Shown: in pieces, positions 1 through 64,000 of the stretch
How the letters are laid out: the number at the start of each line of letters is the position of its first letter
How positions within the stretch are numbered: the stretch's first letter is position 1
Assembly (NCBI RefSeq): GCF_964204645.1
Contig: NC_134034.1
Location: 10,490,962-10,554,961 of the forward strand
Source of the DNA: Tubulanus polymorphus
Lineage: Eukaryota > Animalia > Nemertea
Reading direction: 5' to 3'
DNA: 64,000 nucleotides
Made by a program: the position numbers and the translations under genes
Notes under the pieces: model-generated
Told to the model about the DNA's origin: nothing
Database searches by the model: none
The model's input: only the letters and a program-made list of their open reading frames with translations

Positions 1-1117
1 CCTCTACCCGGCATACACCCCACCCAAACCGACAATCCTCCTCACTGAAATTCCTTTGAAGGTTCGTCCGCGCTTTCGATCGAACGAATCGATTGATGGT
101 AAAAATAGCGCTCAGTCATTTTGAATCGAACTTCTTTTTGCTTACATATAATCGATATCAACAACATATGTGTGATTACCGTACGACATGATTACTCTGC
201 GTATGAAATCATTTTCCTGCGCGCTAATAGATCCTATCTAGGCCCATTACTAACAGACCGGCGGTAGAGAGAAGGATTCGATATCGTTTTTTAAACTACC
301 CGATAATTTCGACCCGATATTTGGTCACGAGGCGTCGGTTTCAATTATGTATATTCAAATTACGTATACACAATCGATAATGGTAGCTGTTTGAAACTGG
401 GTAAGATTCGAATTTTTCGATTTTTGAACGACCACTTTGTGGATTGTCTTCTTTTTGCATCACGATCTTCACCCGAACGTGGATCTCAGTTAAGGTCGAT
501 CTGTGCGCGATGAGGAACGCTCTACTATCGCGATCTTCGCCCGACCGAATTGAGGGTTCCCGGTGAACTGTCCGGATATGAGGGACAATCCTAACTGTTA
601 TACCGTGCGTAATATTGCATAAATGGTTTCCAGTTATATCGTATCCTTCGCCTTTTGTTCCTTTTCTCGAAAAATCTAAAACCCCCTCGATCTCTTAAAC
701 AAACAACTCATTTTTACTTATAACAACAAACGTTGACCTAATCGTACCCATAACTCCCCTTAATTAAACTGAACCCCTGAACATTGGTGTGTATAAAATT
801 CCCTGTAAAGTTTGTAATAAAATATATATTGGTGCGATTTACACAAGCGCATCCGTGAGCATAAAAACGATGTTAAGCCTGAAAGTGATGATTGCCAATC
901 ATGTTTACGAAACCAGCCACGATTTTGATTTTGAAAATACATCCATAATTTTCCCCTGTCCAGTAAAAAAATTAAACTACACATTATGGAATCGGCTCTG
1001 ATTATCGAAAACTTGGAAATTGTGTTAATTTGAATAACGGTTTCTCCTTCCACAACCTTTTGATCTCGCTTCTCTTGTACCCACGTCTTATTAATTCCCT
1101 CCATTGGTTGCCCTTAT

Positions 1118-1378
1118 GAATATCACTTTTTACTCGTCTGCCCGTACTTCCAGGAATCCAGAGCTAGATATATCCCGGAGCGTTATTGGAGATTCCCCAA
1201 TAACGTAAAGTTGTATGATTTGTTTGACTCAAATTGCCAAACTCTTAAAAAATTGGCGTTGTATATACGCAAATGTTTAATACATTTCTAATGTTAAATG
1301 TTGCAATGTCTATTGTAAATTAATTTTGTGCTCTGTGCAATTGTATAATTGTGGAGTAAATAAACTTAACTTAACTTA
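1118..1378 (+). mobile_element. Non-LTR retrotransposon (LINE, RTE-X-like) 3' end nested in the Penelope element
   Basis: Translates EYHFLLVCPYFQESRARYIPERYWRFP...LKKLALYIRKCLIHF* (stop 1289-1291), resembling a LINE ORF2 C-terminal His/Cys motif. AATAAA at 1359-1364 followed by a (CTTAA)n tail. Confidence 0.6.
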
Positions 1379-1671
1379 TTATCGCTTGCTTGTTTCCACG
1401 CACTCACTGATTATCGCCTTTCATGTTCCTTCCCTGTGTTTTCATCTGATTACCCTTAGCTTGTCCTCACGTTTTAATCACTTAAGTTTGTGTATTTTGT
1501 TTTTAAATTACTTTAATTTGTAATACCCCCCTGTTTGCTATTGCTTACTTTACTGTTGTTTTCCAGCCGTTATTTCATAACTTTAATCTATTCCCCTTTC
1601 AACTTTTTAATCACTCACTCTGTTTCTATTGTTTTGTTCTTTTATAAATATCTTGTAATATTCTCCTGTTC

Positions 1672-1719
1672 TGCGTACGCCTGATGATGGCTAACAGTCT
1701 TTAGCCGAAACGTTGCGCA
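1672..1719 (+). ncRNA. Minimal type I hammerhead ribozyme (Penelope-associated)
   Basis: CGC-CTGATGA-T-GGCTAA-cagtct-TTAGCC-GAAA-CGTT-GCG: catalytic boxes CUGAUGA and GAAA, perfect 6-bp stem II, palindromic ACGU in place of stem III, short stem I (CGC/GCG). Confidence 0.75.
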
Positions 1720-2271
1720 AATATATATACTCTTCTATTCAAGTTTCTCGTTTTAGCTGCATTTATTGTGGGATTTCTCGCGTTTATATCGTATCCTACC
1801 CGCCCCGACGATGCTTGATGACAGTATCACAATTATCAATTCATTATTCATACAAATTTTAATTTATCGTTTGCCCGTTTGCGCAATACTCGACGGTGCT
1901 TAGTACGTAGAATAGGGGCTTAGTGATATTTGCTTTATTAACGAACAGAACACCGCGCTGCTCGGCTACAGTTGACGCGAATTCTTATTAACGCTCATTA
2001 ACAGGATGGTGGCTTGTTAGGCCATGACGCACAAATTAAGCCTACAACTGTCAGCCTTCACTCGGAATTTACCGCCGAACGAAGCCTCTGTCGTCTGTTT
2101 CAATTAACTTAAATCTAGCGTTGTGTGCGGGTTCTAATGAGTGGCACTTCAAAATTAGTTCGGCCGGGGCGGCTCTGATAAACTGATTCTTTATGGCTTG
2201 TTCTAATCTCGGTGTGTGCCATACGTTAGAAGAAACTTGAAACATGTTTTTGTAAAAAAAAATAAACACTA

Positions 2272-2438
2272 CAGTCAAACCCGCTTAATCTGGATCGTCT
2301 TAATCCGGATTTAGGTCTTATCCGGACGATATTCGCAGTCCATTTGTTGATTAATATACGAGAAAATGACTTGTAATCCGGACATCCCGTAAACCGACCA
2401 ATTGGCCCCAAATGACCCGAATTTAGCGGGTATTACTG
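2272..2438. mobile_element. pogo/Tigger-like MITE
   Basis: TA|CAGTCAAACCCGCTTAA ... TTAGCGGGTATTACTG|TA: imperfect terminal inverted repeats with TA flanks. Confidence 0.6.
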
Positions 2439-3295
2439 TAAAAACGACAATTTTAACATCAGTTCGGGCCGAAAGAATATTGTCCGAAATTCGATATAGA
2501 TTTTTCGATAAAATGGTGCTAGGCCCTATATATTATAATTTTTGTAACCTTTAAATTTTAATCGATAATCGTGTAACTTACAAACCCCCCACACCTGCCG
2601 GGAGCGAAACATTGAAAACGGAATGTACAGAGTTGTGTGATCGGCGGTCGAATTACAGAGTTGTGTGATCGGCGGTCGAATTTACAAACTGTTTTTGTTT
2701 AAATCGAAGTACATAATTGGAAATGTCGGTTCTATCTCATTCAAACAATTCTTCTTATTGAGGCCAACCGAACTGTTCACCCGGTCCTGGAAGTGTTTTT
2801 TTCCACGCATGATCTACGCCCGCTCAACGATCCTTGTGCCCGGTGGTGTCGTGCAAACTGGTTATGCGATGATGAAGTCAAACTTTGAAGTACTTTCAAC
2901 TTGGTTGTGGCCCCTTTCTAATGCCGAGTTATCCCAGCGTTGAACACCGAACATTTTTACAATGAAAGCACAGGGACTTATCAATGACCACGTATCACTA
3001 TGACCAACCCTATGAGAGTAAAGAGTTGGTTTAATGCAGTCTTAGTCTTTTGTCAAAAGACAAATTACCAATGTATCAAACTAACCGAATTACAACGATT
3101 TCAATGATCGACGAAAGACCATACGTCTAAGGTACTGATTACTGATCAATTGTGACAAGTCCCTGCCGTGACTGAAAAACAACCGATTTAGAACGCCTTT
3201 TTTCCTAGGGACATTTTGAGACGAGTCCAAGTCCACATCCGACGATTAGATTCGCGTTTCTAACGGATGCCCGGTGGTATTTAGTACGCCGCAAA

Positions 3296-6200
3296 ATGGC
3301 GACGTCCACAGATGAAAATAAGGACCGCATGGATGAAAATAAATCGAATAAAGTGATCGTTTCTCTGAAGGGAGGCTCGAGTTTCGTGTCTTACAGACCG
3401 ATATTTTCACACGATTCGAAGTTAGTAGAATACGACTAGATTTTGTTCTTTGAAGTTAGACCAACTCCCTCGATGAACAACAACTCAACAAACTGAACTT
3501 GAACTTTTTTGGGCCTGCTTTTGCCTGGGTAGTTCTGGTTAGACTGGATCTGGCATCTGACAAACACGCATACTAAAAGAAAGGAAATAATTTTTTTTAT
3601 CTAGGTCCTTTTGGCTATGGAAAACGTATAGAAAATTAGAAAACGGTCTCGATCAAAAGAAAATGTTCCTTCTACTATTTTGAAATTAAGGCTATACGTC
3701 TAAACGTATTTTTATACAAATTTAAACAAACTTTGTAGGTGGTATTGGCACATCTTAACACATTGCCTGTTCTAGATTTGCATATTTAATGGAGGGGTGT
3801 ATGGAATTATTCGTACGGGACGGGATAGGGTTAGGGTAAGGTGAGGCTATATCTAGTTAAAACATTCGGCCGACTGTCAGCGAGCTCGGTGGTCTAGTGG
3901 TATGATGCTGCGCTAGTAATTTACTGGCCCGGGTTCGAGTCATGCTCGATCCGCTCTATTTTTCTCTAACTCTATTCTCCACACTTTCCTGGAATTTTCT
4001 AAGTCGCGCACCTCTGTACGCATGCGCGGCGTTAATCAGCCAATCAGCGACAGTTATTAGCGTACAGATCCTAGTTCCGTACCAATAGCCTCCAGAGTAA
4101 TCCATATGGGTCCGTTTTATGAGCGAACATTTATAATCTGGGTACGGAGTTGGGTTTAGTTATCTATAAACTGATTATCGATTGCATCTGTTTTCCAGGT
4201 ATTTGTTTTGCTGTTGCGGTAATGTGGTTCAAGTGCTAAATGTGGAAAGTGGAGAATGTGTCCACCGTTTACGAAAACACCAAAACACAGTGACTGCCGT
4301 GAAATTAAACCCCTTGAATTATCTTCAGGTAAACGTCGAACAATCAAGGTCACAGGCCTAGATGGCATGGGCTGATTGCTTCAGAAAAATGAACACTTAA
4401 ACTTAACCCTTTCAGTGCTGGCTAATTAATACCTAAAGTGCTGAAGATAAGTTGAAAATTCTGAAAAATTCCACCCTAGTGTGTTGAATAACAGGAATAG
4501 CACTATAGTGTGTCTACACCGCGGCGCGGTGTATCGTTAGTTACTAGTATTTCACTACTATGTTTGACAGGTGCTGCCATTTTTCAAGAGAGACAATTAG
4601 TAATCACTAATTAAATCAATACACTGCAGTGAGGTGTACTAGCAAAATCCATCACTCATTCGTACACCGCACTTCGGTGTAGACGCACTGAAAGGGTTAA
4701 AAGAAATGAATATATAAGTTCATTTACGAAGAGTGAAGTCACATTTTAACCTCTGTACCAGTTCCATAATTATGGCTTAGACATAAGACCAGTCTAAGAC
4801 TAAGGTCTAGTAGACTTAGTTCTATAGCCAATAAGACCAGTCTTGGGATTCGAAACCATTTTTGGTTGTTACATTACCTATATAAGTGATGAGCTTAGAC
4901 TAGTCTTAAGTTGTTAGATAAGTTGTAGAATTTAGATTGTTTAAAGCTGGTCTTACGTTATCAGATTGACTATTGAACTACAGGTCTTAAACATAAGCCA
5001 TTGCTGTGCAACTGGGGTGTGAAAAAAAGCCAATTACACTAGTAAAGATGTGAAAAATCTGGACAATTTATTTGGAAAATCCTGGTGTTTGTTAGAAAAT
5101 ATGAGAAAATCTGATTGTAAGTTGTGAAAAAATGTGAAATTGCCAGAATTCATCAATCATTGATGAACTCTGGCAACTTCATATTTTTGTTGAACCAGTC
5201 AATCAGACCATTTTAATCAAACAAAAATTTGATACTTACTGATCTTAATTTCATCGATTATATTTCAGTTATACTCATCAGGTTTAGACGGTCAGCTCGT
5301 CCTGTGGGATTACTTGGATGCCGTCGTTTTGAAGACATTCGATTTGAAGCTCCCGATTTTCAGTTTTTCTCCGCTGGGTCTGATGACGTTGGAGACCGGT
5401 CGGCAGGCCGAATTTCTCGTAGCCGTCAGAGCTGATAAAAGTGAGTATTGATTGATAATCGAATCGAATGACCAACTGCGAGGATTGACCAGCTCTGACC
5501 AATCAGATGGTAGGATCGAAGATAGAGGCAATTTGCATACCAGGTGACTAGCTCTGACCAATCAGATGGTACGATCGGAGATAGAGGCAATTTGCATACC
5601 TACCAGGTGACTAGCTCTGACCAATCAGAAGTTAGGGTTAGGATTAAGCATGTGAGCGAGTTGCGCCCCCAAGTGACCAGCTCTGACCAATCAGATGGTA
5701 GGATCAGAGATAGAGGCAATAAAGAATTTGCATACCAGGTGACCAGCTCTGACCAATCAGATGGTCGGATCAGAGATAGAGGCAATAAAGAATTTGCATA
5801 CCAGGTGACCAGCTCTGACCAATCAGATGGTAGGATCAGAGGTAGAGGCAATAAAGAATTTGCATACCAGGTGACCAGATTTGACCATGCAGAAGCTAGG
5901 CTCAGAATTAAACATATGGGCAATTTGCATACCAGGTCTGGTGACCTGCTCTGCCCAATCGGGTCCTAGTGTTAGGGTTAAGCATGTGGGCAATTTGCAT
6001 ACCAGGTGACCGGCTCCGACCAATCGGAAGCTTCCGAATCCAAAAATCATCAAACGATTCGTCAAGAGATTTTTCCTCTCAGTGTTGTGTATGTTTTACC
6101 TATGGTGGATATCTCGCTTGCCACTGTAAGCCATGCCAGGACCTCAATGAATAGATAAACCTACTCCGGTCTATAAAACTAGGCTACCCAGAACTCAGTC

Positions 6201-9200
6201 CACATTCAAATTTAAAAAAAAAAATTGAAATTGATATTTGTAGAAAAAAATGTAATTAATTTCCAGGTGCCCACATCGCGAAAGTGCAGCTGCCTTCGAA
6301 ACGCGAGGGGAAACCGAAAATCATTGAATTGATGAGAAACGTCAGTAAAAGCGATAAGATGTCAGCGGTCAGACTGAACGGAGAATTCGTAGTAAGCGTG
6401 AAACCTCGATGTCTCTCGATACAGTGGTTGAAGAAAGATAAATTCATCGAGTAAGTTGCGTGATTAGTTTTTTTTTTTGACTTGGCCCAGTTTTTGTACC
6501 GCGCGGAGTAGATACACCAGTGGGTAGCACAGTAGCGTGACTCGGTTTAGTCCATTTAGTGGTCCTTCATTTTAAGAATGTTAGATATCAGTTACAAAAC
6601 GAGAATGTCAATGATCTGGTCTTAGGTTGTTAGGTTGGTTTAGAACCAAAATGAACTTAGCCTATTGTCTCAAAGGAAAATTGTTAGATTGGTTATAGAA
6701 CCAAAAATGAACCTAGACTGGTGGTTTCGGGGAAAGTTGTTAGATTGCACTTAAAAAAAAACTTTAAAAAAAAGCACTTAAACTGGTGGTCTCAGGGAAG
6801 TTGTGAGATTGGTCTTGAAACTGGTGGTCTCAGGGAAGTTGTGAGATTGGTCTCGAAACTGGTGGTCTCAGGGAAGTTGTGAGATTGGTCTCGAAACTGG
6901 TGGTCTCAGGGAAGTTGTGAGATTGGTCTCGAAACTGGTGGTCTCAGGGAAGTTGTGAGATTGGTCTCGAAACTGGTGGTCTCAGGGAAGTTGTGAGATT
7001 GGTCTCGAAACTGGTGGTCTCAGGGAAGTTGTGAGATTGGTCTCGAAACTGGTGGTCTCAGGGAAGTTGTGAGATTGGTCTCGAAACTGGTGGTCTCAGG
7101 GAAGTTGTGAGATTGGTCTCGAAACTGGTGGTCTCAGGGAAGTTGTGAGATTGGTCTCGAAACTGGTGGTCTCAGGGAAGTTGTGAGATTGGTCTCGAAA
7201 CTGGTGGTCTCAGGGAAGTTGTGAGATTGGTCTCGAAACTGGTGGTCTCAGGGAAGTTGTGAGATTGGTCTCGAAACTGGTGGTCTCAGGGAAGTTGTGA
7301 GATTGGTCTCGAAACTGGTGGTCTCAGGGAAGTTGTGAGATTGGTCTTGAAACTGGTGGTCTCAGGGAAGTTGTGAGATTGGTTATAGAATTAAAATGAA
7401 CTTTTACCGGGTCTTGAGTTATTAAATCTTGAATCTGCTGATAAAGTCCTAAAAAGACTGACTTAGCGCATTAGCGCCACCTGATAACCCATGATTGTCA
7501 ACTTGTAGTAACTTTCGTCGACCCGTTTTTCAGGCATAAACTAGTGAAGGAACACACGAATACGAGAATGAGTTGCGTGGCGTGTCATCCGTCTGATAGC
7601 TGTATCGCCACCGGTTGCGACGACGGTATCATTCTATTGTGGTGGCATTTCTCCAGATCGGAACGCGTCGTCAAGTCGATCTATCAATGGCACGCCCTCC
7701 CGGTCGGAGATATACAGTTCACCGTAGAAGGTTTGTTTGTTTTGTTCGGTTTAGTTTACACTTAAAATCCCTTTAGGCCACACCAAAAGAAAATCCTGTT
7801 TCTCTGGCGGGGCAATCACCAAAATGGGTAGGGTAGGTAGGACATCTTTTTTTCTTTTTATAGAAAAAAAAATATCGTTTATTCTTCTATCAGTGGGTAG
7901 GTTGCCGTAAATAATTTTGACTGGACTAAATTCCTAGTCAGGAATGCGATTAACAGCTAGTAGACCACAATAATAAAAGGAAATTGAGGTGTTTGTACAA
8001 TTAACTATGAAAAAAACTATATTTTGAACATATTTCACGGAATTTGCCATTTCCAGAATCAAATTTTAAATCCGATATATTAAAATGTTTTTATAAAAAA
8101 TATTTACGAGAAAGGAGAGTTTGGTAGTCGGTCGGCCACATATATATTTTGGAAAAAAGTTATTTCACTGAAAATGTTGAAAAAGGGTCGGTAGGCGATT
8201 ATATTTTATTCTGAAAATGATTATTTGATATGGGGAAATAACGGGTCGGTTAGGCCCGAGAAACGGGGTTTTCTTTTGGTGTGGCCTTACTTACGTTCGT
8301 TCCCGAAATTCTGGATTTTATTCTTGTTTTTAGGTTCGTACATGATGAGCGGCGGTCAGGAAAGCGTTCTCGTCAAATGGCAGCACAACGCGTCGTCCAA
8401 CGATAAACACAGTCGTCAGTTTCTGCCGAGACTCGGAGCGCCGGTGTGCTACGTGACCACGTCGCCGGATAACGCGTGCTACGCCACTTGTCACTCGGAT
8501 AACGGTAAATACAGGGTTCATAATAATGATAATAATAATAATGATAATAATAATAATAATTTATTTCTCTACGTAGTAATTATTGTGCACTTAACATACG
8601 GTAAGAAAATTTTGAAAATTATGAATACAATTCTAGGTGAAATGCAACACATTGAGATTACTGAAATTGTCAATTTGTTGAAACAAATATTAAAACAAAT
8701 AGGTTCGTTAAAAAGATATGTTTTGAGGTTTGATTTGAAAGTTTCGACTTGTAGGACTAGATCTAATATGACTAGGGAGAGCGTTCTAGATTTCAGGAGC
8801 AGCAAATTTGATAGCTCTCTTAGCAAAATTTCTATTATGACTACATGATAGGTTTCACTAGAATCCTGAATGGAACGAAGTCAGGGGAATTTGTCGAGAT
8901 CACTAGATCGCGTGTAAAATGAGTTTCCGTCTATGTCTTACGTATTTGACTGTGTTAATTGATCGGATTCTAAGCAGATCAAGTCAGGGAAACAACGTGC
9001 GTGTCAGGGAATTATAGTCAAGGAAAAAGTCAGATAATAGTGGCCACCCTGTCTAAAATATGTTCATGCCTGATGCCTACGTATTCCTGAGATAGTCTTA
9101 AACTTTCATCTCAGATCAGTCTAAGCCCATTTTGGTGGTAAATTCAATCTATAATAACCAAAGACCATTTCCTTAGATTTGAGGCAGTTTTATTTGGACT

Positions 9201-11310
9201 CGGGACATTGATCGAGCCCAGACATTGAACGTAAGATGAATGTCTAATTTTGAAAAAAAAATTATTTTTGTTTTCAGAAATAAAAATCATCACAAATTTG
9301 ATGACGATCAAACAGGTCGTGCAAGGACTGACGATCGGACACGCCGGCACTATAAAGCGGAATCCCCTGCCGGCCGGACTGCATATCGACCCGCGAACGA
9401 AGGCGCTCGTTAGCAACGGAAAACTCGGGCATTTACAATTCTACAATTTACAAAACGATAAACAACTCTATAACGTAAGTTGAATTTACTGAGGAGTAAT
9501 ATCGATATTTCTAAGAGCAGATAGGGTTAAAGATTTCGACGTATTTCGATATTTTTTCTAGTTGGATATCGTCTGTCAGAACTACGTGTCGTCTACCAGT
9601 CGCGACCGAGCGATGATCGTCACAGAGTTGGAAAACGTCGCTTTCGACGCGTCCGGAAACTGGCTCGCGACCGTCGAACATTGGCACGACGCCAGCGAGG
9701 AGTTCTCGCGCGAGTTCCGACTGAAGTTCTGGCGATTCGACGCGGCGACGCAACGGTAAGAGATTTATTATCTTATGACAGTGTTCTTACAACGCCTTGA
9801 TCCTTGAAAACTCCCTCTGAACCAAAAATGTTTTTCAAGGTCCTTGAATTCGAGTAAAATGGCCAATAGTCGAAGAAATCTCCTTGAATTTTGAGAAATT
9901 GGCTATGAGAAAAATGTTTAGGTTTTAGGCCTAGTTATTACACAGGGCCCAATTTTACAGTTCTGAGTTAAGATTTGTCTACTCTCAGAGTTAACTCATT
10001 GAAAACGAACTAACTTTAACTCAGAGTTAACTCGAACTCACAACTGTGGAACTGGGTCCAGATGAATTCCATCGAATTAAATGGTTTACTGAGAAAAAAA
10101 GGTAGCAAATTAGGAGGATTCTATAGTAATTACTGATGCAGACACTCCTTGAATTCTGGAATGACTGATCAGTAGGGACCCCGTTATAACTGGGTCCCTA
10201 CAACTCCTTGATTGTTTAAAATCTTCTAAACTGAGAATCGCTTTTGCCCAAATTCTGATGAGTAACTGCTATATAGTGGTATTCCCGTTATTCAACACAC
10301 TAGGGGGGAATTTTTCAAAATTTTCAAATTATCTCCAGCACTATAGGGTATTGATTAGTCAGCACTGAAAGGGTTAATCATTCTGACCGCTGCTTTGATT
10401 GTCGTATTTCAGGTATGCGTTGAATACAGTTATCGACATGCCTCACGACGATCGTATAAACAGTTTGAAATTCCGTCCGACGTTGAACAAGGACGACGAC
10501 GCGGCAACGGTCGTCACGACCAGCGCGGACGGACGATTTAAACTATGGTCGCTCGTCGACGATACAGATATATATCGTAAGTAGACAACTGAAAACATCG
10601 ATCGACTGGGTTCTTACGCGTTTTGAAAATTTGAAAATTTTTTCCACGCCCTGGAAAAGGTTATGGGAATTTTCTCTATACGGCTATGGAAAAGGTATAG
10701 AAAATCAGAAAATGGTCTGAAAATTCTATCTTGAATTTTAGGCTATATGCCTAAATGTCTGACTACACATTTGATAACAAACTTTATGAAAACACTTTGT
10801 CGATGGTATTGATAATTGGCACTTATTCACTGTGAATGAGCCTTCGCCTTGACTGTTCTAGGCTGGCGATAGTAACGTAGTAGTTGTCCGGAAAATCGAA
10901 TAATAATCATAAAAGTTATGGCAAATGAAATTGAGAAACCCGTAAGAACCTTTGATAAACTAGATGTCCATGAGGGGGCATTTGGAACTTCTACCCCGCA
11001 GTCAAGAAAAGATACTATTAAGAAACCAATTATCGCTTGCAAATTTCGTCGTAAAAGCTTCCGATGAAGTGGGATTATATCGGGTATCAGCATGTTCGTT
11101 ATGGAAGCTTTTACTCTATTAGTTTAAAGGTCAGACTGAAACTTTCTGGGGCCCTCTAACGCGAATTTATTATATAAAGGGGGTGCTCTTGTAGATTGGT
11201 ATTAACTTAAACCCGGTGGTTAACTCGATTCATTTTCAATCGATTAAGCCCGTGGGCCCAGTTGCATAGATGCGACTTAAGTACAAAAGTCTTAAATCTT
11301 AAGACTAGTC

Positions 11311-11350
<40 letters not shown>

Positions 11351-14300
11351 TTTATTTCTTATATAGCGCATAACTAAGATAATAATCTATGCGCTTTACA
11401 AAGGGTTAATACATTTACATAAAATCAAGAACTCATAAAATCAAGTCTTAAGTTGTTAGGTTGACTATGGAACAAAGGTGGTTTTAGACTGGTCTTAAAT
11501 CTAAACCTTGACTGTGCAACTGACCTCTTGGTTTAAGTTAATACCATAAAACCGTGCCGAGGTATTGACGTAGTAGGATTTTATCATCGCCATTGCATTC
11601 ACGAGACCGAAATAAAAACGTTTAGATTTTTTGTTTTTTCAGGTAAGAATCAATGTTGGAATTGCGAGTCGGTCGGATTTTACCGACGAATGAAGGCCTC
11701 GGACGGCGACTTCTCCGAGGACGGTTCGATTTTAGCGGTCGCGTTCGAAAGCGTTCTGACGCTGTGGGATCCCGATACGGACGTGCTGAGAAAGACCTTC
11801 GACTGCTTAGAAAATATCAGGTAAGCGCGCGGGTCGAGTTCAAACACGGTCCCTACAGCTCCTTTGATTCCTCAAAAACTCCTGAAAAACGGTTTTGAAG
11901 GTGCTTGAAACTCCTTTAATTTGAACAAAATGCCCGAAGCTACAATTTTGAGAAATGGGCGATTAGAAATTTTTATCTCGTTTATAGATGTACAGTAGAT
12001 GAAATAAAGCTTAAATAGCTTAAATCGATACAGTTTGAGACCATGATTTTTAAAAATCTTTTTGTTGAAATAGTTGTGTGAAGTTCGGACGAAAGACATC
12101 TGCTCAGAGAATTGTCGTCGTGACAACCAATCATCTATATGTGTGGAATATTCCAACTTGTACCGGTAAGAAGAAAAAACCCGACGACCAATGAGAGTGA
12201 TTCCGACCTCTAAATTCAATAAATTTCGTCTAACATGGACAAACTAGGACTGGCAAGTGAAGGATTATAAGATATGTTAGGTCTAGGATGATAGTTTCGT
12301 TTTTGTCGAAGTTAGTTATAAATCTTAGTTGGCCAAGTCTGAGTTAGCCGAGGTTTGTTGTAGTATGAACCCTAATAGGAGGAGTGATATTCAAAGATAT
12401 TGCCTGTGTCTGGGGTACCCCTACAGTATTCTAGTTCATTGCCTGTGTCTGGGGTACCCCCAGGGTGTTCTAATAATATGTTCCCTTTTCACATTAACAG
12501 TTAGCTGGAAAGTGAGTTTGAATGTAAGGCGACTGGTCTCGGATCCTGAGAGCGAACATATGGCGGTATTTACCCAGTCACTCGATGGTAAGTTGATAGT
12601 AATCTCGATTTTTCATTGCCCGTACAGTGCCCACAGTGCGGTGTATAATCCACCTACCCTAAATTATTTGTACCGCTTCTTTAAAAGAGTCAAAGAGTCG
12701 AGTGAATTTTGTTGAATAAGCTAAAAGTCATGGAAATACGTTGATATCGCTAGATCACGCGTAAAATCGAACAGTTCCGTGTATATTTAATGTATTTGAC
12801 TGTGATTATTGATTGGATTCTAAGCAGATCAAGTCAGGAGAATCAACTTGCGTGTCAGGAAACAAGCGAGTTAAATAAAAGAGGCCTGAATGTCACGAGT
12901 GAATCTTACACGGTCTTTTCGTAATTGACTTTTTTTGCAGTGCACGTGTTTACGCCTTCGAACCCGAAGCCGGTTTACTCGCATTTGAAAGCGACGACCG
13001 AAGACGTCATCGGCGCGATATTCGTACCGCAGTCCGCCGAATCCAACGCCGCCGCGTTCGACAAAGACAGTCCGCTGTCGTGGCAACGGCATTCTCGATT
13101 GTACTTCATGACTAAATCACAGGTATGAACGCGGATGTTGTCCGTCTGCCCCCCCCCCCTGTTGCGAGATTTTCGAATGTTAAACCTAAGTGAAATTCGA
13201 AATTACCCGAAAACTTGAACGAGGCCATGATTTCGAGGGGTCTTACGTATCAAGGGAAATCCGGGTTTATTTTTCCCTGCAGTGAAATCAGGGAGTTCTG
13301 AATCTTTTCTTGACGATCAGAGAAAATTTGGGGATTTGAATTTTCGGTGTCTTGTTGCTCTTGCCGGTGAAGAGTGGCACGAGGAACCTCTTGATAACAA
13401 GCAGCCTTCACTGAGGATGTCTTATAATTCAATCAGGGAATTTTTGGTGTCTTGTTCTTGCTGGTGACGAGCGGCTCAATGAACCTCCTGATAAGAAACA
13501 GCCCTCACTGAGAATACCTTATAATTTAATCAGGGAATTTGAATTTTTTTATTTGAATTTTTAGTGTCTTGTTTTTGCTGTTGCCGAGTGACACAGGGAA
13601 CCTCTTCATAAGCCCCCACTGAGGATAACTCGTAATTTAATTAGGGAATTTTTTTTCAAAGGTACAGGGAAATATCCAGGAACTTTTGGATTCCCTGATC
13701 TGTGAGAACCGTGTGATTCTTTGAAATATCCATCGTTTAATAAATAACCCCACGTGTGCTAGATACGAAGGAGGAAAATTGTGAAATTTCAATTTCATTT
13801 TCAGCATCTTCTGACGTTGAATTCTGCGACGACGGAGAGTCGGACGGAGTCAGCGGACGCCGACTCTGACAACGCGACGACGGTCTCTAATTTCGTAAAC
13901 GCGAAAGCGACGAATGTTCCTACGACTCCGTTTAATCAGTTGCTGGCTCGGACGAAAAAAACGGGCGTCGTCGCGGCGAAACCCGAGCTACTCGTCGGGA
14001 AAATCGGCGGCAAAAGGAACGAAATTCTAGACGATGTACGTTGTTTTTTGATACCGCGTTTAATTCGAAAAAATGAGTTATCTAAATAATCATTCAAACA
14101 GGCGATCTTTTCTGTATCGATTTGATGATGTCATAGTGGGATTTATAGAGGCAGACATATTATCTCTCTAAGTGTCAATTTGATACAAAATTGTAATTTT
14201 GAATGTAATATTCTTTTCTATAGATGTTGATGACGCCGGCGCATGTGCTGCCCTCCGTGACCGTTTTATGTAACACGTTCCTTCACTCAACGATGCTCAA

Positions 14301-15135
14301 CAAGTCGTTCGAGTCGTCATCAAAAAATAGGTCAGTATTTTCTGGAAATAGGTCAGCAGTTAGGGGCTAGTTCATAGGGTTCATAGCATTAATAGTCTTT
14401 GATTTTCCATACCTTTTCGAGGGCCAAAATTTCTATAACTACTAAATAATGAGGAATTCACTAAGGCAGAATCGAAAGTCTTTGCAAATAAATGCTACAA
14501 TGCGACCACTAACCAGGAAATCAGGGAATTTCCTTTTCTTTAAAGAAGTCCGGGAATTTAGTATTTAAGCTCGAAATCAGGGGAAAGTTAGGAAAATTTG
14601 TTGAGATCGCTAGATCAAACTGTTTTCATCTATGTCTTACATATTTGACTGTGTTAATTAGTTGAGTCAGGGAAAATAACATTTATGTCGGGGAATGATC
14701 AGCTAGGGGGAAAAGCAAGTCAAATAAAAGTGGCCAGCCTTTCCTAGACCTGCAGTTAAACGGGAACACGTCTAAAATTGAGGGGGACACGAATTAGACT
14801 AATTTTGTAAATGTACTAAATGAAAGGCCACATGGCTTGAGCTTAAGTAAAGAATGATTTAGATTTCCGATTTTTCAATTATTTTAAGAACTGAAAAGGA
14901 TGATGAAGATGATGAAAATGGGAATTCAGATTCAGATATGGAAGTCGATGACGACGACGAGCCGAGCCGCGAATCTCGGCAGCGGCAGACGGAAACTAAA
15001 AATTCTCAGCAGACGGAAACCGATTGTTCACAGCAGACGGACTCCGCTGCAGACGTCGACAATAAACTGACGAGGAAATTACCGAGACCTAAAACATTTC
15101 AATGGCTGCGAAAAACTTTATCGACAAAAACTTGA
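3296..15135 (+). CDS. WDR75: WD repeat-containing protein 75 (UTP17/Nan1, SSU processome t-UTP subunit), 16 exons, ~885 aa
   Basis: join(3296-3420,4199-4328,5269-5440,6267-6450,7534-7730,8334-8504,9278-9474,9562-9755,10413-10576,11643-11820,12074-12165,12501-12587,12941-13122,13805-14035,14224-14330,14889-15135) = 2658 nt. All introns are GT-AG with consistent phases. Peptides match recalled WDR75: FSHDSKYLFC, CVACHPSDSCIATG, SGGQESVLVKW, FLPRLGA, IDPRTKALVSNGKLGHLQFY, GNWLATVE, FSEDGSILAVAFE, PTTPF, TPAHVLPS, and an acidic C-terminus. Confidence 0.95.
3881..3950 (+). mobile_element. tRNA-derived repeat / pseudo-tRNA (SINE-like head) in WDR75 intron 1
   Basis: A box TGGTCTAGTGG (3890-3900) and B box GGTTCGAGTC (3932-3941). 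The cloverleaf stems are degenerate. Confidence 0.55.
4403..4700. mobile_element. piggyBac-like MITE (~290 bp)
   Basis: TTAA|CCCTTTCAGTGC ... GCACTGAAAGGG|TTAA terminal inverted repeats with TTAA target duplication. Related copies at 35483-35785, 38576-38867 and 58821-59166; partial copies at ~10268-10377 and ~45555-45680. Confidence 0.85.
5485..6025. repeat. ~60-66-bp minisatellite (about 8 degenerate units) in WDR75 intron 3
   Basis: Unit GTGACCAGCTCTGACCAATCAGATGGTAGGATCAGAGATAGAGGCAATAAAGAATTTGCATACCAG. Explains the repetitive ORFs 5544-5969 and 5600-5923. Confidence 0.9.
6780..7385. repeat. 38-bp minisatellite, ~16 near-identical copies
   Basis: Unit AAACTGGTGGTCTCAGGGAAGTTGTGAGATTGGTCTCG. 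Confidence 0.95.
7776..8286. mobile_element. PIF/Harbinger-like (Tourist-type) MITE
   Basis: TTA|GGCCACACCAAAAGAAAA ... TTTTCTTTTGGTGTGGCC|TTA: 18-bp perfect inverted termini, extending imperfectly, with a 3-bp TTA duplication. Confidence 0.7.
8521..8845 (-). mobile_element. L2/CR1-group LINE 3' fragment
   Basis: Minus strand reads RAIKFAAPEI*NALPSHIRSS and, frameshifted, FKSNLKTYLF, typical of the ORF2 end. Terminates in a (TTA)n tail at 8521-8560. Confidence 0.65.
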
Positions 15136-15148
15136 TATTTATTTTTAA

Positions 15149-15154
15149 AATAAA
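15149..15154 (+). terminator. Candidate WDR75 polyadenylation signal
   Basis: AATAAA beginning 14 nt after the stop codon, with T/GT-rich sequence downstream (~15190-15220). A second AATAAA lies at 15342-15347. Confidence 0.5.
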
Positions 15155-15347
15155 ATTAGAGAAAAATGTACGGCATTTATATCGAATGAATTTTTGCGTT
15201 TTGCAAAATGTTTCTTCTTTTGAATTCGCGGCAAAAAATAATTTGGAGCTGTGGTTGCTACTATAGCACTGAGGTATCCGGTGCCCGCGTGGGATCCGGC
15301 GGCAGGCGATAGACCTTGGTAAGCGAGGATGACCGCTAATCAATAAA

Positions 15348-15371
15348 CCAGGAGGTGGCGCCCTCTAGTTG
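15348..15371. promoter_or_regulatory. Pair of overlapping, oppositely oriented CTCF-like motifs between WDR75 and the ASDURF-like gene
   Basis: CCAGGAGGTGGCGC (+) and CAACTAGAGGGCGC (-) share a GGCGCC palindrome. Each has one mismatch to CCASYAGRKGGCRS. Confidence 0.4.
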
Positions 15372-15472
15372 AAGGATTAATTACAGCCGGTGTTAAACAA
15401 CTTTTCTTTATTCGCGGCTAGGACGATTTTTACGGCGATTTGTTGATTAAACTCACGTTAAAACAGCGAACG

Positions 15473-16813
15473 ATGGACGACACGTCAAATCAGGTGAATT
15501 TCTCGTTTGATAGATGAGTTAACTTTATATCTAATTCATTATTTCATCCACAATATGTATACATCAATCAACAGAGAAGTAAAGATAAAACTGTAGTAGG
15601 CTTAGCTAGCAGTAGTTAGTTACCTAATCGTTGGTGGTAAGCTGTTTATAATCGGATGGGCTTATACCAATATGTGGTTTGTGAAATTATCCGATCGTGA
15701 AACTTAAGCACAGACCGGTTACTGACTAAGCTAGCAGAAGAAGTCGAAGAGACTCAGTCAGCAGATCAGTGTCAAATCATTGACATGAACAGATGAAAAA
15801 TGATAGCTTTTTGGGTCAAAGGTTTTTGATTCTCTGCACCTTCCTGATTGATAAGTTTTAAAATAGGGAGCACCTGCTGTTTATAGGTGTCCCTGATATG
15901 GTCCTTACCTAACCATAAATAACAATTCTTCCTGACTTATTAGTGCAATAGTGAAAGTGAGTGCCTGTGTGGTACTGTAGCTAAGAACTGTAGTAGTTAG
16001 ATCGAAAAATGCAATTTGTGGGGGAGGGGGGGCTATGAAAATGCTGTTATAGCTCGGGCTTGTGCGACTTTTTCTCGGGATTGACTATAATTTTGAAATA
16101 TTTTTGCTTTAATTTTTACAGGTTTATTTGCTAAAAACGTTGGAAATGGAATTGAAAAGTCTACGACCAAATGCAGTGAGTTTGGACCATTAAGGCCTGA
16201 ATACCAGCATCCACCCCACTACATCCACCCGCTAATTTTCTGCAAGGTTTTAGTTTTTGAAGAAATTTGCAAATCTACAAGAAGTGCTTCGATCAGGAGA
16301 TAGGCCTCTGGCCTAACAGTTCCTGAACTTGATATGATATGATATATAGGCTACAGTAATTCCCCTAATCATATCCATAAAACAACCCTAATCCTCTGGA
16401 CCCTCTCCCCCTCCTAACCTCTGATTACAACTCTTAATTACAATAATTTATCAGGCTTGATATCTTTATTTGAAAAATAACAACCGGACTGGTGGTTACA
16501 TTCACTTCGTTTTTTTTTTTCAACTTTCTATATGTTCCCTTCAAAGTTTTATTCTCTAAAATTGTGTTTCAGAAAGTCTACAAGCAACAGCAAAATAGTG
16601 ACGTATTTTTCTTAGAAAAAAAATCGCAACTTCTAGCGGAAACTCGAGGTAAAATCCTTACGAAATTTTACAGAATTCGTATTATGGTTTTTTTTTGTCG
16701 ACGCTATTTCTAATTGGTTTTATTAATATATCTTTTCCACAGAATCTTTGAAATCTCTGCAGAAGGGAAACAATTCAAATTCTGCTGCATTGAAAATGAG
16801 CGTTCTCGGTTGA
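15473..16813 (+). CDS. ASDURF: ASDURF-like prefoldin-type microprotein (ASNSD1 upstream reading frame homolog), 4 exons, 73 aa
   Basis: join(15473-15493,16122-16175,16573-16648,16743-16813) = 222 nt; GT-AG introns with phases 0,0,1. Protein MDDTSNQ-VYLLKTLEMELKSLRPNA-KVYKQQQNSDVFFLEKKSQLLAETR-ESLKSLQKGNNSNSAALKMSVLG*. KVYKQQQNSDVFFL matches recalled human ASDURF KVYRQQQNSNIFFL at 11/14. Exon 1 is the least certain part. Confidence 0.85.
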
Positions 16814-17188
16814 TACCTCACACACACACACCAGAGCTGGGAACAATTTGGACTCTTCCAATTTAGCGTCATGTTTGCGAGGAACAAAAATATGACTATT
16901 GTGAAGAAACTGATTTCATTTCCAATGAGGCGGAATTAATCGGAATTCGTGATGACTTAACGTTTTAATAATTCAATCATTTTAAAGATTAAACAGTTTA
17001 AATTCATGTGCTAAAAAAATGATTGAGAATTGTAATTACTGGTTACTATTGTAGTGTGAAATTGAATTCGAAATTGTTTTGTAGATTTTATTTTTGTTGA
17101 AATAATCAAGTTTTTCTTGTGATATTGATTCTTGTTTTTTGTTGTGGCAATATTTAATGCCATATGCTTGCATGGAGCCATTTTGAAA

Positions 17189-17194
17189 AATAAA
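17189..17194 (+). terminator. Candidate polyadenylation signal of the ASDURF-like gene
   Basis: AATAAA in an AT-rich stretch ~375 nt after the stop. An ATTAAA also lies near 16988. Confidence 0.35.
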
Positions 17195-18006
17195 TCATCT
17201 CAGATACAAGTCAAAAGTTCTATTCCGCATTTGAGTGCAGTAGTAAGTACATGTATATTTATTGTTGCTTTTTGGACATCAAAGTGCCCTGTGAAAGTTC
17301 TTCAAATTTGGCCTGGGTCAGCAACTGTGGTTAATCTCTGAAAAGTACTGTTAATAATGTGACCAATGAAAAACTTGGCGTCCATAATGGATTTGGCATT
17401 AAGTTTGATTTGAGGCAATTTGTTGTCTGAAAAATGAAGGTGTGATCAATTGTCAATTGAATGAGCAGAATATGAAAATCGGATGGTTTAATTCAGACTG
17501 CACAGTTTCATTTCACCGAGAACATTAGTGATGTACCACGGATCGTAGAGCGACGAGATCGCTGTGCCTGGAGACAACCACACTGCCACCAGGATGCGGT
17601 GAAAGTTTTACTACTGGTCGTAAATTCGATACCAATTAATTGAGGTACGTGGACGCAAAATATATCCCAAAAAAATCGATGCCAGCAAAAATATACTTTT
17701 TAGACAAGAAGGATATTGGATCCTTGGGGTAACAAGTTTTATTTATACTCCAAGGAGTTGGTCTTTACCCCCAAAAGCCTCAGCTACGATCCCGTGTGTA
17801 AAACTCTCATTCACCTGCACTGTATTGAGCCATATGGTTGGTGTAGCCGGCCCTATACACACACAGCGCAGGCAGTGCTTCCCTTCCTCCGACCGTGTAT
17901 TGAACTCGTCTCCGCTGAATGTGCGCGTTATATTATAATAGCGTAGAGCTCCCCGAGTTCGCGTAGAGCTAGCTTAGAGCTTACACTATCGTCATTTAGC
18001 GAAACC

Positions 18007-18054
18007 ATGGAGGTTTATTACCACTATACCGTTCTTCTTCACCACGATGTATAG
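18007..18054 (+). promoter_or_regulatory. Strong-Kozak uORF (15 aa) upstream of the Bcl-2-like CDS
   Basis: ACCATGG context; encodes MEVYYHYTVLLHHDV*. Overlaps ATG 18047 out of frame and ends 40 nt before ATG 18095. Confidence 0.5.
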
Positions 18055-18511
18055 CGTTAACGATATTCATACCAATAATAATAACTATATCGAAATGGCG
18101 AATTTGAGTTCGAAACAGATCGTCGCGGATTATGTGAATTACCGTTTAAAAAAGGAGGGCTTCGACTGGGCGAACTGCCCGCCCCTCCCCCCTGCTACCA
18201 GGGTCAATATTACCATGCGTCAGATAGGTGACGAATTCGAGCAAAGGTACCGGGAGGTTTTTCACCAGATGTGCGGCCAGTTGCACATCACTCCGGAGAC
18301 CGCTTATCCGACTTTCAACGCCATAGCGCACGAGTTGTTTAACGACGATACGCGCTGGGGTCGAATCGTGGCCCTTGTAACGTTCGGGGGCGCGGTCGCC
18401 ACCCAGTCGGTCGAGCGCGAGATGCCCGACCTGGTGGATAAAATCATTGACTGGATCGCTACGTATATCGACGTGCATTTACATTCGTGGATTATCGAAC
18501 ACGGAGGCTGG
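18047..18511 (+). CDS. Bcl-2 family anti-apoptotic protein (Bcl-2/Bcl-xL/Bcl-w-like), coding exon 1 (BH4, BH3, BH1, start of BH2)
   Basis: BH4 SKQIVADYVNYRLKKEGFDW, BH3 MRQIGDEFEQRY, QLHITPETAY, BH1 ELFNDDTRWGRIVALVTFGG, BH2 WIIEHGGW, then donor TGG|GTAAGT at 18511/18512. The start is ATG 18047 (197 aa) or ATG 18095 (GAAATGG, 181 aa). Confidence 0.95.
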
Positions 18512-21500
18512 GTAAGTCTTGTTTCGATTCAATTGATTTTTAACAGGGATTAGATTAAACAACGAATCTGGTTTCGGTTCGGGGGGGGCGCTTTCTTGAA
18601 AATAGAAATTAGAAGAAAGACTGTAGCCCACCTATGACATTAGTTTTGGTTTTTAGCGTATAAGTACATCGAATGAATGCCTTTTGTGGATAGGTTATTT
18701 TTAAATCGAAAGATTGACGCCGATGAATAGAACTCGGGAGGTCAGTTGCTTTTTTTCGGCTAGAAATCTGGACGTTTCTTCGTTCCTTTCACAAACCTCG
18801 ACTTTTTTATGAATGGAAATGAAAATGGCAGCCTTCCAAGACGAATACGCGTCGCCGATTGGTCGGCGTCGCGATCACGTGCGTAAACAAAAGCACGTGG
18901 CTATTCCATTCACGATGTTTTGGTCGGGCCGAAACGGGCCGATATCGCCGTCAAAATCCGACTCCATCCGCGTCCGAAGCGATATTCGCTCGTTTATATT
19001 TCGATACGGGTCGAATCGACAGTAAAGGGATTATTTGGGCTTCGTTTGGCGTTGTTTTATACGTTAATGTATTCGTTGACAATCCCGTTTTTCTCGCATC
19101 GAATTATGTTGATGAAGGCTGCTACTGCTGCTGCTTCATCTTGTCGGCGCGGTGTAACGGAGAACATGATTCATAAAAGCAGCTCGGCTTTCTCTCTCGT
19201 TCGATTGACAAGGGTGAATTTTATAGCCATCGCTGCTATACTGATTGAACCGATTTTAGAATATTACCAGCAGCAGCAGCACTCAGTGACTTGTGTGTGC
19301 TGTGCAGCAGTGCAGCTAGCATTCCGTGCTACATCGAGAATCTGTGCAAGCAATAATTGATCGTAGATGGAATTTACCAGTTGTAGTGTAGAGTGTAGTA
19401 CGCAGGCTACCTGCAGCATTCATGCTGCATTGGACTGCATTGATAAAATAATAGAAATTCATGTACCTAAGCACTAAGAAGCTAGAATTCGGAGTTTCTT
19501 GGGGCTATTTGCCTCAATCAACTCCCTTATTTCGGGCCCAAATAATCTTTGCAGTCGGCGTGCCCTGATCTCTGTCAAAATGTTTGGTCCCCTCAGTTTT
19601 CAAGGGCCCAAACTATTCTTCCGCAATCTTTCAAACATAAATTCCATTCTCTTGCCAAGTGTCTTAGAAAATAGACGCGGGCTATTCAATGATAGCTTTT
19701 ATGTCAAGTTAGTCTCGCAATAGCTAGGATTGCGACATCGCATTAAATATTTCGAATTTTTTTTTTTATTATCTTTTCTGAAAAATTCGACTAAAGTAAA
19801 CACGAAAAAATACGTTTGAATTTAATTGCGAAAAAAATCCGGGCCTCCGTTTAGGATTGGAATACGGTGATATGAAAAAGACATTCCGATAACAAAAAAC
19901 CACTCCTCAAAATATCCTGTTCATTTGTTCATTGGTATTTTTTTCTAGTAATAGTCATGTAAGGCTTAAGGAAATTTCTGTTGTGCTGGCCCACCGCCTA
20001 CCTACCCTGTTGCCTTCTTACTTTAAAAAGGAAAAATAATAGCTAACCCGAACAGACCGTGCAGTTAAAGAAATGAACTGATTACAAATTATATTGCGGT
20101 TAACGAAATGACCCTCGGGCAAGGCATCGGATCAGGGTGGCCACTGGAAATCAGGGAAAAGTCCGGGTATTTTCTTTTCTTAAATGAAAATCAGGGAACA
20201 GTCGGGTAATTTCATAAGAAAAAAAGCTAAAAACCAGGGCTGGGTTTCATAGATGTGGAAGAAAAATAGTCCCAGGAAACATTTTGAAATTTGTCAGTTA
20301 CAACCATGGTTTCTCATTGTTACTATGGTGGTTGTCACCCAAATTGACGTTTTACCCCTAGGGATAACTTTGTTACTCAGTCTATGAAACCGGGCCCGGG
20401 GATTGGTCTTTTGGCCATTTCTCCCTTTGCAATAACCTGGGTGGCCACTTACCTGAAAATCGGGGAGTAGTCGGGGAATTTTGTAAAGAAAGGTAAAAAT
20501 CAGGGAAGTTTGTAGAGATTGCTAGATCACGTGTAAAATCAAACAGTTTCCTTCTATGTCTTACGTAGTTGACTGTGTTAATTGATTGGATTCTAAGCAG
20601 ATCAAGTCAGGAAAAACAACGAGCACGTCAGGGAAAAAAGCAAGTCAAATGAAAGGCGCCCTGCTTTGTCATTATTTTTTTTTAGATAGTTTTTATTCGC
20701 TGAATGATTTCGTCATGTAAAGGAATTCGCTAGAGACCGGTCGCGGTCTTCGCGTCGAAACCGTGGGAAAATATCTCGATCGCTAATAGTACGATTACGT
20801 GTCGAAATATCTCGTTTAAAGTTTAATTAGACTCCCGAATAGTAAGGCATTCATTAGCAGACGACAACGACTCTCGCGAAGAAAATTCCGTTCAATCGAC
20901 CTTGACACTAAACTCATTATCTATTCATGAAAAGAGAAATACGATCTTGTTTTTGAAAAACCGCCCAGTGGGCCGAGTGCTGCGAAGGAATTCTTTTGAA
21001 CTTGCGACAGTCCAAAACCGGGTTACGCCATTCTCTATAGCGTTCCACCTGTTCCACCGTGGCTTGAGCAATCAAGGAGTGGAAACATGTAGGATTATAT
21101 ATTTGAAGGGATTGATCGTGAATAATTGGAATGCGGGCACTTTATTTGAAAAGGGTAGACTAAAAAATGCAAGGGTTGCGAGCGGTGGGGGTTCGGGCGG
21201 TCCTCCGCTGAAAATTAAGGACAAAAATTCGGGCCCATTTCGATTTATTATCGATATTTTCGAAAGTTTTTCAGCGCAAAAAAAAGCTTTTCGAGACATT
21301 TCGGAGGACAGATTCGAATTTTCAGGGGTCCGCCCGATCCAGGCCTCTAATCCGTGTCTTAGTCGAAATGGCCGCTCTGACTACGGCAACTTGACAAAAT
21401 TTTGCCCGTATTTTACCTTTTCATTTGGTCGGGTAGAAAAAATTTGTGGAAAAAATTTGCGCGGCGCTCTTTTACTCAGGCGCAGTGGTCTAACCTCCCG

Positions 21501-22287
21501 GTCTAGTATAGCTCGGTAGCTCAATATAGTGGAGGTGGTAAATTCCCACGTGGAACGGGAAGAGGAGGAGAGTGTGGGTGGAAGTTGTTATTGGGATATT
21601 TACCTATGTATGTTATACTGGGAAACCACGGCTAAACGCTTTCACACACAGTGTTACGCGAGATGACGACGATTAGAAATCCAGTGGAGAATAAACATAA
21701 GCTTTACACATAGACATACAGACCGTAGTAGAGTCCATCTGGCAGATCTATACTAACTGTAATGAATTCAGCGAGTTGCTGATGGGCTTGTGTTCTGGCC
21801 TAACCCCATTGAAATTGAAATCGGACTCAGAAAGTCATTATCGGGTTCATTCGTTTACGGCTACAAAAATCGATACTTCGTTTCTGATTTCTGTTGAGCT
21901 GAAAATTGACCCGGCCGGCCGGCTTCCTATCTACTGAAAAGATTTTGATTTTTCGAACGTCCTTGGATCTTCTACGGACTCCGGACCAGAGTTCGACGAA
22001 TCGTAGCGGAAGATTTTGGGGGTTCGGGACTCCTTCCTTCCCATCGAGGTGGCATTTTATGATTAGATTCTCTCGTGGTGGAATTTGCGTTTAAAGATCT
22101 GGAGAGCGCAGAGTGTGAACGTCGAGTCCTCGTTGAAACGTCGATAGCACTTAATTAGTTCTATAAACAAACGCTCTCTCCCCTCTATCCCTTCCTCTCT
22201 CCCCTCTCGTGCCCTCCTCCCTCCCCTCTCGTGCCCTCCTCCCTCTAATATACAAGAAAAATCAAATGTGAAACTATTCAAATACAG

Positions 22288-22318
<31 letters not shown>

Positions 22319-25300
22319 GCAAATCAGCAGAGCACACAGACAGCTGTGCTGTAATTCTTCTTTTCTTTTTTTTTAATTGAAAAAAAAACACGTGCCTATG
22401 ACTGTTATAGTTTTATTAGTGAATCACACGCGTTCAATGCCACCTCGAGCCTGAATTTACAGCGCGAGGTCGCCGCTGCCTCCGCCGTTGACATCGGAGC
22501 CAAAGCTCGCGGGTTTCGGAAAGTTTCGGAAAATTAACATTTTTTTCCGAGGCTCCGGAAAAGGTCGAATATATATCGGAACTTCGTTTTTTTCTCGATG
22601 GCTACGGAATGGTCTCAAAATAAAATCATCGTCCTTCTATTTTAGATTTTAGGCTATATGCCTAAATGTCTTACTAATTGATAACAAACTTTGTCCATAG
22701 TATTGATAATTGGCTTTTATTTACTTTGAATTGGCCTCGGCGCATTGCCTGTTTTAGGTTGGGGCTACGTGTAGCATAAGGTTATGGAAAATTTATGATC
22801 TGAGTACGGAAACGTTATGGAAAATATAATTCGGAAACCCGTATGAACTCGGTGGTGATCTAGTATAAGCCATGCTGATTTATTACCCTGAAGGGTGTTT
22901 AGTGGTGGGCTGAGGGGACAAGAAACTTCAAAGCCCTGCTAAAACGCCTAATTCCCGTGACTTGCACTTAGTGAGTCGAGGGATGAATATGAAACTCTAC
23001 ACCCTTTCAGCGTCTGCTCGCAAAACCCACTTCGGCATTTTTGCACCTGACATTTTGGCAAATAGAACGAAATTCTAAATGAAAATTCTGAAAATCGAAA
23101 TTCTGGCTCGTCTCCAGTTTTTTCGAATTTTAGGCAGCTGGCCAATGGCACTTCATAGTTTTAGGTGCCATCTGTCACGCTCTCCGGGGCAGCCCCCATA
23201 CACGGAGAAATAATAGATAGCTCTCTTGTATTTGTCCGCCTGGGAAAACGCTTCTTAAAGTACAACTAATTATTAATTTACCGCCGCCAGAAAGAAATTC
23301 TCATAATGATGACAGTTGGTGGGGGTTCCCAGGCAGACAGAAGGTCTATTGTTCGGCATTCATAGTCATCATTTCTACGATAGATTTGTCGAAGACTTTC
23401 AATCTTCACTTTCGTTCTGTCCTTTTAATTCGAAATAGCTATTCAAATCGCGAAGATCTCGGACTGCGGTTGCTCAAAAGTTGTTTGCAGATAATAATAA
23501 CCAGTGGATAGCTGACATAGCAACAATTCAAGGTTCATTGTAACTATAGTATTTATCCGCCAACTTTTGAGCAACTGGTCCCAGTTTGTTCAACGGCAAA
23601 AAATTCATTTATTACTTACCGAGATATTAATTTGACTATTTTACCCCCCCCCCCCCCTGTACGCAGAATCGGCCATTTTTTCATACATTAAGCATTACAG
23701 TACGCAATTGCACTAACCCTCCCCCTCCCTTAATGCGTACATAATTAATGAATGATCCCGAATCACAATAAAAACAGTTAACTTGTAAACAGTGAGTTTT
23801 CAAAATATTTAAAAAAGAAAAGCAATTCAAAAACTGATCCATGTCTAAAATCTACGTTCCCGTTGCTAAGGCGTGTGCGGGCACACGTCATTGTTGACTC
23901 CGATCAATCGGTCGCTTTTACGACAACAGCATCCATTTTGAAATCGACGCATCTCGCGGCCTCGGTTGCTGGTGTTAATAATTGAAAGCTAACACTCGAG
24001 AAATAATGAAACTTTGCGAACGCGGGCGCGCGCACAGATATCGGTGATATATCTGATGCAGCGAAAATATCAAGTCCTTGTCAACGCTGAGGGTGTCATA
24101 GTGCAAAAAAAACGGGAAAAAATCCGCGCTTGGCTATCAGGCTGCGCTTAGATGCGCGAAATGATGAAATTTGTAACGCGCGTCAATGAGTAAACGTTAA
24201 TTGGAAATGTAAACAAATTGTCAACAGATGTTTTTTACTGATTGTAAATTCTACGACTTACAGTATTGTTGTTGTCTGTCGCGTTTAAAATTGGGTTCTA
24301 TCTAGCGTATGATTCATATTATCATGGAGTTATCCCGCTAGTGTGTTTCCTACCATAGCATGATGGTTAGGATTTATTCGGAGCCATCCCTTTCATCCCA
24401 AGTGTGGGGGCGGCTCGAATTGATGGGATGGTTGTAGGTTTTACTCGGAGCTGTCCATTTCTCCGGTGTGGGTGGCTCAGTAATCTAGGGTAAGGTCTAG
24501 TTTTGGAGCCACCCCTTTTTCTAGTGGGCATTTCGGTGAGGTATTTAATGGAGCCATCCTTCTCGGATATGTTCAAGGATGGATATGTTTAACTCGGAGT
24601 CATCCCTTTTTCTATTAGCTGATTAGGTTTGAAAGCGATGGCAGGTTAATATGTACCTAACCTAACCATGACCCCAATCCTTAGTAACACTAGCGCCACC
24701 TAGCGTAAATGTGGCCTAAACTCTAACATTTAGACCTAGGTTTTTTATAACGGAACCACCCTCCTCGAGCGGGTACATAGCTCAGTAAGCTCAGTAATTT
24801 GGAGCCATTCTCCAGTGGTTGGCTCCGGGCCGACTTCATCTGTGGCCACAGTATCAGTCCAGACGATCAGACGACTCTGACTCCTAAAGCGACGGAGCGT
24901 CCGCACGTTAATCACCCACGGGTCCGAACTGTATTTCGTTTTATATTCTGCGTCGTCGTTTTCTACCGACGCCACGCGCCGGATCAGACGTTAAATCGTT
25001 CAAAAACGTATTGGTTTTTTTTTCTCCGTTGTTGCTCAATTTGTGACGAATCGGTGAAATTTTCGACGACGACGTCGAGGGCGACTGTCTCGTTTCTATG
25101 GTAACGTTTCACTCGACGGGTTTCTGTGTTTTGTTTTTTTCCGACGCGAACTCGGCGGCGGCGGTGTCGGTGGTTCCTGATCGCTGTGTGTGCGTCACCG
25201 GTGTTTTTGTTACACGCTGATGGTGTCATCGGTACCGATGGCGCGTGCGTCTGCGTGACGCGTCTGCTCGGTGCCCACTGACTGCGATGTCTGTTCGAGA

Positions 25301-25824
25301 GCGCTTTTGACCACTCTGCAAAAACTCAGCAATGGCGGCGGTCCGGGACTCTGCCGGAAAACTGCCCCAAGATACTCCCCTGCTTAACACCGGCACCAGC
25401 AACATCGCCGCGGTTCAATCTCTTCAAAATTTCAATTAAATTCGAACGAACTTAAATTTCAGCGAAATCAATACCATACACCGAGTGAGAAAGCAAATCT
25501 TATACCTATTCGACGACTTGTTCGATCAAATTTGGATTTGGAAGCGTAAAAATCAAGTTTGAATTTCATCGAAAATGAACTCATCTTCACCGCGAATAAT
25601 GCAGCAGCGACTTGTTGCGCCACCTTGTGTGTGTTGCTAGTACTACATTATAGCCTAGCTGTTACTGTTGAACTCCGGATGAACATCTAACTTATCTCTT
25701 AATTGATCTCGATATTACATTCCTCAGGATCCTGTTCCAAATTATTCAGAATTAGCTCATCGAAAATGAACAGATTTCAATTCAGAGTTGCTTTAACTCT
25801 GTGGAACTGGATCCCGTTCATGGA

Positions 25825-25956
25825 CCGGTTGCATAGTCATCGCTTAGACTCAAGACCAGTCTAAGGCCATCTTAGTTCTATAGCCAATCCAACAACTTAA
25901 GACCAGTTTTCAGATTTAAGACCACTTTGGGACTTAAGTCACAACTGTGCAACTGG
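25825..25956. mobile_element. Short MITE family with CCAGTTGCACAG-type inverted termini
   Basis: Termini CCGGTTGCATAG ... CTGTGCAACTGG. Inverted copy at 34574-34705; related copies at ~4758-5013 and ~11258-11522. Confidence 0.65.
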
Positions 25957-27779
25957 CCCCAGGGGCCGATCCAGAGGCCAATTTTGAACCCATAAGGGCA
26001 CTTCGATGTTCTCAAAAGGTGTACTCTCACATCTCTAAAGGGCACTTTGATGTCCCAAATTATCACACTGAATGCGCCGATTCTATTTGTAAACGAAATT
26101 AAAAACGACATTCGAAAAGATTTGATGAACGCGCACAAGTCTCAGAATTCCCGCTTAAATCCAACCAGGGCTTGGGCATTTTCCCGGGATTGCACCACAT
26201 GTTTCTAGAGGACAGCTGTACCGATAAACACAACAAGTAGGATAGGATAAGCAGTCATCATCATCATAGTCACATGTTAACCACTAATAACAACTTCATG
26301 CTGTAATCATTCATAAATTACGATTAAATGAAAACAACGCCATTAACAAGAGCAGCAGTACTCTGTGTAGTGCTGACAACTGCTGACGGAATGTTTAGAC
26401 CGTACGACCTAGTTCTAGAGACCCGTTCACCAGGACTGACTATTCCTGTGTTCATTCATTAAATTCCTGCGGCACAACGGCAGCGGGATACCGCGGTTAT
26501 GTAACGCATTTTAACCCATTCCGGTCGGTAACGCGTTGAAAAAATGAACATCACACGCGACTACGTTTATCATTGATGCCTGGTCACATGACGCGGCGTA
26601 TGATCACAGTGGCCGATAAGTCATGTGATCATGACGCCATCTATATCTAGAGAAAAAAAACGTCCCAACTCTCTCGGAACATGATATCGCTGCCTTGCAG
26701 CTATTTTTATTCGATGATTTTCTTCGCGATTCATTCAGCCCCGGTCGAGAGAGACTTCACCGATTTGATAGAAGATATGATAATAAATGTTATTTATATA
26801 TAGCGCAGGTATCCTATTTCCGACTGTTCAAACGCGCTCAACTTGCTCTACTCGACTTCGGGTGGGTGCAAATTAAGATACGGCGGAACTAGTTTATTTG
26901 ACGGGAATCGACGGCGAGCGCCGCACTCCCTCGGGGGGTTTGGGACCCTCCCCAAGAAAACCGTTTAGACTCGAAGCGTTTTGAAGATATTTCCAGCCAA
27001 TCTTAGCGAATATTTCATATACGACAAGCCACTAAAACACAAATGATTAAAATGATTCATAAAGATCAAAGGGTTTTTAGAAGAGGGACTATTATTACGA
27101 CGATCCCACACTATCTTCTTCGGAACATGACTGCGGATATTTCATGATTATCGGCGTTCATTCAAACCTCGGCTTTTTGATGAGTATGTATTGTTTATCG
27201 TCGGCGGTCCCAGCTGGGTTTTTGAGGCCCTGCTGAAATCCAGGCATATGCGCTATTACCGTTTGTAAACATGTATAGACGTGGAATGTTTTCGCAATCG
27301 CAGTTTTGAAATTCCGGGTCGAGGGATTTTCGAGGAACGGGCTTCGGGGAATGCCCGGAAAACGGATTCAGGGAATTCCTGTTAGTGAATCATCGGGAAT
27401 TCCCCCTCCCGAAAGGCGTCTGTCGCTCGCAGCTCTGATTCATAAGATCGATGGTATCGCGTTTGTTGCTAGTCGAAGGTGGGGGAAAACGTGATTCAGG
27501 TTTTTCGAGACTTTCCTGACGACGACCCGGCGGGCGGTGGTCAGAAAAAAATAGGAAATAAACCACGCGCGTTATCTACGCGAATTGCAAAACTGACTGA
27601 ATGACCCGATGCCCCTGTTTCGAAGGCTGACCGGAACATTAGGCGAATCTAGTCACTTTCAGATGCGTTATTTTACGTTGTCCAAATTGTGATAGATTTC
27701 TGAAAAAAAAGAACGTTTTGAATGATTGCGAACAATGAATTAGATGTCGTTTCTAGGTGATTTCAGTTCCTACACATCC

Positions 27780-27826
27780 ATCTATCCGTCTGTCTATCTA
27801 TCTGTCTGTCTGTCGGTCTGTCTGTA

Positions 27827-27869
<43 letters not shown>

Positions 27870-27895
27870 TTGTCTGTCTATCTGTCTGTTTGTTG
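27780..27895. repeat. (TGTC)n microsatellite
   Basis: Degenerate TCTG/TGTC run. Confidence 0.9.
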
Positions 27896-28068
27896 TCAGC
27901 GTCGTATGAAATATTGATGAGTCATCGCGTTGCAGACTCTCGACGACGATCAACAGTTTTCCAATTCCGACGACGACGACGAGAGAAAAAAAAAACTCGA
28001 CAAAAATTGGTTTATTGTAATCGATGTCGCTTTCGTGTGAGGGAGGGCGCCATTGTGAACCTAAAGCA

Positions 28069-28586
28069 GCACTCAGGTCGCCCTACGACGCGACGCAACT
28101 GAAGACCACGAGTTGTAACCGCGCTCAGGTCGCTTACAACTAGAACTAGAAGCGACCGGCAGCAACGGGATTGAAACGTTCAACGCTAATCAGTGCGCGC
28201 TCAGGTCGCCCTACGACCGTCGCTGCAATGCGCGATTCAATTGATCATGTGATCTGTTCAAAATGGCGCCGCCCATGTTCAATTGATCATGTGATCTGTT
28301 CAAAATGACTATAGTACTTCCCTACAACGCGGAAATCAGTTGCAGTAGCGCTCAGGTCGACAAAAACGCTGTACAACTAGTGGTAGTCGCTGCGACGCGT
28401 TGCTGAAAGTTCAACATGTTCAACTCATAGCGACTGGCAGTTTTTGCGTCGCCGACCCGTCGCTGTCAGTTGTAGACGCGCTCAGGTCGCTGCGACTGGG
28501 AAAAAACCAGTCGCTGACGATCGCTGCCAGTTGCTCGAACCAGTCGCTTCTAGTTGTAGTTGCAGTTGTAAGGGCGACCTGAGTGC
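28069..28586. mobile_element. Non-autonomous DNA transposon (MITE) with internal repeats
   Basis: 16-bp inverted termini GCACTCAGGTCGCCCT / AGGGCGACCTGAGTGC. Multiple internal GCGCTCAGGTCG copies and a duplicated TTCAATTGATCATGTGATCTGTTCAAAATG. Confidence 0.65.
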
Positions 28587-30767
28587 CCCTTAAAACCCAG
28601 TGTTCTACACAACACGTTTTAGAGGGGTGGCCATCATTTTTACATCCGCCCCTCTGAAACCCCCCCCCCCCTATAAAATAACTGCTGCCCCTACCAGAGA
28701 GTGGATGTCAATATTTTATCAATTCTGATCATTGCTTTAAAATGTAATGAGCAAATGTGAAAAATAGAAGATTACACAAAAATGACGCTCAAATTTTCTG
28801 TATATTTTTGGGGGGGAGGGGGGGTCGAAAGCTACTTCAGCAGCCACGATGTCATACACTAAACAATGAATGCCGCCTGTTTAGATTTCCAAAATATTGA
28901 GAACACTGAGACCCTAGGTCTGTTGTTATGCGATCGCAGCTGTAGGGTTCAAGGTGGATCTAGGATTCATTGAAGGGCGCTGGACCTAAAAATCGTAATG
29001 CATATTTATGTGAAAACAGCGGATTTGGCAGCGCGAAACGGAGATTCCGGTGGCTCTCCAACACTAAAGGACAAAAAGGAGCTCTTCTGGAGCTTATCAA
29101 GGGCAGGCCCTTTCCGATTAATTTTGATCGGTCTTTTAAAAAATGTTCTTCGTTTTTTGTACAGGGCTTTTTCAAGGGCGAAATATTCGAATTCCGAAAA
29201 GGGCAGACGCTGTCCTCGCGTGGAGTGAATCCACCCTCGGCGCGTTTACCTGGGCAACCAATCTCTCTGTTGAGACAACATATGCAGCGATTATCTCGAT
29301 TATCTTTATCTCCGCTCGTGCGCGCGCGTACTGCGCGAGATTTTTTCTAAGATCGCCGGGTCGGTTACCGTCTGACCTATTTGACTGCAGACATTGTAGG
29401 CAAGCGGGTAACAGCGGGAGGGAGACAGTTACCTTGACACGGTTTTACCTTGACGTGGTTTTTTTCTCATTTCTAGCGCGAGCTCTTCAGAGGTGTCTGT
29501 GTGTGCAGTGGTGTAGTCGTATCAGGGCCTCAGCGAGCTTATCATTTGATTTTAATTTTAGATAGATTGCTTAGCGATGAACTAATATCAATTATTAGTT
29601 ACGAATTGAGTATAAATCGGACCCAGTTCGGTAAATATAAAATCCCACAATCATTGAAAGACCCCAAATAACCCGAACTAAATTACTAAAAATATTTCAG
29701 GGTGGTTCTTACCGCCCTTTTACAGTCATCGCCCCTCCTCCCACTCTACAGGTGAAAGCGGAACCCGGGCGCAGATTGGGTCATCGCCCCCTCCTCCCAC
29801 TCTACGGGAGACATTGGAACCCGGGCACAGATTGGGTCATCACCCCCTCCTCCCACTCTACGGGTGACTGCGGAATCTGGGCGCAGATTGGGCCATCACC
29901 CCCTCCCCCCACTCTACAGAGAATTAAGATTCCCACCGATAACGATGTACTGGCGTCAAATAGACAGTAATAGTTCAGCGCAGACGCAGCATTGTTCTGA
30001 AGCATAATCGTTTATTGTTCGTTAAGAATTAATAATTAATCGTTCTGTCTCTTATTCTCTCCTTATCAAAGAATATACAATATTATGTATGTATGATTCG
30101 TATGCTTGTTATTAGAAGTACATTCAAACTCGCGGTGTAAAAGGTGAATTTAATGTTTGTGACGCTTTAAAAGCATATACTATGAGTTTCTCTTGACTCT
30201 TGCTTGTATTGTTTTGAGCTTTCCGTCGTCTGTATTGGATGAACTAACCAGCCGGCAACCGTTGGGCAGTTAGGCCAGCGACAAACTTCGTCCATAAGGG
30301 GATGTGCTGCATATGATAACCTTTTCGCTGAAATTGAAGAAATCTAGGTATCCCGTAATGGCCCGGTATATCTCCCCCTCCCCAACCTCCGTAATGGCCC
30401 GGAATATCCCTGGTAGATCAATGCTTGAAGGTACAAGTTCAAGTTCAAGTTCAAGTTTTTTTATTCATTATAATCACATGACATGATCGTCAATGAACAG
30501 CGGATTAGAAGAAAACAATAGGACACCCTGACTGACCAGTGTTATCACATTGACCACTGCTGATTCTTGCTGATATTGTGATATTGCGGGATGTGTATAC
30601 TCAGAGAGTTTATGAGAGGAGAGTGGAGCCAGCTGTGGCAGAGTAGATTGCTGGATCGGTAACCTTCAACCAGCTTGAACTTTATGTAAACTGAAGTACT
30701 GTGTTTACCCCGTTTCGGTTTGAACTCCAGCTCTTCCTGCTCTTCCTGCTGTACTCTCACACTCAGT

Positions 30768-30945
30768 GGGGAAGGACCTCTCTGCAGGGATGGGAAGGAC
30801 CTCTCTGCTGGGATGGGAAGGACCTCTCTGCTGGGATGGGAAGGACCTCTCTGCTGGGATGGGAAGGACCTCTCTGCTGGGATGGGAAGGACCTCTCTGC
30901 TGGGAAGGGAAGGACCTCTCTGCTGGGATGGGAAGGACCTCTCTG
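30768..30945. repeat. 23-bp minisatellite (~8 copies)
   Basis: Unit GGGAAGGACCTCTCTGCTGGGAT. Explains the overlapping repetitive ORFs at 30701-31031. Confidence 0.9.
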
Positions 30946-31889
30946 TCTCTGCTGGTAGAGGAAGGAAGGTACTCTACTGGGAGGTGAAGGCAGTGCTGAC
31001 TATAATGTAAACACTGTTGTTTTAAGTACATCCATCAATTGTTTTCATTTCATTCCATATAGAAATGTTGCCATGGTAACCGCTTATTATCACGCTGCAG
31101 AGTTCACGAACACTGTTGCCCGGGTTGTCAGTGAGAGGAGGGAGGCTGGCGGGAGGATGGAGTGCATGCTTCTGTCGAGGTCATAAGCAGTACATCCTGG
31201 TTGTAAACAACTGATGACACATGCGCATGAATCAATTTCCCAATTACATTTTTAGCGATTCTTCATAAAATTTAACTTTTTTTTTAATCGATTCCTCAAA
31301 ATTTTAAATTTGTTTACTATTCCTCATAGAATATGATCATAGATGCTTGAATCACTTAAGAAGGGTGAAGCAACGGAAATAAGGGTCAGCTCGGGGAATT
31401 TTTCTTTTCTTTAAAAAAGTCAGGGAATAGTCGCTGAATTTTGAAAAAAAAAATGAGGGAAATGTGTTGAGATTGCTCAATCGCGCGTTAAATCAAACAG
31501 TTTCCGTCTATGTTGTTTACGTATCTGACTGTGTTAATTGATCGGACTCTTAGCAGATCCATGGACTCTGCAATGTAGAGTCCATGGTAGATCGAGTCAG
31601 GGAAAACAACGTAGCGTGCAAACGATGTTAAAAGTTCATGCGATCGTGTAGATGAACCGGCGACGCACGCGCGCGTGCGGGGACGTGGTGAACGTTCTGA
31701 ACGTTATATCGAACGCGCAGTACGTTCACACGTACCGCATCAGCTCGGTAATCATCGAACGAGCAAATGGGAAAAAATCAAATCATCTCTGATCTATTTA
31801 TGGTTGTCGCGAGCAACGACAACAATGACGACAGTTGTGGGAGTGTTCGGGAGGGGAAGAAATCAATAAAATTGAAATATATCCGGCAG

Positions 31890-31920
<31 letters not shown>

Positions 31921-32006
31921 GGAGATGAGAGAGGAGTGTACTCATACAGTAAGGAGTGTCTTGGCTCCTTTTTGTAGAATATATCCGGTTTATTATCTGT
32001 GGACTC

Positions 32007-32460
32007 TGTTCCACAGTTTTAGACCCAGTTCCACAGTTCAGGACCCAGTTATTTAGTTCTGAATGTTACCACTGTTCTGTACCGGGTTCCTCAGTTCTGA
32101 GCCCAATTCGCTGTTTTGATCTCAATTCAACAGTTCAGGACCCCCAGTTCAACAGTTCATTACCAAGTCCCTCAATTCAGGATCCTGTTCCACAGTTCTG
32201 TACCTGGTTCCGCAATTCAGGATCCACTTCCACAGTTCTTAAACATGTTTCCACAGTTTCAGTTTTGGACCTAACTCCTCAGTTTCATACATAGTTCCAC
32301 AGTTCTACTGTTCCACTGGTCCATAGTCTGTTCCAGGTCCTGGTTCAGTATAGGGCCCAGTTCCACAGTTCAGCACTCAGTTCCACAGTTCAGGAATCAG
32401 TTCCACAGTTCTAGACCAGGTTCCTCAGTTCAGGACCCAGTTCCACATTGCAGGACCCTG
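32007..32460. repeat. Degenerate CCAGTTCCACAGTT minisatellite
   Basis: Many GACCCAGTTCCACAGTTCAG-like units. Confidence 0.75.
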
Positions 32461-34706
32461 TAAATGGGTTGAAATCAAATTCAAATCAAATTTTGAAGTT
32501 TTGGTTTCCACGATGACACGACAACAATGAGATGACTAGGTAACCACGGCGACTGTTGCAATAATGTTGAACAATCGTCAGCTGATAATTATACATCACC
32601 GTACAGAGATGATTCATTCACTGATACCGCTGCGGTGGTTGATTCAAAGAATTATTGCGCAAAAACAAGAAACACTCAAAAACATCTTGATATTTTTTTT
32701 TCCTCTAGTTAACTATGAAGCGCCGGTCCGACGTTGTCTGGTTTCATTCATTTGTTTGTTTTATACTCCCACATCCTGGATTACCACGGAAATTGCATGA
32801 CCTCAATTTTTAAACGCTACATTAACCATTACCGCTCAGATCGGATTCACGCTTCCTGCTTCCCGGAATTGATTCCTGGATCTAGGTTCGAAATAATGTC
32901 GATCCAGTTTCACTGTTGAGACTTGAGTAAACTCGAAAAAAAACTTCATTTTCAAAAGTTTCGAGTTAACCTGGTTTTTTAGCTGCCTTCGGCCCATAAA
33001 GATCTCACTTCATCCAAATTGAAATCGGAATATGCAGATTGAAAAGTGCAACCATTTTGGCAAAATTCAATGATTTATTGCTAAAATTCAACAGTTATGT
33101 CGTTATTCATTGACGATGTTGCCAAAATTCAACGGTTTTGCCTAAATTCAGTAATTTTGCCTAAATGCAACGATTTTGCCTAAATTCAAGGATTTTGAGG
33201 CCGAAGCTTTCGACAGGGAGTGTTGAATCAGTCATTCATATAACTGTGAATATGTACAGAAAACCAGGGCGACAGTTTATATACTAAGCGATAAAAAAGT
33301 TTAAATGGGTTTGTGAGCTTTGAATGCATGGTCTCTCTTTCATCTATCTCCTGGAAAATCATGAACGAATTTCGGATATTGCGAAATGTGTACGCACGCG
33401 CGCATCCTAGTAGAAATTTTGAAATTGAGGAGTGTATGGTGACCTGTACAATTGGACCTGACCATTATTCGAAAATAGGGAGTTTGGGTTACCTATGTAG
33501 ACTTAGCTCTAGAAAGCAGTCGATACTAAACCAATCTCTCCCCCCTCCGCCTAACTTGATGCTTATTTCATTCATATCGATAAATGAATGAAAAACCGCA
33601 AGATCCTAATTAGCACTACTCAATACTACCGCTAGAGTACTCTTAAAACTTATGAGGTGCAAGTATCAACCCTTGTTTGACCCCCCGAATTTGGTAAGAT
33701 TTGTCGGGATTTAGTTCCCGAAAATGTGGAAACGGTTTACGCAAAAATATGGAACTAGTTTCCACATTTCCACACTGTCATGAGCTCTCGGAATATGAAC
33801 TGATTTCAATTAACGGTGGAATTGTAAATGGATCCCATTCCGTGATTAACTTCGACATCGGGAGTCGTAGTTGAAATTTAGCCGATCTCCGTGGAGACGA
33901 ATTTCAACTCCCAGTCAAATGTATCGATGAACAATAGTTGGGCGAAAAGTGGTCAATGGTAGCAAACATTCCCACGGGAAAAACTGTCAACGGCCTGGAG
34001 AACGTGGGGGGGGGGGGTGGTTTAACACAGGAAAACAGGTTTTCGACTGTTAACGTTTATGCTCCAAACGAGAATGACCATGTTTTCATTCGCAAAACGC
34101 CTCCGACCACAAACAAGTTTAACTTCACCATCTTTACAGTCGGTATCATCAATTATGAGCTTTCGATTATAATAATGATAATGATAATTGACATTTATCC
34201 TAACCAGAGTGAGTTCAGGTGCGCTCCTAATTTGGTATTATTACCCCCCCCCCCCTCAGCCTATAAATCTATTCCATGTATCAGTCATCTTTTCCCTGGG
34301 GAGAAGTGGAACGGAACCAAATTTCCAATTATGTACTTCGATTTAAAAATATTCTGTTAACTCGACCGCCGATCACCGATCACACGACTATATCTGTACT
34401 TCGATTTCCGATTTCGAAATCAAACCCCCTGTTTCGCTCCCGGCAGGTGTGGTGGGTCTGTAAGGGACACTCAATCGAAAAATCAAACGAAATTTACCGA
34501 CCAAATAAATACCGGGGACAATCCCTATTTTAAGATCAAAAAAACATCCGATCAGGAGTCATCAGACCAGTGGCCAGTTGCACAGTTGTGACTTAAGTCC
34601 AAAAGTGGTCTTAAATCTTAAGAGTGGTGTTAAATTGTTGGATTAGCTATAGAACTAAGTTGGTCTTAGACCGGTCTTAAGTCTAAGCCATGACTATGCA
34701 ACCGGC

Positions 34707-34830
34707 CCCAGGTATCCATTTACTTCAGGGTGGAGGGAGGCAATGAGGATTAGCGTCTAGCCCGAGGACACTACGGGATTCGAACCGACGACCTGGCTTC
34801 CAAGAGTCTAGCGCTCTAACCACTTGCGCG
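34707..34830 (-). mobile_element. tRNA-derived SINE fragment
   Basis: Reverse complement has A-box-like AAGTGGTTAGAGCGC and B box GGTTCGAATCCC, followed by a SINE central-domain-like segment. A similar head lies on the minus strand at ~36137-36197. Confidence 0.6.
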
Positions 34831-35482
34831 CAGCTTGTCATGATTTCCGATCATCGGTTCGGTTTTCGGTCGACCGCTGCAGACGGAGTTTACCGGTGAT
34901 CGCGGTGATGATGATGATGAAGTCAGTCGTGGGAACGCGGTAGTTTCAGGTAGCGTGGGAACACCACACGACGCGACTGCGTTTTTTCTATTGATCGTTG
35001 GATTATAGTCGAGTGTTTGTGTACCACGCGTTGTCGAGCGTTTGTGGTTTTGTATAATCTATCTATGATTGCGTTCGTTGTAAATATCGCCTTGCGCTCT
35101 GGGTTTGTCATCGGGACCCGTCTCGTTTTTATCCCGGGTTTATCCCGGATATTGTTCACGCAAGAATTCGATTTATACTTATACTTAAAATTTAGGTGTT
35201 GAAAATCTGAAATTCTGACCATCAGCCAAGATTCAGTTCCACAGTTGTGTGGGTTCGATTTGACTCTGAACTCAGTTCCACAGTTGTGTGGGTTCGATTT
35301 GACTCTGGACCCAGTTCCACAGTTGTGTGTGTTAAATTTGACTACAGATCCAGTTCCACAGTTGTGAGGGTTTCCGAAATTGTGCATACGTTAGTTTAAC
35401 TCCCAGAAGTTCGAAGACATTTTTTAGAAATCTAATTTTTACCGGGCAAATTCTCTCATAAGACTTTGCGAGCTCCATCTGT

Positions 35483-35785
35483 TTAACCCTTTCAGTGCTG
35501 CTTTTAGTGCTGACTCTAATAAATACCTTATAGTGCTGGAGATAACTTGAACATTTTGAATAATTCCACCCTAGTGTGTTAAATAACATCAATAGCACTA
35601 TAGTGCATCTACACTGCGGTGCGGTGTATCGTTAGTTACTAATATTTCACTATGTTTGACAGGTGCTGCCATCTTTCGATAGAGATGAAAACTAATTACA
35701 TCAATACACCGCAGTGCGGTGTACTAACAAAATCCATCACCGATTCATACACCGCAGTGCGGTGTAGACGCGCTGAAAGGGTTAA
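35483..35785. mobile_element. piggyBac-like MITE copy
   Basis: TTAACCCTTTCAGTGC ... GCGCTGAAAGGGTTAA; same family and orientation as 4403-4700. Confidence 0.85.
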
Positions 35786-36197
35786 TGTATTGCAGATAAA
35801 TGGAGAACATTACACTAGTCGTAATTACGCGGCGTCGTTTATGTAAGATTTGATATATCGAATGCCATTAGTTTTTTCGCATTCCGTCGCGCGCTGCAGG
35901 AAATCGTATATTTTCTCGTCGTCAGTTTCAAGGACGTCGTCGCCGTGCGATCGACTGTCGCTGTACACGGGAATCGTCATGTATTGCGTGCGAACAATGC
36001 CTCATGATAGAAACGGCTCGCGCAATTTTCAACGGCGGTTGTTTTTTTTCCACGAATGGAATTTTTATCGTCGATACGTGAAAAAAACGAAACCGGCCTA
36101 TTATCCATAGCCTTAACTTCACTGTATAGACCCTTCCGGGATTTGAACCGGGGTTTCGAGCGTGCTAAGCCGGTGTCTTACCGACTTGGCCACTGAG

Positions 36198-36556
36198 TCA
36201 GGGTGATTGGATGTATTGATTTTGTTAGTTTGTCTTGTCAGTGTGGTGACCGGTCGGGTGTTGCTGGTGACCGGTCAGACTAGGTGACTGGTTGCGGAGT
36301 CGGGGTGATTAGATGTATTGAGTTTGTTAGTTTGTCTGGCCAGTGTGGCGAGCGGTCAGGTGTTGCTGGTGACCAGTCAGACTAGGTGACTGGTTGCGGA
36401 GTCGGGGTGATTAGATGTATTGAGTTTGTAAGTTTGTCTGGCCAGTGTGGTGACCAGTCAGGTGTGGCTGGTGACCAGTCAGACTAGGTGACTGGTTGCG
36501 GAGTCGGGTGATTAGATGTATTGAGTTTGTTAGTTTGTCTGGTCAGGTGTGGCTGG
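36198..36556. repeat. ~100-bp tandem repeat, ~3.5 copies
   Basis: Repeated GGTGATTAGATGTATTGAGTTTGTTAGTTTGTCTGGCCAGTGTGG...CAGACTAGGTGACTGGTTGCGGAGTC. Confidence 0.85.
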
Positions 36557-38575
36557 CTTGTCATATCGATATAAAAAACTCTGTAACAAATATCAGCGAT
36601 GAACTTCAAAAATTTAGCGGTTCAATGGACAATCTAAAATAATAATAATAATAATAATTGACATTTATATAGCGCAGGTATCCAAACTAGAGTCTGTTCA
36701 AATGCGCTCCAAACTTGGTATTATTACCCCCAGCCTATAACTATTCCATGTATCAGTCATCTTTCCCTGGGGAGAGGTAACCTGACTGCCATTACTAATT
36801 AAGAGCGGTAACAACACTCTACTGAACGCTCAATTATTACCGAAATCATCAAAACACTCTCGAAAACAGAATGATTTCTCATCCAATTTCAACCGAACTA
36901 CCATTTACGATGTCAAATTGTGGTGAAAGCTAATACAGAGGGAGGCACCGAGGTATTGTCGGTTCTGACAATATTTCGCTAGCTGGTAAATCGGCATTAT
37001 CCTCGAGGCTTCCGACGAAAGATGATTTACAACTTCCTAGTTGTAATCGCTCGTTCTATGTCGAACAATTCGTACACAACATAATCATGTTCGACATATT
37101 TTAGTTTTTCATTTCGGCGACATAGAATTTCCGGGTATCGGCAATTTCCGTCTATCGAAGCAAGTTGTTTGTCGTTCGTTCGATCATGTAGCATCTCTGA
37201 ACCTTACCTAACCATGTAAATTCACGGCTGTATATTAGAACCTGCCAAAAATTCAGCAATTGGCCGTAGCAATCGGAAAATCGCTTCGAAACCTTCTCTC
37301 ATTTCTGCTGAGTTTAAAAGTTGACCCGACCAGTCGCCGATCAACCCTGTACATTAATCTTTTTTCAAATCATGATTAAGCCGACCATAATTACAGACGC
37401 GGCATTAATAGAAATGAACTGATGACTGATTTCTTTTGGGGGAGGGTGGTGGTATATCCTACAAGCTACGCTTTTTTATATCTTCCCCTTCTGATAAATT
37501 ATGTCGATTTATGCGTAATTTGTGCAAAAACATCATAATTTATAGATTTTATATTATTCGTTATAAATTGCTATGATCTTCAGAAAATAAACAAACAAAT
37601 AGAAATGAAAAATTTGATTGCACTTAACAAAAGTGACCCGGCCGATCGGGAGAAACAAGGTTTCATTTCATTTTGGCTTTATATGTTGTCAGATTGTTGA
37701 TGCGCACCCCACCCCCCCCCCCCTTCACTCCCTGAACCGGATGTACTAAGTTCCGGGTTGTGCGTATTGAATCATCTCGGGAGAGGTGACCTGACAATTC
37801 ACGCGTTAGTCAACAAGAACTAGAACATCGGACAATAGTTACCTGTTGACCCAGTCTATCGAACAAACCTTTCCTCTTGATCAGCTGATAACGCGGTTTT
37901 ACAAATCGGAATAAATAAATCTTTTCTTCACGAGAGGAGGTCTTAAAATTGTTGCTCATCATCGTAAAATTCGAATTCCGGTAAAGGGATTTATTTCAGG
38001 CCGGCCATGTACGAATATATTGCTTTGGGCAATATCGGAGGTATTTTTTAAGGGAATTCAATCTTCGTTTGCCTTTGCGTCCCTACGCTCAGGATCCAGC
38101 ATCGCGGAGTTCGAGTAAAATATGACCGTTAAATCGGATTCGATTTAAAGAGGAAAATTAGATTCTTTCGAGGTGGTCCTTACCGTGCTCGGACTAGTCG
38201 GCGGAATAGTGCACTTTTTTGAGACGGTCCCTGCCGTGCTTGATGTCATTTTGAGTCGGTCCCCGCAGCGTTCGGAGTCAGCAGACGACGGATGCCTTTT
38301 TGAAACAGTCCCCGCGAAGAAGCTCACAGTCTTTTGAGGTGGTCCCCACGGTGTTCGGAGTCAGCAGACGGATTCTCTTGAAAAACGGATGCGAAATCGG
38401 AAGTGTAAACTTCCGTCTGCAAATAACAATTCACAAACGTATCATCGGTCTGATCTTCGTCGCCAAATATTTCGCTAATAACAATAATAATAAAAGTACC
38501 CCCCTTCTTTTTTTTACGTTCGTGAAATAAACAGAAGTCGTCGAAAAGTCGTATGACTTTCTGGATGCTTCCAAA

Positions 38576-38935
38576 CCCTTACAGTGCATCTACACCGCAG
38601 TGCGGTGTGTAAATCAGTGATAGATTTTTGCTAGTACACCGCACTGTGGTGTATTGATGTAATTAGTAATTAGTAATTATCTCTCTTGAAAAATGGCAGC
38701 ACTGTCAAACATAGTGAAATACTAGTAACTAACGATACACCGCACCGCGGTGTGGACGCACTATAGTGCTATTCCCGTTATTCAACACACTTGGGTGGAA
38801 TTTTTAAATATTTTTAAATTATCTCCAGCACTATAGGGTATTAATTAGTCAGCACTGAAAGGGTTAACCCTTTCGGTGTTGACTAATTGATACCCTAAAG
38901 TGCTTGAAAATGTTTGAAAAATTCCACCCTAATGC
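38576..38935. mobile_element. Inverted piggyBac-like MITE plus an adjacent partial copy sharing one TTAA
   Basis: ...AGCACTGAAAGGG|TTAA|CCCTTTCGGTG... junction at 38864-38867. Confidence 0.75.
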
Positions 38936-39389
38936 ATCAACCACCCAACCAGCTTATATAGAAATGAACTGATTAAGAATTTAATTGCAGTTTACAAAAC
39001 TGACCCGGCCGATCAGGAGAAACAAGGTATAGTTTTATGTTAGCCTTTAAGGTAAACGTCTGCGATCAGGCTGAAACTCGTATCTGTTCTGACATTTACA
39101 CGTTCCCCGCGAATGCTTTTATTATTAGAAAGCTTATTCTAAGACCTGAAAACGAAAGTAATTCGAACGTAAACTTTCGCAATCATCAGGGGTTGAGATA
39201 TTTATTACCGGCCGACCACTCCGGAGACCGCTCCTACATCTGTTTGAACTGTTCTTTATTTGTTTACTTCAGATATTGCGTAAACGCATGCGTGGGAAGA
39301 ATCAACAAGTGGTTCACTCGTTCCGCTGAACGAGGTTTTTTATTACAACAGATAAACCCGTTTTTCCGTACGAAGTGCGCACGGCTCCA

Positions 39390-39598
39390 GCTCTGTTCGC
39401 TCCGGCTCTGTTCGCTCCGGCTCTGTTCGCTCCGGCTCTGTTCGCTCGGCTCTGTTCGCTCCGGCTCTGTTCGCTCCGGCTCTGTTCGTTCCGGCTCGGT
39501 TCGCTCCGGCTCTGTTCGCTCCGGCTCTGTTCGCTCCGGCTCTGTTCGCTCCGGCTCGGTTCGCTCCGGCTCTGTTCGCTCCGGCTCTGTTCGCTCGC
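39390..39598. repeat. 15-bp minisatellite (~14 copies)
   Basis: Unit GCTCTGTTCGCTCCG. Explains the SGSVR, LCSLR and PALFA repeats in the ORF track. Confidence 0.95.
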
Positions 39599-39749
39599 TC
39601 GTGTAGTCAGGTTATACCTGTGCTGCACGTTTGAAATATGCGCTTATAACTAAACCACGCGAGTTTCAATAATGTGTATTCCACCGTGCATTTCTCTTGA
39701 ATATCTTCGGTTTTTGAAATAGCTTTGTTTTTGTTTTCATGGGCTATTC

Positions 39750-40030
39750 AAGAGCCATTTTCAAAACTAAGAGAGTAGTGACGTTTAGACTCGATTCTAC
39801 AAGCTATTTTAAAAAACTAAGAGAGTTTAGACTCAATTCTATGAGCCATTTTAAAAAACTAAGAGAGTTTAGACTCAATTCTATGAGCCATTTTCCAAAC
39901 TAAGAGAGTAGTGACGTTTAGACTTGATTCTATGAACCGTTTTCAAAAACTTAGAGAGTAGTGACGTTTAGACTCGATTCTATGAGCCATTTTCAAAGCT
40001 AAGAGGGTCGTGACGTTTTGACTCAATTCT
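39750..40030. repeat. ~44-54-bp degenerate tandem repeat
   Basis: GAGCCATTTTCAAAACTAAGAGAGTAGTGACGTTTAGACTCGATTCTAT-like units. Confidence 0.8.
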
Positions 40031-40900
40031 ATTTTCATAAAGGTTTTGAAGATGGTTTTGAGAGAGGTTTAAACAATTGAGTCTAAACATCAATACTCGA
40101 CTTCTTATTTTTTCCGCGGGTAAGCTGTCAAGCTGCGATGCCGCGTTATATGAAAATCTCGGGGAAATCCGTCTGCAGGCGCTGCTCGTCCGCTGGCTGC
40201 GTCCTTGACACGATGTCGGTATCATCGCCGGTTGGTTCTTTTTTTTTCTGCCGACGGAAAATCGATTTCCAGGGACGCGCCGGCAGCGCGCTCTACTCGT
40301 GCGCTGTGACGAGCACAGCTATCGAGTTACCTCCTCGTCGTATCTGTACTAGCAGCTACTTCGCGTGTATTATCGGGTTTTCAGGTACCTGCGAACGCGT
40401 TACGTGTTCCATCTCACATTGTTCTTGGACGAAAAAACCTAACGCGTCCAAAAATGGGAACGCGCCTGGGAAAGGGTTCTAACTTAGCGTATTGAAATGG
40501 GGGTCTGAATGCAACGGCGCTACCTAGTGTCAAATTCGTGTATCGAAAAAGGGATCTCGAGCCGTGGAACCCGTGGGCAGGGTCGTGGCCTAACCTTGAA
40601 TTCGGGTATTTAAACGAAGATCTAACCGACACAAGACAGGGCAGAGAGGTTGTCTCGTTTTGCTTTCGGCTATCGCCTGGGCCCAGTTTCACAAAAAAGT
40701 TAAACTCAAATTTTTGGTATAATTTCCATTGGTTACTTCATGTTTTCAATGAGCACAACAATTCAAACTTAGGCTTAAACGTTTTAGGCTTAAACTTTTT
40801 CATGAAACTGGACCCCGAAGGGATCTGAACAAGGCAGGAAGGTAACAACCTATTATTTGTATCGGGTTATCCATTGAACTCGATCAAAAGAGGGGTAAGA

Positions 40901-41115
40901 GAGGCGCAGTGGCCGAGTGGTTTAAGCCGCCGGTCACTGGTCTCGTCAATCCAGGGTTTATGGGTTCAAACCCTGGTGGCGACAGTGTTTCTAGGTCGAA
41001 GGTTCTTCTCTGGTCTCTTCCTCATCGGGAAAAAGAAACATCAAACCTGCTTATAATGCCATGCGTGGCGCTTAGCGAGGGTTGAGGGTGTTAAAAAGAT
41101 TTAAAAAAATAAAAA
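40901..41115 (+). mobile_element. tRNA-derived SINE with A-rich tail
   Basis: A box TGGCCGAGTGG (40910-40920), B box GGTTCAAACC (40963-40972) and an A-rich 3' end. AAAAGAGGG is present on both flanks (possible TSD). Confidence 0.7.
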
Positions 41116-41414
41116 GAGGGATACAATGCAGAGAACGTGCCAGGGTGACAGGGTTGCTGCCTATAAAGGTGTAACAAACTGCTGCTGCTGGTGCTGTTTT
41201 ATGTAATGAAGGTCATTCCTCAGAAGTTGTTTACGATGATGAACGATGATTGAGGTTTTGCTCGAGTTGAATTGTATGATCTGATGTAGGTTTAAATATA
41301 GCGCGTCAGGTCATGTAACTGTCAACTTCTTGTTGGCTTAATTAACGTCTTCATATTCCAGGTAGTGGAGTAAGGTTGTTGGCGGTTGTTTTGATAGGTT
41401 GAGGATGCTTAGCG

Positions 41415-41830
41415 GCAAGTGAGGCTCCGCCAGGTGTCGCTAGTGTGCAGTAGGGCAATCAACGAATAGAAGATTCCACTTGAGGCAAGTGATGATCCAC
41501 CAGGTGTCGCTAGTGTGCAGTAGGACTCAAACTACTGTGGCAATAGGGGATTCCACTTGAGGAAAGTGAGGATCCACCAGGTGTCGCTAGTGTGCAGTAG
41601 GACTCAAACTACTGTGGCAATAGTGGATTCCACTTGAGGCAAGTGAGGATCCACCAGGTGTTGCTAGTGTGCAGTAGGACTCAAACTACTGTGGCAATAG
41701 TGGATTCCACTTGAGGTAAGTGAGGATCCACCAGGTGTCGCTAGTATGCAGCAGGACACAAACTACTGTGGCAATAGTGGATTCCACTTGAGGCAAGTGA
41801 AGATCCACTAGGTGTCGCTTGTGTGCAGGA
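41415..41830. repeat. 77-bp minisatellite (6 units), each with a CTCF-like motif
   Basis: CCACCAGGTGTCGCTAG variants at 41427, 41497, 41574, 41651, 41728 and 41805. Confidence 0.9.
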
Positions 41831-42449
41831 AAGCATATCTTGTACCTTGATTTTTAGCGTCGGTCGCAGACATAACAATGTTTTTTTAAGGACGCGTGAA
41901 CTCTGCCGCGTTTCTGCTTAACGTTTACCTTCTGCCGGTTTCATAAATAGAAAATGAAACGCGGAGAAAAACGGCGAACGCGGGCTGCGGCAGGTTGCGC
42001 TTGGCGTTTGCTTTCTCGAATATCAACGTTTGTTTTATTATAGAAGTAAAACTGAATGGGGTTCAGCGCTGAAATAGGTTTCGCTCGTAATTACAGCCGT
42101 TTATAAATAGAAACTCCTATCAACAGGTGGTCCGTGTATGTTTTTCGCCGTGCAGGTGAATTTTGGCGCTGCGCCAATTCCGAGCAGACTACGAGTCGTC
42201 GAACACGTCTGCTCTACCGCCGCGGCGAAAAGAGCAACAAAATCTGAGATGTCGAAATAAGTGATAAAAGAGGGATTTCCAATGCAAATTAAGCTCGTTA
42301 GCATATTCAAATTTTGTCCGAATTAGCATAACGATAGACGTAAAAACCTTAGTGCGCTATGGAAAAAATAAATTTCCAATTCCCGGAATAAAGTCCAGGT
42401 CTGATGGTAACCTAGGTACTGTGGACGAACTGGAATCAACTTGATGAAC

Positions 42450-42820
42450 GTGGCACTACCATTGTGAATTTGGTACTACCGATACCATAACGAATGTGGT
42501 ACCTGCATATGGAATGTGGAACCGCCATGGTGGATATGGTTCCGTGAAGCCACCAAAGTTAATTTGGTGCTACCATAGTGAATGTGGTACTAACATGGTA
42601 GTTGTGGTACTACCATAGTGAATGAAGTACTATCATAGTAGATGTGGTACTACCATGGTGATTGTGGTAGTACTATGATTGTAAACATGGTAGTACTTCC
42701 TTGGTAGATGTGGTGCTACCATAGTAAGTATGGTAGCACTACCATGGTAGTTGTGGTACTACCATAGTGAATGTGGTAGTGCTCCCGTAGTAAATATGGT
42801 AGTACCACCATGGTAGTTGC
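42450..42820. repeat. Degenerate ~21-bp GTGGTACTACCAT repeat
   Basis: Recurrent quasi-palindromic TGTGGTACTACCATAGTG / ATGGTAGT units. Confidence 0.75.
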
Positions 42821-44414
42821 GGTGGAAGTATCTACTATCGGGATGAATAGGGCACTTAAACGGCGAAATGTGATTCTATCGCAAAATAAAAGACTGATCT
42901 AATTTGGAATTGACGAAATGTCCGTAAATAAGCGCAAGGTTTTTCTCCTCCTCCGCTCTGTAGTTTTTATCAGTAATTTTTATCAGTAATATGTTACGGG
43001 ATATATTGTTCCTTGTTTATAAATAAACATGGGATAGAAACGAACGAGTGGAGTGTGCATCCGAAGCCTCCAGGTGCGTTAATAGAGAACGGATTGATTT
43101 GGCAGTCGATCAAAAAGTCATCGGTGAGCATATTGACGAGGTATTCATGAATAACTCCATCGGAATATTGATACAAACTGAGATGAAGGTGTAATACATA
43201 TGTAGATATGAGTGGTGAGGTGTAGATATGAGTGGGCGACTGGGCCTCTCGGGTAATAAGTTTATTTTAACTTCACCTGTCGTCCAACGTCCTATTTTAC
43301 AATATTTTGTACTAATTCCTTCTACTTTATATTGTAATTTAATTCGTAAATAAAACATTATTTTAGTGGTGAGGTTTGCCCGGGTTACAGACAACATTTG
43401 TGTTCCTCAGGACTGTTCCCTCCCTCCCCCTCCGGTCTGACATTACAGCTATTTGGGTTATTCTCTAAAAACCTTCTCGACAACCTTTACTAGCCGTTAT
43501 AGACTGTCGCTGCTCTTTACCGGTTCACCAAGAACCGGCATCACTAGAAAAGTGCCCTAAACTGTCTTCAAGGTGGTTACGAGGCGGTTCACCAAGAACC
43601 CATATAGTTGCAACAGTTCAAAGTGCCTTTCTCCTGAGAGCCTATAATCTCTGTACGACTACAACTGTTAGGTGGTTCACCAAGAACCCACGCCGGTATA
43701 CAACAGTTCAAGGTGCCTTCTGAGAACCAATACACTCTATACCACGGCTGTGAGGTGGTTCACCAAGAATCTGCCCCATACCACCTCAACCATAAGGCAG
43801 TTCACTGTAGACCCTTGGCTGTTCACTAAGCCCGTATCCCAGCCGTATGAATAACCAGAAGGTGTATCTCATGTACATGTAAATGTAATGACAATAACAA
43901 CAACAATTTCGCTAATTTTGGAGGAGCTCCTCTTTCTTGTATTCAGTGCCAACAGTGTGGGGAAATACCGATTTGGTTGTAGCACTCAGTCATGCGCCTC
44001 GTATCTGGTTTTACCGAAGTGCAACGTACATACTGTAAATACGCCACAATAAACTGAATGGTTAATATCTATTGACACGCATAGCTAACATATTTGTAGT
44101 TAATGAAGAGATATCAGTTCAAAGTAAACTGATTTGCGCGCCGCCGATTGTCTCAGGAATGTTGTTGGCAGTTTGACAGGTTTAAGTGTGATTTGTTTTG
44201 ATTTGCTATAGATGAAGTTAAAATTCATTCAGACGACCATAGTGTATCTATTGTGTTGTGTGTACGATAAGCTGAATGAGGCGTTTGAGTAGATAACCTT
44301 GATGTCGGTGACTGATGGTTCATCAGTTCACAGAGATAGCGACGCGACGGTGGGCATCGAAAGAAAAGTCTGCAGAAAGAAACTTCGAGTCAGTTCACTA
44401 CGAACTACAACGTC

Positions 44415-44836
44415 AGTTCCCCAAGGTCCTCACTGTTCCCTCATTAAAGCTGTGAGGAGAGGGGGGTTCCCCAAGGTCCTCACTGTTCCCTCATTAAAGC
44501 TGTGAGGAGAGGGGGTTCCCCAAGGTCCTCACTGTTCCCTCATTAAAGCTGTGAGGAGAGGGGGTTCCCCAAGGTCCTCACTGTTCCCTCATTAAAGCTG
44601 TGAGGAGAGGGGGTTCCCCAAGGTCCTCACTGTTCCCTCATTAAAGCTGTGAGGAGAGGGGGGTTCCCCAAGGTCCTCACTGTTCCCTCATTAAAGCTGT
44701 GAGGAGAGAGGGGTTCCCCAAGGTCCTCACTGTTCCCTCATTAAAGCTGTGAGGAGAGGGGGTTCCCCAAGGTCCTCACTGTTCCCTCATTAAAGCTGTA
44801 AGGAGAGGGGGTTCCCCAAGGTTCTCACTGTTCCCA
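44415..44836. repeat. 49-50-bp minisatellite (~8.5 copies)
   Basis: Unit GTTCCCCAAGGTCCTCACTGTTCCCTCATTAAAGCTGTGAGGAGAGGGG, with an internal TCCTCAC/GTGAGGA inverted repeat. Confidence 0.95.
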
Positions 44837-47111
44837 CACCTATCAACAACTTGGAAAAGGCTTCATTTTCATCTGATGTATTTTTTGCTAGGAATGAATG
44901 AATGAATGAATAAATAGGTGGACGGGTGGAGACGGGTGGATGGCAATCAATAAATACATCATCTATGAGTAGTAGATACTGATTGACTGACGTGTTGACT
45001 TAGTTAATTAATATCGGCTGGTTCTGTGTACTGTGTGGCGCTGTGTATTGCTGTGAATGGATTTATTATCATCGGAACTCGTCGATATTACGATGAAATA
45101 CCTGCGTAGTTTTTATTATAACGAAAATGTCAACCGATACGAATCGAGTATGAATTGAGTTGTTTTTACAGCCTTCGCCTTCATCGCCGTTCAACGTCGT
45201 CGTCGTTGCTGTCGTCGTGGATAAATGGAAGGAAATTATTGATTTATTCCAGATATAGATCGGTAGCCCGATCATACACGTTAAAAAAACCCGGAAGCTG
45301 TTGATAATGTCTATCTACTCGGCCGCATAGGTGGCGCTAGTGTTTCAGAAGGAATGTTGAAAGCTACTACTAGTTAGCGCTAGTGCTTCTGAGGAAGTGT
45401 AAACAGCTTCCGCTAGGTGGCGCAGGTTATTGCGGTAATGGATGGTCTTCAATAGGTTGCTCTAGTGGTTCCGAAGGACTGTTGAAAGCTTCCACTAGGT
45501 GGCGCTAGTGCTTCTGAGGAAGTATCAACCGCTTCCGCTAGGTGGGGCGTGTTTACTGCTATAGTGTGTCTACACCATGGTGCGGTGTATTGTTGGTTAC
45601 TTGCTAATATTTCAATAAGTTTGACAGGTGCTGCCATATTTCAAAAGAGATAAAAACATCGATACTCCGCACTGAAAGGCTTTAAGATTCGTTTAAAAGT
45701 CTCGTTGAGTTTCGAATATTGAATTCAAGCAGCCCACCCTTATTGCCTATGTGTTTGCGTCGCTCCTGATATCGACAGCTCGTCTGTCTGATAAAGGATT
45801 CATTTCTTTTCGAGCCCGCGGCTAAAGAGTTCCAATCGATGAAAACTATTGTATCCCCGAACTCCCTCTCTCTCTTTCTGCGTTCAGAGCCCTGAGGGGT
45901 CGAACTCTACTTAGGCAGTACTGCAGTACTATTGAATGTTAAATCCTGTTGTTTTACAAGTCTATTCTCTCATATGCGCCGATTCAGATTTTTTAACCCG
46001 CTCCGACGTGTCTTTGTATCCCGGTTATGTTTTGATAATCGGCATAATTTTCCTCTCGTTTTTTTAAACACCTTTGTTTTCGCACCTCGCAGCTCGGTGC
46101 GCGGAGAGCGCGCTGTATGAAGCACTCAGTACAAGCGTTGATGATGACATTGACCTAGATTCGTTGCCAACATCGCCTGTACGAAGGCGATCTTTGTACG
46201 AACCCAAAAATTCCTTCTGGCAATTCAAATTGAAGTATCTACATTTTTACCTTTTCGAAAGTCGATACGACTAAGATTTACCTCCGAGTCAAATTGGTTC
46301 ATTCGAGTTTGGGAATTTTGTAAAAAGGCTAAAATTCGAGGAAAAGTCAGGGAAATATGTTGAGATTTGTTGATAGATCGCGCGTAAAATCTTAACAGTT
46401 TCAGTCAGAGTATGGACGAATTTTACCGAAAAACCTTACGAAATTGGGAAATTCAGATGATGCTATTAAACACGTGTTTCTTGATCAGTGCGCGATTCCA
46501 TGAAAATTGAATTTTGACGTTTGAAACCTAGAAATTTCTCTGATTCGCTCAGAGGGAATTTTTCGTCATAGCATGGAAAACTGAGGGAATTGATGGAAAA
46601 ATTTGCGGAAAGTGGCGCCACCTTGTTGACATATCGATGGTTCCCAGTAGAAATTCGAACGAATTCGATCTTCAGACGGAATGACATCCGTTGATATAAA
46701 GGTCGTCGACCCGAACCGATCGAGTTGTGCCCTGGCGAGCGAGCACCGTCTGCTATCGTTTATCAATCTATTAATCTATCGTGACAGATTACGACGGATT
46801 AACGATATCGTTTATACCCGGATTAGGGATAATCCGTATTCGAGATAGTCGCGGATTAGGACGGCACATGTCAGCGTCCGTCCGTCCGTCTGTCGGTGAA
46901 TCATAGATTCCGTCTCGGCGAGGTCACAGCTTCGTCATCGCCGATGACAACAACGAAATCTGTTCCCTTTTTCGTTCTTTGTTATTTTTTCTTTGTCCCG
47001 TGTGGAAAAGTTTTCGATGATCTCTTCGCGATCAGTCATCAAATTAATCATCGTTTATAGATCGGGGACAGTGGTTTCTTTTTTTTTCAGTAAATTTCCT
47101 TCGATCTACAT

Positions 47112-47350
47112 AAGTTGTTAGATTGGTTATAGAACTAAAATGAGTTTAGACTGGTCTTAAGTTGTTAGATTGGTTATAGAACTAAAATGAGTTTAGACTG
47201 GTCTTAAGTTGTTAGATTGGTTATAGAACCAAAACGAGCTTAGACTGGTCTTAAGTTGTTAGATTGATTATAGAACTAAAATGAGTTTAAACTGGTTCTT
47301 AAGTAGTTAGATTGGTCATAGAACCGAAATGAGTTTAGACTGGTCTTAAT
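47112..47350. repeat. 47-bp tandem repeat derived from a MITE interior (~5 copies)
   Basis: Unit GTTGTTAGATTGGTTATAGAACTAAAATGAGTTTAGACTGGTCTTAA. Confidence 0.85.
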
Positions 47351-47677
47351 GTTAGAAAATACATTCATTGATTCCATGTGACGCTTTACTGGCCATTGGT
47401 CAGTTAAGTTAAATCGAATAACATTTAGCCTTATTCTCCTAATATACTGACTGTTCAAATATGTACCAGGCGCATTTATTTGAAAAGCAAATCAATTTTG
47501 ATCGGCGATTCTCGACACAAAGGAGTTTCTTCTTACATTCAGTTCAAAATCGGTTCCTCTCTCGCTTCAGAACAAAGTAAAAACTCGTTGTTATAGAATT
47601 CTAATTTCGGCATTGTTTTCTTCGGGAGAGGTCTTTGTCTACGCGCGTTTGGGTTGAGAGAGAGAAAGAGGGGGCGG

Positions 47678-47731
<54 letters not shown>

Positions 47732-47910
47732 CGAGTCTTTGTTTGACATTGATGTAATCCGGGTCATGGTCGTCATTAGCAACCGTCCTGCTCAGCAGAC
47801 TTAACCCGGTAAAAAATAGATGAGGATCCCGTCTATCAGGGGGATGCTGATGCTTCTGCTGCTGATGCTTCTGCTGCTACTGCTACTGCTGCTGCTGCTG
47901 CTGCTACTGC
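47678..47910. repeat. (CTG)n trinucleotide repeats
   Basis: Pure run at ~47678-47730 and a degenerate run at ~47845-47910. A (CAG)n run occurs at ~31887-31919. Confidence 0.9.
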
Positions 47911-48392
47911 GTAGATAAGATGGTTATCCATGGAAAAAATTTTAAAAACTTTCGGCCTCAGCTTCAAAAAGAAATATACTGATGACGACCTTCTTATTCT
48001 TAAGGACTTCAATAATCCAGTAAAATCATGTTTAGTTATTGATGACCTTCTCATTCTCGGTGACTTCAACGATTCAGTAAAATTGTGATTATTTACCGAT
48101 TACAACAATACTTTCTCGTTCTGGATGACTTCAGTGAAGTTGTTGCGATTCATTTTTAACGCACCCAGATGGTGTCGGATGGTGGCGAGTTGTAATCGGT
48201 GTTTATATAACAATCGAATCCCTGGACGACTAATGACGATTCCAGCTGCTCCGACGAGAAATGTAATATCGAGATTAAAAAAAGAAATGGTTTATCAAGG
48301 GACCGTCTGTCCGTTATCGGGTTCACTATCTAAAGCCGGGTGTAGATTGACTTGCAACACAACACACGATGGGTCCAACTGGTCGCAAGTCA

Positions 48393-48520
48393 GTGTGTAG
48401 AGGTCGTTGTGTAGGGGTCGTTGTGTAGAGGTCGTTGTGTAGAGGTCGGTGTGTAGAGGTCATTGTGTAGAGGTCGGTGTGTAGAGGTCGTTGTGTAGAG
48501 GTCGGTGTGTAGAGGTCGTT
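48393..48520. repeat. 14-bp minisatellite
   Basis: Unit GTGTAGAGGTCG(T/G)T, ~9 copies. Confidence 0.9.
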
Positions 48521-48744
48521 GAGGCAGAAAGTAGAACACGTGACTCGAGTTGCTACTGCCCCATCAAGGCGTGCCATTGCGTCGCGAGTCGCAATCCCGT
48601 AAAAGCGACTCTTTTGCGAAAATTAATTGCGTTACAAAAAAAATGCGACCCTTTTTCGGACTCGGGGTGGTAACTCGCCGAAACACTCCTCCGCGTGCCA
48701 TGTATACCCCTGGAACGCAACTATTGAAATATGAAAAACTCAAA

Positions 48745-49210
48745 GAGCTTAGACTGGACTAATAGTTGTAATATTGGTTATAAAACCAGAATGAGCTAAT
48801 GGTGTAAGATTGATCATAGAGCAAAAATGATCTTATAAGTTGTTAGTTAGATTGGTTATAGAACCAAAACGAGCAGAGACTGGTCTTAAGTTGTTAGATT
48901 GGTTATAGAACTAAAATGAGCTTAGACTGATCTTAAGTTGTTTGATTTGCAAACCAAGATGACCTTAGACTGGTCTTAACTTGTTAGATTGGTTATAGAA
49001 CCAAAATGAGCTTAGACTGATCTTAAGTTGTTAGATTGGTTATAGAACCAAAACGAGCAGAGACTGGTCTTTAAGTTGTTAGATTGGTTATAGAACCAAA
49101 ATGAGTTTAGACTGGTCTTAAAGTTGTTAGATTGGTTATAGAACCACAATGAGCTTAGACTGGTCTTAAAGTTGTTAAATTGGCTATAGATCTAATGGTC
49201 TTAAGTCCAA
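48745..49210. repeat. 47-bp tandem repeat, same unit as 47112-47350 (~8-9 copies)
   Basis: Repeated GTTAGATTGGTTATAGAACCAAAATGAGCTTAGACTGGTCTTAA. Confidence 0.85.
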
Positions 49211-49518
49211 GCTCGGTTAATGGATCTGTGGCTCTGGGTGTGAATTGGAACACATGCGTGTTAGCACCGCTCAAAGATCTCGGATGATGCTGAATACTAA
49301 CTGGTCAGGTGGTCTGAACGAGTTCGTTCATAGTGGTATAAACCACTCCACAAAAATCAATGACGATTTCGCCCAGGGCCGCGCCGCTGAACTATTTACT
49401 ATCATCGCCACCCCCTGTCACAACAACAGGCTTTATCAATCCGACTATGAATCCAGCTGCCTGCTCCGCGTCGCCGATGCTGGGACCCTGGATGATATCG
49501 GCAGATTACTCCTACATA

Positions 49519-49622
<104 letters not shown>

Positions 49623-51876
49623 CATTATGTATTTCATCATGTATTTCATTATGTATGTATTACGTGCGTATTTCAATTGGAAATCCATATCGCTTTTTTA
49701 TTCTGGGCCCGAACTGCAACACGCCGCACTTGGGGGTCGTGTTATTCGATTTTCGAGCCGGTCGGTTAACCATAGTACGGCGTCGGTCTGTTCAGGATGC
49801 GAGACGTTATACTTTTTTCTCGCGGATTCAACTCGCGTTGACAGTTCGGCGACGGTTCGTGTACCTGGAAAACGGTGAAAGTCTGGAAATTTTCATTTCT
49901 TTACGAAATTCGGGGGAAAAGCTATCGATAGAAAAAGCGGCCGCGCTGTTTGAAAATTACTAATCGTTTTGTGATATCGAATTAAGTTAAAAGATATCGA
50001 TTTCACTTTCGAAAACCTTGAGAACAATTTCTATCTTCTGATCGACGAGTTTTACCTCCAACTTTCCGCGCTTTCGAAAGGTAATTCTTCACTATTCACA
50101 ACTTCAGAAGTGGGTCTAAAACGGTGAAAGTTGGTTCAACATCTTCCTTTCGCAGGGATCGTTGAAGGGTTCGGTTTTTTACGAGCTTCGTCAAATGTTG
50201 TGCAATCAATGAGTTATGTACGCGGTGTTATATGAAATGTGGCGCGATCTCGTCCCAGGGAGGACCAACCGACCGACTGACTGACTGACTGTACATCGCT
50301 TGCCTGGGACTAACGGGACTGTTATTAAACAGCTGATTCACCGAACACACCGAGCCCTGCCGCCATATGTCACAGTTAACAGTCAGATAAAATAGATGTA
50401 TATACATCTAACAGGGAGGGCCATGTGCGCGGTTTATCAAAATATTAATCTATATTTGAAATATTCAGAATTTTAGTTTTAATTTCTCCTTAATACCCTA
50501 ACCTCCCTCCCAAACACCCTACCCCCCCCCCCCGGCCCCCTCAGCCCATAATTCCTTCCAATATCTACCTGCCATGTATACATGTTACCCACAGAGAGAA
50601 GACACTGATTTCCCCCACCATCCCCCTATCCCCCCGTGCCTTCCTTTTCATTGCTCCCCATCCCATTGATCCCTCCCCTATTTCACACCCCCCTTAAAAC
50701 CCTTTTAAAAAACATTTGCATACCACTTCGACGACCTTGGTTTAAACGATCCACGTCAAAACGGATATTGAACCGTTATTTCCGGGAGAGCGTGTGACGG
50801 GGGGGGGGGAACAGCGAGAGAGGGTGCCCGTGTACTTTACTGACACTTCATCAAATAAAGCCTCAAGATCCTACGATCAATACAAATTAAATTTCATTGC
50901 GTTTTCGAACCGGGGGCCGCTGCTACGATGAACGCGCGTGTTATAGTCGTTGCTATGACGCTAACGGTTCGGATTATTGAAATCGATTAATAATACGTCG
51001 TCAATAATTATCAGCGGTTGACTGACGTCGTCGCCGACTGCGGCAAGCGTGTCCCGACAGCTACACGCGACTACGCCCACGCTCCACGGTCAGCGGACTT
51101 AAGTCCAAAAATGGCGGGCCTCAGCCTTTGATCGCTGTCTAGGGTTACCAGCAGGTGCGAGGTTCCCCCCTCAACCTGCTGATTTCCACTCATTATTATT
51201 AGCGGGTTGGAGGCTCTTTTTTCAAAAATTGACCTTGACTTACGGCTGAACTTGCTCTACTGCTCCCGATTAATAGGAACTCCGCAGAACATACCTCGGA
51301 GACCCGTGGATATAGATATATCTGAGAGAAAATATCGAGCAGTTTCGAGCGGTGGTTAGTTACACGCGGTGCACCTGCAATTAATCATAATAAACAATGA
51401 CTTTTATTCAACGTTTTACGAGAGACGTAATTTAAAAAATGGCGAACAATCCGTCTGCCCGTGTCTGCGCGCGCGCAAATATAATACCTGGGTAATTATG
51501 ACGTGTCGACGTTTGACGAACCGGAAATAAGTTTTTCTTTTGAAACATTTTGAAAACGAAGTGTTTTCGGAGAATTTAGATTTTGCCGGTCTCGGAATTT
51601 ATTTCGATGAATTTTTAATTCTCCAAGCTTGCCATGTATATATACAGCAGTCCCGACACGCTAAGGAGTAAGGCTGCTGCCGTTTAAGAACAGACCAGGA
51701 CACCGGCCGCCGTAAACTTCAACGTTCTTGAGAAGCGTATGTTTCAAAATAATATTCCAAACTTTCCGATTTTTTGATATACGAAAAACTTTTCGAATTT
51801 ATCGCTCGTAATTTCTCGGGAAGTTCGTTCGTGCCTGGCGCTTGTTGCTCGAATGTTTACTAGTCGTGTTTTTGTC

Positions 51877-51960
51877 GAGAGAGCGAGAGAGAGGGAGAGG
51901 GAGAGGGGAGGGAGAGGAGGGGGAGGGAGAGTGAGGGAGGGAGAGGGGAGAGGGAGAGAG
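51877..51960. repeat. Polypurine (GA-rich) tract
   Basis: GAGAGGGAGAGG-type run, almost free of pyrimidines. Confidence 0.9.
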
Positions 51961-52311
51961 ATATCTACGTTCCATAAATCAGTAAACATCTAAGAGAGAT
52001 ATGAATCCACAACGTGCAATTCGCAAGAATGAAATGTTTATGACCTGTATTTTTTTTTTATCACTAAATTCTCAAGATTACGGGTTTCACCCACCCGGAA
52101 ACAATGCGTCTGCTTTTTTTCGTGAGTTTTCGAAAAAACAAAAATCGTCATCTATTGCGCGTCATAAAAAAGGCTTCAACTGTTTTATTTGCGAACTGGT
52201 TTTGCGCGAAATCATCCGGAATTTTTTTTTTAAACCAAAACCGTTTCGAAACGAGGCGTGAATTCGAATTTTCAAAAATTAAATATCTCGTCTTATTTTT
52301 TCTAATTGCAG

Positions 52312-52440
52312 GAAGGCTTCGTGAAGTTCTACGAAAATGGTCCGAAAGAAGAGTCGCCGTGGCCGACCATCAACCGAATAGCCGGATACGCGGTGGCCGG
52401 CGCCGCCATCTTGACGCTCGGCGCGATCCTTCGATCGTGA
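52312..52440 (+). CDS. Bcl-2-like gene terminal coding exon (end of BH2 plus C-terminal transmembrane anchor)
   Basis: After TTGCAG: EGFVKFYENGPKEESPWPTINRIAGYAVAGAAILTLGAILRS*. In frame with exon 18047-18511 and resembles vertebrate DAFVELY/DTFVELY followed by a hydrophobic tail. Confidence 0.9.
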   Translation, partial: EGFVKFYENGPKEESPWPTINRIAGYAVAGAAILTLGAILRS

Positions 52441-53153
52441 GACGGCGTCGCGTCGCGTACGTACCGCGCCACGCGCCATGCCACGCTAATCTACATCTAA
52501 ACATCGTGTTCGCTTTAAGATTTGGACAGGAAACAAAAATTCGCCTAATCCGTATTTCGAAACAAGTTTATACCGCGAGGAAAACTCCCGTCGGTTCAAG
52601 AGTCGTTAGTTCGCGATTAACTCGTTCGTCGAGGCAAAAACTCCTCGTAGTAACTCAACTCGTAATAACCTCACGAAATAGTAACTCAACTCGTAATAAT
52701 GCGCGAGTCGCTTCCTGTAACTCCCGAAACTCATTCGGTGCAAAAATTAAAACGAGTTCGCCGTGAAAAACTCGTTTTAACTCGTTTTTTGAATTTCGAT
52801 CGATGAGTTTAAGGAATGTTTTAGAACGAGATTCGGAAACCGAAAAAAAAAAAACGCTCGCCGCTTGAGCTCGGGAGTTCTTCTTCGTCGAAATACACAT
52901 CATCTACCCCTAACGAAACGATGGTACGGTTTATAGTAACGGTGTATACAGATGGCGCCCCGGTATCGTGTGCGCTATCGGCGCGAGTTTCTTGCATTTT
53001 CTAATCGTCGTCGTCGTCGTCGCCGACGGTTACACGGAACGAGGTCCGAAGAGGAGAATAACGAGGAACACGGTTTGTCGGAAAAAGATCTCATCGTTAG
53101 CGTTCAACTGAAAAATAATATGATAGTTTTATGTGATCTATAATGATAATAGT

Positions 53154-53863
53154 AATAAACATATAAATATATATCTATATATATATATATATATATATCT
53201 GTATATGATAGGCTTCATGAGAAGAAATGCTTTGCCGCGGCTTCAAGCTGACTGGCCTCGTTTCGCTTCGCTCTGACGGCGGTGGTCGCTTTGAGGTCAT
53301 CTCGGAATGTTGTCACGTTTTGAAAAATCGGCGTCCGTGAGTCGTGAGGTCGCGTGGAGATCTCACGACTTGTCAGGTCAGAGGAGATCTCACGAGATTG
53401 TCGACCGATGTCAGGTCAAGGTCTTGCAGAGATCGTCTACTTATTCACATCGAGGTCGTGTGGAGATCGTTGTTGCGTCTGCTCTGAGGTTGTGTGGAGA
53501 TCGACGTTGCGTCTGCTCCGAGGTTGCGAGGAGATCGTTGTTGCGTCTGCTCCGAGGTCGCGTGGAGATCATCGTTGCGTCTGCTCCGAGGTCGCGTTGA
53601 GATCGTCGTTGTGTCTGCTCCGAGGTCGCGTGGAGATCGTTGTTGCGTTTGCTCCGAGGTCGTGTGGAGATCGTTGTTGCGTCTGCTCCGAGGTCGTGTG
53701 GAGATCGCCGTTGCGTCTGCTTCGAGGTCGTGTTGAGATCGTCGGCTTATTTGCCTCAAGGTCGCATGTTGAGGGCATTCCTCGGACGAAGAGAGCGTGC
53801 GGATGCTCATATATCTGAAAAATACTTCGAAAATAGTATTCTTTAAACAGTAACAGGAATAAA
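53154..53863 (+). terminator. Candidate polyadenylation signals of the Bcl-2-like 3' UTR
   Basis: AATAAA at 53154-53159 and 53858-53863. The true 3' end cannot be fixed from DNA alone. Confidence 0.35.
53452..53742. repeat. 34-bp minisatellite (~9 copies)
   Basis: Unit GAGGTCGTGTGGAGATCGTTGTTGCGTCTGCTCC. Explains the repetitive ORFs at 53307-53846. Confidence 0.9.
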
Positions 53864-55924
53864 CAAACCTTAAACTCTGTACAAAAAAAAAAAATTATCG
53901 ATATTATATCTTTTAGCTGTTGTAGCTTTTAATTCCGTTAGCGATACCAAGGATCTATTGCGAATATCCGTTTAAAAGCCAGAGAGCTTCCCGATATCAT
54001 TGTTGTTGTTGTTGCCCGTAGTTACCTACTACCGTAGTTGCTGTAATGAGAGGTAATCGGTCATCGCGGTTTTAATCAGGGGGAAAAATGCCACATTAGT
54101 TTTTTAACATTTTTTGAAAACGTCGTTGTGAAACTTTCCTCGCTGTCGGCTGATTACAGGTTAAAAAAAAACGAAAAGATCTTCGCAGTGGTGGTCGGGT
54201 TTATTCAGGGGTTGTCCACGGCGATCCGTGCATTCCCCTAAGGTCGATTTTAGAGTCCATCCTGAAGAAAAACTGAAATTAAGCTCGAAAACCTGAAAAA
54301 AAGTATCGAGATATACGCGATAGTTTGCGTAGACAACGCAATCGCGACAAAACTTGAAAAATGCGCTGGATTTCTTGGACACCCCCATCCGTTTGACGTG
54401 GGTCCGCTCATGCTTCATTTCTTTGGATAGATTTATCGTTCTCCGAACTCGGAATCCGTTGAAGATTTGACCGTTACGGACAGCCATTGAGCGCGCTGGC
54501 GGCGTTTATAAGAGGTTTTTGTCATTTGTTTTTTAACGGCATCGTGTTTTGCTCCCGGGAATTCGAGGAATTGTTTGCCCGGTACGAAACAGAGCACGTC
54601 ATCGCGGAGTTTAGCGTAGTAGGCATTGTCCGCGACGGAACCGAAATAGTAATAATGCCTGGATCTATTCTCGGAAATCTCGTTTACGAAAAAAGATTCT
54701 TCGAGTTAAAATGAATATCTGGTGACGCGATTTTCGAATGAAAGATGCAACCACGTCGCTGTTGTTATCATCGTGTCCGTCCGTCTGCTCCAAGAACGGC
54801 GTCTGCTCCAAGTGCGGCGTCTGCTCCGAATGCAGCGTCTGCTCCAAGTGTACGTCTGCACTTGTTCGAGGTCGAGGTCGCAATGATGCTGGGCGAGTTG
54901 AAATTCGCGCGTTGTGTCGTCGCCAGCCGCTTGCGGCGTTGACGTTTATCGCGATCGAGAATTTTCGTCGCATGAGATTCACGAGCCGCTGCACCAGCCA
55001 CCGACGAACAACTTCCAGCATCCGGTACCAGCGACTACATTTCAGGAACACGGTTAAAACAAATTTTTCTTTTTCGGTGATATATTGTAAAAAGTTGTTG
55101 TCAAAATAATGTCGGGTTCGTTTTTATTGGTATTTTATACGTATTTAGGTTGGAAATGGTTTTTTCCGCCAGAATATTTCTTTTCGCATAGAAATTTTGT
55201 TTGAAAGTTTCTGCGCGCAGCAAAATTGAATTATGTGTGCCGAATGCCAGGGCTGCTTCTCATGATGGTTGAAACGATCTGTGCAGTTTGCCGGATCCAG
55301 AAGATTTGAACTGAGGGGGCCCTCACAAATCACCTGCGATCTTGAATTCCCGAGTCTATAAACTGACTAGTTCACAACCAAGTTATCAGAGACTATCAGC
55401 TAGTTCAAATCTATAACTGCCTAGTTCATACAAAGTGTATACTAACTAGTTCAATTCTATATGGATTAGTTCACGATTAAATTCAAAAATACTTGTTCTA
55501 GTTAGAACAGATTAGTTCTAGTTTAAACTGACTAGTTCTAGTTCAAACTGACTAGTTTGTAATGAAGTTAAAACTGACTAGCGTGTATGAAACATGTGAG
55601 TGAGTGCGAAGTTTTCTATGAAATGTAATTCTATGAATAGTTATTGCTATGAGTGCTACAGAATATAAAAGATTGTTATCGGATATAAGCGAAGTATGTG
55701 CGCGTTTCCCGATTAGGGAACGTTTGAAAATTTTGTCGAGGGTCTGCAAAATGGCATCGACTTTTTGTAAGAACCCTTTGGCTGAGTTTTTTGGGCCACG
55801 AATTCATCTTCACGGCAATGAAGGCGTCTGCCGATGAAAGTCAAAGTTTGTAGATTGATGAAAAAGCAGTTCATAATTTTAGAGTCAATGACTTTTTGAA
55901 AGTGGCGAATTTGCCAAATAAAAT

Positions 55925-56610
55925 CCACACAACTCTGTTACTGGGTCCCGAGTTAAATTAAACCCACACGACTGTGGAACTGGATCCAGAGTCAAATTGG
56001 ACCTACACAACTGTGGAACTGGATTCAGAGTCAAATTAACCTACACAACTGCTGAACTGGATTCAGAGTCAAATTAAACCCACGCAACTGTGAAACTGGA
56101 TCCAGAGTCAAATTAAACCCCCACAAGTGTGTAACTGGGTTCAGAGTAAAATTAGACCCACACAACTGTGGAACTGGATCCAGAGTCCAATTAAACCCAC
56201 ACAAATGTTTTAACTGGATCCAGAGTCCAATTAAACCCACACAACTGTGGAACTGGATCCAGAGTCAAATTAAACCCACAAAACCGTGGAACTGGATCCA
56301 GAGTCAAATTAAACCCACACAACCGTGGAACTGGGTTCAGAGTCAAATTAAACCCACACAACTGTGGAACTGGATCCAGAGTCAAATTGGACCTACACAA
56401 CTGTGGAACTGGATCCAGAGTCAAATTGGACCTACACAACTGTGGAACTGGATCCAGAGTCAAATTAAACCCACAAAATCGTGGAACTGGATCCAGAGTC
56501 AAATTAAACCCACAAAATCGTAGAAGTGGATCCAGAGTCAAATTAAACCCACACAACTGTGGAGCTGGGCCAGGTTCAAATCGAACCACAACTGTGGAGC
56601 TGGGTTCAGA
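55925..56610. repeat. 39-bp minisatellite (~17 copies)
   Basis: Unit AACTGTGGAACTGGATCCAGAGTCAAATTAAACCCACAC. An opposite-orientation array of the same family lies at ~35233-35370. Confidence 0.95.
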
Positions 56611-57008
56611 TCCTTTGTTTCACTGATGACTCGTGACATAGAGACACATCGATCGCCAATTAATTTAGATTCGTTGTTGACACTGTTGTTGTCGAGATTT
56701 CGTAATGTCGTCGTTGTTGTTGGACTAACTGTTTGACCCTCGACGCGTGACACGTCATAAAGTTTAAACGACGATTCTCGGAAATTTTTCGCACAACGAC
56801 GACGGCTGCAATTAATGTGAACGGTTTGGATTTTCGGCGAAAGACGAGTTTTAATTTGTTAATGAATGAATAAATGGCAACGTGTGGTGAATACTGATTC
56901 CATCTATCTCATTCTTCTCGATATTGATAACCTTTTACTGAACTTATGTCCCCCAATTCATAATTTCTCATCAACTTCGCTCAAAATATTCCTAGTACTA
57001 ATTGAGTT

Positions 57009-57312
57009 TACCGAGTTCCCTGATTCTCAACTCGGTGAAATATTTACAGCAGTCCCAACACGCTACCGAGTTCCCTGATTCTCAACTCGGTGAAATATTT
57101 ACAGCAGTCCCAACACGCTACCGAGTTCCCTGATTCTCAACTCGGTGAAATATTTACAGCAGTCCCAACGCTACCGGATTCCCTGATTCTCAACTCGGTG
57201 AAATATATACAGCAGTCTCAACGTGCTACCGAGTTTCCTGATTCTCAACTCGGTGAAATATTTACAGCAGTCTCAACGTGCTACCGAGTTCCTGATTCTG
57301 AACTCGGTGAAA
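57009..57312. repeat. 55-bp minisatellite (~5.5 copies) with an internal hairpin
   Basis: Unit TACCGAGTTCCCTGATTCTCAACTCGGTGAAATATTTACAGCAGTCCCAACACGC; ACCGAGTT/AACTCGGT inverted pair. Confidence 0.9.
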
Positions 57313-58820
57313 TGTTTCATCCTGGCTCCCACCTCTCATGATAAACCAACGACAACATTTCGATTCTATCGACACAAAATCAGGCTTTACGAATAAATGA
57401 ACCCGGTTCGGAACTCGGTCAGCGATCGTTGTCCCGTAGCGCTGGTCGTGTCTCATTATTTTATGCCGTTCACGAACGCATACGTGATTCCATAATTCCT
57501 CGGAGACCGGGCGGCGAACCCCGAAATCAATACCTATCAAATATCGCAGAGATGATTAGATATTTCCCGGAGGGATTCCGGAACTCGTCGTGAATTCCGC
57601 CGCGCGCTTTCGTTCTCGGTTTTACGACACGGTCACAGCCTTCGACTGCTCGACAATTTTCGCGAATTCGACCTTTACGAATCGAGAAATGAAAAATGCC
57701 CCGGATCCAGTTCGACAGTTGAGAGTTCGAGTTAATGAGGTAACTTCACGTCGAATCTAAAGTAACAATCCTGGATCGAGGAGTACTGTGGAACTCGGTC
57801 TGGTGTCACGAAATCCGTTCTCAATAATCAATTTACGGGCAGACGTTTTTTTGCCCGAACGCGAGTTTTTTTTTTTTTTCAAACGATAAATACATGGGCT
57901 AAATGTATTATAAACGTTTTCGTTATTTCTAGTCACCATTACCAGACACTGCTGGTAACTGTTGGTGCAAGTTTTATGTTGTTTTGGTTTTCACATAACA
58001 AAGGTTTTCGTTCAAGAAGAATTTTGGCAGAGTTTGCCATGGGTGGTGGTGGTGGTGGTGGTGGTAGTGTGAACAGTCCGCAGTGGATTGCAGGCTCGGA
58101 AATGTGTGGTATGCGGGTATCAGTTTGCAGTCTGGAACTGCCCCGGCAGGCATTCACCAGTTTGTACGATCAGTTTTCGAAAGTGAGCTGATAAAATGTC
58201 CAATATCTGGTGTTTGTAGTTCATTTTCAATTGAAAATGTCTCAGGTGAAGTTCTCAACACACGTGAAGTGTGGACAATCAGATTTGAAAGTGCGCTGAT
58301 AAAATATCTGATATTTGTAGTCCATTTTCAATTGAAAATATCCCAGGTGAAATCCTGAACACATGTGAAGCATTGATACTCGCCCATAAGACCAGTGGTC
58401 CATCTCTGGACTGTAGCGCTGTAACGAAGGATGTTTTAATCATCGATTATTAGTTAACACCGAATTGTGTGCGATTAGTTGAGCCAGCTCTGGCTGAACT
58501 GGTTAATGTTTTTTGAAAAAGTTATCGTATATATATACATGGTAATGTATATGGATCCTATTATAGTATATGAAATATGTATATGAATATAAATATGTAT
58601 ACATGTATATACAACTGGTAAACAGGGTACTTACTGTTTGAGAGTGAAGGGGGGGGGTTGTGGAGTTAGTGTGTTGATGTAGAAAATATATTGCAGCGTT
58701 GAAAAAAAAGGTTTTCTTCAATGACAAGTTTAAAGCTTAAACTTTGCACAGGAGTCTGGTTTTAACTAGACAATGCGACATTGGCTCCAGGCCGCAGTTT
58801 GACGGGTACTGAGTTCACTC

Positions 58821-59166
58821 TTAACCCTTTCAATGTCTACACCTTGGTGCGACGTATAAATATGCGATGCACTTTGCTAGTACATCGCATCACGGTGTAT
58901 TAATAAAGTTTGTCTATAGAAAGATAGCAGCACCTGTCAAACACAGTTGAATGGTAGTAATTGATGATACACCGCACCATGGTGTAGATGCACTTCATTG
59001 GTATATTCATTACACAGTTGAATATTAGTAACTGACGATACATGGCACCATGGTGTAGATGCACTGCATCGATATATTCGTAAAACTAGGCTGAAATTTT
59101 TTCCAAATTTCAAAAATCTCTCCAGCACTTTGTGGTATTAGTTTTGGTGAGTACTGAAAGGGTTAA
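58821..59166. mobile_element. piggyBac-like MITE copy (diverged)
   Basis: TTAACCCTTTCAATG ... GTACTGAAAGGGTTAA; interior similar to the reverse complement of 4403-4700. Confidence 0.75.
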
Positions 59167-61049
59167 TTCGTTAAAATTAGTTTATTTCCGAATGAATTTA
59201 ACTACTAGCTGTGAAACGAGTGTGTTTAGAGGATCAACCTCATTATACCTCATGAGTGATCGCCTCAGTGTAGAAGCAGTCGTGGCATCGGTATTTTTAG
59301 AACGGGAAGCTTAACGCCGCTGATTGTCAACAACTTGTTGACAGCAATTCCATTTTTATTTTAAAAAACAAAAACAAATTTTCTTTGCTTTCGTCGTAAT
59401 CATAAACTTCGCTAAAATGTGCGTCGTGAAATTAAAGTGTTCGAAATGTACTTAAAAGGTGATCGTCTATTGACGTTCGAAAGCTTTTGAAAACGATTTT
59501 GGATTTCCAGAATGTACTGTACCTAGTCCATCGATGTTCGTCGCGGTTGTTATTAGAAACTAATCATTGATGTTAACAATAGACCATTACTGAAAAATAT
59601 CGAATAACTCCGTGACTACACTAGCATTTTGAACCCGGGGGTCCGCGTCTACGCTCGAAACACGGGTTTGACGCAGAGATTTCCGCAAAACCCAGGTTTG
59701 AGAAACCCTTCTTGATAAAGAAGGGTACACTCCGCATCGAACCCACGTTCTGCATTTTCTCTTGCGTAGACCTGCGTTCAACGCAGCGTTTTGGCGCCTT
59801 GAACTTGCTCTATAGATGCGGATTCTAACTAGACGCCGCTCCCTGCGAACGTCGATCGAAACCCGGGTTCAACGAGCTAGTGTAGACGTGGTTCGTGTTA
59901 ACCGATGCAATATACTGTATTCCCGCCGGAGATCGGGGCAGAGATCGGCGATTCTAGAACATTTTCTGAAAAAAAAAAGCGAACGATTCCTTACACGAAC
60001 GCAGCAGACGTCAGGGACGTCAAGGTCACGTGTTGCATCGAACGAATGAAGATTAATTCTCGGAAGTAGTTCTCGCCTTCTGTAAAAAAAAAGTCGTAAG
60101 GATTCGTTCTTCGCAAGATTGATTTGCGCGAAAAGAAATTATACGCCTTAGATTCTTCTTGAAATTTCAGTTGGAAAGTTCGGAAGATTTGACCATGATC
60201 GTCGGATTCACGGACTGGTGTTTCGCTTCCGAAAATGCTTACGATGAGAATTGTCAGGGGCGGATCCAGGGTCGTGTCCACTAACGAAATTAAGGGCCTT
60301 TTGTAAAGCTACGCAACAATTTCATCGTTCAAATGCGCGATGAGTTTTTTTTTTGATTCATAAAACGGCTAGTTATTGCTGAAACAAAATTTCGATACTT
60401 CTTCAGTTGTTCGAGGTTTAATTTGACTTTTCGTCGGAAAATATTCGGTCCAGAATATTTGACGACGTAATTCTTAAGGGACCTCAAAATTTTAAGTGGG
60501 TGTTCGGACCCCCACAGACCCCTCGTCCGCCATTGTAATCTGCTGCTACGGTCATTTCATGTTTCCGACCAAAGCGCGATGACTTTTAACCGTTTTCATT
60601 TCTGAAGCGCGAAACCTTTTTCGCGATTTCGCGCCGTCTGCCGGCGTTCCGACCGAGGTACGAAAGACATTGCCTAAAAAAACTGCATCTGAAAAATAAG
60701 AAATATATCTGTAACGGCGCGACTGTTCTACGTGTATAGTAAAATATACTTAAAGCAACAATCAGTAATCGACAGCAGCAGTATCCGTGGTAACTGTTTC
60801 CGCGGTGATGGAACGGTATTTATGTATGCATATTATTTGGGAATATTTGTGAAATTTTGCGTGAAACATTTTTTGGCGTGACGTGCGTCCGTCGTGTTCA
60901 TTTATATAAACATCAACTATATTGGCTTAGATATTGAATACTGTATTATAAACAGATGTTTTGTGTTCGGGCATTTGGACGCGAATATACGACGATCGGG
61001 CGATTTTGACGAGTTGTATTTTAACGGAGTGAGGAATGACGGCAATTTA

Positions 61050-61390
61050 ACGGGCTATATGGAAAGTTTTAGAAAACGGAAATTTTTGGGTTTTTTTTAC
61101 CAGCCCTGGAAAAGCTATGGAAATTTTTATTTTTCTCTTCGGCTATGGAAAAGGTATGGAGAATCAGAAAATGGTCTCAAATTGAAAATGTCCTTCTATT
61201 TTGAATTTTAGGTTATATGCCTGAATGACTGACTACGCATTTGATAACAAAGTTTATGAAAAAACTTTAACACTTTATTGATAATTGGCACTTATTTACT
61301 TTGAATGGGCCTACATTGCCTGTTCTAGGTTGACCATGTGTAACTCAAGGGTATTGAATAGTCATAATCTGGGTATGGAAAGTGAAATTG
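61050..61390. mobile_element. Dispersed repeat family (GGCTATGGAAAAGGTATGGAGAA...TTGATAACAAACTTT)
   Basis: Homologous copies at ~3610-3775, ~10607-10951, ~22555-22850 and ~62600-63040; the last has an internal ~130-bp tandem duplication. Confidence 0.7.
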
Positions 61391-62069
61391 GTTTTTCCGG
61401 CAACTTCAGGGTTTTGCAAACTTCTACTGTCCCATAACGGCGCAAAATGATGTATGTGCGCCCTATTTGACCTTTGATGCGAAAATAATAGGATGCTTAC
61501 CATTACGTTATAGAACTTGCTATCCCTTGATATTTGGCATTCGGGATTGTTGACAATCTTGGTTTCTTGGTCTTTTAGATTACTGACCCTGAAGCAAAGC
61601 CTTGCATTGGAATCATTCAATGCTTTCTAGGCTTGTTGAAACGAGTCAGTGATTCTCGGTCCTTGAGAATATTGACCCTTACACCCTTGCTCTGTCGATA
61701 CCCTATTTACTGGGTTGGTTTACACACATGCGTCAGTCTTTCCAAGCTCTACTCCGGTATCCTTGGTGTTTTAAAAGATGGATCCTACCAATTTGTAAGC
61801 GTCTGTGCTTGTAAACGCTTCTGGTAACGTGCTAACCCCCCTTCGCCCTGATCGGGTATTAGTCAAGTGTTGCTTTATTATTGCTGCGTTACTTCTTCAT
61901 TTTCTCATGGTTTTTTATCAGCTCGGTTAATCGCATCGAACATGTTCTAAGCTGCAGTTGCGCAAGCGATCAAATCACGCCTGTTCCTGATGATAGGAAA
62001 CGTGCAAATGGTGTTGTGCATCTCGAGTGTTTGTGCTCATGCGGTCAAATCAAGTCTCTTCATGGTTGT

Positions 62070-62385
62070 AGGAGGCACCTTTCATTGTCCGTTGTGGCAA
62101 ATAAAGGTTTCACGGTTGAGACCTGCACTGTCGGGAGGCACCTTTCATTCTCCTTTGTGGTAAATGAGGGTTTCACGTTTGAGACCTGCACTGTCAGGAG
62201 GCACCTTTCATTCTCCTTTGTGGCAAATGAGGGTTTCACGGTTGAGACCTGCACCGTCAGGAGGCACCTTTCATTCTCCTTTGTGGTAAATGAGGGTTTC
62301 ACGTTTGAGACCTGCACTGTCAGGAGGCACCTTTCATTCTCCTTTGTGGCAAATGAGGGTTTCACCGTTGGGACCTGCACTGTTG
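62070..62385. repeat. 63-bp minisatellite (5 copies)
   Basis: Unit GGAGGCACCTTTCATTCTCCTTTGTGG(T/C)AAATGAGGGTTTCACG(T/G)TTGAGACCTGCACTGTCA. Confidence 0.9.
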
Positions 62386-64000
62386 GTAGTCATGTTTCAT
62401 GTTTACCACTACACTGATATATTTGATGATGGCTGTTGGCCCGCGCTCTTGTTTTGATGGCTGATTTTTTCAAATGATGGTTCTAGGGATTGTTGTGAGA
62501 ATTTTACTGCCATTTTGATAAGGAAAATCTTGCACGTAATAAAACATAATATAAAGGGAATGTATAGGAATTCCGTATGCACTGAATTTTGACTAGAAAA
62601 AGGGAATTTTTTTTTTTTACCAGCCTGGTAAAGTTATGGAAATTTTTTTTTCTTTTTTTTTCTCTACGGCTATGGAAAAGGTATGGAGAAACAGAAAATG
62701 GTCTCAAAATAAATTCTATTTTGAATTTTAGGTTATATGCCTGAATGACTGACTACACATTTGATAACAAACTTTTTTTTTTTCTTTTTTTTTCTCTACG
62801 GCTATGGAAAAGGTATGGAGAAACAGAAAATGGTCTCAAAATAAATTCTATTTTGAATTTTAGGTTATATGCCTGAATGACTGACTACACATTTGATAAC
62901 AAACTTTATGAAAACGCTTTAACACTTTATTGATAATTGGCACTTATTTACTTTGATTGGGCCTACATTGCCTGTTCTAAGTTGGCGCTGTATAACTCAA
63001 GGGTATGGAATAGTCATAATCTGGGTATGGAAAGTCAAATTGAATGTATAGGAATTCCGTTTTCACTGTGGCAATTTTATTTTGTTTATCTCCATTCATA
63101 GGCGCCAAAGTCTCCGAATAGCTCGGGTTTCGCTTGGATTTGGATCCACATGCGCCACCTCTCGCCGCTTGACTGGTATGAAGTTCAAAATTCGGACGGC
63201 GGCGTCTGCCCTTGCAGCTGCGGCCCGAATCCGGCCGGGATTCTTTCGAATCGGGGTTGAATATGATTCTTTTCGTCGGCTTCTCGCCAAATTCGGAAAT
63301 ACGACTCGTCGAAATCGCGTTTCATTTCTTTTCGTATATTTTCGTCCATACATTCTACTGAGGCAGCAGCAATTTATACGATTCTGTATCTACATATACA
63401 CGTTTAGTTTATACGTATGAAATGCCGTAATGACGATACTTGACGGCTTAAGACGTCATACATGTGTGCGTGTCGGGTCGCATTGCTCAAAAGTCGGTTA
63501 ATCTTTCGATCTTGAAGATGGTAAATGTCCCTCTCCTATTCGTTCGCTTGATTTCGATTCGATTCGGTGGTGTCCATGATAGTCAGTAACCTGTCTGTGG
63601 TTTAGTTTCACGATCGGATATTAAGCCCATCCGATAATAAAAAGCTTACCGCCAACGATTAGGTAACTAACTATGTCCATAATGAACCCGCCAGTCGGGA
63701 GTGAAACGGGGGGGGGGGGGTTTGATTTCGAAATCGGGAATCAAAATACAGGATATATATAAAGAAGTATTTCAACGTACAATTTTTATCGTCGTTTCGT
63801 CAAAGTTTGCCAACGGATAACTGTAACCAACTTTTGAGTAATTGAAGCCGGGTGTGAATGGTTAGGGCCTTTCGGATAGAATGGCGCCTCCGTAAGCCTT
63901 ATCAGGGTCCGATCTAAGGATTAAAAGCCACTCGCCCGTGGGCTAAGCGTATCTGAAATTTCATTTGCCCCCTCTCAAAAATCAACCGCGGCCTTCACAA

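Follow-up and report, generated by a model that had tools for sequence, protein, structure and literature searches.

In vertebrates ASDURF shares an mRNA with ASNSD1, and the pair has been counted among 14 human bicistronic transcripts (PMC13303939, EMBO Rep 2026). An ASDURF-like reading frame in a 64,000-nt stretch of the genome of the nemertean Tubulanus polymorphus (hereafter the window) raises the question of whether it stands alone here or belongs to the transcript of another gene, and what its state says about how the vertebrate arrangement arose. With a probability of roughly 0.86, we read the gene at 15473–16813 as a conventional, monocistronic, four-exon nemertean orthologue of ASDURF; the gene itself is real, ordinary, typical of invertebrates, and already known and annotated. 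Its parts and neighbours are given below, where X4 denotes the one of four public runs that behaves as RNA, none of the four being recorded as such.

3296–15135, plus strand: WDR75 (874 aa), a neighbouring called gene with WDR75 Pfam families and spliced joints in X4
15136–15472, plus strand: gap of 337 nt from the WDR75 stop to the ASDURF ATG, with the WDR75 AATAAA (15149) and the putative ASDURF promoter and 5' UTR
15473–15493, plus strand: ASDURF coding exon 1, 21 nt, 7 codons, ATG context ACGATGG, corresponding to residues 1–7 of XP_074659628.1
16122–16175, plus strand: ASDURF exon 2, 54 nt, N-terminal helix, of a size common to five other animal lineages and the human coordinates
16573–16648, plus strand: ASDURF exon 3, 76 nt, β-hairpin and start of the C-terminal helix, PF21975 E 1.8e-5
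16743–16813, plus strand: ASDURF exon 4, coding part to TGA, 71 nt, X4 contigs at depth 266–322
16814–17194, plus strand: ASDURF 3' untranslated region, with candidate poly(A) signals ATTAAA (16988) and AATAAA (17189) and the probable mRNA end
18047–18511, plus strand: first coding exon of a neighbouring Bcl-2-family gene (197 aa), PF00452 E 5.4e-34, a separate called gene

The four ASDURF exons sum to 222 nt, or 73 codons and a stop. The introns between them measure 628, 397 and 94 nt, interrupt the frame in phases 0, 0 and 1, and all run from GT to AG with acceptors rich in pyrimidines. Translation is open in each exon, and the segment KVYKQQQNSDVFFL, quoted in the first-pass annotation of this DNA, lies in exon 3; the coordinates, canonical splice sites and 73-aa reading frame of that annotation are likewise borne out. 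The RefSeq protein XP_074659628.1 (73 aa) contains every exon translation exactly and in order, and its gene occupies 1341 bases of OZ123235.1 that correspond to window 15473–16813. With all 73 residues and the genomic span identical, the record and the window gene do not differ and are the same gene. Because this identical record covers the same span, the gene is annotated, and the earlier description of it as hidden does not hold. In the searches described here, exon-level queries were single genomic exons, while full-length work used the public record.

Several features of the surroundings deserve mention in their own right. ASDURF intron 1 contains a high-copy interspersed repeat (15605–15740), recognisable by very high summed contig depth and many loose ends, and another copy lies at 63580–63673. 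The gap between WDR75 and ASDURF holds, on the minus strand at 15353–15368, a motif resembling what we take to be the CTCF consensus; a sigma-70 promoter scan, irrelevant to an animal, gave no match. Tandem repeats, judged by eye to have units of roughly 60 and 39 nt, occupy WDR75 introns at 5470–6030 and 6780–7380. The low-complexity tail encoded by the last WDR75 exon (14887–15135) is acidic, and runs X1 and X4 show deletion alleles of 6 and 3 nt there that keep the frame. Downstream, the first RefSeq ATG of the Bcl-2-like gene (18047) is overlapped out of frame by a 15-codon upstream ORF in a strong start context (18007–18054, plus strand). Translation of the gene may in fact start at a second in-frame ATG in good context, at 18095, immediately ahead of the BH4 region. 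An inhibitory upstream ORF is likewise a feature of human BCL2. The gene call places the remainder of the 197-aa Bcl-2-like gene past 26813.

Sequence searches place the protein in a defined family. In Pfam, XP_074659628.1 matches PF21975 (ASNSD1-SEP) at 38.1 bits against a cut-off of 27 (E 1.7e-9), with no match to Prefoldin_2 (PF01920) or any other family in that search. Exon 3 alone has PF21975 as its sole family match, and exon 2, itself conserved in size and phase, lifts the score from 25 to 38 bits. Protein searches by word matching, whether the query was the genomic frame of exon 3 or XP_074659628.1, recovered XP_074659628.1 alone; phmmer and an alignment profile were needed to go further. 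phmmer found 28 relatives at 36–53% identity, including proteins named ASDURF-like by RefSeq in sea urchin, amphioxus and Physella, and unnamed proteins of scallop, whelk, millipede and the fungus Linderina. All 29 members of the alignment match PF21975, and 16 of the 29 also match Prefoldin_2. The Tubulanus protein has the conserved core EL..L and VY.QQ.NS..FF around the hairpin and retains all invariant and near-invariant family residues (E17, L18, Y28, Q31, N33, S34 and F38); its 15 C-terminal residues are unlike those of other members. Against PDB sequences, the single protein had no significant match, and the alignment profile matched archaeal prefoldin weakly (E 0.05).

The exon pattern carries the orthology further. 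Exon sizes were read by aligning public protein records to their own loci, with the following coding lengths in nt.

Tubulanus: 21/54/76/71, phases 0, 0, 1
Strongylocentrotus: 63/54/76/56, phases 0, 0, 1
Three Branchiostoma genomes: 39/54/76/59, phases 0, 0, 1
Chamberlinius: 57/54/76/62, phases 0, 0, 1
Mizuhopecten: 39/54/76/83, phases 0, 0, 1
Physella: 39/54/76/65, phases 0, 0, 1

Published coordinates give human ASDURF exons of 105/54/76/71, with the ASNSD1 start 21 nt past the stop (PMC13303939 supplement). Inner exons of 54 and 76 nt with phases 0, 0 and 1 in six lineages and in human imply one-to-one ASDURF orthology, and since all three introns are common to nemertean, arthropod and human, ASDURF must already have been a complete spliced gene in the bilaterian ancestor. 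The same recurrence of sizes and phases in five other lineages, together with the PF21975 match of exon 3, argues that the Tubulanus gene is not a chance assembly. Intronless copies occur in the annelid Paralvinella palmiformis, in one ENA assembly and in the fungus Linderina (L016:10001–10255; L015:10001–10357; L018:319–540), and may reflect intron loss or retrocopying.

Transcript evidence bears on part of the model directly. GT..AG joints occur in X4 alone among the four runs, at two WDR75 introns and at ASDURF intron 3, where the joint 16648/16743 is spliced in a contig of depth 266. Of the three junctions for which RNA reads had been proposed as a check, this one is therefore seen; 15493/16122 and 16175/16573 are not among the X4 joints listed, where exon 2 has no spliced contig, and they rest on RefSeq, on conservation and on the gain in Pfam score. 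A synonymous T>C at 16608 in exon 3 is the sole X4 difference listed within the ASDURF coding exons. Cover in X4 stops before 17049, which weakly favours the poly(A) signal at 16988. We propose that ASDURF would be transcribed from its own promoter within the 337 nt past WDR75, and that its transcript, from which intron 3 is seen to be removed, would be polyadenylated at a signal within the ASDURF 3' UTR.

The predicted structure agrees with the family assignment. AlphaFold2 with an alignment predicted a helix (residues 2–20), two strands (27–30 and 37–40) and a second helix (42–72) at a mean pLDDT of 89, as anticipated by the first-pass expectation of a β-hairpin between coiled coils. All ten best Foldseek matches of this predicted model are prefoldin chains, led by 1fxk_B (TM 0.81, rmsd 1.2 Å, E 3.4e-3), and VIA-align gave Z 8.1 and an rmsd of 1.5 Å over 71 residues; such scores are modest for a helical protein this short, but agree with the sequence evidence. 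The fold is thus predicted to be a short β-type prefoldin with one hairpin between two helices, and the β-prefoldin matches, with the PF21975 score above cut-off, uphold the original naming of the gene as a prefoldin-like ASDURF. It is not a canonical PFDN1/2/4/6 or PDRG1, as PF01920 is not its best family and its arms are not full-length. A single-sequence prediction yielded a low-confidence two-helix model with no hairpin and was set aside, and structure matches from the Atlas, derived from a poor model, were ignored. Human and Arabidopsis ASDURF co-purify with URI1, UXT, PFDN2, PFDN6 and PDRG1 (PMC11009110; bioRxiv 10.1101/2023.12.13.571423). By orthology with these homologues, the Tubulanus protein may supply a hairpin for the barrel of a prefoldin-like hexamer and a coiled coil for one of the arms. 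This hexamer would comprise URI1, UXT, PFDN2, PFDN6, PDRG1 and ASDURF within the PAQosome/HSP90-R2TP co-chaperone, which would help to assemble large complexes.

Two neighbours on the same strand could in principle share a transcript with ASDURF. That ASDURF has independently become one cistron of such a transcript, shared with either the downstream Bcl-2-like gene or the upstream WDR75, seems to us improbable: X4 holds no contig, and no joint among those listed, that bridges ASDURF to either gene, and poly(A) hexamers lie on both sides, although contigs are unable to show transcript ends. Were it true, ASDURF would have joined bicistronic mRNAs on more than one occasion. Co-transcription with WDR75, with ASDURF as the downstream ORF of a read-through mRNA or as part of an operon resolved by trans-splicing, would fit the mere 337 nt between WDR75 stop and ASDURF ATG, the failure to see the ASDURF 5' end in X4, and X4 depths of similar order (161 for WDR75 against 266–322), contig depth being a poor measure of expression. 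We nevertheless think it very unlikely, given an AATAAA 13 nt past the WDR75 stop, a second at 15342 and four ATGs in the gap. The lack of X4 cover at 15079–15472 speaks weakly in the same direction, as holes prove nothing and X4 also lacks ASDURF exons 1–2 and the end of WDR75. Short upstream gaps moreover appear usual, amphioxus ASDURF lying about 310–325 nt from a divergent gene, and we found no literature report of spliced-leader trans-splicing in nemerteans. A shade less likely again is an arrangement in which ASDURF, as upstream cistron, restrains translation of the Bcl-2-like gene in an independent parallel to vertebrate ASDURF–ASNSD1. The two genes are 1233 nt apart from stop to start, and among the invertebrate loci examined it is only in Tubulanus that the next gene downstream is on the same strand; but both candidate poly(A) signals, ATTAAA at 16988 and AATAAA at 17189, lie between them, RefSeq calls two separate genes, and no Bcl-2 gene adjoins ASDURF in the other loci examined. 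The intergenic gap contains many ATGs, compared with the 12–21 nt that separate ASDURF from ASNSD1 in vertebrates. X4 has no cover at 17049–17836, a hole to be read with the same caution. The contig holding the Bcl-2 leader starts at 17957 and aligns along nearly its full length, leaving no piece from further upstream, and depths of 12–24 for the Bcl-2-like gene and 266–322 for ASDURF are more than tenfold apart, as far as contig depth can reflect expression.

The smallest chance of all we give to a degenerate or repurposed ASDURF acting outside the prefoldin-like complex, or to true first exons that differ from the model. The Tubulanus first exon is the shortest among the genomic models (21 nt against 39–63), the C-terminal tail is divergent and exons 1–2 are not seen spliced among the X4 joints listed; yet the family residues are fully kept, exon 2 has its conserved size and phase and brings the Pfam gain, and the one coding difference in X4 is silent. 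We therefore retain a monocistronic, ordinary ASDURF. Of the two options left by the first-pass annotation, a free-standing gene is supported, whereas the upstream cistron of a different partner finds no support here.

A vertebrate ASNSD1 query in tblastn had no match in the window or in any invertebrate ASDURF locus examined, and no ASNSD1 start is found in the ASDURF 3' UTR (16814–17194), so that the earlier statement that the window lacks ASNSD1 stands. Its only MCGI, at about 12139, is an off-frame chance string in a WDR75 exon upstream of ASDURF. In a control, a non-human vertebrate transcript contig, an ASNSD1-type ORF (GATase_7, Asn_synthase) starts 12 nt past the ASDURF stop. In six other lineages, namely sea urchin, amphioxus, millipede, scallop, snail and the annelid Paralvinella, the first gene called downstream of ASDURF runs antiparallel to it, and the neighbours differ; four transcript contigs of another organism have about 1 kb or more of 3' sequence and an AATAAA, with no sizeable same-strand ORF. 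As ASNSD1 is not beside ASDURF in the invertebrate loci examined, the free-standing state is the rule outside vertebrates. The uncoupled state is not peculiar to Tubulanus: it is shared by all six of these lineages and by Lytechinus, for which Dataset EV6 of PMC13303939 lists free-standing ASDURF-like mRNAs on chromosome 13 and ASNSD1 on chromosome 11.

Gene order around ASDURF offers less. No WDR75 was called or detected within 10 kb of ASDURF in sea urchin, three amphioxus genomes, millipede, scallop, snail or annelid, and an ancient WDR75–ASDURF microsynteny was rejected on this lack of adjacency. Amphioxus and scallop ASDURF face Med24 or a CATIP-like gene head-to-head across 310–620 nt (L003–L005 9675–10001; L007 9383–10001), an arrangement that suggests bidirectional promoters. 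The position of WDR75 beside ASDURF in Tubulanus recalls human 2q32, and we take the human orthologues of the various ASDURF neighbours (WDR75, CATIP, SLC11A1, RAPH1, MED24, ACLY and PAN2) to lie on 2q, 12q and 17q; such positions would be compatible with a common ancestral linkage group within which gene order has been reshuffled.

These observations suggest that a free-standing ASDURF is ancestral for bilaterians and that coupling to ASNSD1 is a vertebrate addition. Bicistronic ASDURF–ASNSD1 transcripts are known from skate to mammals (PMC13303939 Dataset EV6), and in jawed vertebrates the ASNSD1 coding sequence would have come to sit just past the stop, inside the last ASDURF exon. The shared introns give the direction of this event, because ASNSD1 begins in what was formerly ASDURF 3' UTR; ASDURF would be the old host gene and ASNSD1 the newcomer, rather than ASDURF a uORF born in an ASNSD1 leader. 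On the loci covered here, the joining is dated only to between amphioxus and the jawed-vertebrate ancestor. In human, ASNSD1 has three coding exons, the first of 1464 nt, against a gene of about 54 kb in Lytechinus and 29 kb in amphioxus (PMC13303939). This contrast is compatible with a partly processed ASNSD1 copy having inserted into the last ASDURF exon, but is no proof of it. The same study concluded that the members of most bicistronic pairs had separate origins and were brought together later, probably through retroposition and read-through, and the general model of bipartite origin and bicistronic transcription is already published there (PMC13303939); for the intron-level argument on the direction of the vertebrate fusion, we found no statement in the literature searched. 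In invertebrates, ASDURF function can be tested without disturbing ASNSD1 translation.

The Tubulanus gene can be set beside several known systems. The ASDURF-like genes of Strongylocentrotus (XP_030845940.1), Branchiostoma (XP_035688811.1), Physella (XP_059178494.1), Mizuhopecten (OWF40892.1), Chamberlinius (GAB6020361.1) and Paralvinella are free-standing, as in Tubulanus, and these six proteins are 41–51% identical to it over the core. They share its 54- and 76-nt inner exons and phases except in Paralvinella, whose copy is intronless; Tubulanus differs from them in its neighbours, shorter N-terminus and divergent tail. In plants, Arabidopsis At1g49245 is likewise a separately annotated gene, and its product co-purifies with URI, UXT, PFD2, PFD6 and PDRG1 (bioRxiv 10.1101/2023.12.13.571423). 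β-type prefoldins (archaeal β, 1fxk; PFDN1/2/4/6 and PDRG1) have the helix, single β-hairpin and helix predicted for Tubulanus ASDURF, but with longer arms, solved chains having about 100–115 residues against 73. The jawed-vertebrate ASDURF–ASNSD1 locus encodes the same protein family, and human exons 2–4 have the coding lengths of Tubulanus (54/76/71); in vertebrates, however, ASNSD1 starts 12–21 nt past the ASDURF stop in the same exon, where Tubulanus has plain 3' UTR.
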